Origin: Rebecca billardiae RCC1528
Taxonomy: Eukaryota; Protista; Haptophyta
NCBI GenBank assembly: GCA_965240325.2
Contig: OZ251230.1
Coordinates: forward strand, 1,488,001 to 1,552,000
Reading direction: 5' to 3'
Length of the DNA stretch: 64,000 nt
Position numbers and translations under genes: made by a program. Shown here piece after piece: positions 1 through 64,000 of the stretch. Position 1 is the first letter of the stretch; the number at the start of each line of letters is the position of its first letter. The notes below the pieces were generated by a model. The model made no database searches and had not been told where the DNA came from. It was given only the letters and a program-made list of their open reading frames with translations.

Positions 1-22
1 AATGCTCTGACGGGTGGGCGGC

Positions 23-922
23 ATGGGCCCCAAGTGTGATCACGCGGGCTGCACCAAGTGGCCTTCATTCGGCATGCCGGGCGACGCGCGCGCCAGCCGG
101 TGCGCTGCGCACAAGCTGGCCGGCATGGTCAACGTGGTGAGCCCCAAGTGTGGTCACGCCGGCTGCACCAAGCAGCCTCACTTCGGCATGCCGGGCGACG
201 CGTGCGCCAGCCGGTGCGCTACGCACAAGCTGGCGGGCATGGTCGACGTGAAGCACCCCAAGTGTGATCACACCGGCTGCACCAAGGGGCCTTCGTTCGG
301 CATGCCGGGCGACGCGCGCGCCAGCCGTTGCGCTACGCACAAGCTGGCCGGCATGGTCGACGTGAAGCACCCCAAGTGTGATCACACCGGCTGCACCAAG
401 GAGCCTTCGTTCGGCATGCCGGACGACGCGCGCGCCAGCCGTTGCGCTACGCACAAGCTGGCCGGCATGGTATGCAGTCGGCTCGCCGTCCCCAAGCGCA
501 GGCTGGAGCATGGCGCCGGCGACCAGGGCACGCGCGCCGCGAAGCGACAGCACAAACACAGCAGCAGCATTGTGGCTGTGTCGGACGCCGCGCCGCAGCT
601 GCCCCCACCGCCGCCGCTGGTCGCAGTCAGCATCGTCCGCTGGCGCTCGCCAGATGGCACGATCCATTCGGTTGACGACGGGGTGGTCAATGATGGTGCC
701 TGGGCCCTGGACGAGCGGTATCAGCGTGGTAACGCAGGTGACGACGCAGTCCGGGCTGCCCCTGGCAGCTTTGACCAGGGTCTACCAGGACTACCGTCAT
801 CGTCGATGGCGGCGGGAGCAGCACGACTGCAGCAACCACAGGACATACCTGTGGTGATGGCCAGGAGGGTGGTCCGCGACCGCGCACGGGCTGATGAAGC
901 CGTGAAGCGTGGCTCGTCGTGA
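23..922 (+). CDS. EsV-1-7-type cysteine-rich repeat protein with low-complexity C-terminus; 5' end may lie outside the window or be spliced
   Basis: Four 38-aa repeats KCxHxGCTKxPxFGMPGDARASRCAxHKLAGMV match the EsV-1-7 Cys/His repeat pattern; basic patch PKRR...AAKRQHK follows. Confidence 0.8.
   Translation: MGPKCDHAGCTKWPSFGMPGDARASRCAAHKLAGMVNVVSPKCGHAGCTKQPHFGMPGDACASRCATHKLAGMVDVKHPKCDHTGCTKGPSFGMPGDARASRCATHKLAGMVDVKHPKCDHTGCTKEPSFGMPDDARASRCATHKLAGMVCSRLAVPKRRLEHGAGDQGTRAAKRQHKHSSSIVAVSDAAPQLPPPPPLVAVSIVRWRSPDGTIHSVDDGVVNDGAWALDERYQRGNAGDDAVRAAPGSFDQGLPGLPSSSMAAGAARLQQPQDIPVVMARRVVRDRARADEAVKRGSS
29..471 (+). repeat. 114-bp coding tandem repeat, about 4 copies
   Basis: Near-identical units start cccaagtgtg at about 29, 143, 257 and 371. 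Confidence 0.95.
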
Positions 923-1963
923 TGATCTTCCAACGATCATCCCGACGAGCTTCCGTTCGAGCGAGTGCTGGCATCGTGATCGGGCCGCCGATTGCAGCGA
1001 AATCCGAGACGGCCAGGCCGGGCACCGGGCCGCCGGGCACGGCTGAGAAGTTGATGACTTCGGCACCGCGCTCGACTTCACGTCCCTGTTCCGCTCTGAA
1101 AATCGACCGGCGCCCCTGACTCACGGCCGGCAAGGGCTGGCCCATCGAGCTGCTCATGTGAGACCTTATTCTGCTGCTGTATTCAAGTAGCTAGATGATG
1201 AATCAAATTCAATTCACTCACAGACCGACTCACCAGTCACCGAGAGTCACCCGCGTGACTCTTGTCAAGGACAAGTTACACTAGTGAGTGAGTGAGTCTA
1301 ACAGCGGACTAGTGACTGGGACCTGCCACTCAGCCAGGCCCAGGGCTCCGCACATCCGACATCGGCACGCTCGGCAGGCAGCTGGTGAGCTGCCCTTATT
1401 CCCGGAGGCGTGCGCGATGGCGCAGAAGCACGGCCACGGCCGCACGGGCCCGACACTGCGGAGAGTGCGGTGCATCTGCTCGACGTGGACCGTTACTGCT
1501 CGAGCACTGGCCTGACGCCCTGACTGACGAGTGACGGCTGACGCGGTAGTCGCGAGCTCGGAGCTGCTCGCGTGCAGCACGGGCCACGGCCTCCAGCACG
1601 GCCCGGGCGACTGGCGCTTCCGCCTGCGAGCCGCTGCCACCTAAACCAACTCTCCGACGACTCTCACTCTGACGATGTGACGATGTGTCGATAATGATGC
1701 GCAAAAGCGACGTAACCAGAGTGACTAACTGGTAGTCCCTGTTGACTCATAAGTATACAGTAGCATGGGCCTTGTCCTTGACAGTGTGATGACAGTAGTA
1801 CTGCTTACTGGCACCGCCCTTGCTGCCACTGGTCTGACAACTGAAACACGCACGGGCATTCAGTGCACAGTCCGGCTCAGCGGCTTGGAAGTCCGGCTGG
1901 TGCCGTCTTGTACTCTTTGTTCGAACTGAAGCGAGCAGCGGAGATTCCGCCATCGCGACATCC

Positions 1964-2410
1964 ATGGCTGAGCAAGTGCGTCGCACGCTGGGCAGATTCA
2001 ACCAGCGCTTCTGGGACGCGGCAAACGCCACCCAGGCGTTCTACGAGCGGCGTCAGACCCTCATCACCGTCTCTGCGACGCTCGCGTCATGCGCAGCGGC
2101 GTACTGGACGTACTTGTCGCGCGTCGCGCACCAGCGGCAGCTGGAGCAGCAGATCGCCGCCATCCACGCCAACCTCGAGAAGAGCCACAAGGTCCAGCCC
2201 ACGCCACCGCCCAAGGTGAACGGGCGGCTTGACTACTTGCTACCCGTGGCAATCGGCACGTTCGTCCTTGGGTACGGCGCGGGCTTCAGGCACGGGCGCT
2301 CGCCGAAGGGCACGGGGGGCACATGGCCTGAGTTCGGCTCAGTGACGACGTGGACAGCACCCGGGGGGTGGAGAACGAGCAAGGCGCCACCTCGAGACCC
2401 CTCGCCTTAA
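1964..2410 (+). CDS. Small putative membrane protein with two hydrophobic segments flanking a short coiled coil
   Basis: ATG-initiated, GC3-rich codons; LITVSATLASCAAAYWTYL and YLLPVAIGTFVLGYGAGF are hydrophobic. Confidence 0.6.
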   Translation: MAEQVRRTLGRFNQRFWDAANATQAFYERRQTLITVSATLASCAAAYWTYLSRVAHQRQLEQQIAAIHANLEKSHKVQPTPPPKVNGRLDYLLPVAIGTFVLGYGAGFRHGRSPKGTGGTWPEFGSVTTWTAPGGWRTSKAPPRDPSP

Positions 2411-4641
2411 TGCACGCACTCTTATGCCTGGCGATTGCTCTCGCCCCCGTGCACTCGCGGCACGTATTCACGTGGTGATCATCAGCCATTAGTAACTGTT
2501 TTGTAGTTACCCTCTCCACCCTTCCGCCGCTCACGATCCGCGGCACTCGTCCGCCGGGCGTCGCGATACGCCATACGGCACTGGCTGCAGCCGTACCGCA
2601 GCGGCGCCGCGCAGCATGGCAGCACGCGCACCCTGCAGGCCTGCTGGCAGCAGCTAACCTGGCGGCAGTCCGCCGCAGGACCGCCGAGGCGCACGGTGCC
2701 AGAGTCCCGCCACTCACTAGTTACTTGTCACGGAGAGACATTCGGAGTGGCATGCTCATGGTCACTACTTACAGACAATACCGTTTATAATTAAGTTATT
2801 ACTGCTGCGGTCCGCAACTCCGCATCACAGTGACAGACAGACGACGCAGTCGCGTCGTCGGTCTGTGTTTATTTATAATAAGAATTCCGCGATGCCGCGA
2901 TGCGGCGATCACCGCTGCAATGGCCGACGCGCATCAGCTGAAGAGTGAATCTGAATGAAGGGACGATCACACGATCAGTGATTGCATTTGCGGCGGGGAT
3001 TATTCATTATTATTGCACCGTCTGTCCGCCACACTGCCACTGGCCGTGCCCGTGGCTGGCCGTGCCCGTGGCAGTCGCTGAATGGAGCCTGATGCTGTTC
3101 AGCTCAGTAGCTACTAGCTACTATACGTGACTCCGACATGATGATGCATGCATTATACTGCTTATAGTTATCAGAGTATTAGTAATAGTTAGCATCTGAG
3201 CAGCTGTGACAGTTAGTAATAAATAACGACGTAATTCAGTTCGGAGTGTCTCGCGGCGGGCGGGCCGAGCGCGCGGGTCGCCAGCTGACCCCGCGACGTT
3301 CGATTCGACTGCTCTGCGCTGGCACGTGCACGCGGAGATCAACCACACGCAGCGGGTCCGGGATAGGCACTGGCACCCTCTTTCTCCAGCCGGCCGCCGG
3401 CTGCATCGCCTCGGGGGGCGATGCAGCAGGTGGACGCCGCTGCACCCATCTGGCCCTTGGCGCTGGCCTCCACCGTGCCCCTCGCTCCACCCTAGGTGGG
3501 ACAGGGGGTGCGGGGTGTGACGAGCCCAGGGGCCAGGTTCCCCAGCATCAAGCACTGCATCTGCAGCAGCCCGCCGGCGGGCCGGGCTGCGACATCGACT
3601 ACCACCTCATCTGCTTTATCGCCCAGAGCGCGCTAGGCGGCGCGCTCACTCTCCAAGCCCCTCTTCTGCAGCTGCGCGCCGCTTGGCCGGCGCGCGGCGA
3701 CGCGTACTACGACCTCATCCTCATCCAGGCGCCCACGCGGGCGCACGGGGGCGACAGCCGCGGCTGCCGCTTGCCGGAGCTGCTCGCCGCTAGGTCGGCG
3801 GGCGGCGACATCGACTACAACCTCACCCTCATCCAAGTGCTCCGGAAGGCGCTCGGCCGCGGCGGCATCTGCCGTCGCCGCCGCGTGCCCCAGGCCGAGG
3901 CGGTGCTCCATCCCGGCCCCGCTCCCGTAGCCGTAGGGGGGCAGGGCTGCGGGTTGTGGCGCACTGTCTGACGACCTGGACGGAAGGCGCGGACGCATTC
4001 TATGTGTCTGTTATTGCACTCTGAGCCTGACGCTTGTCCGATATATGCTGCCACGTCGTTATACAATGCGCGCGCTGATTCAATATAATGCATGCACAAT
4101 AATAATAATAGTAATCGCATTCGCTGATGTGACGATCATCGAGTCATGAATCATCGACTGACGAGGCGGGGATGTATCATGTAAATAAGTATTCGGAGCC
4201 TCTGTTATTCACTCCTGCCCGCTGTCACGGCGGGAGTGATGGACCTTGGAGCCCACTGCCTCTGCGTGCGGAGTCAAGCGGGGCTAAGTTGGCCGCGGGC
4301 GCGCAATGCTCGTGGCCCAAGCGACGGCCCTGCTCCCGAGGGCATTCCACGTCGCGCGCCCGTGGTGGTCTGGCGCACGCCCGCGCCGTCGATGGGCCGA
4401 GCGTGCACGGCCCGCGAGCGCGTGTCGCGCGTGTTGCGCGCGGGCGCGCGGGACGGCGGGCGCGCTGTCACCGAGTCAGCGAGTGCAAACCCGCGCGATG
4501 ACGGTGGTGAATAAATTGAAGCAGCCGCGGACCCGCGGGCTGGGCTGGGCCACGCCCGGCGCGCAGCGCGTCGCCGCTCGGCGGCGCACGCGCCGCGCCG
4601 GCCTCTCGCGCGAGCTCGCCCGCGGCGCGCGTGCGTGGCGC

Positions 4642-7600
4642 TCAGCAGTCGCGCCGGCTGATCACGTTCTGCGCCTCGTCGCGCTCGAAGCCGTGCGTCG
4701 AGAAGAGCGTCGACTTGTAGAAGGGCGCGACGTCGTACACGTTGTGCTCACGCGCGCGGTCCTCAAAGTCGGCGCACGAGATCGAGATGTCGGGGGGCGG
4801 GACGAGGTCGTCGGTCACGCCGCGCGCGCGGCGCAGCTCGCGCTGCTCCTCCGTCGCCGTGGCGAAGAGCCTACGCGCGCGCCGCGCGGACGGGCGGGCG
4901 GACGGCGCGGGTGAGCACAGCGAACACGGCCGAGTGCGCGCGCAGCGCGGCGCGCGCCGCCGCGCCCAAGCCGCGCGCCCCGCCGCGCCGCGCGCCGCGC
5001 CGCGCCGCTGGGTGCGCACCGGCTGAGGACGAAGAAGAGGAGCTCGTCAATGTCCGCGCGTAGGTTGAGGTAGCGCGCAAACTTGCGCTGGATCTGCTGC
5101 GCGATCGTGAGCTTCTGCGAGGCGATGAACGAGGAGAGCATCGTCGAGATGGCGAGGTCGATGTCGTCGTTGCGGACGTGCGAGCGCAGCTGCATCCGCG
5201 CGGACGCCTGCGGGGCGCGGCGTGGGGCGGGGAGGAGCGTGGTACCGCGTGGAGGAAAGGGCGCGGGAGGGAGGAGGGGCGTGGCGCGGCGGCGCGTGAG
5301 CGCTGCGGCGGGCGTGCGCGCGGGCCCCGCCTCCACGCGCGCCCCACCCTACCAGCCCCGCTGCCCACTCGCCCCGCGCCGCGCTCGCGCCATCCCGCGC
5401 GCGCGCGCACAGCGGCAGCCAGCAGGCGCAACTCGCGGCAGGCGCACACACGCAGCAGGCGCACACACGCGGCAGGCGCAACCCCCGGCAGGCGCAACCC
5501 CCGGCAGGCGCGCACACGCACCTCGGCGATGCGGATCAGAGACTCGAGGTGGCGCACGGCGACCACCAGCCCGCCGGACTTGTGTGACTCCCGCCGCAGC
5601 TCGGTGTAAAACTTGACGATCTTGTCCGTGTCCACGTCCTGCAGCACGGGGGAGCAGTGCGTGCGCGCGTACACGATGTACTTGCGCAGCAGGTCCTGCG
5701 AGATCGGCGCGCGGCCCGACGGCGAGTTGCGCGCGCGCAGCGCCGCCTCCGCCTCGCGCTCGCGCTGGCCCGCTCGACCCTCCTCCGCCTGCGCCTTCAC
5801 GTGGAGCGGGTGCGAGCGCGCGTGCGAGTCGAGGACGAACTCGGCGAGCTTCTCGTCGAGCACCGGGTTGGCCACGTCGCGCAGGATGCACGTCACGTCG
5901 AAGCGCGAGAGGATGGGCTCGGTCAGGTCGACGTTGTCCGCAAACGAGAGCGTCGACTCGTACCTGCCGCCGACCGGGTTGGCCGCGGCGATGACGGCGC
6001 AGCGCGCCTGCAGCGAGGTGACAATCCCCGCCTTCGAGATCGAGATGGACTGCTGCTCCATCGCCTCGTGGATCGACGTGCGGTCCTGCTCGTTCATCTT
6101 GTCGAACTCGTCGATCAGGCAGACGCCGCGGTCGGCCAGCACGAGCGCGCCGCCCTCCAGCGTCCACTCGCGCGTCACAGGGTCACGATGCACCAGCGCC
6201 GTCAGCCCGACGGCCGAGGCGCCCTGGCCCGTGGCGTACACGGCGCGCGGCGCGGTCTTCTCGATGTACTTGAGGAACTGCGACTTGGCCGTGCCCGGGT
6301 CGCCGAGCATCAGCACGTTGATGTCCCCGCGGATGCGGTGCTTGTTCTGCACGTCCTTGGCCTGGCCGCCGAACAGCGAGAGAGCGACCGCGCGCTTGAT
6401 GTCCGCGTGCCCGTAGATCGAGGGCGCGACGGACTCGAAGACGCGCTGCGTGACGGCGGGGTCGCGCGCGAGCGCGCGGATCTCCGCGGTCTCCTCGTCC
6501 GTCAGCTTGTGCACCGCGAAGTCCTCCGAGCGCTTGTGCACGTAGTTCGCCTCGATGAGCGTGGAGAACACGGGGAAGCCCGTGCGCTTGTTGAGTAGCG
6601 CGTCGTAGTTGTTCAGGTAGGTGCCGGTCACCTCGACCTCCTCGCCGGGGCGCGCGCAGTCGATGAGGTCGGCGAGGAGCACGACCTCCTTGTGCCGCGG
6701 GAGCCGCCCCGCGGGCACCGTGCCGGGCGACTCCTGCACCGTGATCTTCTGGTAGTTGCGGTAGACCGTCTGCTCGACGTTGAGCGTGAACGGCCCCTTC
6801 GACTGGCACTCGGTGCAGATGCCCGGACGCACCTCGGCGGTGGTCGCGCGCTGGACGAACGGGCCGAGCACGTTGCCGCACTTGGGGCAGTCGTACTTGA
6901 CGAGCTTGAGCTGCGGGAACACCTGCGTTCGGCGCGTCACCACGCCCGACACCTTCACCATGCAGCCGAGGTGCACCTGCCGCAGGTCGCGGATCGAGTC
7001 GTGAATCGGCAGGTCGACGATCCGCACGCGCACCTCCGCGTGGATGGACGAGTACGCGGGGAAGTAGGTGAGCGCGAAGCGCATCGCCTCCTCGTCGAGG
7101 ATGGGCAGCATCGCCGACGGGCAGCCCGCCACCCAGATCGCCAGGATCGGCACCGCGCGCGAGAGGTGCGGGTAGGAGACCTCGAGGCTCTCGAGGTTGT
7201 TCGAGCACATGTGTCGCACTGCCTCCATGTAGTAGTTCGTGCGCGCGCCCCCCGCGCCCGCGCCGTCGGACTCGGCGCCCTCGGGCACGTAGGTCTGGAG
7301 GAAGCGGAAGAAGAACCGCTTGATCGTCGCCGTGATGTTCGGCTGCGCGATCCACTCCTCCAGCGACATCTGCGTCGCGTCGAACGCGTCGAGCGCCGCG
7401 TCGGCCGCGCCGTCCGGGCCATCCTCCTCGCCGAGCCCGTCACCCTCGGCGGCCTCGGCGGCCTGCTGGTGGCGGCGGCGCTGGAAGCCCGCGTCGTCCT
7501 CGTCGCCCGAAGACTCGAGCAGCGCGCGCGGCCCGCGCTGCCGGCCGTACACCTCGCGCTCGTCGCGCGCGTTGAGCGCGGCCTCGGCCGCGAGGCGCGC

Positions 7601-7936
7601 GTCCACGTCGTCCTCGTACACGGCGTGGTCGAGGCCGTCCTCCTCGTACTGGTCGAGCCGGTCCATCGGGCGGTAATCGGCCTCCATGCCCTCGCCCACC
7701 AGCTCCTCGCCGTCCTCCTCCTCGTCCGTCGCGGCGCCACCCGCGGCCGCGCCCGCCGCGCGCGCGGGCGCATGCGGCGCGCCCGCGTCCGCGTCCTGCG
7801 ACGCGCCGGTGGTGAGCGGGTTGCCGTCGTCGTCGGTGTCGGCGGGGACGCCGTCGTCATCATCGGTCACCCCATCGATCCCCTCCTCCTCCTCCTCCTC
7901 CTCGCCCGGTCCCTGCGGCTCGTCGTCGCGCGCCAT
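4642..7936 (-). CDS. MCM2: DNA replication licensing factor MCM2, 3 exons: 7936-5522, 5207-5020, 4870-4642
   Basis: Acidic N-terminus with DYRPMDRLDQYE, Zn finger CPKC..CTEC, Walker A GDPGTAKSQ, IDEFDKM and SRFD arginine finger; GT-AG introns 5208-5521 and 4871-5019 restore the frame. Confidence 0.97.
5420..5520. repeat. Degenerate 14-17-bp tandem repeat (gcaggcgca-cacac/accccc) within MCM2 intron 1
   Basis: About 6 consecutive gcaggcgc-headed units. Confidence 0.75.
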
Positions 7937-8186
7937 CTGCTCAGCGTCCACGCTGCTCTTCGCGCGCGCGGCTCGCTCTGTGGCCCGCGCCCACGCTCGC
8001 TCGCGCAGAAAGCTGGCGTGCGAGCTCGCGAAGGCGCCAAGTTGAGGGCAGAGGGCGCGAAAACGGTCCGGGCGCACGGTGCAAGTCGTGCAAGTTGCAA
8101 CCCGGTAGCACGCAGCCGGACTCGGGCCGAGCTCCGATCGCCGACATTCTCGTCGTGGAGAGCTCGACAGGCTCGTGCCCTGACAC

Positions 8187-10914
8187 ATGGCGTCCGGCCA
8201 AGCCCTTGCCGGGGTGGTGGCGATGGTGTGCACACTCGTCGTGTGCGCGCACATGGGTGAGCGCGCGCGGGGGCGCGGGCGCGACGAACGCGCGGGTCTT
8301 GAAGCCATCCTGTCCCACGCGCGATCCCTCGCGTGGACCTGGCGGCCAGCCGCGGCCCTCGCTGCGCTACACGCGCGCTCGCAAGATTGCGCCGCTCACG
8401 CGGCGCCGTTGTGCCCCACCCACCCGACGTGCTCGACCGTTGCGCGCGTGCGCGCGCGCGCAGCGCTTGCACACGCGAGTGGTGTCGGCCTGCGGATACT
8501 TCCCACGCCGGCGCCCGCCTCCTCTCCGGCTCGCACCCGCTTCGACACGAGCACCTTCCGCAGGCGCCGCGTGCGTGGCGCGCGCGCGCACTGCGTCGCG
8601 CTGGGTGACAAAGAGGCGGCGGGCAGCGCGCAGCCCCCGGCGACGGACGCCGCGGAGGAGCTGAACTTCCTCGACGAGGACGAGGACGTCCCGTTCGACT
8701 TTGACGAGATCGACAGCCTGCCGCCGCTGCCGGACGCGCTCGCCGCGCAGCTCGGCCTCGCGGGTGTGGACCTGAGCGATGGCGCGCTGCGCGGCGCGGG
8801 GGAGGAGGAGGCGGGCGCGGGCGGGCGCGGCGGTGGCGGGCGGAAGCGCGCGGGGCGGCCCAAGGCGGGCGACGCCGCCGCGGTCGACGACGACGAGGAC
8901 GAGCTCGGCCTCGACTTCGACCTGCCGCCGTTTGCGGGCGGCGGCGGCGGCGGCGGCGCGGACGGCGCTGAGGGCGCGCTGAGTGCGGAGGAGGACGCGG
9001 CGGCGGCGGCGGCGGCGGCGCGCGTGGTGGGCGCGGTCGCGGGCGCGATGGAGGGCGTGGACGACGACGTCGACGACCTCGTCGGCAGCGCCGTCGACCA
9101 GCTCATGCTCGACGACGACGACGACGATGACGTGGTGACACCCGCGCCCAAATCGTCCGCGCGTGGCAAGCGGCGCGGCCGCGCGAGCAAAGTGGGCGCC
9201 GGCGACGAGGAGGACGGCGGCGGCGACGAGGAGGAGCCCGAGTTCGGGCCGCTCGAGGCCGCCGCCGTGCCCTCGCCCTCCGACCTCAACATCGACGAGA
9301 ACGACGAGGACTCGGTCATCGGCGTCGCCGCCGTCGACGACGACGCGCCCGTCGCCGACGATGATGACGCTGACGGCACCGCCGGCGCCGACATCGACGA
9401 CGAGCTCGAGGAGGAGGAGGAGGAGGACGACTTGGACGACGACGACGACGTGGTCGCCGTGCTCAAGGCGACGAACAACGCCGGCTTCGGCTCCGACCTG
9501 CGCGCGCCGCGCGTGCCAGCCGAGGGCGCGGCCGACGGCGCCGCGGACGGTCTCGAGGCGGACGCGGTGCCAGAGGACGTCAACTTGCTGTCGGTCTTCG
9601 AAGACGAGCTGAGCGTCGACGGGACGGGCGAGCTGGTCGACGGGATGGGCAACCTGTGGAGCGGCGTGAGCTTCGCCGACGCCGCCGAGGGCAGCGACAT
9701 CGCCACCGAGCTCAGCGACGACGACCTCGCCGCCAAGATGGGCGAGTACCTGGCTACTGACCCCCGCTGGAAGCGTTCAAAAGTGCTTGCTTTCCTCAAG
9801 GAGTCGCTGGCGGAGGACGAGGTGCTGCTCGAGGTGCGCTCGTCGGTGGTGGTGGACGACGACGACGAGGAGTTCGACGAGGACGAGCCGCTCGACGATC
9901 GCGCGCTCGCCGCCATCGAGTGCGCGCTCCGCGCGCGTGCGCGAGACAGCCGCTCTGCGCGCGCGCGCCTGCGTGTTGTGCGCGTGCGCGCCTGCGTGTT
10001 GTGCGCGTGCGCGCCTGCGCGCCTGCGCGCCTGCGCGCCTGCGCGCCTGCGCTCGGCCTGTCTCATCCTCATCGCGCGCTCTGCGCCGGGTGCCCGCCGC
10101 TCGGACCCCTCCCGCCCGCGCGCCCGCCCGCCGCGCAGCGCCTTCTGGGCCGACGCCGCGCCGCTGCCGGCGCTCACCACGCCCGACGACCTCGGCGTGC
10201 CGCGAGATGTGGACCAGATTGCGCGCGTGCGCATGAGCCTCGTCGCGATGCTGGCGGACGAAGCCTGCGTCAAGGAGCTGGGGGCGGAGCTGACGGAGCG
10301 CGCGACGGTGCTCGCGCAGGTGCGCGGCGCGAGGGGCCGCGCGCCGTCCGCGGCGGGGCGCCAAGCGCCTCAGCCTCCGAGCACGTGCCTCCCGCCGCTG
10401 CACGCCGCGCGCTCGTGCGCGCGCGTGCGGTCGCGCGCGCGTGCGAGCGTGCTCGCGCGTGCGCTCACGTGTGTGTGCGCTCGTGCGCCTCGTGCGCTCG
10501 GCGCCGCGTGCGCAGGAGCTGCGCCACACGTCCGACATGCTGGTGGAGACCAAGAAGGAGGGCTGGAAGCTCAACTACTGCCCCTTCCTCAAGGTGCGCC
10601 GCCCCCGCGCGGAGGCGGCTTGCGCCTCCGCGCGCGCACGCTCGCGGTGCGGCGGCGGCGGCCATGCTGCTCGCTCACGCGCGCGCGCGCGCGCGCACAT
10701 CCCCACCTGCCCCCCGCTGGGCGTGTCTCCGACGGCCGGCCGCCCTCCGCTGCGGGCGCGCAGGAGGCCATCGAGCTTGTCGACCAGCACGCCCCTGAGG
10801 AGTACCGTGCGTCGGGAGAGGCGGACGGCATCTCAGAGCCCACGCTCCCCGAGGAGCTGCGCGGGGCTTACGTGATCGCTCCCGCGCAGCGCCCGGCGCC
10901 GGCGAAGCCTCCGT

Positions 10915-10947
<33 letters not shown>

Positions 10948-11147
10948 AGGACGCGGCAGCGCAGCGCATGGCCGAGGCGGGCGGGCCGGACGCACCGTGG
11001 CCGGAGGCGGCGACGGGCGTGCCCCCTCCCGGCGTGCCCGTGAGCACAGGCTCCGACTGGGAGCAGGATGGCACCGGCATTGACGACGCGGCGTTGGATG
11101 CCGCGCTGCGCGGCCTCGACTCTCTCGACTCCGCGGAGCTTGAGGGC

Positions 11148-11179
<32 letters not shown>

Positions 11180-11639
11180 CGCCGAGGCCGCGCCCGGCCT
11201 CTCAGATGAGGCGCCGCCCGCGCAGCCGCCGCCGGCTGACGCGGGCGCTGACTTGGCCGCCGAGGCGGCAGCCGCCGCGCCCGCGCCGCCGCCAAAGAAG
11301 CGTGGCCGCAAGCCCAAGAGCGCGAGCCAACCGGCGGAGGCGGCGGAGGCGGCGGAGGCGGTTGTGGCCCCAGCGGCCAAGGCGAGTGCCACGCCGCCAG
11401 ATGCGGTGGCGCCCAAGCCCAAGCCTGCCAAGGCGGCGGCCCAGCCCAAAAAGCCCAAGAAGCCCAAGCCGACCGGGCTCGCTGCGCTCAAGGTGGTGGA
11501 GTTGCGCGAGGAGCTCTCAAAGCGCGGCCTCAAGACGAGCGGCCTCAAGGCGGTGCTCGTCGAGCGGCTGCAAGAGGCGATCGACGCGGAGAAGGCGGCA
11601 GGCTCGGGCGGAGGCGCTGACGCGGCCACGGGGGCATAA
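8187..11639 (+). CDS. Acidic low-complexity protein with C-terminal SAP DNA-binding domain and probable bipartite plastid leader; predicted introns 8257-8463, 9920-10138, 10320-10515, 10594-10763
   Basis: SAP motif LKVVELREELSKRGLKTSGLKAVLVERL; GTGAGC/GTGCGC...GCAG introns whose removal gives a clean frame. Confidence 0.8.
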
Positions 11640-11873
11640 CGGCCTGGCGTTCCGACCGTGGGCTGACCGCGGCGGTGGCGTGTGCTCAGCTGAAACGGCG
11701 TGGCAGTGCTGCTGCGGCCCGCCCCGGGCGTGGCGCCGGTGGCACTGGCAGTGGCCCGCGGGCCCCGCGCGGGACTCGGACGAATTGCCATCAGTTGCGG
11801 AGAGTGTCGTCGCGTGGCGGTCGGCGCTGTCACACCGCGCTGTATGATTATAATATGATATTCTCGTCGCTAC

Positions 11874-11977
11874 TAGAGAGAGAGAGAGAGAGTCAGTCTC
11901 AGTCTGTCAGAGAGAGTGAGATTGATCGGAGTCAGATACTCATACTGATGACAGGCTGTACATAGTGTGTGTGTATG

Positions 11978-12015
<38 letters not shown>

Positions 12016-12053
12016 TATCTGAGCCTGACGCTTGTCCGATGCTGCCACGTCGT

Positions 12054-12084
<31 letters not shown>
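11874..12084. repeat. (AG)n, (TG)n and (TA)n microsatellites between convergent genes
   Basis: Directly visible. Confidence 0.95.
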
Positions 12085-12087
<3 letters not shown>

Positions 12088-12618
12088 CTACTACGATTCA
12101 AGGCTATACTCAATACTGTCCGGTGTCTCAGTCTGACTCTGACGACGACTTCTCGGACTCGGACTCGGATGAGTCTGACTCTGAGCGGGCACTGATCTGC
12201 TGATCTGATCCGTGATGATTAAGCTATAGCGCTGTAAGCGCAGAGTCGTCCGGACTAGACGCGATCGCGGTACGGTCACTTCACAGTCGGCGAGCCGCGG
12301 CCCGGCGGCGGCCGGCGGCAGCCCGCCGCCGCCGGCCCGCGCCCGGGCCGCGCCGTCGGACTCCGCGGCGCCGGAGCCAGCCGTCGGGCGCCGAGCCGCA
12401 GCCGAGACGCCGGTGTCCGACGCGGGACGACCCGTGTCCCGTCCGGACCGGACACTGGTCCCGTTGGTCCGTGTCGGAGTGCGCGGTGCGGTATCGTCTA
12501 CGGTACTAAGTCTCGGGGGCCGAGCGCCAGCAGGCGGCGGGCGTCAGTCAGAACGGTTCGGTCAGTTTGTGGTCTAACATCAGCGCATTATGCGGCAGTG
12601 ACATGCAGTACTAAAATA

Positions 12619-13755
12619 TCACACGCTGCTGGCCAGGGCGCCGTGCGAGGAGATGCCGCTCAGCTTGAGTGCCAGCTCGTACCCGACAAGGGAGATCACA
12701 GACCTCGGCGCGTTCGCGAGCACGCGTGGCACGATGCCGCGGAGAAGGCCCGTCGTGGCGCTCCCGTGCTCGCGCACGACGTCGGCAAGGTGCGCTCCGA
12801 TCGAGCGCGGCTCCACTGAGCACTGCAGCCGCGACTTCAACGTGTCCAGCGGCGTGGTGATGCTCGCGGCTGCCGCGCCCGCGAGCGAGCCTGCGACAGC
12901 CTGCACAGCGACGCTGTCGCTGGGGTCTCGGCCAGCGAGGGCGCCCACCGCCTCTTTCGCGCGCTCGTAGGTGAGCCACCAGATCGCGGACGATGGCGAG
13001 GTCACGGCGATCGTGGCGCCCAGCCCTCGCCACAGGCCGAGGAACCCCTCCGTGCGGCAGATGTCGCGTGCCACCTGCATCCCGGTCGGCTGGACTGCCC
13101 TCCTGACGGCCTGCGGCGGGTCCGCGGCCGAGCTGGGAGGGCTGGAGGCGGGCGGGGCTCCGGTGACGATGCCGTGCACCTGCAGCCGCTGCGAAATCAG
13201 GTCGGCTGGGACCCACAGCAGCAGCGAGAGCATGTCTGCAAGCGCGCCTGCAAACAGGTACACTGAGTCGCGGTGCTCGCGCCCCGCCGGAGTCGAGAGC
13301 ATCGCTTCTTTGAGCACCGTGTAGCCCACGTACGTGCTCACCTCGCTGGGGAGGCCCCCGATAACCGACCAGCCGAACCCACGGTACAGCCCCAGCACGC
13401 CTTCCGACCTCACCACCGTGCGCATGTAGCTGAACGTCGAGCCCGGCACCGCGTTCGAGACTTGCTGCCGGCATTTCACCAGATCAAATGGATGGGTGAT
13501 CGAGCCTTCGACGAGCGAGGCGATGGAGATCCAGCCGACGAAGCGCACATATCGTCCCCCTCCGCCGCGCGTCACGTCACCAAATGGGTCCTCCTCCGAG
13601 CCATCGTCATGGCACGCGGCCCCGGTTGCTCTGCGCACGAGCGGCCGTGCGGCCATGGATCGTGGTCCACATCCAGCGTCCACGATGCCAGAAGAATTAT
13701 TCCGCCAATAAAGAACGCTCGTCCAAGGGCCGTCATCATCATCATCGAAACTCAT
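12619..13755 (-). CDS. Mitochondrial carrier family protein (SLC25A44-like), apparently intronless; start uncertain (13755 or about 13655)
   Basis: Three PxDxxKxRxQ-type motifs: PFDLVKCRQQ, PADLISQRLQ, PLDTLKSRLQ; GLYRGF and GLWRGL motifs. Confidence 0.93.
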   Translation of the reverse strand: MSFDDDDDGPWTSVLYWRNNSSGIVDAGCGPRSMAARPLVRRATGAACHDDGSEEDPFGDVTRGGGGRYVRFVGWISIASLVEGSITHPFDLVKCRQQVSNAVPGSTFSYMRTVVRSEGVLGLYRGFGWSVIGGLPSEVSTYVGYTVLKEAMLSTPAGREHRDSVYLFAGALADMLSLLLWVPADLISQRLQVHGIVTGAPPASSPPSSAADPPQAVRRAVQPTGMQVARDICRTEGFLGLWRGLGATIAVTSPSSAIWWLTYERAKEAVGALAGRDPSDSVAVQAVAGSLAGAAAASITTPLDTLKSRLQCSVEPRSIGAHLADVVREHGSATTGLLRGIVPRVLANAPRSVISLVGYELALKLSGISSHGALASSV

Positions 13756-14201
13756 CGCGAACACTATACTTTACGTACAATCAAGCCCTTGGTACAATCA
13801 TCATGATACTCGTTCAGTGGTTTGAGGTTGGGTGAGGGTGGTGGTTGGTTGGGGGCTGGCCAGGGTAGGGCTGGAGGCTTCGGCCGCCAGTCTGATCACC
13901 CGGAGCCCGTTATTATTTAAAGGGGGATTTATTATTTAAAGGGGAATTTATTATTACAATAAAGCCTACCAGTAGTACCAGTAGTGAGCAGTACAAGTAC
14001 GGATCGACACTACTAACTAGCTTACTCCGAGAGGCGCGGGAGCGGCTCGGCTGCAATGTGAATGTGCCGGCAGTCACCAGTAGCAGTGGCTGTGGGAGCG
14101 TCGCGTCGTACATTGCTATAAAGTGTCGACCGATGAGAGTGAGAGACGGTCCAAGTTCTGTCAGTGAGTGTGTGGCCGCGGTCACAGCCCTCGAATGTAG
14201 A

Positions 14202-15917
14202 TAGGGGGGCCAAACCGCCCATTTAAAAATGAAAAGCAAAGTCGCGTCGCATTTTCGCTCCGCCCTCGGCCTTTTAGGGTGGCGCGGAGCCTTTTTCTCG
14301 GACCTCGCTCGAAAATCGAGCTCCGACGCCTTCGGGCGCTCAGAGCTCGGTTCCGCTCCAGACGAGCGGCCGGAGGCAGTGGACCGCCGCGCGCTCGCGA
14401 CCTCTGAGACGCCGAGATGGTCTCGGGTGCGCGCGCGCGTGACGCTGGTGGGCGCTACTGACCCGTGCCTTTGCGCCACCAGCGGCTCACCACCCGCTTC
14501 TTGGCCACCTCGCGCCGTGCGCGGCGCGCGTCGGCCGGCTTGAATTGGTGCGCTGCGTACGCCCGCTACGCTACCGCACGGTGTGGCGCATGATCAACTC
14601 GGACCAATGAGATCGATGCTCGGACCAATCGTCCATGTATGTCTGTGAATGCCCAGCTCGCCTAACCTGCCCTACTGCGCCGGAATCGCCGTCAGCAGAC
14701 CGGCGCGAGCTCGCGCACAGCACCTCCGCGGAGCTCGCAACTGTCATGTTCCGCTTGTAGGGCCCGTGTTTGCACCTGCCGTGGCACTTGCGATGGTCAG
14801 TACGTTGGGTATGGGTCACATGTGCCCTCTGATGGCGTCTGGGCGCCTCCCATTCGCCTCTCAGGACGTCGCGGACGTGCTCGCAGGCAGCGGTTGGCTC
14901 ATTCGACAGGTCCGACGTGCACTCGACCGTGCCTGCAAGCGCGCCCCTGTGACGCTCATGCCTGCAGAAGCAGATGCAGATGGGCCCTCATGCACCCTGG
15001 TGCGCCCAAGACCGGCGGGAGCGTCAGAGACCGTCTCAATCTTGACACCTTGCACACGCCGGCGCTTGACGTTGGGCTCCGCGCAGCCAGCCAGGAGCGC
15101 CGAACAGCGCCGGATCAGCCTCTGTAGGCCGAATATCCGCCCCTAAGCCCGGAACTAGCGCGGAACAGGGTAGTGCGTACCTATGTGGACCAATCCCATC
15201 CAGCCTGGTTTGGTGCAGACACGCCAGCCACCGCCTGGAGCAGACGTTTGCTGCCGAATCGCATGCTCGGCACTGTGCCGCACTGCGACGACGACAGATT
15301 TGACCTGCCTCGTAGGTCTCGGCCAGGGAGCGGTGACGGTTGGCTCGAGTGACTTTAAACCTTGACTATGACCGAGAGCACTCCCGGGCTGAGGACGTGG
15401 GGCCGGTGCTTTGGGTCTAATATGTCTGCAATACGCCGTACGCGTGGCCGTATACACAGTCTGAAAACGTATCTCGCAGCTCGAGATCAGATGAGGCTGT
15501 ATTCATCAGCATGGCGCCTATATACACAGTGGGTATGTAACGATCGGTGGCTTCTAGGAAACTACATATTTGACAGCCTGCCAGTACACAGCCTATATCG
15601 CATGTTGGGACCTGCTGCTGCTGGGGACTCAGAACGATCTCGCTGAGATGCTCTAACAAAGTGAGGTCGACATGGTCTATATGTCACATATAGGACGACC
15701 GTTATATGCCGTTTCCAATAAGTTCAGGCTCATTCTAATAAGTAAATATGCTAGCCGTTACGCCCTATATTCAGGGTATGTGCACCTGATTTTTTTACAT
15801 GGCCGGCCCAGACCCCTCCAGAGGGCAAATGATCCAGCCCGAAATCAGCTCTAAACACTCGCTAGGACCCGCGCTCGTGGCCGTCAGTAACGCTACAGTG
15901 CCACTTTGGCCCCCCTA
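14202..15917. mobile_element. Non-autonomous DNA transposon with 13-bp perfect TIRs and 7-bp target-site duplication
   Basis: TAGGGGGGCCAAA (14202-14214) and TTTGGCCCCCCTA (15905-15917); ATGTAGA on both flanks (14195-14201, 15918-15924). Confidence 0.85.
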
Positions 15918-16316
15918 ATGTAGACGCAGTGCTGAGCCTCAGAGTGCACTGTTGTCTGTTGCTCCCAGGTATTTTAAAAATCGATAACCGACGCTGCTGC
16001 CACTGACACTGACCAGCGTGAGTGAGCGTCGCGTGATGCGTATTGCGTTTCGGCAACCGCCTCGCGTTGAAGTCCCACACATGCCACAATGTCGTCAGGC
16101 ATGGTGCCGAGACCCGCGCAAAACATATATACTGCGCTTATCCAGCCTCCGAAGGTCGGGAGGAGCCGGCCGTGCACCGTGCCACGCGCCTCTTCCTCAA
16201 GTCTTGGACTTGGTCCGATCGGCTCGGGCCGGCGACGGTCGGTGCGTGACGCGACTGTCCCGCTTGCCAGGCACCCGTGGTGCTGGTCTCTCCGCGGCGG
16301 CCAGCGCATCTTGTCA

Positions 16317-17450
16317 TCAGATGAAGGGGTACAGCATGTACTGCAGATAGAACAGATCCCAGATGCCACGGTAGAAGCGCTTGATGCTCGCCATCGACTT
16401 GTCATCCAGCGCCGCGTACGTGCGCGACAGCTTGGCGGCCAGCAGCGAGTGGCCGACAGCCATCGGCACGCGGCGGAACATGCCCGCTGGCGTGCCGAGC
16501 GCGAGCGCGACCGCGCACGCGTACGCCGCACCGAGGGCCGTACACGCGCCCTTCGCGACGGCTCGGACGCCGTAGCGCGTGGCGAATGTGCTCACCTTGT
16601 ACGCGGCGTCGCCCACCACGTCCGGCAGGTCCTTTGTCACCGCGATCACCGCGGCGAACACCGTCATGAACGGCGCGATGAAGCACACCACCGGGCTCCA
16701 CGCGAACGGCACGCCGATGGCCTCGCGCACGGCGTAGTACACGCCGAAGTTGAGGAGGAAGCCGCGGACGGTGGAGATGATGAGCCCCGCGGCGATCGGG
16801 AAGCGCTTCAGCTGCACCGGCGGCACCGAGTACAGACCGCCCACCGCCAGGCCGAGCGCATACAGGCCGAAGATGAGGGGCGAGAAAGTGCGGTGCACGA
16901 GGGTGAGGCCGCCCGCGAGGCAGCCGAGCACGATCACCCACGCGGTGCTCGGCGAGATCTCGCCCGCGGCGATGGGAAGGAACGGCTTGTTGATTTTGTC
17001 CACGTCCACGTCGTAGATCTGGTTGATGCCCACGATGTACGCATTGCCCAGCAGTAGCGAGAGCAAGCCGACCAGCGCCTGCGGCACGAGCCGCAGCGAG
17101 ATGGCTGACGGGTGCTCGAAGAGCGCGCGAGTGACGCCGGCAAACGACGCCAGGATGGTGCCACGAATCGTGTGCGGTCGCGTGAACTTGTACCACGGGC
17201 CTAACCAGCGCGAGCTCTCGGTTGCCTCGACGGCACTCTGCAGCGTGTCGTCGTCATTTGGCACGTCGCCAAGCGGCGCGCCATTGCCTGGTGCGGCGGC
17301 GTCGGCGGCGACGAGCCGGGCGCGGCGTGTGTGCGAGTGCACTCCCGTGTGCAGCAGCGGGCGCCGCGACAGCCCCACTGCCGTGAGCGCGGACGCGCTC
17401 GTCGCGAGCTGCAGCGCGAGGCAGCACACGGCCACTCGACGCGCCATCAT
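16317..17450 (-). CDS. HST: Homogentisate solanesyltransferase (UbiA family, plastoquinone synthesis) with signal plus transit peptide
   Basis: FTRPHTIRGT, NQIYDVDVDKINKPFLPIA and KDLPDVVGD motifs; hydrophobic leader MMARRVAVCCLALQLATSASA. Confidence 0.92.
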   Translation of the reverse strand: MMARRVAVCCLALQLATSASALTAVGLSRRPLLHTGVHSHTRRARLVAADAAAPGNGAPLGDVPNDDDTLQSAVEATESSRWLGPWYKFTRPHTIRGTILASFAGVTRALFEHPSAISLRLVPQALVGLLSLLLGNAYIVGINQIYDVDVDKINKPFLPIAAGEISPSTAWVIVLGCLAGGLTLVHRTFSPLIFGLYALGLAVGGLYSVPPVQLKRFPIAAGLIISTVRGFLLNFGVYYAVREAIGVPFAWSPVVCFIAPFMTVFAAVIAVTKDLPDVVGDAAYKVSTFATRYGVRAVAKGACTALGAAYACAVALALGTPAGMFRRVPMAVGHSLLAAKLSRTYAALDDKSMASIKRFYRGIWDLFYLQYMLYPFI

Positions 17451-20330
17451 CAGCAGCGCTTGCCGAGCACTCCCGAACGTCCGGCGTTTGCACCCCACCG
17501 GACGCACGAATGGCGCAACCGGACCCGCTCACGATTCACGAACGCGACGAACCTCATGATCAGCACCAAAAGGGAACCAAGAATATGAATGAGCGCCCTA
17601 TTTCTGATTACTTTTCGGCCCAAACCACAGCCTTCACATCTCTTCGCTCAAAGTTGCGATGATGACGCATCGTTTGGAGAACATTACTTGGCTGCTCCCA
17701 GCTGTTCGTCGCTTGCGAGCACCGAACCGAGCCGGAAAGCCAAGGGCGGTTGCAAAAGCGTACCCCGTACACGTCCGAACCGGTTACCGGTTGGAAGGCG
17801 AGACGTGCAGCGCAAAGGGCACTGGTGCGATGTGTTGCATCGGCGGGGAGGGGGCGGGGGGGGAGGGCACGCGCCATCCCGGGCCGAGGCTTGCCTGCGA
17901 TCGCCACCTCTCCGCGCTCGCGCTGGCGCAACATCCGGTTCGCTCTCCCACCCACGCACATGGTGTCGAGAGCAGTCGGTCGTTGTGCGCGCGCATCCGT
18001 CCGTTGAAGCCGACCGGGGCCGAGGCGGGACCACTTGCTGCTGATCCGCTGGCGCATTCGCGCAAGGCGGGCCGCGGGTGGTACTCCGTTTGCAGAGTAT
18101 GCCGGTAGGTATGTGCGTGCGCCAGGCACGCACCGTCATCCCTTGGGAGGCACTCGTCTCGCGGCGCGCGGCCGCCAGCCGCCGTGTCGCTGGCCACGCC
18201 TTGCGACCGCCGAGCCGTGCAGGCTGCAGCAGTGCAGCACGTGCAAAAAAGGCTAGGCAGGGCCACTCCCGCGAGTCTGAGAGGCCACCAGGGCTCTCAA
18301 AGTTGCCACAGACGGGCTCAGCTTCGCCCCCGCTGTGTTGCGGCAACCGAGTCTGTACCCAGCCACCCTCGCCGCTGACGAGTGATGCGAGCAAGAGGGT
18401 GTGACGACGACCGTGCGAGCCCGAGCGCAGCGGTCCGGCGCAGCTGTCCGGGTCCAGTCTGCTCGGCACCAACGAGGGCGATGGAGGCAAGCACGCTCGG
18501 CGTCGCGACGTCTCGCCTGCCAACGCCCCACTTCGACGCCATTGGCCAGCTCGCTTGTGAGATCTGCCTGCTGCTGCTCCTCGTCAGGCAGCCGAGGCGC
18601 GCCCTCGGCAAGCTGAGGCGCGCGGACGGACGGAGCGGCGAGGGCCGCTCCGAGCAGCGCTACGAGCCACGGATGTCCTTCTCGCGACGCGCGGGCAGTA
18701 CGCCGACGCAGATGTGGAGCTGATGGTGCACTCAGCGCAGCGGCTCGGGGGCGCTTACGAGCCGCCTACTGCCAGCTGTGGGCAAGAGCGGTGCGCACCC
18801 GTAACCACCCGCGGCCGAGTGCGTGCGCGCTGCTGCGTACTACTGCTATTGTAGTGGCGTGAACAGCGGCGATTCTTCTGAGGCGTGTGGTGTCTTGATC
18901 CGCTCCAACAGCGCATCTGCCAGCATTGCGTGCGATGCGCGGGTGCAGTTAGCCTGGCCGCGTCCGACGCAGCAGCTGTGCACCAGCAGGCGGCCCGTGC
19001 CGCACGCAGCTGGCAGCTTGTCGAGGCTGCTGCCAGTACGCACCGACGGCCGCCGTGCCCGCGTGCTGCGACAGGCGGGTGGCACCGGCCAGACTGCTTG
19101 TGCATCGGCCGTAGCAGCAAGCCAGGCTGTGTCTCGCAGCATCGCGTAGATGCTCTCGTGTCCTCCCCGGGAAGCTGGCCAGGCGCCGGGCGGCTCTCGT
19201 TGGCTGCCCACAGCGCGGGTGCAGGCAGTGCGGAATGGACAACTGGCCGCGGCGGCTCCGCGCGCGGTCGCCGTTGGGTGCCCTGCTCGCTGCGGACCAC
19301 GCGCCCAGGCTCGCGGTGCCCCACACGGCTTGGTTAGCTGGGCATCAAGCATGCTGTGCTGCCGCCTGCTCACAGCTGTAGGCACGCCGCTGTGATGTGC
19401 TCTCTGCCCATCTGACTTGAAATGTAAACTGAGGGCTCGGTCACAGGTAAGTCAGGCGCGTGGCGCGCGAGCAGTTGCGGAGCAGGGTTTGGGGGCGGCC
19501 GCCCGTCGCAGGGGGCTACAAAGTGGCCCTTGCCCACCCACGAGTGAGTCCGCACACACCCCCGGCATGGCGGCCAGAGACCTGCCAGCTGACAGCAGCG
19601 CACCGCGCTGGGTGCCGCACGGCCGGCTGGCGGACCGGCGCGTCAGACGATCAAGCCCGGGGGCGATGGGAAAATGGAGCACGGCCGTCAAGGGCAACCT
19701 CAGCCACGTAGGCCGCCCGGCTCTACACTCTGTGCAGCGGAGGGGGTCCGGGCAGGCTACAGCTCGTGTGGGGCGGCCAACAGCCACCAGTGTGGGGGTG
19801 AACTCCGCCGAGGACGCCCATCCCGTCCGGCGTGGGAGCCGGCGGGAGCGACCGAGCTCTCAAGAGCGGGAGGTGAGCGGCCGGGTGGGTTTCCAGGGTT
19901 CATCACGAGCAGTTAATTACGCTCCGCAGACGGTCCGACCGACAATCTACCGGGTTCTTCTCATCTCCGACCTCCGTCGAAGCGCCGCCGGCACAGTAGA
20001 TAACGCTCATCGATGGTTGGCAGGGGCGTTCTGGAGTGCCTCCGGCAGTCTTTCCAGATCTACGATTCTACTCATTCTATGATTTACACTGAATGGAGTA
20101 ACGGAGGATGTCGGAGCGCGTTGGCAGCGGGTGAGGGAGTCGCCGTCGCCGATGATGATCACACGGAGGTAGTAGGCGCCCAGGGATGCCGCTGTATTTG
20201 CAGTCGTCGCCGGCCTTGGTCATCATGTAGTTGCCCGCGTCGTCGTCCGAGGCTGTTCAAGTTGATGCCGTAGTGCAGGTAGTGGATGTGGTCGCCTTGG
20301 CCGGTGTGCGCGGCCTTGGTCTTGCCGAGT

Positions 20331-20431
20331 TGAGGGAGTAGTCGCCCTTGCCGTTGAGGAAGTAGTCGCCCTTGCCGTTGAGGAGGTCGTCGCCCTTGCC
20401 GTTGAGGAAGTCGTCGCCCTGGCCGCTGAGG
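20331..20431. repeat. 24-bp tandem repeat, about 4 copies
   Basis: tgagg(a/g)(a/g)gt(a/c)gtcgccct(t/g)gccg units. Confidence 0.9.
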
Positions 20432-23071
20432 ATCAGGATGCCTGCGCTGCCCGACTGGGCGCACCTGGCGCGCCGGCGCCGCGCGCGGCTCTATGCCAGC
20501 GACGACGGCGCGGCAGCAGCCGGAGCACGGGGGGCTGCGCCGGGGGGCGCGGTGCGAGCCTACTTGGGCGGTTTGGCGTCGCCCCGTAATGCGGAATCTG
20601 CGCTGCTAATAAAAAGAAAGCCTTCTTCCCGCACACGCCGGCACGCCGCGCCGTCGCCCACCGCTCGGCCGCTGTGATGTCAACCGACGAGGCGCCGGCC
20701 GATGCGGCCGTCGACTCTCGCGACCCGGAGGCCCGAGTGCGTAACGCTGGACTAGCCGCGCTTCGCGCCTGTGTGGCGCCGCCGCGCCGGAATGACGCGC
20801 CAGGGCCAGTGGGGCGCGCTACTGTATCGCGAGGACGCCAGCTCGGTGACGACGTGCTGGCCGCATACTCTGCGGCGATGTCCCGCTCGGCGCAAGCGCC
20901 GAAGCGCTCGGCGCAAGCGCCGTGAAAGTCGATCGTAACGCTCGCTAGCTTCGGCGCGCGGGGCGAAGCCATGTTCATGGGCGCCTGGCGTGCAAGCGGC
21001 ATGGCATCGGCGCTCGGCCGCAGCCACCGGCCCGCGCCGCACACGCGTCCTTGTGGCGCGCGAGAAGGCATGCCAGCTGAGGTCAATGGACTTGTGCGCC
21101 GGGAGCTGTGCGTTAGCCCGCCAAAGCGCACTCGCCGCGAGCAGCACGACGCGCGCAAACGTCGTCCGCCTCACGGGCGGAGCGTGCACCGCGTGCACAC
21201 AGCGGGAGTGGGCGCCGTCCGAGGTTGGACGGCCTCGAGAGCTTCAACCTCGGAAATTCTACCCCCAATACTGGCGGATTTTACCAACGGCCCTAGCTTG
21301 CCTTTCGCGGAACGGGGCGCCGCGAATCGATGACTACTGCGTACACGCGAGGTACTTTTCGTGGATTCTCACGAAGTATCGCGTCACTCTCCTCGCTCGA
21401 ACGGCGACGCCCCTTGATGAGGACAGCTCGAGCGACATGACCCGCCCCAGCCCGACCCGCCAGAATCGCGGCCACAATCGACCACCGTGCGGCACGATGT
21501 CTCGTGCACGGCTATCGGCGCGTGAGTCATTCTGCATACGTCGCCTGCGAGAGGCACCGGGCGCCCGTGGCGCGCATGGTTGCACGGATGGATGGTTGGA
21601 CGGGAGGGCGATGTGCACGAGCGCATTCGGATGAGTACCGCTAGCCGTTGTTTGCTCCGACTAGCGACGAGCGTTGGCGCAGCGCGCATGCTCACGCGTG
21701 TGGAGAGAGCGGCTGCATAACCCAGCACGTAGCCTCGATCGCACGCCCATCTGCGTGATGCTGTGGTCGAGGCTCTGGCTGCGAGCCAGACGATGGGAAG
21801 GAGTGCAGAAGGGCCCTGCAGGCCCGCGCGGAGATCTGCCGAGATCTGCTGATGAGACGTATCACGACGAGCTGCCGAGCCTGAGTCTTGGTGCAGCAAT
21901 GCTTTGGCTCGGCCTACTTGATGATGCCCACCCAGCGCAGCCTGACGCACGCACTGCTGTCCAACGGCGGTGCGGCCAACGCAGCAGCACAGGTCATCCG
22001 CGGGCGCACAGCCCGACTGCCCGGCGCGGCGGGGAGCTCGTGGGCAACGGCGCGCAGCCATGATATCGGCACCAAGATGCGCTATCTAGCATGCAGCTAG
22101 TACACACCGTCAACCCTCGAAGACCAAGCCGCCCTTGGTTGCTACAAGAATCCGAGCACATGATCGATGTGAGGAAGCAGTGGCGCCGTGAGCCGGCTGC
22201 AGTCATGTGCCTGGGCGATTCCGCGGCAAGGCGGCTGAGCGACAGACGCACGAGCTCGAGCCCGGTTGCGGGCAACTCAACGAGCCGCGCAGGTGCGCGC
22301 AAGCCTAGCCGTTCTTTGGCAGCGCCTGCTCAACACTCGGCTCACGACCTGCCTGTCCGCCCTGTGGAGCCGCAGTCGGGCTTGGCGTGCGCATCATGCT
22401 ACTCGACGATCGTAGTAGGCTGGCTGATGATGAGGCGAGTGACGACAAGCTGTATAGCCGCTGCGTGCGCGATTGTGCGCCCAGTTGTATGTTGATAGGC
22501 CATGCGCTGCTTGCGAATGACTTGGCCAACTGTTCTGGCCAGTAGAGGGCGAAAATACAATCGGCGGCTCTTGATGTCCAAGGTGCGCGCGCGCTCGCTC
22601 AGGCGGCATGCTACTGTGCTGTAGGCGTAGCGCGCGTGACCAGTGCGCTCAGCTGGTCGGCTGAGTTGTCACACGGTATGGCGAGTTCGTCCCATATACC
22701 AGCACAGTACTTTGCCGCTGATGCGACGAACGACACATCGTCACGTCGTAGACTTTATTTATTTCATGATGCTGCATCGTCATCAGCTGCTGTCTGCTTT
22801 CTAAGTAGGTGATGACGTCATGACGACTTAGACTACACACGCGCGCGCGACTCATCATCAGTCTGAATATCACCCGACCGTAGTTGCTGTTACTACGATG
22901 GTCTACGTGCGGGGTCGACAGGCTTCATCTGCTGGCCGCATTCATGCCATCGTCACGCATCAGATCATTGACCTGAACTGACCGGCCCGTCCAAGTCAAT
23001 GCTGTTGTCAACGTCTTGCGGCGGCAGCGCCCGGTTCGCCGAGCTGCCGAGCCGTCGTCCGCCTCCTACCG

Positions 23072-24235
23072 CTAGCCTCCTGGCCCTGGCGCCGCGCTTG
23101 CTGCCGGCAAGGGCATGCGAGGCAACGGCGCTTGTGGCGCGGTATCCATCGGCTTGCATGCTGCCAGCCGCAGCGACAGCGGTCGGCCGGCCTCCGAGGC
23201 CATGGGCACAACCAGTGGCTGCTGCGACGGCAGCGAGGTCCACACTAACCCCTGCGGCGGCATCGGCGCCATCTGCTGCGCCGGGAGGATGGTCGGCGTC
23301 AGCCGCACGGGTATGGGAACAACGTAGTGGGTGTCGGGTGGTGGAGGCATTGGGTTTGCAGCTGGTGGCTGGAAGAACACGGCGTCCATTGGCGGCGGCC
23401 TCATCTCGCCCGCCGTTGGTTGGCTGATGCCCCACGGCTGGTGCTGCGCGTGCATCGGGAAGAGAACGGGCGCTGGCTGCGCGCCCACCAGCTCAACCCC
23501 GATCCCTGGCATGGGCGGGGGCATCTGCGGGGCCATCGGGGCCACGACAAGGTTTCTAGGTGCCCGCTCTGCCATGGGCGGGAACGGCACCGTCGGCGGG
23601 GCGTAGGCGAACACGACGTGGCTGCCTGGATCGGAGAAGTTCAATGGCAGCCCATGCGCGTTCGCAAAGGCGTCGTACGAGCGCGCCGCGTCCACCTCGG
23701 TGGCGTGCGGGCCAAACACCTGGTTCACCGCATCCAAAAACGAGCCAGCCCACCAGACACTTGCCTGCGAGCCTGGCTCCATCGTGAAGAACACCCCCAT
23801 GTACTGCGAGTACTTGACTGCGGTCGCCTCGCGCTCGGCCGCGCGCGCGCGCACGCTGAGCATCAGCTGGCAGTGCGTGCACTGGATGCGCCGCCGCCCC
23901 AGGCTGATGAAGGCTGTGCGCGTCATATCATCGAAGCGGATCAGCCGGCGCGATAAGCACTGCGGGCACTGCACCGCGCGCAGATCCCTGCGCATGTCTG
24001 CAGCCGGCTCGGCCAGCACCCGCTTCGGCGTCGCTTTGCTTCTTGCCGCCGTCGGCCGCGCACATGGCGCGCTGGCTGAGTCCGACTGCACTCGTCGCCG
24101 CGAGGGGCGCGTGTAGGAGCTCGATCCCCTGCCGTCCTCCGCGGATGACGGCTGCCCCGTCGACACCGAGTTTGCGGGCGACGCTGCGTGCGGCGGCTCC
24201 GTGAGCTCGTCAGCTCGAGACGTGGACGCCCTCAT
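23072..24235 (-). CDS. Putative transcription factor: CxxC...CxxC zinc ribbon, AP2-like domain, Pro/Gln/Met-rich tail
   Basis: CPQC...CTHC; SQYMGV...W.A...FGPHATEVDAARSYD...PLNF resembles the AP2 consensus. Confidence 0.7.
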   Translation of the reverse strand: MRASTSRADELTEPPHAASPANSVSTGQPSSAEDGRGSSSYTRPSRRRVQSDSASAPCARPTAARSKATPKRVLAEPAADMRRDLRAVQCPQCLSRRLIRFDDMTRTAFISLGRRRIQCTHCQLMLSVRARAAEREATAVKYSQYMGVFFTMEPGSQASVWWAGSFLDAVNQVFGPHATEVDAARSYDAFANAHGLPLNFSDPGSHVVFAYAPPTVPFPPMAERAPRNLVVAPMAPQMPPPMPGIGVELVGAQPAPVLFPMHAQHQPWGISQPTAGEMRPPPMDAVFFQPPAANPMPPPPDTHYVVPIPVRLTPTILPAQQMAPMPPQGLVWTSLPSQQPLVVPMASEAGRPLSLRLAACKPMDTAPQAPLPRMPLPAASAAPGPGG

Positions 24236-25105
24236 CGCAAGGGCGAACTCGCCCGTGTGAACTGCGGCAGGCCGGCGGCAACCGATGACCGACCGTCGAA
24301 CATGGCCAAAGGTTCTCTGCACCAAACGGCGCATCGAACAGTGGCAAATCACGAAATGTTCTCCGTGAACGCATCTTTTGCTGCCGTCGAGACGATGACC
24401 AATCATCACGCGGCCTGCCCAAAAGCACATAGAAAACGGTATGGCTCTGGCCTGATGAGCAACCAATTAAGTCTCGGATTAAAAAGCCGCGCGGTTGCCG
24501 GTGTTCTGACCAGGCTTTGAGAGCTCGCTCGCCTGCGGGGGCCGCCGACACGAGTGCGGCTCCTTGAGAACCAGTTTACTCGCGGAGGTATTCGGGAGAC
24601 GTCAGATACCCACTTTCACACTGCTTCTGAACGTCCGTGAAGCTCCCAGACGACGCACGACGACGGATTATATATATGGCTTCAATAATCAAACGTTCAC
24701 GACCGTTGGGCGTTGGGGAACTATGAAAGTATCTAATTCGACCATGATGCTCAATACACTATAAGTACCGCTTGCACAAGGTGTTGACAATTACCGTACT
24801 TTACGACCCAGATCGCCGAGTCGCGGATTTCCAGCCATTATTCATGACGAGACTTCATATGCTCATTCTATGATTTAACGACACAGGTAGGACGGCGCAG
24901 GTCTCCTGATTATTCGTCGTCGGCAGTGCCCGATCGTCGACACGAAGTCGGCGTTGGTGGCAGAGCATAGCCTGAACCGCGATCGAATGGCTTGAGCGCG
25001 GCCTTGAGCTGCTGGAGCGCGATCCACCTGCGCTGCGCGGCTCGCATGGACCTGCTGTGCCCCGAGCGAGGGCGAGGGTGCAGGTCCGGATGTCAGACGG
25101 CCGTC

Positions 25106-25897
25106 TCAGCCGCTGGGCCCTAGCGGGTGATCCGGCGGTGATGTAGTCGTCCCCGTGTGCCCTGCGCGGCCGCGTGCGCGCTTGCCGCTCTGCTCAGCTG
25201 GCTTGCTGGCGGCGGCTGGCGCTGCTGCGGCGTGCAGGGTACGCTTTGCCCCCGACTGCTGCGCATCCTCGTCGTCCGAGTCGTCGTCCATGGACGAGTC
25301 TCGGTCCGCGTGGGGGACAGCAGCTGGAGCAGGCGCAGGTGCTGCGGGCAGAGAGGCCGCCAGCCGCGCCGCCTTGCGCTCCTGGCGTTTCTCGACGGCG
25401 CGCCGCGACGAGGTGCGGCGGCTCGATGGAGATCGAATCCGCCTGCCCTGCGCGCTACGCCGAGGCCCGCGCTTCCCGCGCCGAGGCTTCTTCTTCCGCT
25501 TCTGAGAGTGCTGCTGCTCGCCGTTTGCAGCCTGCACTCCAGTACCCGAGCCCTGCGCGGCGAGCGGGCGCGCCGGCGGAGCCGACTTGCGCGCTCGGCG
25601 CGGGGCGGGATGCAGGGGAGCTTTAGAAGGCGCGCCACCACCTCCCTCGCGCCGCTGGCTGCCACCAGCGGGGGTTCCCTGTGGAGAAGCATCAGGCCCT
25701 TGCGCATCAGGCGGACGCACAGACACCGTCAGACGGACACTCCCATCTGGCAGGAGGGAGATGTGCACCGCGCGCGGGAGGCCGTCGGCGGCGGTGAGCC
25801 TGTCTGCGTCACGCCAAAGGCGGACGTAGAGGCGCACCCAACGATCCGACAGCCCCTCGGGCAGCAGCGCAGTCAGTGCGGCGGCGACAGAGGTCAT
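25106..25897 (-). CDS. Basic low-complexity ORF inside a repeat-bounded segment, possibly a mobile-element ORF
   Basis: ATG-initiated 263 aa with K/R-rich stretch; lies between TCATTCT direct repeats at 24863 and 26207. Confidence 0.45.
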   Translation of the reverse strand: MTSVAAALTALLPEGLSDRWVRLYVRLWRDADRLTAADGLPRAVHISLLPDGSVRLTVSVRPPDAQGPDASPQGTPAGGSQRREGGGGAPSKAPLHPAPRRARKSAPPARPLAAQGSGTGVQAANGEQQHSQKRKKKPRRGKRGPRRSAQGRRIRSPSSRRTSSRRAVEKRQERKAARLAASLPAAPAPAPAAVPHADRDSSMDDDSDDEDAQQSGAKRTLHAAAAPAAASKPAEQSGKRARGRAGHTGTTTSPPDHPLGPSG

Positions 25898-27076
25898 GCG
25901 AAAGACGCCATCGTGCCGGGGGCCGCAGCCCGCTGAGTGCCGCGCTGGCTGGTACTCTCCGCCATCGCACTCGCTTCACGCGAGTGCCCGCCGAGTAACG
26001 ATGGCGGCGCAGTCCGGAGGAGAGTACCCGTTCACCCGTACAGCGCCGGGAGACTCACGGGAGACTCACTCAACTTTAATGGTCGGTCCCGGGCGCAAGG
26101 TTGGTGCGCAGGCGACAAGAATTGGCTCACATTTAGCGTCTCGGAGATCTCCTTCGGACACTCCGCGGGTTGGTTGCGCTCCGCTGCCGCCCGCGCGCGC
26201 TAAAATTCATTCTTTAAAATAATAGGGTTTTCAGTGCACTAAGAACCAAGCGAAGAAGATGACTCCAACGGGCAAAAAAGAGCAAAATCAACAGATTTGC
26301 GGAGCTTCCCGTAGGCTATGAAGGGCACGGTGCAGGCGAGTGATGCGGGCGCTCCATGGCCATGTCGGCCGTCGCGGATGGCGTCAACGCACGCCACATG
26401 CTCAAGACACATGCTCACTCGCACACACTTGGGTTGGGCGGGGCGAGACCGCGCTCGCGCAGCCAATCGACACTCAACGACGCTTGTTCGTTGCGGCTGC
26501 TTTGACACAGCGAACGGCAGGGTGCAGACTCGAGATGTGAGGGTCATGCGGGCTTGGACTCGTAGCCAGTACCCACTGGCGGCAGCCTGCATGCCGCGCG
26601 TACTCCTCCGGACGCGAACTCGTACATCGAGCGGCCAAACTGCTGCGCGAGTCGCCGCCCCAAGTCACAAGCTCGCCATGGATCGCAGAGCCCGCGTAAT
26701 CTCGGCGCTGTACGGGTACAGTTTACTAAGAATTAAGAGACGCACACAGCTCAGGCAGGCGAGATTGACGCCCGCCAACTGTCACCGCCCATGAAGCCGT
26801 CGCCGATGGTAGCGCCGCCGGAAAAATTCGTTCAGCCGTCCGCCTGCGAGGCCTGGATGAGGGCTGCGGCCGCCTCGCGGCGCGCCAGCGCCCGTCGTCC
26901 TCGCCCCACCGTCGTCCACAAAACGTCGTCGTCCGAACTCGCCGACTGGGCGCCGATGCAACAGCGCGCCGACAGGATGAGGATGTAGTAAGGAACGTGG
27001 AGCCCCACTGTCGGTTGGGGAAGGCGTGTATCAAGCGGCATGACTGGGGTAGCTTATCACACAGAAGGCCTGGCCC

Positions 27077-28220
27077 TCAGGTGATATGTGCCCCGGTATG
27101 GCGTGTCGGCCTCAAGGCCGGCGGCAGGGTTCTGTTGCCCGGAGGGTTCGCTGGCTCACCAGCGGCGAGGGCCGGGGCGCCCGGCTGCTTGCGCTTGCGG
27201 GCTGGGGCCGGCACTGGTGCCACCCCACCGCGTGTGCCGGCCTGCATGTATGGCTGCTGCCCAAGGTCCGCCTCGGTGGGCTGCTTCAGGGCTGGCTGTG
27301 CCTGCACGCCGGGTGCGCGCGAAGCGTCGTCTCGCTGGCGAGGAGCTGCAGTGGCGCCTGCTCTGCGCGTTCGGCGCTGGCACAGCCTGGCAGACTTGCG
27401 CAGGGGCGGGGCCTCAGGCACCGCAGGTGTCGGGGGCCTGGGCTGGTCAGGAGCGGGGGCGCCAGGCCAGAGGGGCTGCTGCAGGGTATCGGAATCCGGG
27501 CGGCGCCGTTTGGCCGGCGGGCCACGCCCCACAGCGGGGGGGTCGCCACGCGGCGCGACTGGTGGTGCTTGCGCGCCGGCGCTGCTGCTGGCACCTCCCT
27601 GGCTACACCCCGGGGGGTGTCCAAGCGGGGGGCCGCGTGCCACCGGTGACTGGGGGCTGCCTGTGAAGCCCCTGCGCATAGGGCGCTTGCCGGTGCCTGC
27701 AGCAGTGCTGGGCGGAGGCAGTGCAGAGCTGTCTGGCAACCGCCGCTGCCCATCACCAGCACCTGTGCCATGGTCCTCAGAGCAGTCGCCTGGCCGGTCC
27801 CTGGGCTGTTTGCCGCGCCGATTGCTTGTGGGGCCGCGCTCCCTGTGCTCGAGCCCCGGTCGGCTCGGCAGCGGCAGCACAGGCTCGTAGTGCCCGGTGC
27901 CATCAAAGTACACTGCTGCAAGAGTTGGGTCACGCGCAAGGAGGCGTTCGCGTACCGACTGTTGCTGGCGCGGGTCCGCGGGAGCACCTGCAGGGCCCCC
28001 CTGCGGGTGTTGCCAGCGTTGGGGGTCCGTATACACTGGGTTGTTCATGCTGGACCACCGCGGCACGTGCCTATACAGCGTGCACGCCACCAGGTGCCCG
28101 ACTGCATCCGCGCTCTCTGGCCTGCCTGCTGTCCCATCAGCAGGGGCAGTCTGGCTGGCGCGCGGCTGGAACACTGCGATGTCACGCCCCATGACGGCCG
28201 CAACCGCGGGTATCATGACA
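27077..28220 (-). pseudogene. 5'-truncated ORF with C-terminal half of an OTU-like protease domain
   Basis: IPAVAAVMGRDIAVF...AVYFDGTGHYEPV resembles the OTU helix/strand and His motif; the upstream part is replaced by a MITE. Confidence 0.45.
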
Positions 28221-28831
28221 GTATGGAGCGCTCGTTGGAACTTGAGCGGGGGTGGAACTTGACCCCGCATTTCCCAGCGAAGTGCCCCATCTCGGCGGGG
28301 CTGGCACGGTCGGCACACGCTCCTGAGCGCTCGCTTCGCGGTGCGGCAGGCCTTGGGCAGCCCAGACAGACATGCCGCGACCGAATTACCGGGCCATGCG
28401 CGCACCACACCCGCGCTACATGGCCTGCGCGCTGGACGACTGAGAGGCAACGCCGAACCACTGCATTCCACTACCCCGCATGCACCCCGAGTCACCTTCA
28501 GAGGGCGTCGACGAGCGCAGAGCGGGTGCGTGGGAGTTCGACCAACTCGTGTACCTTCTTGCAAGCACCAGCGGCGAGGTCGCAAGCCGAACCTTGACCA
28601 GCCGTGGAACTTGAGCTGGTCGGCAGCAAAACCACCGTTTAACCCGGATCAAGTTAGCAGCGTGCGAGGAGGAGGCGCGGTGCGCGTCCGCGGCTGGCGA
28701 GAGGCGTCCGGACCGTGCCGTTCTCGGCCGCGCCCGCGCGCTTCCCGCCGCCGCAGGCCCCGTGTACGCCCGTCGTCGCCCTCGCCGCGCGGGCGCCAAA
28801 CCGGCGTCAAGTTCCAACGAGCGCTCCATAC
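28221..28831. mobile_element. 611-bp MITE-like element with 25-bp perfect TIRs
   Basis: GTATGGAGCGCTCGTTGGAACTTGA (28221-28245) and its reverse complement (28807-28831); CA on both flanks; internal GGAACTTGA copies. Confidence 0.8.
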
Positions 28832-29019
28832 CAGACAGGAGTCCGCGCGAGATCCGAGGCCGCCCCCTCCCTCCCGCTCCCGGGCGCCGCTCCGCCGCGG
28901 GCGTGCACGCCGCGAGTTCGACGCGCGCGGCGCTGCCATGCTGCCGACGCTTCGTCCGGGTCGTCGACCGGCTGCCGCCGCGCCCGCGTCCGCCGCTGAG
29001 CCCACCGGGTGCGCCACGC

Positions 29020-30611
29020 GCTGCGCGGCATGCGCGGGCGCCGAACTGACCGGCGCCTCCGCGAGCGCCCGCACCGGGGGCGAGAGAGTGGCAATTTCGC
29101 GGGTGTTAAGGTTTGAATGTGGGGTTGGGCCAATCGAGCTCCCATACAGACCTTAACACCCGCGAAACTGTCCCCAGACCGTGCGCTCACGACGCGCGTA
29201 TGCTACCTGCCTGGGTGCAATGAAGCTGGTTGTGCACCTCTGCGAGCGCCGTCGCCCAAGTCGAGAGAGCGGATATTTCGCGGGTGTCTTTGTTTGGGCA
29301 GTGCCCCGTGCTACTACTCTCGGCATACACGCCCAAAGACCCGCGTTCTAGCCCACGGGGCGCGAGCAGACCGCGACGCGCACACGCTGCGCGCCTTGGC
29401 ACAATGCACCTGGCCATGCGACGACCGTGCGAGCGTCGTCCGAGGCGAGAGAGGGGGCTATTCGCGGGTGTCTTTGCTTCTTTGGAGGGTTGTGCCCGTG
29501 CCCTTGGCACGCACAGCTTAACACCCGCGGTTTGTCCGAAGACCGCGCGCGCACGACAGCGCGCGCGCGCTGCGCGTGGTAGTCAAGCGCATGCCGAATG
29601 CAGACTGCCTAGCCCCAACCAGCGTTCGGCACTGACGGATATCGACGATGCTGGGTCGCGGTCGGAGAGAGACGATGGCAATCACCTGGGTCAGATTGCA
29701 GCCTCTAAAGTCGGCACATACAACAGAGGCTTCGGACTATGTGCTAGGCAGCGTGCGCAACGACGATGTTCGCGGTCTATGAAGTGATCGCACCGCGCAG
29801 GCCTAGAATTGAACCGCCTCATGCGGGCCGCCACTCGGCCGCATCATGCTGCGCCATATTCATGGCATCGGTCGATATGAATGGCACGCGCATGTCTTCT
29901 GCAAGTTTCCTTGAGGATGATACGAGCGAGCATCTGCCTGCGTTGGGCGACGCTCTCTAGGCTCTAGCGCGTTCAAGGATGGCGCAGTTGCTGTTGAGTG
30001 TTGGCGGTGCTTGCAGCTAGGCGAGTCCTCCACGACGCGCGGTGCGCGCACGCTGTCGTGAGCGCGCGCTGTCGCGCGCGCGGTCTTCGGACAAACCGCG
30101 GGTGTTAAGCTGTGCGTGCCAAGGGCACGGGCACAACCCTCCAAAGAAGCAAAGACACCCGCGAATAGCCCCCTCTCTCGCCTCGGACGACGCTCGCACG
30201 GTCGTCGCATGGCCAGGTGCATTGTGCCAAGGCGCGCAGCGTGTGCGCGTCGCGGTCTGCTCGCGCCCCGTGGGCTAGAACGCGGGTCTTTGGGCGTGTA
30301 CAGTATGCCGAGAGTAGTAGCACGGGGCACTGCCCAAACAAAGACACCCGCGAAATATCCGCTCTCTCGACTTGGGCGACGGCGCTCGCAGAGGTGCACA
30401 ACCAGCTTCATTGCACCCAGGCAGGTAGCATACGCGCGTCGTGAGCGCACGGTCTGGGGACAGTTTCGCGGGTGTTAAGGTCTGTATGGGAGCTCGATTG
30501 GCCCAACCCCACATTCAAACCTTAACACCCGCGAAATTGCCACTCTCTCGCCCCCGGTGCGGGCGCTCGCGGAGGCGCCGGTCAGTTCGGCGCCCGCGCA
30601 TGCCGCGCAGC
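29020..30611. repeat. Large inverted repeat (foldback): arms about 29020-29567 and 30062-30611, spacer about 490 bp
   Basis: Arms are near-perfect reverse complements; the ORF track shows identical peptides on opposite strands. Confidence 0.93.
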
Positions 30612-31191
30612 AGCCTGTTAGTCACTTAGTGTTGGGCAGACGTGACGACACGTGATGGTCACGGCACTCGGCGAATTCCCACTAATCCCAGCAGACCCTG
30701 TCACAGCTATTGCGCCTATTGCCGATATTTATATTACTCATTAGGCAGCCAGTACACGGAGTACTAGGAGTACTGACCCGGTACTACTGTACGGTCTTTA
30801 ACTACGGTCCCGTACGGTCTGTCCCGCCTGGCGGTCTCGGACAGTGGCATTGTCTGCCAGTCCGACGGCCAGCTTGGCAGCTACGTTTACGAGTCGGATC
30901 CGGTCCCGGACTGCTACGCCTTACAGTTACGGTGGTGCGGCGGTCTATAACTATAGCAGACCGTAACCGTACTCATCGGTACTAGCTAGGCGGCGGTCAG
31001 CCGGTCACGGTGTATAACGACAGTTAGAAATAGAATATGGCGGCGCGCCCACTTAGGCCACTGCTGACTCACTCACTGTAACTACACTGTCCGTGGGCCA
31101 GCGTCCGCGTCACGACGCGCGGCACGACCCGTCAACTGCTACTACTATAGTACTAACTGACTGCGTCAGCTAGATGACGCGGGCTGAATCA

Positions 31192-32958
31192 TCATGATGA
31201 CTGAGTATCAGAAGCCTCGGACGAATCATCGTCGGCGCTCGACGACTCGCCCTCGCTGCGCGCTGCGCTCGAAGAGGCGTCTCCGCTGTCGGTCGTATCG
31301 CCTTCGGAAGTGCCCTCACTCCCTCCGCCGGACGAGCTCGACGCGTCACTCGCGGCTGGCGCGGCCCCACCGGCTACAACGCCAACGGGCCGCTGCTGTG
31401 GGGGGCCACGACCAGGCGGCGCCGCGTGATGATCATTATCACTCTCTGGAAGGGCGCCTGGCGCGCCTTCTGCATCGAGCGCGGCGCGCGCACGCATGCT
31501 CGCGCGGTTGAGCTCGGCAATCGTGCGCGCGTACTCGCCCGCGCTCGCGACCGTGCCCGCCACCTGCGCCTCGTAGCCCTCCAGCTGCTTGTCCGACTGC
31601 CGGCGGTACTCGGAGAACTCCTCGGAGAGGAGCTGCTGCTTGGCCTGCAGCTCGGCGATCTCGCGCCGAAACTTGAGCTCGCGCGCGTTCAGCTTGGTCT
31701 GCGCGGCGCCGTGCACCTGCGCGACGAGCTCGTTGGCGGTCATGCCGCTCGCCACGCGCTCCGCGTGCTCCCGCAGCGCGCGCGTCACCGGCACCTCGTC
31801 CAGCGAGCGCAGCCCCCGGAGCTCTGCGAGCAGGTGCGCCGTGTACGCAGACTCGTCGACGCCATTGCCGTAGAGCGCGAGGCTGCTCAGCCCAGGCAGC
31901 GAGCGGAGCACCGCCTGCGCGGCGGGGAGCGCACCGATCGCGTTGTGCGACACGTCCAGCCGCGCGAGCGCGGGCGCGCCGCGCACGTCCTCCAGCTCGG
32001 TCAGCTCGTTGTCGTGCGCGACGATCGTGTGCAGCGCGCGCAGCGCCGAGACCCCTTCAAGCCGGCCAATCATGTTCGCCTGCACGTGCAGCTGCTCCAG
32101 CTGCGGCAGCGCGGCGACGGCGCGCACGTCCCGCAGCTCGTTGTACGAGGCATCGAGGTACGTGAGCGACGGCTGCGCCTCGACGCCCGCGAGCGACGTG
32201 AGCGCATTGTGCGCGAGCACGAGCCGGCGCAGCCGCGGCAGCGGCGCGCTGCCGAGACGCGCGAGGTCGCTCACGTGGTTGAGCGAGACGTCGAGGGCGC
32301 ACAGCCAGCGGAGAGGCTTGCCCGCGAGGCTCGCCGCGTCGAGCACGCGCAGCTCGTTGATCGACACGTCGAGTGAGCCGCAGTGCACCCCGCCGGGCAC
32401 GGCCTCCAGGCCGCGCACTGAGCCGGTGCCGACAGAGGCGGTGGCCGACGTGGCTGCGTCTGAAGACGACTGTGAGTCCTCCTCCTCGGAGGAGGAGGAG
32501 TCGCTGCCATCGCTGCCGGACGCGTCTTCGGACGCCGAGTCCGAGCCACCGCTGCTCGCGTCGTCCTCGTCGCTGCTCTCGCTGCCACTCGAGCCCGATG
32601 ACGACGAGCTACCTGAGGAGGATCGCGAGCGGCGCGTTCGAGCGGTGGTGCCCACCTGCGCGGCTCCGACGTCCGCGCCGGCGCGGCGTTGGCGCTGTAT
32701 CCGGCGGCGCGTGAGACAGCCGCGAAATTGCGCCTGGATGCGCCGGATAGAGGCGCGCACCAGACGCTTGTGACATGTGCGCATCTCGCTCTGCACGCGC
32801 GCCGCCAGCGGAATGGCGGGGAGCTGCATCGAGCGATACTCGACAGCCAGCAACACGCTTTTCTCAGTCAAGTGCACCCGCCATGCGGTCGGCGGCCATG
32901 CACGCCGCACGCCCGGCCTCGAGCGCGCCAGAGGCCGTCTGCTCAGCTCAGTTGCCAT
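31192..32958 (-). CDS. IQ-motif plus leucine-rich-repeat plus coiled-coil protein (ciliary/centriolar LRR type)
   Basis: IQAQFRGCLTRR; several LxxLxLxxN repeats; LRSLDEVPVT LRR cap; C-terminal coiled coil. Confidence 0.85.
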   Translation of the reverse strand: MATELSRRPLARSRPGVRRAWPPTAWRVHLTEKSVLLAVEYRSMQLPAIPLAARVQSEMRTCHKRLVRASIRRIQAQFRGCLTRRRIQRQRRAGADVGAAQVGTTARTRRSRSSSGSSSSSGSSGSESSDEDDASSGGSDSASEDASGSDGSDSSSSEEEDSQSSSDAATSATASVGTGSVRGLEAVPGGVHCGSLDVSINELRVLDAASLAGKPLRWLCALDVSLNHVSDLARLGSAPLPRLRRLVLAHNALTSLAGVEAQPSLTYLDASYNELRDVRAVAALPQLEQLHVQANMIGRLEGVSALRALHTIVAHDNELTELEDVRGAPALARLDVSHNAIGALPAAQAVLRSLPGLSSLALYGNGVDESAYTAHLLAELRGLRSLDEVPVTRALREHAERVASGMTANELVAQVHGAAQTKLNARELKFRREIAELQAKQQLLSEEFSEYRRQSDKQLEGYEAQVAGTVASAGEYARTIAELNRASMRARAALDAEGAPGALPESDNDHHAAPPGRGPPQQRPVGVVAGGAAPAASDASSSSGGGSEGTSEGDTTDSGDASSSAARSEGESSSADDDSSEASDTQSS

Positions 32959-33201
32959 TCCTCCTCCCAGCCTCGACCGTCAGTTCGTCGTCAGCGTGCT
33001 CGCCGGCCAACCCGCAACCGCCATCATTCTCCTTCATACGCACGGGTATTGTTGTCGCTTTTGTATCATCGCGTTTTTTTAAACCGCGCGCGGTGCCGCG
33101 GTCCGCCTCCCGGTGACCGTTGCTTGAACTGGTTGCCGCGGCCACTGGCAGTGCCGCAGGCGCAGTGCCGCAGCAGCAGTGTCAGCCGTCACTCTGCAAT
33201 T

Positions 33202-34401
33202 TCACGCTGGGACCGTGCGCGCCCATGCTCCGAGCGCCAAGCGCATGTCGGCGAGGTCTTGGTGCCGCGCAAACGTGCGGAGCGCGTGCATGCGCCCCTG
33301 CCACACGCGCACCTCAAGCCTGTCTGCGACTTCGTCGCTGCTCACGCTCGCGCCACGAGCGCTGCTGCCCGGCCTGCTACCCGCGCCGTCGGCCGGTGCT
33401 CCTGCCCACTGCCTGTCGGTCGCAATCGAGCTGAGCGCCGCCATGCTGCCCCGGTGCTCGTCAAACCGCTCCCACGTGCGCCACGCGGTGCGCATCGTCG
33501 CCGCCCACAGCGCCAGCACGGCCGAGAGCAGCGCGCGCCTGAGCGCGACGGCCTTGAGCCGCTCATACTGGTGCAGCAGCCCGCGCAGAAGCACCTCAGG
33601 ACGCTCGTGCGCTGCCCACTCGTGGTCGGCGGAGCGGCCGCTGTTGGCGACCGCCTGCCGCCTCGCCAGCACTGCGCGCACCTCGTCGGCGATGGTGGCA
33701 CGTGGCTGAGCGAGGGCTGCGCGACGATCCAGCGCGGCTTGCGCGCCATCCATGCCATCACCTCGGGGCACTGACGCCGACCCGTGCGGGTACCGCCCTC
33801 GACCCTCGAGCCTCCGAGGGTCGGTGCGCGAGGCGCGAGCTGCGGAGCTCGGCATGGCCACGGGCGGAGTGTGCGCGGGCCCGGCCGTGCTCGCCATGCG
33901 CGGGTTGGGCGGCGGGGCGATCTCGCCGACGTCGTGAGCGACGAGCGACTCGACGTCAGCGCGCAGGATGACGCGCGCAGTCTCGCTCACCACGCCGTAA
34001 AAGTTGAAGACACCGACAATCACGCGGTCATGTTCGGCGAGCTGCTCAGCGGCAAGGCGCACGCGGTGCACGGCGAGGTTGGAGTCAAACGCGCGTTCAT
34101 CCCAGGCGTGCGCGTCAACGATTGTCGTACGCAGCGGGTCACACGACGGCACGGCATTGCGGCTCGCCATGAGCACGGGGTCGCCACTCTCGCGCTCGAG
34201 CTCGATCGTCAGCGCCGCAAAGCGGCTGTCGCGCAAGATGTCGTCGAGATCGCACACGAAGACCTGCGTCTGGCCAGGCGCAACAGCGCTCGTCATCGGC
34301 ACGCCCAGGTCGAGCTTCACGTACTCGAGCCCCGCCGTGCTGGCCAGCGGTCGCCGCGCGGCAGCCACATTTGGCGTCGGGAGGAAGACTGTCGTCGCCA
34401 T
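33202..34401 (-). CDS. Uncharacterised protein with N-terminal beta-rich domain and Trp-spaced helical C-terminus
   Basis: ATG-initiated 399-aa ORF with GC3-rich codons and globular-looking N-terminus. Confidence 0.6.
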   Translation of the reverse strand: MATTVFLPTPNVAAARRPLASTAGLEYVKLDLGVPMTSAVAPGQTQVFVCDLDDILRDSRFAALTIELERESGDPVLMASRNAVPSCDPLRTTIVDAHAWDERAFDSNLAVHRVRLAAEQLAEHDRVIVGVFNFYGVVSETARVILRADVESLVAHDVGEIAPPPNPRMASTAGPAHTPPVAMPSSAARASRTDPRRLEGRGRYPHGSASVPRGDGMDGAQAALDRRAALAQPRATIADEVRAVLARRQAVANSGRSADHEWAAHERPEVLLRGLLHQYERLKAVALRRALLSAVLALWAATMRTAWRTWERFDEHRGSMAALSSIATDRQWAGAPADGAGSRPGSSARGASVSSDEVADRLEVRVWQGRMHALRTFARHQDLADMRLALGAWARTVPA

Positions 34402-34569
34402 GGCGCCGACCGCGATGCAGTTGAAATCCCGTCATATTTATAGGGCCGTTGCCTATTCAGATTCGAGATTGTGCTGACGAGACGCGCCGCCGCCGCTGCC
34501 GGACGCGGCGACAGGACTGACTCTGAACTCGCTGACGACGGACAGGACGGGCTCAAGAACTGCCACGTC

Positions 34570-35449
34570 ATGGCTGCCCGCCGTCGGACGTGCCTCGTGC
34601 TTTGCGCAACACTCGCGGCGCTTGCGCCGTGCGTGCGCGCCTTCGAGCGGCCCGGGGCCGCGGCGGCCGACCTGGGCGGTGCAGATGCCGACGCAAACCT
34701 CGCGAACCTCATGCAGAAGGCGGGCCTGGGCTCCATGGACGGCGACAAGATGCGCGAGGCCATGCAGGCGATGATGGCCGGCGGCGAGGGGCTGGATGGG
34801 CTGGGGCAGGGGATGGAGGGGCTCGGAAAGATGATGCAGGTGCGAGACTGGGCCATCGCGCGCGCACGCTCCCGAGCGCGCTGCATGCGTCCGGCTGCTC
34901 ATCACGCGTGGGTCGCGCGAACCGGCCGGCGCGCGCGCGCAGGACATGATGGGAAATCCGGAGATGCTCGCGCAGGTGGAGAAGGCGATGTCCGACCCCG
35001 AGGCACAGCAGCAGATGATGCAATGGGCGGAGAAGCTGCAAGAGTCGCTCATGGAGAACCCGCAGATGGCGGCGCTCGCCAAGCAGTTTGAGAACATGGA
35101 CCTGGGCGGCAATTTTGCGAAGGCCATGGAGGACTTGCAGAACAACCCGCAGATGAAGGAGATGGCGGAGCAGCTCAAGGGCGAGCTCGAGGGGCTGGAG
35201 GAGGGCGGCATGGACAGCCTCTCGAAGGCGATCAACGTGGGGCAGGAGGTCTTCAAGAAGATGATGGCGGACCCTTCGTACCTCGAGCAGTTTGGCGAGA
35301 CGATGAAGCAGATGCTGCCGCCCGAGGCGCTCGCCAACATGGAGGAGCAGATCAAGGCGGCGATGGAAGCCGGCGGTGGCGCTGGCGGCATGCCCGACCT
35401 CGAACAGCTCAAGCAGGCCATGGGCGGCTGGAACAAGGATGAGATGTGA
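34570..35449 (+). CDS. Secretory STI1/Met-rich protein ending in KDEM; exons 34570-34839 and 34943-35449
   Basis: Signal peptide; MMGNPEML, MENPQM, NNPQM and MMADPSY STI1-like motifs; phase-0 GT-AG intron 34840-34942. Confidence 0.8.
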
Positions 35450-35670
35450 GCGCTACCGACACAGTAAGACTCGATAGGATCCGGGCAGGCCAGGCTGTCC
35501 CGGACACTCGGTCCCGGACTCCGCCGGGCACCCGGACTCGTCCCCATTTTATAATAATCGTACGCCGAAAAGATGAATATGTCAAAAGGGTCGCCGTTTG
35601 GCCGCGTGCAGGTTGTGTGCGGCTGCGGCGCCCGCCTCTCAGGCGCAGGCGGCGTCAACGCCCGGAGACG

Positions 35671-36762
35671 ATGGCAACCGCCGGGGCCGTCGCCGGTGGC
35701 GTTATTGGCGGCGTGCTGGGTGGCACGCTGATCGCCATCGCGTTCATCTACGTGACAGGTTGGGCGCCTCGATGGGTGCTCAGCCTCGAAGCCCGGCTCT
35801 TCCGCGTGTTCAAGAAGCGCAAGCGCTGGAGCTGGACGGCCGTTGAGGATGGCGTGTTCCTGGGCAGCCTGCCTCGCTGGCCAGAGCATCTGGCCGAGCT
35901 GCGCGCGCGGGGGGTGCGGGCGGTGCTCTCGCTCAACGAGAGCTGGGAGCTTGCCCTCTCGCCGACCTGCGTGCGCGAGGACTGCGGCATGCTCATGCGC
36001 CAGCTGCCAACACCCGACTTTTTCGCGCCGTCGCAGCGCGACCTCGTCGAAGCCGTCGCCTTCATCCAGAAGAACGTGCAGGCCGGCCGCGGCGTGTACG
36101 TGCACTGCAACGGGGGCAAGGGGCGGAGCACGGTGTGCGTCATCTGCTGGCTCATCTACGCCAAGGGCCTCAGCGCGGACGAGGCGTTCGACCTGATCCG
36201 CAGCCGGCGCAAGATTGCCCACATGAAGGCGCTGTGCGGCGTGCGCACGCAGTGGCGCGCCATCCGCAGGTTCGAGCGAGAGGTGGCGCATGTGCGCACC
36301 GAGGTGGGCGTGGCGCTCTCGGACGCGGTACCTTTCACTCCTCGCGGAGCACCCGTGGCGCGCGCCGCAGCCACCCACGGCAAGGGCTCGCGCGTGCTGC
36401 CTGTCGAGACGTTGGCCGCTGCAACGGAGCGGCCACCTCCGCCGCCGCCGCCGGCCGCCGCCGCGTCATCCGGCGCCGAGATGGACACGGCCCAACCCCC
36501 GCCGTTGCCGCTCAACACGGCGTGCGCCGGGCGGTCGGGCAGCGCGGCGGCACTACCGCCGCTCGGACACACGCCAGCGGCCCCGCCTCCCCAAGCCGGC
36601 GGTCGCTCGGGCCACAGTCCGAGGCGCGCCTCGCCGCCAGAATCAGCGTCGCGCGCCGCGAGTAGCAGCGGTGCTAGCTGCACCGGCGGCGCGCCCCCGA
36701 TCGCGACATCAAGCGCGCCGCCGCCGCCGGGTTGTGCAGCTGCTGTGAAGGTTTCTGCTTGA
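35671..36762 (+). CDS. Dual-specificity/phosphatidylglycerophosphatase-like phosphatase (PTPMT1-like) with N-terminal TM segment
   Basis: VYVHCNGGKGRST CX5R loop; LPTPDFFAPS general-acid loop. Confidence 0.88.
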   Translation: MATAGAVAGGVIGGVLGGTLIAIAFIYVTGWAPRWVLSLEARLFRVFKKRKRWSWTAVEDGVFLGSLPRWPEHLAELRARGVRAVLSLNESWELALSPTCVREDCGMLMRQLPTPDFFAPSQRDLVEAVAFIQKNVQAGRGVYVHCNGGKGRSTVCVICWLIYAKGLSADEAFDLIRSRRKIAHMKALCGVRTQWRAIRRFEREVAHVRTEVGVALSDAVPFTPRGAPVARAAATHGKGSRVLPVETLAAATERPPPPPPPAAAASSGAEMDTAQPPPLPLNTACAGRSGSAAALPPLGHTPAAPPPQAGGRSGHSPRRASPPESASRAASSSGASCTGGAPPIATSSAPPPPGCAAAVKVSA

Positions 36763-36871
36763 GCACAGCAGTGCTAAACGTTCCGTGCATGACACCGCGT
36801 ACAGTGCCTATACTCAGCCCTACTCGCGTGCGCCAGCATGAATTCGTCACTACTATCATGATGATGTCGGC

Positions 36872-36927
36872 ATATATATATATATATTAACGACGTGGTA
36901 TGCAACGGGCAGGCCGGCGTCTAGAGT

Positions 36928-36967
<40 letters not shown>

Positions 36968-36985
36968 TTATTTATTTATTTATTG
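36872..36985. repeat. (TA)n and (TTTA)n microsatellites interrupted by a short insert
   Basis: Directly visible. Confidence 0.9.
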
Positions 36986-37175
36986 CATGCTGCCCGCACT
37001 GCAATCTGCATGACGATCGGATGCTGATCGGTGATGGCGGCCAGCCGGAATACTGAATATGAACATGCGTCGATCAGCCGAGCAAGCTTGCGCCGCTCAA
37101 GCTGAATGAGTGAATCACCAGCACAGCTCGCTGACGCGGGACATCGGCACTATCAGCATGTCGCGCGCGGCTCAC

Positions 37176-40100
37176 TCAGGGGCCGCCATTCGCCGGCTCT
37201 TGCGGCTTGATGGTGGTGAGCACGGTCTGCGCGCCTTCCGCGCGCGCCGCGCCTTCGGCCGAGCTCGGTCCGTTGGGCGCGGCTGCGACGGGCGGTGCGC
37301 CCGCGCCCTTGGCGGGCCCCGTCGTGTCGTCCAGGTAGAGCGATGCGGCGAAGACGATGTCGCGCCTGAGCAGCGCCGCGCCGCGCGTGCACTTGTCCTC
37401 GAGCTCCGCGTCGCCGATCGCGCGCGCGGACGTGATCAGCTGCCTCAGCAGCTCCTCCAGCCTGTGCAGCATGCGGATGATCGAGCCCTCGTACTGCTTC
37501 GTCATCATCATCAGGTCGACGAAGCGCTTGCCGTGGCACCACTCAAAGGTGAGGTCGACGAGCTGCACGGAGAAGCCCTTCACGTACTCGTCCACGTCGA
37601 TGGGCAGCTTGCTCTCGAGCTTCACCTGCGCGCGCGCACGCACCGTGTATGCGCGCGCACGCGTGCGTGCGTGCGTGTGTACGCGCGTGCGTGCGCATAC
37701 ACAGCCGCAAGCGGCGACGGGCCAGGCGCGTGTGTGTGTGGCCGCGGCGCGCAGGAGGGCGGCGTGAGCTGCGCGCGGCGCGGCGGGCTGACGAGGGTCT
37801 TGAGGGCGCGGCGCGGCGCGGCGCGGGCGCGGGCGGCGCGCGGCGCGCACCTGCCCCACGCGCCGCGCGAGGTTCTGCAGGGCCTCCACCGGCGCCTTCA
37901 TCGCCGGCGTGGTCACCTTGGCGTCGTCCGAGTCGGCCGAGCGCTCGACTGCGACGAGGCACGACATCAGGCTGACGATCTGCTCGGCGCTCAGCTCGGT
38001 GAGCGTGCCGGTGAAGAGCAGCTCGGTCACCATCAGCTCGTCGGCGGTGGACACCTCGCACGCCACGCGCCCCTTCAGCTCGATCACGTTGTCCGCGTTC
38101 GTGTGCCCCAACCGGCGCAGCACGCGCTTCATGCACTGCGCGCCGAGCGCGCCGCACGCGGCGGCGCGACGGTTGGCAGGCGCGCGCCGGGGCGCGCGCG
38201 CAGCGCTCACGGCGCAGGGCGGTGGCTCGCGCAGCCGCGGCCGCTCCGAGCCGTCGACCCCCCCGCGCGCGCCGCACCTTGAGCTGCTCCGTCATCGAGC
38301 TCTCCTTCGACTCCTTGAGCCGGGCGGCGAGCGCCGCGCGCCGCGCCGTGAGCTCGGCGATGCGCGCGTGCGCGCCCAGTGCCGCGCTGTCGAGCCGGTT
38401 GAAGCTGCGCGCGGCGCGAAGGCGGGGTCCGTTCACGCGGTGGCAGCGCGAGTGAGCGCGGGGGCTGGGCCGGCGTGCGCCGTGCTCCAGCGCGGCGTGG
38501 CGCGGCCCCGCGCTCCCGGCGGCTACGAGCCCTCGCCGCCGCCGCCACTGGACGGCCTCAGCGGCCGCGCAGCAGACGGACGGGCGCGCCCACTGCGACA
38601 CCACTGTGCCCGCGCGCCCACTGCGACACCGCTCCCCTCCGCCCTCCCCCCTCCCTCTCCCCCCGCCCGCGGCGCCCGTCGCAGGGCCCGGGCTCTGCGC
38701 GCGCGCACCGCGTGCTCCGCAGCCGCTCCTCGACGCCCTCGAGCTTGCGGCACAGCTTGAAGTACCGCCCCTCGGCGATGTGCAGGTCGTCTTTGGCGTC
38801 GAGGCTCGGCACGCCGCCGTCGAAGCGGCGCACCACCTCGACGGCCGTCTTGAGCACGGCGCAGCGCGCGTCCGCCGTGCGCACCTCCTTGGGCAGGTGC
38901 ACGCGCACGGACGACAGCTCGTCCAGCTCGTCCAGCCGGACGCGGACGACGACCAGCTCGGCGCGCGCGAGGTAGGCCGCGATGCGCTCGTCCGAGTCGA
39001 CTCCGCCATCGCCGGGCTCGGCGGCGGCTTCGGCGCCCGCCGCCGCCGCCGCGTCCGCGCCGCCCTCGAGCCACAGCTGCTCCGCCGTGGGCAGCGGCAC
39101 CGGCCGCGGCGTGCCGGGCGCGCAGCCGGCCTCGTCGCCCCGCAGCGCGGCCGCGTGCACGGGCACAAGCATGTCGAGTGTGTACAACTCCGCGTCCGCG
39201 CCGCCGGCCTTGGCGCCCGCCGCCCTCCTGCCAGACGGCGGTCCATGGCCGTCGACTATCATGCCCCAGCCCCAGTCGTGCTCGGCGTCGCGCACGCTGG
39301 CCAGCCGGCCGGGCACCTGCAGGGGGGCGGAGCGGCGCGCGCGTGGCGCAGCAGCCGCGCCGCGGGCGGCGCCGCCGCCCCGCGCGCGCGCACGAGCGCG
39401 CAATCAGCGCACGCGCGCGGGCGCGCGCCACCGACCGAGCGGCCGCTTCGCCACAGGGCGCGCTCGTCGCCACGGCGCTCCACGTCCCGGCGCGCTCTCG
39501 GCACGGAACGCTCCGCGGCACGGCGCCCCGGCGCACGGCGCGCACCACAAACGGCCAGACGGTCGCGGGCGCGTTGGCGATGGCGCGCCGCTCGTCTCTG
39601 AGCGAGCGGCGCGCGGAGAGCAACGCCTCACGCTCCGCGCAGAGCTCGAGCGTGTCGTCAGGCTGCGAGGCCCGCAGCGCGGCGACCTCGGCCGCGAGCG
39701 CCTCGCGCTCCGCCTCCATGTCCGGCGCGGCGCGCTGCTGCTGGTACGTGTGGAAGCTCTTGCGCATCAGCATCTGCACGTCGCCCGTCTCGAGCCGCAG
39801 GCAGTTGAGGACCATGTTGTACGACAGCTGGAACGAGGAGGTGAGCGTGTCCGCGCGGCCGGTCACCATCGTGCGCACGCTCGCGGGCTGCACCTTGCGC
39901 TCCATCCGGAAGATCACCACGCCCGTCGCGTCGATCCCGCGCCGCCCCGCGCGGCCTGACATCTGAATGTACTCGCCTGTGCATGGGAGATACACGGGAG
40001 ATACACGGGAGATACACGGGAGATACACGGGAGATACACGGGAGATACACGGGAGATACACGGGAGATACACGGGAGATACACGGGAGATACACGGGAGA

Positions 40101-42658
40101 TACACGGGAGATCGGGCGAGCGCGTGCGGCCGCGGCGGAGCGGGGGCGGCGCGGGCGCGGCGCGCGGCGAGTGCGCGCGGCTCAGCGCGCGCGCGGCGCA
40201 GCGCGGTGCGCGGTGCGCTGCGCGCCCCCGCCCGCGCTCGCGCACGCGCACGCGCCGCCGCGCCGCCACACCGGGCGCCAGCAGCCGGAACTCCTCGCCG
40301 TCGAACTTTCTGCCGTTGGCAAAGACCACGGTGCGGGCGGGCATGTTGAGGCCCATGGCGAAGGTCTCCGTCGCGAAGAGCACCTGCGGCGCGCGGCGTG
40401 GGCGGCAGCGGCGCGAGCCGCGCGGCGCGCGTCGGCAACCGAGCGGGATCACGGACGGCGCCAGCGCGCGCGCGCGCGCGCACACACGACAACGTGGAGT
40501 GGCGCGCCCGGCGCGCGCGCTCGCTCGCGCCTCGGCCGCGCGCGCCGCCCCCGCTGAGGCCCAGGCCTGTCCCGCCCGGCGCGCGCGCGCCGGGCGTGCC
40601 GCCTGCGCTGCGCGCGCGCCTTGATCAGCCCCTCCTGGAACAGCAGCTCGACCACCTCCTTGATCAGCGGCAGCAGCCCGCCGTGGTGGATCCCGACCCC
40701 GCGCCGCAGAATCGGCAGCAGCTTGGCCACCTGCGGAAGCCCCTTGTCGTCTTCGGAGAGCGGCTCGATCGCGTTGGCGAAGATCTCGCCGATCAGCGCC
40801 TTCTCGTCGTCGGTGGTCGTGTCCAGCTTGTCCAGGCCTGCGCCGTGGCGCAGGGCGCGCGCGCGCGTGCCCCACGGCCTGCTGAGCTGCGCGCCCGGCG
40901 CGGCGCGCGCGACGCGGCGCGCGCGCGGCACGCGCGGCGCGGTGCGGCGCGCGCGCGCGGCGCCGCGCGCGGGTCGCTCGAGCGGCGCACCGAGCGCGAG
41001 GGACTCGCACTCGCGCTTCGAGAGCGCGAAGACGATGAGCGGGAAGAGCGAGAGCGCGTGGCCGATCTTGACGATCTTCGCGATGTCCGCCGCCGCCGCC
41101 TGCTGCTCCCGACTGCCCACGCCCTTGCCCGCCTGCGAAGTGTGGGCGCGCAGTCGTTGGCAACCCGCAGGCGCGCGCGGCGGGTGCCGCGCGCCGCTGA
41201 GCGGCGGGGCGCGCGCGCAGCGGCGCGGCCCGGCGTGCGCGCGTGCCCCGCGCGGCGGCCCCCCTCCCCGCCGCGCGCGCGCGCACCTTCGCCTTGACCT
41301 TGTGCTTGTTCGCCGCCTCCTTCCCCTCCGCGCCCGAGACTAGCTCCGCCAGCGCCTTTTCAAAGTTGGCGCTCTTGAACGGGCCCTCCCCCTCGCGCAC
41401 GAGGTGGAGGCCGGAGCCGCCCTCGGCGAAGACGTAGTGCTTGAGCGGCGTGGGGCTGCGCCGCGCCGCGCCGCGCGCCGCGCCGCGCGCGCGAGTCAGG
41501 GGGCCGCGCCGCTCGCGCCGGCGGCGCGCTCAGCCGCAGCCGCGCTCGAGGCCCCCTGCGGCGCGCGCGGCGCGCGGCGCGCGGCGCGAGCGGCGCGCGC
41601 ACCGGTAGTCGGTGTACACGACGTGGCACGGCTGCGTGTGGAGCGACGCGACCCACTGGGCGAACTCGAGCGCGTTCGGGATCGTCGCCGAGAGGAAGAC
41701 GAAGCGCACCTTGGGCGGCACGAGGATCATCGTCTCCTCCCAGACCACGCCCCGCTCCTTGTCGCGCAAGTAGTGCACCTCGTCAAAGATCACCCACGAG
41801 ACCTCGCGCATCACCTCGGAGCCGCGGTAGAGCATGGAGCGCAGGATCTCGGTGGTCATCACGAGGCACTCCGCGCTCGGGTTGATCGTCACGTCGCCCG
41901 TCATCAGCCCCACCGAGCCGAACTCCACGAGCAGCTCGCGGTACTTTTGGTTGGAGAGCGCCTTGATCGGAGACGTGTAGATCACGCGCGCGCCCGCGCG
42001 CAGCGCGGTGGCGATGGCGTACTCGGCGCAGACGGTCTTGCCGGCCGAGGTGTGCGCGGCGACGAGCACCGACTCGTTCCGCTCGATCGCCGCCTGCGGC
42101 GCGGGGCGCAGTGCGCGCGCGCGCGCGCGTGAGCGCGCATGGCGCGGGCCGCTGCGGCCGAGCCCGCGCGCGTGGCGCGCGCGCGCGCACCTTGGCAGCC
42201 TTCTGGAACGGGTCGAGCTCGAACGGGTACTCGCGCGCGGGCTTGCACGGCGGGTGCTCCAGCGTGTAGATCCCCGGGTCGGGCTCGTAATCACCCGGAG
42301 GCAGCGCGACCTCGTGCGTGATCGCTTTGCTCGCCGACGCGTCGGGTGCGACCGCCGAGACGGCGGCGGCGGTGTTCTGCGCGGGCTCAGCCGTGGGCGG
42401 CGCCCCGCCCTGGGCGGGCGAGGGCGCAGGGCCCTTGGCCTCACCGCGCGGGCCCGGCTTGCCGCCGCTCCCACCCCCGCCGCCGCCGCCGCCGCCGCCG
42501 CTGTTGGCGCCGCCATGCGCCGCAGCGCTCGCGCCCGCCTGGCGGGCCTTCTTGCCCGCGGGCCGCTCCGACTTGGCCGCCGGCGGGCGCTTCCCGCCTG
42601 AGGCAGGCGCCGCCTTCGAACCCTCGTCGAACGCGGCGAAGAGCTCGTCGTCCTCCAT
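37176..42658 (-). CDS. MTR4: Exosome RNA helicase MTR4 (Ski2-like), about 10 introns (e.g. 42094-42190, 41456-41602, 39977-40271)
   Basis: [52 protein letters not shown]-terminal [12 protein letters not shown]. Confidence 0.96.
39985..40112. repeat. Perfect 11-bp minisatellite (GGGAGATACAC), about 11.6 copies, in an MTR4 intron
   Basis: Identical units with no spacers. Confidence 0.97.
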
Positions 42659-43135
42659 GCTTCCCCGCGTGCGGAGGGCGGTCCAGGAGCGCGACTACCT
42701 CCGAGCGGCCGGCAGCCACGCGCCCGGGCGTGGCCACCCGGCGCGATGGCGGAAAAAGCATCGTCACAGCAAATGCTGCGCAGCGAAATTCAGCCCGATT
42801 TTCGCCAGCAGAGTTTTGACGCGATGGCATTTATGTTTTTCTTCCGGTCGCCGGATCGAAGCACTTTCGGTGTTGGGTTTGGAGGGCTCTAGCGAGCAGG
42901 TGAAACGTCTTTTGACCAAAGCCACGACGTTCGCAACGGGCGGGTAAAAGCCGTTGCCTGCCGCCGCCCTGCCCTTTTCCCAACCCCACCCGGACGGGTA
43001 AGGTCACCACGATAAGTACTTATTGATAAGATGGTCCATTTTGGGGCCAAACGGTAAAAGATGACCAAGGTTGAAGGTGCGGGGCGCAACGACTTCCGCA
43101 CCAGGACGCAGTGCCTACTCACCCACCTGGCCGAC

Positions 43136-46100
43136 ATGCTGGCCGCGGCGACGCTGCTCGCCGTGATGGCGGGCGCCGCGGTGGACGCGGACTCGCCGCT
43201 CCCGCCGCTCCTCCCGGCGATGACGCTGCACACGCTGCCGCCGCTCGCAACGTCGCCACAACCGCTCTCGTCTTCCGAGCTCGAGCTCGCTCCGGCGCCA
43301 ACCCTGCTCGCTGTGGACACCGCCTTCACGCCCGTGGCCAGCGCCAGCCTGTCGACGAGCGCCGATGGTACCGTGGAGGCAGTGCACATCGGCGAGCTCG
43401 CCGAAGCCGTCGGCATGGTCGGCGCGCACGGGAAGCCGCTCGCCCTCATGTCCGCGCCGTACTCGCTTCTCTCACAACCAATCTTCTCGTTCTCAGCCCT
43501 CGGCTCGTTTGTCGGCTCGTTTGTCGGCTCGTCTGCCGGCTCGTTCGTCGGCTCGTTCGCGGTCTCGTCCGCGTCACCGTTCTCGACGCCCTCGCCGCCG
43601 CCCGCGCCGCCGCCCGCGCCGCCGCCCGCGCCGCCGTCCATGCCGCCGCCGATGCCGCCGATGCCGCCGCCCCTCTTCGCGCGCCCGGTGCTGAGCACGG
43701 TTGCGTTCGACGCGCCGACCGCCTCGTTCGCGGTGCTGCGCTTCGCGGCGGAGACGAACCGCGCGGGGATGAGCGGGATCGGCCCGTGCGCCGCGGTGCT
43801 CGACGCGGCCACCGTCGCGGCGATCCGCGGCGACGCCACCTCCGCGCCCAGCTGCCGCTGGCTCGAGGGCGGCACCGTGCTACTCGCCAGCCTGAACGTG
43901 CGGACCGCGCTTCGGCCGGGCGACACGATCCGCGTGCGCGACGGCGTGCTCGGACCGGCCGGCGTGCCCGCGGGCGCGTGCACGCTCGCGGGCGCGGACG
44001 GCGTCGCGTACGACGTGTGCGCGTCGGGCCAGGCGGCGACGATCGCCGCCGGCGCACCGTGCGTCGGCATCGACGGATCCGAACCGTGCCCCACGCCCGA
44101 GCCCGCCATCCGCGCACCGCCAGTGATCTCAGACTGCGTCGACGCGACGGTGACGCTCGACGCGACTTCGTCGGACCTGGGCGCGCGCGGCGGGATCGGC
44201 CCCGTGCGGTACGAGTGGGGCGTCAACGCCACCGGCTCGGACGCGGCCGCGCAGCTCCTCGCACTTTTCGGCTCGCTGCCGCCGGGCACGGGACGCATCA
44301 CTCTGGGGCCCGCGCAGCTCGCCAACGGCACGCGATTCGTCATCACGCTCTCCGTCGTGTCGTTCCTCGGCGTGCGCTCGGAGCGCGAGGCGGTGGTGAC
44401 GGTGGCGCGCTCGGGGCAGGGCGCGACGCCCACCGCCTCGATCGACGGCCCGGCGCTGCAGCGCGTGCGCTCGGGCTCGCGGCTGCTGCTGCGCGCGCGC
44501 GCCGCGCTCGCGTCCTGCCTCGCGGCCAGCGCCTCAGGGGCTGTAGCTCTCAGCTACCAGTGGGCGCTCGTGCGCGTGGTCGTGACGGCGACGGGCGTGG
44601 GCGTGACGGGCGCCGAGTTCGATCTGGACCTGAGCGCGAGGCGCTCCTCCTCCCTCGCGCTGCCCGCGCGCACCCTGCGCGCCGGCCACACTTACGAGCT
44701 GTCCGTGAGCGTCGCTATGGCAGAGGCGCCGTCCGCGCGCGTCGTGCGCGCCGTGCGCGTGTGGGTGCCGTACGAGCCGCTCGTCGCGACGATCAGCGGC
44801 GGCTCGCGGCGCGCGCGCGCGAGCGAGGCGCTGCGCATCGACGGCTCGGGCTCGTACGACCCGTCCACGCTCTCCGCCGCGCAGCGGGCCGCGGGCGCGC
44901 TCGCGCACGCGTGGACGGTCCGGCGCGTGCTTGACGTCAGCACGGGCGCGCTCGGCGCGCCGCTTGACGGCGCGCTCGGCGCGGCGGGCGTGGCGCTGAA
45001 CGGCTCGGTGCTCGAGCTGCCGCCGAGCGTGCTCGAGCTGGGCAGGTACGCCGTCTTCCTCGGCGTGAGCTCCGCCGCCGGCGCGCGCTCCGCCACCGCG
45101 CGCATCGCCGTCGAGATCGTCGAGGACCCAGTCGCAACGGTCGCGCTCGCGCCGCTGTCGCGCCCGGCCTACAACGCAGACTCGAAGCTCACGCTGCGCA
45201 CCGTCTCGGTGGGGCTGGAGGACGAGTCGGCGCTGAGCGACGCGCTCGCGGCGTCGGGCGCCGCGCCCGCGCCCGGCGCGAACCTCACCGCGCGCGACCT
45301 GCCCTGGCAGTACCGCTGGTCCGCCGCCTCCCTCACGGCCGACGGCGAAGAGGCCGCGCCGGTCGACCTGACCGACCCGAGTGTTTGCTCAACCGGCGCG
45401 CGCAAGCCGAACCTCGGCATCGTCGCGGGCGCGCTGAGCGCGGGCGCGCAGTACCGCTTCGAGCTGATGGTGAGCGCGCCGGCGGTGAGCGCGCAGGTCG
45501 TCTCCGTCGAGCTCGTGCTCAACCGCGCCCCCTTTGGCGGCGTCCTCCTCGTCTCGCCGAGCGCGGGCGTCGCGGGCACGACTCTCTTTGAGCTGGACGC
45601 CGCGGGCTGGACCGAGGACGAGGAGGACCACCTGCCGATCAGCTACGCGTTCGGGCTGACGGCGCTCTCGCGCGTGCCGACGGACGGCTCGGCGCGCCCC
45701 GCGCTCGAGAGCACGCTCGGCGAGCCGCGCCTCGAGAGCCTCGCCGCCGTCTACCTCCCCGCCGGCCGGCACTCCGTGCACGTTCGAGTCTCTGACGTGC
45801 ACGGCGCCACCGCGTTTGCGCGTGCGGACGGCGCCGTGGTCGTCACCGAGCTCGAGGTGGACAGCGGCGCGGTGAGCGACGTGCTCGACCGGATCTCGGT
45901 CGCCTCGGCCACCGGCGAGTCCGACGCCGTCTTCCAGCTCGTGCAGTCCCTCGCCGGCTCGCTCGAGAGCGCGCGCAACACCTCGGACGCCAACGCCACA
46001 CTCGACTCGACCACGGAGAAGGCGGCGCGGCTGCAGATGCTGCGCCAGCTGGCCGCCGCGTCCGAGGGCGCGGACGTGACGGCGACGGCGGTGCGGATGC

Positions 46101-49100
46101 GCGCGGAGACGGCGGAGGCGGTGCTCCGCGCATCGGACCAGCTCGACGGCGAGGCGCAGCTCGCCGGCGTCGAGCTGCTCTCGGGCGTCGTCACGGACGC
46201 AGTCGAGACCGGCTTGGACGACACCGCCTCTGGCCTCGTGCTCACAGCTCTCTCGTCCGTGCTCGCCGCGGACGCGGACGAGCTGGGCGGCGCGGCGGAG
46301 CGGGCGGAGCGCGACGCGGCGGTGACGGAGGCGGCGCAGGCGCTCTCCTCCGCGCTGCTCGTCGGCGCCGTCGCGGGCGAGTCCGCGCGCGAGTCCGTCT
46401 CCGACCTGGTCAAGGTGTCGGCGGTGCGCGCGATCACGACCGAGGTCGGTAACTCCACGTACAGTGCGGCCGGCGGCGAGGGCGGCGCCGTCTCGCTGCC
46501 GTCGGACGTGCTCGACGGGCTGGCGGAGGACACGCTGCTCGACGGCGTGGACGTGACGATCGTGCTCTTCGGCTCGAACATCCACGCCGCCACCGAGTCC
46601 AACCGCTCCTCCACCTCCGCCACCGAGGCGACGCAGATCATGTCGGTATCGCTCGGCGCGGCGGGCGCGGACGGCGCGCTGGGGACCGCTCTTTCCATCT
46701 CGGGGCTGACCGCGCCCGTCCTGATCCTCACGCCGTACACGCCGGCGGGGCTGGAGGGCGCGTCGGGCGACACGGACGGCGGCTCGTGCGCCGGCGCCGA
46801 CGCGGGCGCCGTCATCTGCTCCGGCCGCGGCACCTGCGGCTCCGACGGCCGGTGCGTGTGCGAGTCTCCCTGGCTGGGCGATAGCTGCACGGTGCGCGCC
46901 GAGTGCCACTTCTGGGATGTCGACGCGTCCGGCTGGTCGACCGAGGGGTGCGAGACGGTGTTCCTCGCGGACTACCTGGAGGAGGGCGCGCTGGCGTGCT
47001 CGTGCACCCACCTCACCGACTTCGCGGGCATCTACGTGCCCACCACCGTCGCGGGCTTCGTCGAGGAGGCACAGAGCGTGCAGGTGAACGAGCTGGACGA
47101 CGACGACATCGCGCAGCTCGCGGACGTGGACGCGGCGACGCTCGCTGAGAACCCGTGGGTGTTCGGGCTGGTGTTCGGGCTGACGGGGCTGAACGTGCTG
47201 TGCCTGCTGATCGCCGCGCTGCTCGACCACCGCGCCGCGAGCGCGCGCGCCCTCGCCGACCTCGAGGGCGGCGCCCCCGCCAAGCGCGACTCGGACGTGT
47301 CCGTGTCGCGCGGCGCGCGCGCGCGCCAGGCGGTCGACTCGCTCGCCGACCGCGTCGAGACCGCGCTCGACGCGCGCGACGCGCGGCGGCGCGAGCGCGA
47401 GATCGCCGCGGCGACGACGATGGCGCGCTTCGCGCGCGGGCGCTTCGCGCGGCGGATGAGCGCGAAGGCCAAGGAGATGGCCGCGTCCGAGGCGGCGCAC
47501 CGCGAGTATGACGAAGTGACCGAGCACTGCTGCACGCGGCTGTTGCGCGGGATGGGCGCGGCCATGAGCAATGAGCACACCATTCTGGCGCTCTTCCTCG
47601 CGGACGGCGAGGAGGTGCACCGCGCCGAGCTGGTGCAGTGCTTCTTCAACATGCTGATGCTCGAGTGCGTGATCGAGGCCGTCCTCTTCTCCGCCGCGCC
47701 GAGCAGCCCGGGCGTGCGGCTGATCCCACTCCTGATCACGGCTGTCTTTGTCGCCTCGGTCGCCGCGCCTGCGCTCGTGATCTTCCGCTGGGTGTACTCG
47801 CTCTCGCACGAGAAGACGCCGCCGGTGCTCGACCGGCTGTTCCGCTCGCTCAAGGTGCTCTCGGACACGGCCGCGCTCCCGTCCACCGAGCGTCGCCGCT
47901 CGTCCGTCGCGTCGCGCCGCTCGTCTGTCGCGTCGGGCACGCGCCGCCGCTCCACCCTCAGCCTGAGCGGCGCGCCGGAGGCGGTCGCGCCGCGGCGCGC
48001 GGGGAGCTCAGAGGGGGCGGGCGGCTCGCGGGAGGAGCGGCCGTCGGACGCCACGGAGCGGAGCACGACGGACCAGAACTATGGTGGAGAGGCGTCGCAG
48101 CACTCGGCGCAGGTGAGCAGCCGCGACCAGTCCTTCTACGGCATCACGCCCACCCGCCCGCCGCGCGACGTCACGCCGCAGTACGACCGAAGCTACACGT
48201 CCTCGCCAATGAAGCTCCGGCCGCCGGCGCCGCGCGAGGAGCCGCCGGCGACCGGCGGGAGCAGGGCGGCGGCGACGCCGCCGCGAGGCGCGCCGCCGCC
48301 CGCGCTGCCGCCCGCGCCGCCCGAGCCCTCGCCGCCCACCTCGGGCCCGCGGGCGGGCGCGCCCGCGCCGCCGTCGCAGCGCTCAGAGCTGCCAGTGTCG
48401 ACGGCGCGCTCGGAGGGCACGCGGCGGCTGTCCGAGGCGCTGGTCTCGGGCGAGCACCAGCGGCTGCGCGCGGTGTTCGACAGCCTGGACGTGGACGGCT
48501 CGGGCGCGATCGACGCGGACGAGCTCGCGCAGGCCCTCGCCGACGCGAGCGGCGGCCTCGGCATCCGCCCGGGCGACGTGCCCACGCTGATCAAGCGGCT
48601 GGACACGAACAAGAACGGCCGCGTCGAGTTTGACGAGCTGCAGGCGTGGTTCTCGCGGCAGAAGGAGGTGCGCGCTCGAGCAGCGCGGGCGGGCGCGGGC
48701 GACGCGGGCGCGGGCGATGCGACGCAGGCGCTCACCCCCGCGCGGGCGACCCTCCTCCCCGCACCGCTGCCGCGCGCGCGCGTGCTCAGCTCGAGCGGAG
48801 GAGAGAGGTGCGGCGCGCCAAGTGCGCAAAGTACGGCCCGTCGAGGCGCACGAAGCGCATCCTCGCGTGGCTCTTCATGTTCGCGTGCTACGCCGTGTTC
48901 GCGTGGCTCACGCTCGTCTACGGGCTCACCTTTGGCAACGACAAGTTCCGCAACATGGTCATCTCGTGGAGCATCGCGCTCGGGCAGACGTTTGCCGTCG
49001 ACGAGCCGCTGCTCATCTTACTCGCGCAGCTCATCCCCTCGCTGATCGAGACGCTGAGCTCGAGCGAGGTCTTCAACAACCTGTTCAATGCCTGCATGGC

Positions 49101-49152
49101 GACCGGTCTGGCGAAGGGCATCGGCGTGTGCCTCGACGCGTGCAAGTGCTAA
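43136..49152 (+). CDS. Polycystin-1/REJ-like receptor: signal peptide, PKD/REJ, EGF, GPS, TM helices, EF-hand pair; intron 48668-48789
   Basis: GPS CHFWD...WSTEGC...CSCTHLTDF; EGF CSGRGTC..CVC..WLGDSC; EF hands DVDGSGAIDADEL and DTNKNGRVEFDEL; last exon carries TM helices. Confidence 0.88.
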
Positions 49153-49379
49153 GACGGGCGTGGGTCAACCTCGTTGTGCGTGCAGGGCGCGGCGACGACA
49201 CATCATCACCGCTTTTCGAGTGGTAGCTCGGTAAGTCGGTAAAATAGTGCTTCTCCTGGTTGTCGATGGGTAATTTCCGTAGGTATGAGGCAATTATGAT
49301 ATTCATAACGGACCTTGATGAATGATTATGCCGTTCCGCACGCGTATATGGTGAACCGAAAAGTAGGTTAGAGTTCTGT

Positions 49380-49487
49380 TGTGGTTGTCGGAGGGTTCAA
49401 TATTGGGTGTCGGAAGCATTCAATGTGGCTGTCGGAGGGCTCAGAATTGGGTGTCGGAGACACCGGAAATGAGCCCTCCGACAGCCA
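49380..49487. repeat. Two ~44-bp direct repeats rich in TGTCGGA plus an inverted partial copy
   Basis: tgtgg(t/c)tgtcggaggg(t/c)tca..attgggtgtcgga twice; gagccctccgacagcca at 49471-49487 is the reverse complement. Confidence 0.8.
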
Positions 49488-49816
49488 TTTTGGTTGTTTT
49501 GTGGGTGTACAAGCGAACGACGGAACGACTGTTCATCAGAGCGCAAAATTGGGCGCTCAATACACGGGCTCTGCCTTGCATTCTATTTGCTTCGCACAGA
49601 ATCTGCAGCGCAGAATCTTGCGGATGCTTCGGCGAAAACTACCACTCAAGACTCTGATCATGGCCTATTGGCCTGAAAACGCCCGTAAAAGGGACGCGAT
49701 CCTGCGTGCCTGCTCCATGCGGGGCGACGAAGCTGAGCGAAGCGAAGCGAGATTTTGCCGCCAGAGACGCGCGTAGGCGGTCAATTTGCGGCCTGCCGGC
49801 GTTCATCCGCGCAGTG

Positions 49817-51988
49817 ATGGCCCGCGTCTCGATGCGCAGGCTGGCCGCGGCGTGCGCGCTGGTGGTGGCGGTGGTGGCGGTGGGCGTGGCCGGCGCGCTG
49901 CCTTCGGGGGATGCCTCGCGCGCGCCCCTCCGCGCGCGCGTGCCGAAGCCCGCCGTGCGCGTCGCCGCGCCGAGCGCAGCCGCTATCGTTTCGGAGCGCT
50001 CGTCGACGGTGCCGCTGTACCGCGCGCCGCCGGAGAGGAGGACGTGGGAGCCTTTCACGTACTCGCCGCCGGCCGAGCGGCGCGAGTGCGTGCGCGAGTT
50101 CGCCCGCGCGCTGCGCGAGCGCCACAACGTCGCGCCCAACGACCCGCTGCCGCCGCTGCCCGCGATGCGCGTCGTGCTGCTCGGCGGGCCGTGCTCGGGC
50201 AAGGGCACGATCGCACCGATGCTCTCGCAGGCGTTCCGCACGCGCGTGCTCGGCGTGGGCGAGCTGCTGCGCGGCGAGGTGCGCGCGGGCACGCCTCGCG
50301 GCGCGCAGGCCGCCGAGGCCATGGCCTCCGGCAAGCTGCTGCCCGACGACCTCGTGCTCGAGCTGCTGCTGCAGAAGGTGCAGTCGTCGCGCGACGTGTA
50401 CACCAACGGCTGGCTGCTCGACGGCTTCCCGCGCACGCAGGCGCAGGCGGCGAAGATGCTCGCGGACCCGAGCGGGCTGCTGCGCCCCGACCTCGTCCTC
50501 CAGCTCGACCGGCCCGCCGAGCTCATCCGCGAGTTCGCCCTCGGCCGGATGACGGACGCGGCCACGGGCTGCACGTACCACCCCGAGTACGCGCCGCCGC
50601 CTGAGGAGGTGCTCGACCGGCTCGTCTGGCGCGTGGACGACACGCCCGCGGTGATCGACGCGCGGATCGAGGAGTACAAGGCGCGGATCGAGCCGATCAT
50701 CGCCACCTTCGCCGACGCCGGCGTCCCCTACCACCTCTTCGACAACGCGCGCTCCGAGCTCGCCACGTTCGACGAGGTCGCGCGCGACGTCGAGCGCTCT
50801 GCGACCGAGAAGCTCTCAGCCCTGGGCGGCCGCGACGCGTTCCGCGAGGCGACGTTCGGCCCGGCGGTGCAGGCGACGGCCAAGTTCGGCGTGGTCGGCG
50901 CGACCAAGTCCGAGTCCGACGTGCAGCCCATCTGCGACCTCAACGAGGCCGAGGAGGAGTGCCTCGTCCGGTGGGAGGAGGCGGAGAAGAACGACCCGGT
51001 CGACCCGCTCGTCAAGGCGGTGCACCGGTGCAACGACTATGACCCCTCGCGCTATGTGCCCGTGCTCGTGGGGAGCGAGCAGGTGGGCTGGGCGTCGAAC
51101 GAGCTGGTCGAGCAGCTCGCGCCGCAGCTCGCGCGCGGGCGCACCTGCGCGCTCGTCGACCTGCCCGACGCCGGCGCCGACTCGCCCATCGGAGGGCCGG
51201 GCGCGGCGCACGTCGCGCTCGAGCTCGCGCCACTCGCGCAGGGGCTGGAGGAGCGCACGGCCGTGATGGAGGCGCTGGTGAGCGAGATCGTGCAGGACGG
51301 CGTGGTGCCGCGCTCGGAGATCCGGAACGAGCTGCAGGACGTGCGCGCGATGTCCGAGGGCTTCGAGGGCGCGACGCGCTCCGACCCGCCGCTCCTGCGC
51401 GTCGAGCGCGCAGCGATCGACTACCTCGGCGTGCCGTCGTACGGCGTGCACGTGAACGGGTACGTGTGCGACGCAGAGACGGGGCGCGCGGCCAAGGTGT
51501 GGATCGGCAAGCGCTCGATGTCCAAGGCGACGTACCCCGGGCTGTTCGACCAGATGGTCGCGGGCGGGCAGCCCTCCAAGATCAGCTTCATGGAGAACGT
51601 GCGCAAGGAGTGCGAGGAGGAGGCCTCGCTCCCGCCCGACGTGGTCGCGCGCGTGCGCCCCGCCGGGCTCGTCTCATACCGCTACTCGACGCGCATCGGC
51701 CTTTCGACAAAGGTGCTCGCGACGTTCGACGTGCCGATGCCCGAGGGGATGGTGCCGATCTGCGCGGACGGCGAGGTGGACGACTTCCGGCTGATGAGCG
51801 TCGAGGAGGCGCTCGACTCGATCCGCACGCAGCTGCCGCTCTGGAAGCCCAACTCGGCGCTCGTGATGATCGACTTTGCCATGCGGCACGGCTTCCTCTG
51901 CCCTGACGACCGCGGCTATGCCGAGCTCGCGCACGGCATGCGCGGCGCGGCGGCGTGCAACATCGCGGGCGTCGGCGCCGGCGGCTGA
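49817..51988 (+). CDS. Adenylate kinase-Nudix hydrolase (NUDX20/YJR142W-like) fusion with signal/transit leader
   Basis: GGPCSGKGT and GWLLDGFPRT; YGVHVNGY, KRSMSKATYPGLFDQMVAGG and KECEEEASL; one continuous frame. Confidence 0.9.
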   Translation: MARVSMRRLAAACALVVAVVAVGVAGALPSGDASRAPLRARVPKPAVRVAAPSAAAIVSERSSTVPLYRAPPERRTWEPFTYSPPAERRECVREFARALRERHNVAPNDPLPPLPAMRVVLLGGPCSGKGTIAPMLSQAFRTRVLGVGELLRGEVRAGTPRGAQAAEAMASGKLLPDDLVLELLLQKVQSSRDVYTNGWLLDGFPRTQAQAAKMLADPSGLLRPDLVLQLDRPAELIREFALGRMTDAATGCTYHPEYAPPPEEVLDRLVWRVDDTPAVIDARIEEYKARIEPIIATFADAGVPYHLFDNARSELATFDEVARDVERSATEKLSALGGRDAFREATFGPAVQATAKFGVVGATKSESDVQPICDLNEAEEECLVRWEEAEKNDPVDPLVKAVHRCNDYDPSRYVPVLVGSEQVGWASNELVEQLAPQLARGRTCALVDLPDAGADSPIGGPGAAHVALELAPLAQGLEERTAVMEALVSEIVQDGVVPRSEIRNELQDVRAMSEGFEGATRSDPPLLRVERAAIDYLGVPSYGVHVNGYVCDAETGRAAKVWIGKRSMSKATYPGLFDQMVAGGQPSKISFMENVRKECEEEASLPPDVVARVRPAGLVSYRYSTRIGLSTKVLATFDVPMPEGMVPICADGEVDDFRLMSVEEALDSIRTQLPLWKPNSALVMIDFAMRHGFLCPDDRGYAELAHGMRGAAACNIAGVGAGG

Positions 51989-52537
51989 GCGCCGAGCACA
52001 CCTGGGGCTGGACCCTCCCTGCAGCGCGCCCGCCGCCCCCCCGCCCGTTGCCAGCTCCAGCGAGCATCCCCAGTCGTCGAGTCGCCGTGCCAATCCGTAC
52101 CGGCGGCGCCCGCCCGCGGCGCAGCGCCGACAGCGCCGACAGCGCTGCGCCGCTGCGACGGCAGGCCCCGCAAATAGTGCCATCCCCTGCGTGCAGCGTG
52201 ACGCAGCGGGCACGAGGCTCGCGCTCGTGCCCTTGCCCAAGATGCCGTGGCTCGCAGAGCTTCGGCGACGTTTGCTGTGACACAAGTTAGACTGCTGTCG
52301 CCCCCTGCGTGACACCTTCAACCTGACGCCATCAGTCTGATCGGATCAGTCGTGAACTGTCATGATCACCGGCACCGGACTCCATCTTAGAAAGGCATAT
52401 CTCGCCTGCCTGAGCTGTGTGCGTCTCTTATTCTTAGTAAACTGTAAAGCGCGCATGGCCCAAATTCCAAAAATCGTCGACGCGAATAAAAAGCGCACGG
52501 AACCCTCGGTCGTGCCCTCCATCGATTCTTGATCAGC

Positions 52538-53551
52538 ATGGGAGCGCTCAGCAGCAGCACGGCGCGCGGAAGTGAGGCGGCCGCGGCCTTGGTCAACGCC
52601 GCTCTGACGGGGGATGTGGGCGAGCTGACGCGCCTCCTCGATGGTGGCGCCTCGTGCGCAGCACAGGACCCCGCGGGCAACCACGCGCTCGGCGCGGCCT
52701 GCTGCGCTGGGCACGCAGCGGTGGTTGCGGAGGTGCTGCGTCGTGCCGAGGCGAAGGGCAGCGTGGCCGACATCCTCGAGCTGCGCAACGACATCGGCAC
52801 GACGCCGCTTTGGCTCGCGGCGGGATACGGCCACGTTGAGATCGCCACGCGCCTAATCGAGTGCGGCGCGGCTGTCGACGCGCCGAATAAGGCAGGCGAC
52901 ACGCCCCTGCTCGCGGCCACGTCCAAGGGGCATGCAAACGTCGTCGGCGCGCTGCTCCGTGCGTCGGCTGACCCAGCCACCGCCAACCGGGCGGGGGACA
53001 CGCCGCTCCTCATTGCGGCGAGCCGGTCGGACGTGCCGCTCGCCACGCTCATCCTCGACGCCGTTGGGCCCACCACCGGCGGTGGGACCGCCGTCGCAGC
53101 GCAGGCGGTGCTGACAGCCACGAATGCCAAGCGCGTGACCCCGCTCGGTGCGGCGGCGAGCGCGGGAAACGCCGAGCTCGTCGGCCTTCTTTGCGAGCGT
53201 GCCGACGCGCCGACGCTCGCGGCGATGAAGGTGGGCAAGGACGCGAACGGCGCGACGCCCCTCGCCGTCGCAGCCTTCTGCAAGGCTGACGCCGTCGTTG
53301 CGCGCCTGCTGCAGCCCGATGCCGGAGGCGCGCTCGAGCTAGCTGACAGCACGGGCAACACGCCGCTCTGGCTCGCCGCGGCCTCGGGAAGCGCTGCTGT
53401 GGTGCGGCTGCTGCTCGATGCAGGCGCGGCGCGTGAGCCCGCCGCTCCCGGTGGCAGGGGCGACGCTGGCGGCGCACGACTCACACCTCTCGAGGTGGCG
53501 CGGACTAATGGCCACCTGGATTGCGTTGGGCTGCTCGATGCATCAGCTTGA
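52538..53551 (+). CDS. Ankyrin repeat protein, possibly N-myristoylated (MGALSS)
   Basis: About 8 GxTPLxxAA repeats. Confidence 0.92.
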   Translation: MGALSSSTARGSEAAAALVNAALTGDVGELTRLLDGGASCAAQDPAGNHALGAACCAGHAAVVAEVLRRAEAKGSVADILELRNDIGTTPLWLAAGYGHVEIATRLIECGAAVDAPNKAGDTPLLAATSKGHANVVGALLRASADPATANRAGDTPLLIAASRSDVPLATLILDAVGPTTGGGTAVAAQAVLTATNAKRVTPLGAAASAGNAELVGLLCERADAPTLAAMKVGKDANGATPLAVAAFCKADAVVARLLQPDAGGALELADSTGNTPLWLAAASGSAAVVRLLLDAGAAREPAAPGGRGDAGGARLTPLEVARTNGHLDCVGLLDASA

Positions 53552-53938
53552 TGACATCTGATGATGTCGTTATGTCGTATTCTACATGGTCACAGTAATA
53601 GTCGCGGCAGCATACTACACTGATATGTTAAATGAGGAGCCTACTACGACTGTCAGATCGCCACACGGCACTTGGACTGACGCCGACTCTGAGATCTAGT
53701 GAGCCAGAGTCACTCTCACTTGATTATGAGAGGCTTCACGACTCAGTCCGTTCCGCCGAACGGGTGTGCCAGCACGACTCAGCCTGGCGCATGTGCGGGT
53801 GCCGATGCGGCGCCGTCGAAAGCATGCGCGGATAATCGAGCAGTGACTTGCACGAGTCGCTGAAAGCTGCCGTCGCGCCGTACAGTAGAGCGCCTACTGC
53901 AGTTATCAGTGTGCTGCTGTGCGTACTGCGAGTACTCA

Positions 53939-56290
53939 TCATCCAGAGCGTCGAGGCGGCGCGGCGAGGAGCGCGCTGTGCTGTGCAATGACACGCGCGT
54001 CGTGCGGCGCGAGCGCGAGCGCGTGCGACGCGTGCCGCCGCGCGTCGGCGTCACGCCCGCTGTGCGACAGCACAGCGGCGAGGTTGATGTGGCCGATGGG
54101 ATCGGCGCTATTGAGCTGCACCGCCGTCTCGCATGCCTCGAGTGCCTCGCCCCAGCGCTCGAGCTGGCCGAGCAGCATGCACAGGTTGGTGTGCAGGGGT
54201 GCGTACCGCGGCTCAGATGGCATCGCGCGCCGCAGCAGGGCGACGCCCTGGGCAGCGGGCGCGGCCCCGCGGCCGGCGAAGAGGGTGAACGCCGCGTTGC
54301 TCGTGACGACGACGTTCTCGCACGCGCGCGGGCAGCGCTCGAGCGCGGACGCCCACAGCGTCTCCGCCGAGATCCAAGCCGTCGTGCGCTTCGCCGTCAC
54401 AAACGCGCACGCGGCGATGGCGCCGAGCAGCGCGATGTCAAGCGCGGCGCGGGCGAGTCGTGTGCCGTGACCATCGCCGGCCGCCATCAGCCGGCCTGCG
54501 CACAGCCCGAGCAGCATGGCGGCGCCGAGTGAGGGGACGAGCAGCACACGCTCGGCCACGACAAAGCCCACCGGGTGCAAAAGGTTCCACGTCGGCAGCA
54601 GCGGCACGACGAGCAGCGCCAGCGCGAAGAGGGCCGCTGAGGACGCAGACGGCAGCAGCGGTGCGCCGACGCGCGCGCCCACCGCGCCCTCGGACGCCCG
54701 AGCAGCCGCCGCGTGCTCGGCGCTCGGTGTCGCTGAGCCTGAGACAACGTCGCGCGCTCGTCGGCGTGCCGCGCGCGACGGAGGACCGCGTGCCGCCGTG
54801 GACGAGCCGACGGCGTCGCCGCCGCGCGCGCGCGCCTCGCCGCCCCCCGCAGCCAACGTCGGCGGCGAGGAGCGCGGCGTGCCCACTTCTGCCTGGGGCC
54901 CTTCAGAGACGCCCTGCGCGTGTGGCGGTGGTCGAGCTGCGCCCTGGCGGGCGAGGGCGAGCATCCCGCTGCGCGCGCGGCCGAGCACGCGCGCCGCGCA
55001 CACGAGCCCGAGCGTGAGCCACGCCGCGTGCGTGCCCAGCGCGAGAAGCAGCCTCCCCTCGTCGTCAGAGACCACCTGCCAGCCGGGCGCGACAGGCCAG
55101 CCCGGGAGATCTGGCCAGCGCTCACCGGCTGCGGTGGTGTGGTCGGCCGAAGCGGGATCGGGCGGCGGGGACGCGGGCGCGCCGTCGGCGAGGTCGAGGC
55201 CGAATGCGCTGCGCAAGAGCGGGATCGATGCCGCGCTGTAGTCCGGGCACGCCGTCCGCGGCCACGCCACCAGCCACAGCGCGTGTGCCGCCGCGACAGC
55301 GTAGTTGGCCGCGCGGCACGCGCGCGCGCGCAGGTGGCTGGCCGGGTTGTGCGCCGGATGGAAGGTGGGCATGTCGCGGTGCAGCCCGCGGCGCGCGTAC
55401 AGGAAGAGGAGCGCCCAGCCGAGCTGGACGCACGCCAGCCCCGCGTGCGCGCGCCACCAGCCCTGAGAGCGCCAGCCGGCGCGCGGGCGCTCGAGCCCGG
55501 CGCCCCCCGCGCTCCCGGAGCGCGGACGGCTCGGGCCACCGCACGCCTCGGCGAGGGCGGTGCAGATACTCAGCAGCTGGAGGCCCAGACCGAGCGCACC
55601 GGCCATCAGCCCCGTCTCCTTGCATAGCGACGCACATACGCCGAGCACGCACAGCACGCACAGCGCGGCGGTGCTGCGCACGCCGCGTCGGAGCGCACGC
55701 AGTCGTGCCGCGCCTTGTGCCGCATGCGCCGTCGCGGCCTCAGCCGAGCCGTCGAGCGCACGCAGCGTGCGCGCGAGCAGCCAGAGGTAGGCGAGCACGC
55801 ACGCGGCGGCGAGCAGCTCGGCCCGATTGACTAGGTTGCACACGGCCTCCACATGCACCGGATGCACTGCGAACAGCGCGGCAGCGAGCGCGGCGCCGCG
55901 GCGCCCGACAGTTTGCTCTGCACACAGCTCGTGCACGAGCGCGCCACTCAGCGCGGTGACAAGCGCGTACGCGGCCACGTTCTCGAGGTAAAAGGCGCGC
56001 GGCGAGGGGCCATGAAGCAGGTGGCTCGCGCGAAAGCTCGCGGTCGCCAGCGGGCGGAACGACTTGTGGCTCGCCGCGGAGTCGAGCGGCGTGCCCCAGA
56101 AGTCGTGCGTGAGCAAGTCGGCGAGCCACGTGCGCGCGGGCTGCGGCGGGCCGGAGACGAGGGCGTTGTCCACGATGGCGTAGGCGTCGTCGTACACGAA
56201 GGCCTGGGGCTCATGTACACCGTACAACAGCACGGCGAGGGCCGTGGCGGGCAACCACGCCCGCATGGGAGGCAGGGCCGCGGCCGCCAT
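53939..56290 (-). CDS. TMTC-family protein O-mannosyltransferase (membrane domain plus TPRs)
   Basis: FVYDD..AIVDN, DFWG...SHKSFRPL, LFAVHPVHVEAV..RAELL, GFVVAERVLLVPSLG; C-terminal TPRs. Confidence 0.93.
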   Translation of the reverse strand: MAAAALPPMRAWLPATALAVLLYGVHEPQAFVYDDAYAIVDNALVSGPPQPARTWLADLLTHDFWGTPLDSAASHKSFRPLATASFRASHLLHGPSPRAFYLENVAAYALVTALSGALVHELCAEQTVGRRGAALAAALFAVHPVHVEAVCNLVNRAELLAAACVLAYLWLLARTLRALDGSAEAATAHAAQGAARLRALRRGVRSTAALCVLCVLGVCASLCKETGLMAGALGLGLQLLSICTALAEACGGPSRPRSGSAGGAGLERPRAGWRSQGWWRAHAGLACVQLGWALLFLYARRGLHRDMPTFHPAHNPASHLRARACRAANYAVAAAHALWLVAWPRTACPDYSAASIPLLRSAFGLDLADGAPASPPPDPASADHTTAAGERWPDLPGWPVAPGWQVVSDDEGRLLLALGTHAAWLTLGLVCAARVLGRARSGMLALARQGAARPPPHAQGVSEGPQAEVGTPRSSPPTLAAGGGEARARGGDAVGSSTAARGPPSRAARRRARDVVSGSATPSAEHAAAARASEGAVGARVGAPLLPSASSAALFALALLVVPLLPTWNLLHPVGFVVAERVLLVPSLGAAMLLGLCAGRLMAAGDGHGTRLARAALDIALLGAIAACAFVTAKRTTAWISAETLWASALERCPRACENVVVTSNAAFTLFAGRGAAPAAQGVALLRRAMPSEPRYAPLHTNLCMLLGQLERWGEALEACETAVQLNSADPIGHINLAAVLSHSGRDADARRHASHALALAPHDARVIAQHSALLAAPPRRSG

Positions 56291-56370
56291 CGCGGCTCCC
56301 CGCTTTTTCGTCGTCGACAAGCCGCACGCACCTGCCGGTTGGCGCGGCGGCTGGCCCCAGCCGGGCGAGC

Positions 56371-58779
56371 ATGGGGTGCGTTGTCTCCACGCCGGCGGAG
56401 GACGACGAGCCGCTGACGCCCAACGCGTCGGCGCGTAGGAATCCCAACGCGGCAGCCGGCGCAGCCGATGCGGTCGCGCTCGAGCAGATCACCGTCGCCG
56501 GCGACGGCAAGCCCACCGTCGCCGACGACGGCAAGCTGCGCGAGCTGCAGGCCGCGAACGCGCTGCTGCTGATGGAGCTCAGGCGGCTGCGCGCCGAGAA
56601 CGAGGCGCTCCGCGCTCGCGCGGCGAGCGCGCAGGCGGCGGAGCCCGCGCACGCACGGCATGCCGTCCCGGAGGTGGGCGACCACGTGATCGCGCACCAC
56701 TTCCGCCACGCGTACTACACCGCGGTCGTGCGCGAGTTTGACGCGTCGCGCAGGGAGTTTGTCGTCGCGTGGGATGACGGCGACACGAGCGGCACGCGCC
56801 AGCCGTTCGACCGCGTGTGCCGCAACGAGCCGCCCGCGCCGGACGAGGTGGGCGTGGGCACCGCGGTGATGTTCCCGCAGGGCAAGTACCGCTTCTTCGA
56901 CCAGGCCGCCGGCGTCGAGCGCGCCAACATGGACCGGTACCACGAGGGGAGAGTGACTTCGATCGAGCGGGACGGCGCGAGCGGCGCGAGCGTGTACGTG
57001 GGGCGGCACGCGCGCGACGAGTCGGACGGCAAGTGGACGACGTACAAGGGGTACGAGCGCACCTTCCGCTGCGAGCTGCACCAGCTGCGCATCGCGGCCA
57101 ACCTCCTCGACCTGCTCGCGGACTCGGGCGCGGCGCGCTCGGCGGCGAGCGGCGCGATGCGCCGCGGCCAGGCGGGCGGCGGCGCCGCCGCCACCGACTC
57201 GGCACGCTCGTCCAGCGGGGGCGGCGCGGAGGCGGCGTTCGACGTGTACCTCTCGCACTGCCCGGCGGACCGCGAGACCGCCGCGCGCGTCTCCGCCGAG
57301 CGCGCGTGCGACCCGCTCCTCCTCCGCGACGCGCTCGTGCACGACGGCGGCTTGCGCGTGTACGTGGACGAGCACGGCGGCGAGGAGCCTGAGCAGAACC
57401 TGCTCGCGCTGCGCTCGGCGAAGGTGGTGGTGGCGTGCATCTCGGACGCGTACGCGGAGGCGGCGGCGACGCGGCAGGAGCTGCAGTACACGAAGAAGAC
57501 GCTGCGCAAGCCCGTCGTCCCCGTCGTCGTCGGCGAGCGCGACGAGCCGTGGGAGTTTATGCGCTCGCTCGTCGGCCTACTGATCGCAGGCGATCTTTAC
57601 ATCGACATGCGGACGCCCGGCTCCGAGCCCGAGCGGGCGGCGAAGCGCGCCGAGCTGCTGCGCACGGTGCGCGCGCTGGTGGACGGCACGGCGAGCGCGC
57701 ACGGCACCGAGGTGCTCGGCCACGCCGCGGGCAGCCGCGTCACCCCCGCCGACGGGCGCGCGAGCCAGCGCGATGTGTTTCTTTCGTATGCGTGGGCCAA
57801 CAGCGCGCAGGCGGCGCGCGTGGGGCACGTGCCCGCGGCGCACGGCCACGCGCTCGCGGACCCGCGGCGCGTGGCGCAGTCGCTCGAGGCGGCGGGGCTG
57901 AGCACGTGGCTCGACGTGAGCGTGCTCGGCGGCGGCTCGGGCCTCTTCAGCGACATCGCCTCCGGGCTGCAGTCCGCGAAGGTGGTCGTGTGCTGCCTGA
58001 GCGCCGAGTACGCGCGCTCAGAGAACGGCCGCATGGAGATGCAGTACGCGCTCAAGTCGCTCAAGAAGCCGGCGGTCGGGCTGGTGGTGGGCGACGGCGG
58101 GGACTGGCACGAGACGGTGGTCGGGATGCTCGCCGCCGCGCTGCCCACCGTCGACCTGCGCGCCGCCGTCGAGGCGCGCGGGCAGCACGGCTACGACTCG
58201 GCGCTGCAGGAGATGCTCGGCGCCGTCCGCGACGCGCTCGGCGAGCCGCCGCACACACCGCCGAGCGCGCAGGCGCGGGCCGCGGGCGCGGGGCCGCAGG
58301 TGGGCGACCACGTGATCTCGCACCACTTCCACCATGCGTACTACACCGCGGTCGTGCGCGAGTTCGACGCCGCCTCGCTCGAGTTCGTCGTGGCGTGGGA
58401 TGACGGCGACACGACAGGCACGCGCCAGCCCTTCGACCGTGTGTGCCGCAACGAGCCGCCGGCGCCGGACGACGTGGGCGTGGGCACGGTGGTGATGTTC
58501 CCGCAGGGCAAGTACCGCTTCTTCGACCGGGTCGCCGGCGTGCAGCGCGCCAACATGAGCCGGTACCACGAGGGGCGCGTGACCGCGATCGAGCGGCACA
58601 CCGGCGCGGTCGTCTACGTCGGCGAGCACGCGCGCGACGAGTCGGACGGCAAGTGGACGACGTACAAGGGGTACGAGCGCACCTTCCGCTGCGAGCTGCA
58701 CCAGCTGCGCGTCGCGGGCAACGTCATGGCGGCCCTCGCGCTCGGCGGGGACGAGTCCGACGAGGTCGAAGACGTATGA
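56371..58779 (+). CDS. Acylated coiled-coil / Tudor-like / TIR / TIR / Tudor-like protein
   Basis: MGCVVS; FDVYLSH...ACISDAY...RQELQY and DVFLSYAW...CCLSAEYARSENGRMEMQY are TIR_2-like; duplicated VGDHV...YYTAVV...VAWDDGD domain. Confidence 0.85.
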   Translation: MGCVVSTPAEDDEPLTPNASARRNPNAAAGAADAVALEQITVAGDGKPTVADDGKLRELQAANALLLMELRRLRAENEALRARAASAQAAEPAHARHAVPEVGDHVIAHHFRHAYYTAVVREFDASRREFVVAWDDGDTSGTRQPFDRVCRNEPPAPDEVGVGTAVMFPQGKYRFFDQAAGVERANMDRYHEGRVTSIERDGASGASVYVGRHARDESDGKWTTYKGYERTFRCELHQLRIAANLLDLLADSGAARSAASGAMRRGQAGGGAAATDSARSSSGGGAEAAFDVYLSHCPADRETAARVSAERACDPLLLRDALVHDGGLRVYVDEHGGEEPEQNLLALRSAKVVVACISDAYAEAAATRQELQYTKKTLRKPVVPVVVGERDEPWEFMRSLVGLLIAGDLYIDMRTPGSEPERAAKRAELLRTVRALVDGTASAHGTEVLGHAAGSRVTPADGRASQRDVFLSYAWANSAQAARVGHVPAAHGHALADPRRVAQSLEAAGLSTWLDVSVLGGGSGLFSDIASGLQSAKVVVCCLSAEYARSENGRMEMQYALKSLKKPAVGLVVGDGGDWHETVVGMLAAALPTVDLRAAVEARGQHGYDSALQEMLGAVRDALGEPPHTPPSAQARAAGAGPQVGDHVISHHFHHAYYTAVVREFDAASLEFVVAWDDGDTTGTRQPFDRVCRNEPPAPDDVGVGTVVMFPQGKYRFFDRVAGVQRANMSRYHEGRVTAIERHTGAVVYVGEHARDESDGKWTTYKGYERTFRCELHQLRVAGNVMAALALGGDESDEVEDV

Positions 58780-59024
58780 CGCGGACGGACCGCGATCGAA
58801 CTGCGCTTCATATTCAGAGGCTTCGTCATTGGCGCTTACTAGGTGACTGCTCCGGTGGCCTCCAGGTCCGGCCACCGACACCGTCCGGGCCCTGATAACT
58901 GGTGGACACGTGGTTCGTCAATAAGTCGAATTTCGAAACCGTAACGCCCGCGCGGCGGCCGCCCCGGTCGAAGTGGAAACTGAGAGGGGCGTGCGGCACG
59001 CTCATTCTGCAGCAGTCATCTGCG

Positions 59025-61940
59025 ATGCCCAGCCGCTCGCCGTTGGCCAGCCCGAAGCGCTCTCGGTCCCCGCGTCTCTCCAGCACGCGTTCAGCGGTGA
59101 AGGCGAGCAAGATCGTGCACGATGCGCCCTCGTTTCACCCGTCGCTCTCGCACGTGCAAAACGAGCGGGCGTACGAGCCGACCACGCGCGTCCGGCCGCT
59201 CACGCTCGTCGCGATGGTGCTCGGCCTCGTCCTCGCCGCGTCGGGCGCGCATGGAGCCTTCGTGTTAGTGCGTCAGTCGCGCGCTTTCCAGCGCACATCC
59301 GCGCCATCGGCCGCTGATGCGCGCGCAGACGCGTCCGCGGATCTCGCGCACCAAGAGACGAAGACCAACAACGCCATGCAGAGGGTTGCGGAGCTCGCGC
59401 TCGCGCTCTCGGCTGCCCGCGCCGACTCGCAGGCGCTGACCACGGAGCTCGCCGCGCTACGCGCGCGTCATAGCGAGCTCGAGCGCCGTGCGGCCGAGGC
59501 GGAGGCTCGTGCCGCCTCGGCGGCCGCAGAGGCCGCCGATGCGCGCGCGGCGGCCCAGTCGCCACTGCTGAGCGCTCTCGCCGCCGCGGTGGCAAGCGGC
59601 AGCACCGACGGCGGCGGCACCGACGCCACCGCGGCATATGGAGCTCGCGCGACCGCGTACGAGGTGACGAACGCCTCGTGGACGCCGATGTGGGCCACGC
59701 TGCGCGCGGCAGCGACGTCGGTGTGGCACGAGCTGCCGCTAGCGGCGCCGGCCGCGCGCGCGCTCGACGCTGACTGGCGGAAGGAGCTCGCCTGGGCTGT
59801 GCGCGGCGCGCTCGTGCTCGTGCTGCTCGGCGTGCAGCGCCGCCGCCGCGGGCACCCGCGCGTGCGCACGCGGGAGACGCCTGTTGGGCTGGCAGCCACG
59901 GCCGTGCCCACACCCGACACCTTCCAAGGGCAGGAGGCAGCGCCCGCGGCGAGCGATGCCAGCGCCGAGGCGGACGACGCGGGCATCACCGACGCGGCGG
60001 CGCAGCCTGCCACCCAAGCGGCCACGGCGGCGGAGGCGACTGCGCTGGATGGCGCGCCCAGCGAGCGGGTGGCCGAGTCGCCGCCACGGCTGCTGCGCCG
60101 CACGAGCAGCGCCGACGACCCGTGCCGCTCGCTCTCGCCCGATGCGTTCGCGCACTCGCCCGAAGCCTCGGTGTGCCTTGAGGCGGAGCTGCCGCCACCG
60201 GCGCCGCTCGGCCGACCGGCTGCCTCGGCGCTGCCTGAGCCAGTCCCGCCCATCGCCACGCCGGAGGAGGCCACGCCGCCCGAAGAGCCCGCCGTTGCCG
60301 CTCTGCCGGCAGCAGCCGCCGCAGCGCAGACAGCGCCGGACTCCACGGCCACCGCCGCCACGGCCGCGCCCGCCGGCGCGGCCGACGACGGCGCGTCGAC
60401 TCGGCCGGCGGCGCCCGCGCCCGCCGCGCCCGCGCCGTGGTCGCCCGCCGCCGTGCCAAGTCCCCACAGCCCGTTCGTCGTGAGGCCCGCGGCCACGCGC
60501 CTCTCGTGGCCGCCCATGACGCGCGCTGCGAGCGTGCCCTTGCCGCCGACCAACCTGACCCAGCTGCCGTCCACACTGTCGCCTCAGCCGCGCAAGCGAC
60601 CCCACATCGCGCCTGCGTGGTCACCCTCGCTGCCGGCGCCGCAGCCCGCTGAGGCGGAGGCGGCGGGGCCCGAAGCCGCGGCAAAGCCACCCCACATCGC
60701 GCCTGCGTGGTCACCCTCGCTGCCGGCGCCGCAGCCCGCAGAGGCGGAGGCGGTGGCGCCCGCAGCTGCGGCAAAGCCGCCCCACATCGCGCCTGCGTGG
60801 TCACCCTCGCTGCCGGCGCCGCAGCCCGCAGAGGCGGAGGCGGCGGGGCCCGAAGCGTCGGCAAAGCCGGCCGCCGCGGCGCCGGCGACGACGGACGCCT
60901 CGACGCAGGCGGCAGCCGTTCCCGACCCGCCGAGCCCGCCCGCCCAGCAAGCGCCGCCCGAGCGCGCGGATGCCGTCACCGAGACCGAGCCCTCTATGGC
61001 CGAGCGCCGCGCGGCGGCTCGGGACTGGGCGCTGCTCGCGCGCGCGGTGCGCACAGACACGGAGGTGGGCTCGGCGGTGGCCGAGGCGGCGGTGGCCAAG
61101 GCGCGGGCGCTACGCGCGCACCACGAAGCCCTCGCGGCCGATCGGCTGCGCGCGCAGGAGCTCCGCGCCGCGGCCACGCGCGCCACCACGCGCGAGAGGA
61201 CGAACAATGCGGTCACCACGCAACTGCGCGCCGAGCTGTCGGATGCGCGCTCGGCGCTCGCGCGCGCGCAGCGCGACGCGGCCGACGCGCGCGCGCGCGC
61301 CGCTGCCGCCGCCGCCGCCGAGGCGCGGGCCAGTGCGGACACGCGCTCGGGCACGCGCTCGCCACGCTCGCCGTCCTCAGCGGAGGTTGCCGGGGGCGAT
61401 CCGGCGCGCGACAGCCCGGCCAAGATGGCGCAGGCCGCGAGTGACGCCGCCGAGACAGCGGCGGCCGCGGCGGCGGCCACGCCTCTGCAGAAGCGTGCGC
61501 CGCACTCGCCAGCCACCAGCTCGACGACGCCGCCCTCGCACTCGGTCCTGCCGGCGTACGCCCTGCCGCGCGTGCACGGCAGCGCGCCGGTGAGCTCGGC
61601 GCACGGCAGCTCCGCCGTCTTCCGCAGCCCTCCGCGCGCGCTCGGCCCGGCCTCGCTCTCCATGCAGCTCAGCCGGAGCCCGCGCGGCCGTGGCACGCCC
61701 CCGTCGGCTGTGACGGGCACGCCGCCGTCGGCGGCCGCGGCGCACACGGCGTCGGTGGCGCGCCTCGTCGACACGCTGCGAAGGGAGGCGAGCCGGTTTC
61801 CCGCGGAGTCGCCGCAGCGCGCCAAGCTGCTCGAGCTCGCCGCACGCCGGGAGGAGGACTGCGGCGACGCGGGCGCTGCCAGCCAGCCGCAGGCGCAGGC
61901 CGGAGGTGAGGCAGCCGAGGCCGACGCCGACGTCGAGTGA
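59025..61940 (+). CDS. Uncharacterised membrane-anchored coiled-coil, Pro/Ala-rich protein
   Basis: Long ORF with TM segment LTLVAMVLGLVLAASGAHGAFVLV and coiled coils. Confidence 0.7.
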   Translation: MPSRSPLASPKRSRSPRLSSTRSAVKASKIVHDAPSFHPSLSHVQNERAYEPTTRVRPLTLVAMVLGLVLAASGAHGAFVLVRQSRAFQRTSAPSAADARADASADLAHQETKTNNAMQRVAELALALSAARADSQALTTELAALRARHSELERRAAEAEARAASAAAEAADARAAAQSPLLSALAAAVASGSTDGGGTDATAAYGARATAYEVTNASWTPMWATLRAAATSVWHELPLAAPAARALDADWRKELAWAVRGALVLVLLGVQRRRRGHPRVRTRETPVGLAATAVPTPDTFQGQEAAPAASDASAEADDAGITDAAAQPATQAATAAEATALDGAPSERVAESPPRLLRRTSSADDPCRSLSPDAFAHSPEASVCLEAELPPPAPLGRPAASALPEPVPPIATPEEATPPEEPAVAALPAAAAAAQTAPDSTATAATAAPAGAADDGASTRPAAPAPAAPAPWSPAAVPSPHSPFVVRPAATRLSWPPMTRAASVPLPPTNLTQLPSTLSPQPRKRPHIAPAWSPSLPAPQPAEAEAAGPEAAAKPPHIAPAWSPSLPAPQPAEAEAVAPAAAAKPPHIAPAWSPSLPAPQPAEAEAAGPEASAKPAAAAPATTDASTQAAAVPDPPSPPAQQAPPERADAVTETEPSMAERRAAARDWALLARAVRTDTEVGSAVAEAAVAKARALRAHHEALAADRLRAQELRAAATRATTRERTNNAVTTQLRAELSDARSALARAQRDAADARARAAAAAAAEARASADTRSGTRSPRSPSSAEVAGGDPARDSPAKMAQAASDAAETAAAAAAATPLQKRAPHSPATSSTTPPSHSVLPAYALPRVHGSAPVSSAHGSSAVFRSPPRALGPASLSMQLSRSPRGRGTPPSAVTGTPPSAAAAHTASVARLVDTLRREASRFPAESPQRAKLLELAARREEDCGDAGAASQPQAQAGGEAAEADADVE
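60600..60870 (+). repeat. 90-bp coding tandem repeat, 3 copies (PHIAPAWSPSLPAPQPAEAEA...)
   Basis: Near-identical units at about 60601, 60691 and 60781. Confidence 0.95.
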
Positions 61941-62440
61941 CGAGAGTAGTCGAGCTGAATACGTCAGCTACAGTCTTAGAGTGACGCCGACCGGATGGCG
62001 CGCGCGCGCGAGAGAGAGAGATGCGAGATGTTATTGGATCTAGCTCTGTGACGAATATATGTGTGGGGGGTTATTGGCACAATAACTGATTGTCTAAGAG
62101 GCCGGTGGGAGCGCAATGCGCGGAATGCGCCGTATGGCGTATGGTTAATGGTATCAACACCTGCCGCTGCCAATCGGCCCGAGGCAGGCGGCCGAGCGCA
62201 AGTCCGGCTGCTATCTTGGCCACCCTCTTCTCGTGCCACGAGGGTCTTTCGAGCCTGCTCTGTGCGCGCGCACAACGGCCCAGAACTAACTAACTCGTTG
62301 TGCTGCTCCTGATCGAGCTTTGATGAGCGGGTTGGCATGGTGATGGTGGCTCTGGACAGCCAATTGGTGGCCTGGATTCTTTCATCTGATTCTGAAGGGC
62401 CAAGAGTTCTTATGCCTGCGTGTCGGTCGCTGGATTCGAA

Positions 62441-63105
62441 CAGGTGACTTTACGGTTGTGTCGAAGGCGTTGAAGAGCCCGAAACGACTGAGCTAAATCG
62501 GTTCGCGCGACCGACCGACGCGGGCAACTCTTGGCCTTTCACGCGAAGCGCTTTCGACCTCGCGAGAGCCTCGCGGCTCCGGGGGGGAATGATCATGAAA
62601 AGCGAGGAGTCGGCAAAAAGACGAACGAAAGAGGGGAGCACGAAGAAGATGACCGACAAAGAAAGACGACAGAGAAACGAGCACGGTCCGCCGCCGACGA
62701 ATCAGGAGACCCGCGTCGTCCTACCTGTGTCGTTAAATCATAGAATGGGTCCGCGACGCGCAACCTCCGGGTACAGTCGCCCGGGTCAACAACAAAAACT
62801 ACAAAAAGAGCCTCACAAAGCCAGAGCAGCAAGAAGGGCTCACCGCCCACAAAAGACGGAGTCTCTACGAAGCCAGAGCAGAGCAGACGAGCACGCAGGG
62901 TGGAACACCTGGGAGAGACCAGGCAGGGAGAGAAAAACCTCGACAACAAATCCGTCAGAACACTGGACTGGACTACAGCCCCTCGCGGGGTGTCCCACAG
63001 GAGACTTACGGTTATGTCCGAGGAGTTGAAGAGCCCGAAACGACTGAGCTAAATCGGTTCTCGCGAACCAATTTAGCTCAGTCGTTTCGGGCTCTTCATT
63101 CCCCC

Positions 63106-63112
<7 letters not shown>
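62441..63112. mobile_element. Non-coding element with a 36-nt direct repeat (62469-62504 and 63025-63060) and a terminal inverted copy; candidate hammerhead-bearing retroelement relic
   Basis: Identical 36-mers 556 nt apart; 28-bp perfect hairpin stem; abuts (TA)n. Confidence 0.55.

Positions 63113-63162
<50 letters not shown>
63110..63162. repeat. (TA)n microsatellite
   Basis: Directly visible. Confidence 0.98.
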
Positions 63163-63163
<1 letters not shown>

Positions 63164-64000
63164 GACTAGCTACTATATACGACTATGCTTAGACGGCTGC
63201 TGATGACGATGCGCATGATGACGAGCAGACGATTGAGAAATAACATTCTGAGACGACGCTGTAGGAGGACTCCTCTGACGACTGAGCTGAGCCCTTTAAC
63301 AGTGACGTCCGTCGTACTACGCACTCATCCTGACGACGATGATGCTATAAGACCGAAAGACGATGACATGAGTGATGACAGATGTCAGATGATGATGACT
63401 GCTGCTGACGAGTGATGATGAAAGTGACGATGAGTGACGATGAATATGTGATGCTGAGTGACGGACGGGTAGTGTCACTATTGACGGCAACTGACGCGCT
63501 GTTGCCTGCTCCATCATCACGCGCAGTCGCGGCGGACGCTTACGGCCATCATCGAAAGTATACGTTCTACGACTGCTCTGCAGCAGTATAGCTTCCAGTA
63601 TTACTGACGACTATACGGGGCGGGCGTAGTCGTATAGGCATCATGGCAGGCCGACGACGAGGCAGCTAGCTATGTGCCAAGTGAGCGGACGAGTGCAGTC
63701 GCCGAGTGCGTACGCTGCCGCCTGCGGCCTGGCCCCCAAGTGGCCCAAGTGCGCTGCAGTCAGTCAGTGCCAGTCCTGTGGCACTGATGGCAGCAGATCA
63801 GGCTTTAAGATGACGAATCTCTCTGCTGGTCTGAGTCTCAGCAGACCAGGCGGCAAGATGATGAATCTCTCTGCTGTCTCCGGATTGATGCGATCAGGCT
63901 ACCCGAGCCATTTGGCCAACAGTGCTTCGGTGACCATTTCGCAGATCTTGGCGGTGGACTCTGACAGCAGCCCTTCCAGATGGGGATCGTCGCTTTTGTC

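Follow-up and report, generated by a model that had tools for sequence, protein, structure and literature searches.

We describe here a protein of 802 residues, encoded within a window of 64,000 nucleotides of the genome of Rebecca billardiae RCC1528, which combines a MGCVVST start, a four-heptad leucine zipper, a tandem Tudor module, two unlike TIR domains (TIR1 and TIR2) and a second tandem Tudor module. As judged from an exhaustive profile search, this Tudor-TIR-TIR-Tudor arrangement is not a one-off but defines a conserved and uncharacterised eukaryotic family. The reading that we favour, with about even confidence, is that of a membrane-tethered dimer in which TIR2 would be an NAD+-cleaving enzyme, TIR1 its regulatory partner and the Tudor modules the ligand-binding parts. 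An earlier note on this DNA had proposed an algal innate-immune NADase of unrecognised architecture. No member of the family has indeed been characterised, but the architecture recurs in choanoflagellates and invertebrates, and "algal" is too narrow since the family is conserved there.

The gene occupies positions 56371 to 58779 of the forward strand as one exon of 802 codons plus a stop. The frame opens with an ATG, upstream of which no further in-frame start was found, and runs uninterrupted by stops or frameshifts. The Monosiga protein (residues 4-774) and other full-length relatives align with it colinearly over its whole course, which points to an intronless gene, as the earlier note had it; we regard the gene as real and intact. 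GC-rich DNA such as this contains many long spurious reading frames, and a chance frame or a decaying copy would be the corresponding explanation. This is very unlikely: GC at the three codon positions is 0.75, 0.51 and 0.96, with the third position far above the second, full-length homology to relatives reaches E values of 1e-95 to 1e-166, and nearly all of the conserved TIR2 positions described below are intact. Pfam and NCBIfam searches found no LRR, NB-ARC or NACHT NTPase in the protein, as a plant TNL or STAND immune receptor would have, which agrees with the earlier statement that LRR and NB domains are absent; Pfam found neither Roc nor COR, and neither ARM repeats nor SAM domains. A second copy of the gene in the 72-Mb genome, the contig-5 paralog, carries EF-hands at its head. 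The deposited sequence P0001, considered as an independent relative, was rejected because it is 100% identical to this paralog; the deposited form reads through one intron and is not reliable towards its C-terminus.

The first seven residues (56371-56391) carry a putative motif for N-myristoylation at Gly2 and palmitoylation at Cys3. MGCVVST satisfies the pattern G-{EDRKHPFYW}-x(2)-[STAGCN]-{P} with a Cys at position 3, and of the 21 family members whose leader is complete, 8 begin with MG+Cys, these being algal, choanoflagellate and coral proteins (similar starts occur in P0002, P0005, P0007, P0008 from Stylophora, P0022 from Acropora and P0003 from Monosiga, the last as MGNAC). Furthermore, the genome encodes an N-myristoyltransferase (PF01233 at 236.9 and 97.8 bits). 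The lipid-anchor pattern noted before is therefore upheld as a pattern. The leader is replaced by a PH domain in one choanoflagellate ortholog and by the EF-hands in the contig-5 paralog. The short coiled coil, also noted before, proved to be a leucine zipper of four heptads at 56536-56631 (residues 56-87) in a clean register, with L56, N63, L70, N77 and A84 at the a positions, two of them Asn, and L59, L66, L73 and L80 at the d positions. L73 is invariant in the alignment with relatives, in which coiled-coil families match weakly at the place of the zipper.

The N-terminal tandem-Tudor module comprises residues 99-246 (56665-57108) and its C-terminal counterpart residues 634-786 (58270-58728). 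PTM_DIR17_Tudor is matched twice by Pfam (30.5 bits against a cut-off of 27.2), and the two modules, compared as residues 99-246 and 642-786, share 80-84% identity as protein and 89.5% as DNA over 437 nt. The earlier note had recognised two copies of a Tudor/SH3-like module of about 140 residues; both the Tudor assignment and the duplication stand, with the refinement that the module is a tandem Tudor of two barrels (AF2 pLDDT 92.5 for the N-terminal copy). The structural matches of this copy are SETDB1 (Z 12.7 over 124 residues), Sgf29 (9.6) and UHRF1 (8.9), and the first barrel is recognisable as a Tudor from its sequence (KDM4A Tudor, E 5.5e-8). Across the 71 module copies aligned, position 110 is W, H or Y in 66, position 115 is Y, F or W in all and position 116 is Y or F in 69, while W134 is found in 63, D136 in 69 and D138 in 61; the window protein has a His at position 110 rather than a Trp or Tyr. 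These aromatic and acidic positions fall in the W-DDGD region of barrel 1, which may correspond to the place of the methyl-lysine cage in 53BP1. A Gly/Ala/Ser-rich linker, unaligned among relatives, leads from the first module to the TIR domains (57109-57231, residues 247-287), and a short acidic tail closes the protein after the second (58729-58776, residues 787-802).

The close structural matches of the module, namely SETDB1, SGF29, UHRF1, 53BP1, BAHCC1 and KDM4A, are all histone readers, and MBT repeats, which likewise read methyl-lysine, occur in a related ROCO protein. One could thus imagine a chromatin-linked protein in which the Tudors read histone methyl marks, the TIR domains alter local nuclear NAD+ and the MGC start is not a lipid anchor. 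We regard this as very unlikely, given the recurrence of the MG+Cys start, its replacement by a PH domain in one ortholog, and the result that Pfam finds no DNA-binding or other chromatin domain beside the Tudors. SETDB1, SGF29, the UHRF1 TTD, 53BP1 and KDM4A share the two-barrel fold with the present modules (Z 12.7 to 8.9) but are nuclear chromatin proteins, whereas here the modules flank TIR domains beside a lipid-anchor motif. The anchor and the tandem Tudors remain an awkward combination, because known tandem Tudors read nuclear histone marks.

TIR1, of a divergent type, spans residues 288-432 (57232-57666) and TIR2, conserved and probably catalytic, residues 466-612 (57766-58206); they are joined by a linker (57667-57765, residues 433-465) whose C-terminal part is modelled as disordered, with pLDDT below 50 at model residues 158-180 (residues 442-464 of the protein). 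TIR_2, of the STIR clan, is matched by Pfam in two stretches at 94.7 bits (E 7.6e-27; the cut-off is 28), and the expectation that both domains would model as TIR folds was borne out, both being flavodoxin-like alpha/beta folds: Foldseek gives a probability of 1.00 for TIR folds, pLDDT is about 80-90 in both cores, the TIR2 model superposes on the SARM1 TIR with Z 15.8 and an rmsd of 2.5 Å over 128 residues, and the TIR1 model matches RPV1 (Z 14.9) and RUN1 (Z 14.8). In the joint model of TIR1 and TIR2, with a pTM of 0.50, the inter-domain geometry is not reliable. In profile alignments Glu370 (RQELQY, codon 57478-57480) and Glu556 (RMEMQY, codon 58036-58038) both align with the catalytic Glu of Cat1, AbTIR and RPP1, and in both domains the Glu lies 12 residues past the Ser that ends strand beta-C. 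Among PDB sequences the TIR2 profile matches Cat1 best (E 5e-9), the Glu of Cat1 being aligned with the NCxME motif of the family.

The two positions differ across relatives. The Glu is found in 102 of 106 TIR2-type domains and in 22 of 74 TIR1-type domains, where Leu, Gln, Ile or Met are common instead. The window protein and its closest relatives keep the Glu in both domains, while the Monosiga TIR1 has Leu. TIR2-type domains show, over 42 divergent sequences, 26 invariant or near-invariant positions, 25 of which are kept in the window protein; TIR1-type domains show only 3 near-invariant positions. In TIR2 of the window protein Gly553 (58027-58029), three residues ahead of the Glu, takes the place of a near-invariant Cys. 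Judged by this conservation, the Glu of TIR2 is under purifying selection and that of TIR1 is not. The earlier emphasis on two retained alpha-C glutamates is thus correct as to the residues, both being on the catalytic column, but misleading as to the family.

A rival reading is a lipid-anchored adaptor without enzymatic activity, whose TIR pair would only seed assemblies with the TIR domains of other proteins and whose Tudors would recruit partners. The TIR domains of MyD88, MAL, IL-1RAcPb/IL-1R and TLR, which are non-catalytic, fit the models nearly as well (Z 13-15), and MyD88 has in profile alignment a Gln at the Glu column, as do 11 TIR1-type domains. The family also departs from the WxxxE motif: in the profile alignments AbTIR, Cat1 and RPP1 have a Trp four residues before the Glu, where the family has Asn (S-x-N-C-x-M-E; N552-G553 in the window protein). 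This Trp is frequent, though not universal, in characterised NAD+-cleaving TIRs. Membrane-targeted adaptors of animal Toll-like receptor signalling offer a parallel, and one of these, TRAM, is N-myristoylated. That the TIR2 Glu is retained across widely separated taxa, along with 25 further conserved positions, is nevertheless hard to reconcile with a pure scaffold, and no receptor partner is known; we therefore consider an adaptor function rather unlikely. For Glu-bearing eukaryotic TIRs, unicellular ones included, Glu-dependent production of cADPR is reported in a 2026 preprint (10.64898/2026.04.20.719644).

SARM1, the animal NADase with ARM-SAM-SAM-TIR architecture, is the best structural match of TIR2, and its catalytic Glu takes the equivalent place in helix alpha-C; in either protein, non-TIR domains on the N-terminal side could keep the enzyme inactive. 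The present protein differs in having two unlike TIRs instead of one and a lipid-anchor motif, with about 16% sequence identity, and, as Pfam finds neither ARM nor SAM, in lacking a SAM-ring octamer. SARM1 has a Trp four residues before its catalytic Glu, where the family has Asn. Cat1 (CRISPR-associated TIR 1) and AbTIR are bacterial NAD+-cleaving proteins with a single TIR and other sensor domains (CARF in Cat1); the catalytic-Glu motif of Cat1 aligns with NCxME of the family, although Cat1 and AbTIR have Trp-Cys or Trp-Thr at the place of Asn-Cys.

A survey of the architecture across eukaryotes, which the earlier note had suggested, retrieved 191 clusters at E <= 1e-30 in the exhaustive profile search, with the same architecture in six choanoflagellates, two corals, a ctenophore, an acoel and sea urchins. 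The near-orphan status suggested by a word-index protein search, which returned 4-5 relatives, was overturned by this result; the protein language-model Atlas returned generic TIR clusters only, with scores of up to 0.82. The relatives from Holozoa, all uncharacterised, include Monosiga brevicollis MONBRDRAFT_27923, Salpingoeca rosetta PTSG_10079, Stylophora pistillata LOC111345820 and Lytechinus variegatus LOC121423874. They match the window protein in the order and spacing of the domains across about 86% of the length (34-38% identity) and share the coiled coil and the conserved TIR2 Glu, as well as the MG+Cys start in Monosiga, S. infusionum and the corals. The window protein, from an alga and not a holozoan, differs from them in the identity of its Tudor modules to each other (84%, against 28-57% elsewhere) and in its TIR1 Glu, which is Leu in Monosiga. 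A literature search found no paper on the Tudor-TIR-TIR-Tudor architecture, on the Monosiga locus tag or on TIR and Tudor together in choanoflagellates, and the word "Tudor" does not occur in the searched text of a TIR survey and of two preprints (10.64898/2026.04.30.722052 and 10.64898/2026.04.20.719644).

In 62 proteins a single TIR1-type domain precedes a single TIR2-type domain, the second coming within 90 residues of the first, and by this recurrence the two form a fixed cassette. LRR-Roc-COR proteins of invertebrates (Branchiostoma lanceolatum "MFHAS1" CAH1232773.1, Haliotis, Pecten, Lingula and Tubulanus) and of Thecamonas carry it as well, at the C-terminal place of an effector. These ROCO proteins show the same asymmetry, with the Glu in 26 of 27 TIR2 and in 3 of 22 TIR1 domains, but they are giants of 1,300-3,300 residues without flanking Tudors, in which the cassette follows LRR-Roc-COR-A-COR-B and the N-terminal domains vary (MBT, PLAT, SPRY). 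Their TIR pairs form a separate and well-supported clade (100/100), with the exception of the long-branch Thecamonas protein. This sequence, which is GC-rich, was drawn to the algal clade in the careful tree, where the remaining order was an unresolved polytomy; we claim no direction or donor of transfer. Horizontal transfer from choanoflagellates, hinted at by the nesting in a quick tree, was accordingly abandoned, as was a giant virus as vector, no relative being present in viral contigs.

The same data bear on the full reading of the earlier note, that of a sensor-effector of innate immunity with two NADase TIRs and with paired barrels that detect a pathogen. In its favour, the protein and its closest relatives have both Glu residues, each at the expected position, and the ROCO proteins, with the cassette at the end of LRR-Roc-COR and variable MBT, PLAT or SPRY domains, have a sensor-switch-effector layout. 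Against this, the constraint on TIR1 is relaxed family-wide, the layout is unchanged from choanoflagellates to sea urchins, unlike that of fast-evolving receptors, and the viral contigs hold no relatives. With only two copies of the gene and 14 TIR_2 matches altogether, the genome shows no family expansion, and the neighbouring frames, a TMTC-like mannosyltransferase and a low-complexity ORF, are unrelated and uninformative. The label "innate-immune" found no direct support, and we judge that reading unlikely.

Thus, for the membrane-tethered dimer that we favour, we propose that myristoylation of Gly2 and palmitoylation of Cys3 would place the protein on the cytosolic face of a membrane, as suggested by the motif and its recurrence, and that the leucine zipper would mediate a parallel dimer. 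In this mechanism TIR2 would cleave NAD+, as its fold, the position of its Glu and the family-wide conservation indicate, and TIR1 may act as a diverged, mostly non-catalytic partner which regulates or templates TIR2; we assign it this role on account of its relaxed conservation, even though this alga keeps the Glu. Both tandem-Tudor modules may recognise a ligand, for which a methylated Lys or Arg peptide is the likeliest candidate in view of the fold and of the aromatic and acidic positions that are conserved; binding of this ligand, or clustering, would switch TIR2 on. Candidate roles are immunity, regulated cell death or another stress signal. In a bolder version, to which we give a low probability, the TIR1-TIR2 pair would be an ancient and portable eukaryotic effector cassette, a pre-assembled asymmetric dimer in which a dead TIR1 shapes the active site of TIR2, repeatedly wired to methylation readers: the tandem Tudor here, the MBT repeats in the lancelet ROCO protein.

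Bacteria, plants and animals have TIR domains in common as the enzymatic core of their immune and cell-death signalling. As two 2026 preprints emphasise (10.64898/2026.04.30.722052 and 10.64898/2026.04.20.719644), many clades of TIRs restricted to eukaryotes are still unstudied. The present family provides a concrete and testable case, with a fixed pair of unlike TIRs of which one is enzyme-like in its conservation and the other relaxed. The flanking tandem Tudors would tie protein methylation to NAD+ signalling, and the predicted membrane anchor is a third unusual trait. It can be tested directly whether, as predicted, E556 matters and E370 does not, and the result would extend to the invertebrate ROCO-TIR-TIR proteins; orthologs are found in corals, sea urchins and Salpingoeca rosetta, the last being genetically tractable. 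If the portable cassette were real, it would point to a pathway close to the membrane, with a methylated ligand controlling the production of a signal derived from NAD+, common to choanoflagellates, early-branching animals and some algae and possibly spread by gene transfer.

The gene at 56371-58779 on the plus strand is a single ORF of 802 codons initiated by an ATG, with no in-frame start codon further 5' of it, and its GC content by codon position (0.75, 0.51 and 0.96) indicates a genuine coding sequence in a GC-rich genome. Every element that the earlier note had listed was found in this gene. The start of the protein, MGCVVST, matches the N-myristoylation pattern and leaves Cys3 as a potential palmitoylation site, while the predicted coiled coil proved to be a four-heptad leucine zipper at residues 56-87, with L56, N63, L70, N77 and A84 in the a positions and L59, L66, L73 and L80 in the d positions. 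The Pfam TIR_2 model matched the protein twice (E 7.6e-27), as did the Pfam Tudor model over its cut-off, the second Tudor module being a copy of the first (80-84% identical). The two proposed catalytic glutamates are Glu370 (codon at 57478) and Glu556 (codon at 58036). Full-length relatives align colinearly with the ORF, which thus requires no intron, in keeping with the intronless gene first described. The protein is a TIR protein but not one of the SARM1, ROCO or NLR type, since it lacks the domains that define these.

An AlphaFold2 model of residues 285-625 gave a pLDDT of ~80-90 in both TIR cores, joined by a disordered linker, and Foldseek grouped each half with solved TIR structures at a probability of 1.00. 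With VIA-align, the second domain (TIR2) superposed on the SARM1 TIR with a Z of 15.8 (rmsd 2.5 Å over 128 residues) and on the Hydra TRR-2 and SPARTA TIRs with a Z of ~15; the first (TIR1) matched the TIRs of grapevine RPV1 and RUN1 (Z 14.8-14.9). The 150-residue Tudor module, modelled from 49 aligned copies (pLDDT 92.5, pTM 0.86), is all-beta and consists of two barrels, so that each protein carries four. Among solved structures, the module comes closest to the tandem Tudors of SETDB1 (Z 12.7), Sgf29 (9.6), UHRF1 (8.9) and BAHCC1 (8.8), Foldseek adding 53BP1, SAWADEE and Agenet pairs, and barrel 1 matches the KDM4A Tudor in sequence (E 5.5e-8). By sequence and fold, the modules are therefore tandem Tudors. 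The conservation of positions 110, 115/116, 134, 136 and 138 across 71 module copies, positions which we take to map onto the 53BP1 cage, only suggests an aromatic cage.

The earlier note had recognised no characterised protein of this architecture. A word-index search returned only four relatives, among them P0001, which is the contig-5 paralog of the same genome (100% identity) and entered the alignments as the deposited read-through, not spliced. An exhaustive profile search gave 4,986 matches, 191 of them at E <= 1e-30. When four domain profiles built from the family alignment were applied to the best 151 hits, the complete order tandem Tudor, TIR1, TIR2, tandem Tudor was recovered in ~20 clusters at 50% identity, and the architecture is thus not unique to this alga. 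The named members come from choanoflagellates (Monosiga brevicollis, Salpingoeca rosetta, S. infusionum, S. helianthica, S. macrocollata and Didymoeca costata), the corals Stylophora and Acropora, the ctenophore Pleurobrachia, the acoel Symsagittifera and Lytechinus sea urchins; none has an annotation beyond uncharacterised or hypothetical. No relatives were found among viral contigs. In the careful TIR-pair tree, an unresolved polytomy gives rise to an animal clade (support 91/93), to choanoflagellates in several groups, and to a clade that unites the window protein with its paralog and with environmental sequences (82/86). Long arrays of the family's Tudor unit also occur in proteins lacking TIRs, with 29 single-barrel matches in P0041 (Pythium insidiosum GLD98134.1), ~22 in P0059 and 15 in P0114, and four full modules in P0033.

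The two TIR domains form a cassette under unequal constraint. One TIR1-type domain followed within 90 residues by one TIR2-type domain was found in 62 proteins, and the cassette also stands at the C-terminus of giant proteins of 1,300-3,300 residues, whose sources, looked up by name, include lancelet, abalone, scallops, Lingula, a nemertean and the apusozoan Thecamonas. The three giants scanned with Pfam are all LRR-Roc-COR-A-COR-B proteins with differing N-terminal domains, namely MBT repeats (lancelet P0042), PLAT (abalone P0054) and SPRY (scallop P0080); like Tudor domains, MBT repeats are a type of methyl-lysine reader. In the careful tree, the TIR pair of Thecamonas parts from the other ROCO sequences and joins the algal clade (92/88). 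Its branch is the longest of that tree (1.57), an odd composition was flagged for it and for the window protein in the quick tree, and the grouping is probably an artefact. In the alignment, the catalytic column holds Glu in 102 of 106 TIR2-type domains and in 22 of 74 TIR1-type domains, where its common replacements are Leu (18), Gln (11), Ile (8) and Met (5); 16 of the 30 Tudor-bearing proteins keep the TIR1 Glu. Across ~40 divergent sequences, 26 positions are invariant or nearly so in TIR2 versus 3 in TIR1, and the window protein retains 25 of the 26, the exception being Gly553 for Cys. In profile-to-PDB alignments, the Glu of both types coincides with the catalytic glutamate of Cat1, AbTIR and RPP1; by sequence, TIR2 matches Cat1 best (E 5e-9). 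However, these three enzymes have Trp four residues ahead of the Glu and the Tudor-TIR family has Asn, so that the sequence by itself tells neither which product is made nor even whether there is activity.

The N-terminal head varies among family members. A Met-Gly start with a Cys at positions 3-6 occurs in 8 of 21 members with a complete leader ahead of the first Tudor (the window alga, two environmental algal-like relatives, Monosiga, two clusters of S. infusionum, Stylophora and Acropora); S. helianthica P0011 carries instead a Pfam PH domain (E 4.8e-10) and the contig-5 paralog an EF-hand pair. Of these three forms, the acylation motif and the PH domain belong to membrane-targeting types, and the EF-hand pair to a calcium-binding one. 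The window genome encodes an N-myristoyltransferase, and the head forms would be compatible with action at a membrane.

The paralog (G000:C5:1948536-1950912, minus strand; L002:886-3459) is ~52% identical to the window protein, and its sister in the TIR-pair tree is the environmental P0006, which makes the duplication older than that split. Within the window gene the N module (56665-57108) and the C module (58294-58728) show identities of 89.5% in DNA (437 nt) and 84% in protein; the corresponding identity in 11 other family members is 28-57%. This high identity points to gene conversion within the gene, or renewed duplication, in the recent history of the window lineage. The C-terminal Tudor module of the paralog lies in three pieces, implying two introns. 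The window gene lacks introns at this place, and their loss could be due to conversion of its C module by the intron-free N module.

The proposed innate-immune role finds no direct support. The genome holds two copies of the family and 14 TIR_2 matches in all, and the layout of the protein is stable across very distant lineages. The divergent neighbour (53942-56290, minus strand) encodes a TMTC-like protein O-mannosyltransferase with DUF1736 and TPR; its first ATG lies ~80 bp from that of the TIR gene, so that a single, very short bidirectional promoter region serves both. On the other side, a 1,012-aa low-complexity Ala/Pro-rich ORF (58902-61940, plus strand) has no Pfam match and carries a ~24-aa motif (KPPHIAPAWSPSLPAPQPAEAEA...) in three tandem, nearly identical copies.

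No published description of the Tudor–TIR–TIR–Tudor architecture was found in the literature searched, nor did the words Tudor or Monosiga occur in the searched text and supplements of a preprint on cADPR synthesis (10.64898/2026.04.20.719644). A 2026 TIR atlas describes several eukaryote-only TIR clades as uncharacterised (10.64898/2026.04.30.722052). The family sequences, though unstudied, are publicly deposited; the new elements are the TIR cassette with its asymmetry and the connection of this cassette with methyl-reader domains. Most likely, the protein would be tethered to a membrane and dimeric through its zipper, with TIR2 as an NAD+-cleaving enzyme, TIR1 as its diverged partner, and Tudor modules binding a ligand whose occupancy or clustering would control TIR2. 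The analysis itself establishes the folds, where the Glu sits, the unequal constraint on the two TIRs, the repeated occurrence of the anchor motif and the cassette-like behaviour of the TIR pair, from which lipidation, dimerisation, catalysis with its product, the kind of ligand bound by the Tudors and the coupling of ligand binding to activity are inferred. The cADPR preprint reports Glu-dependent cADPR synthesis by TIRs of diverse animals and unicellular eukaryotes, with Roc-COR proteins among those tested according to its list of domain abbreviations, and these results make catalysis by TIR2 plausible.
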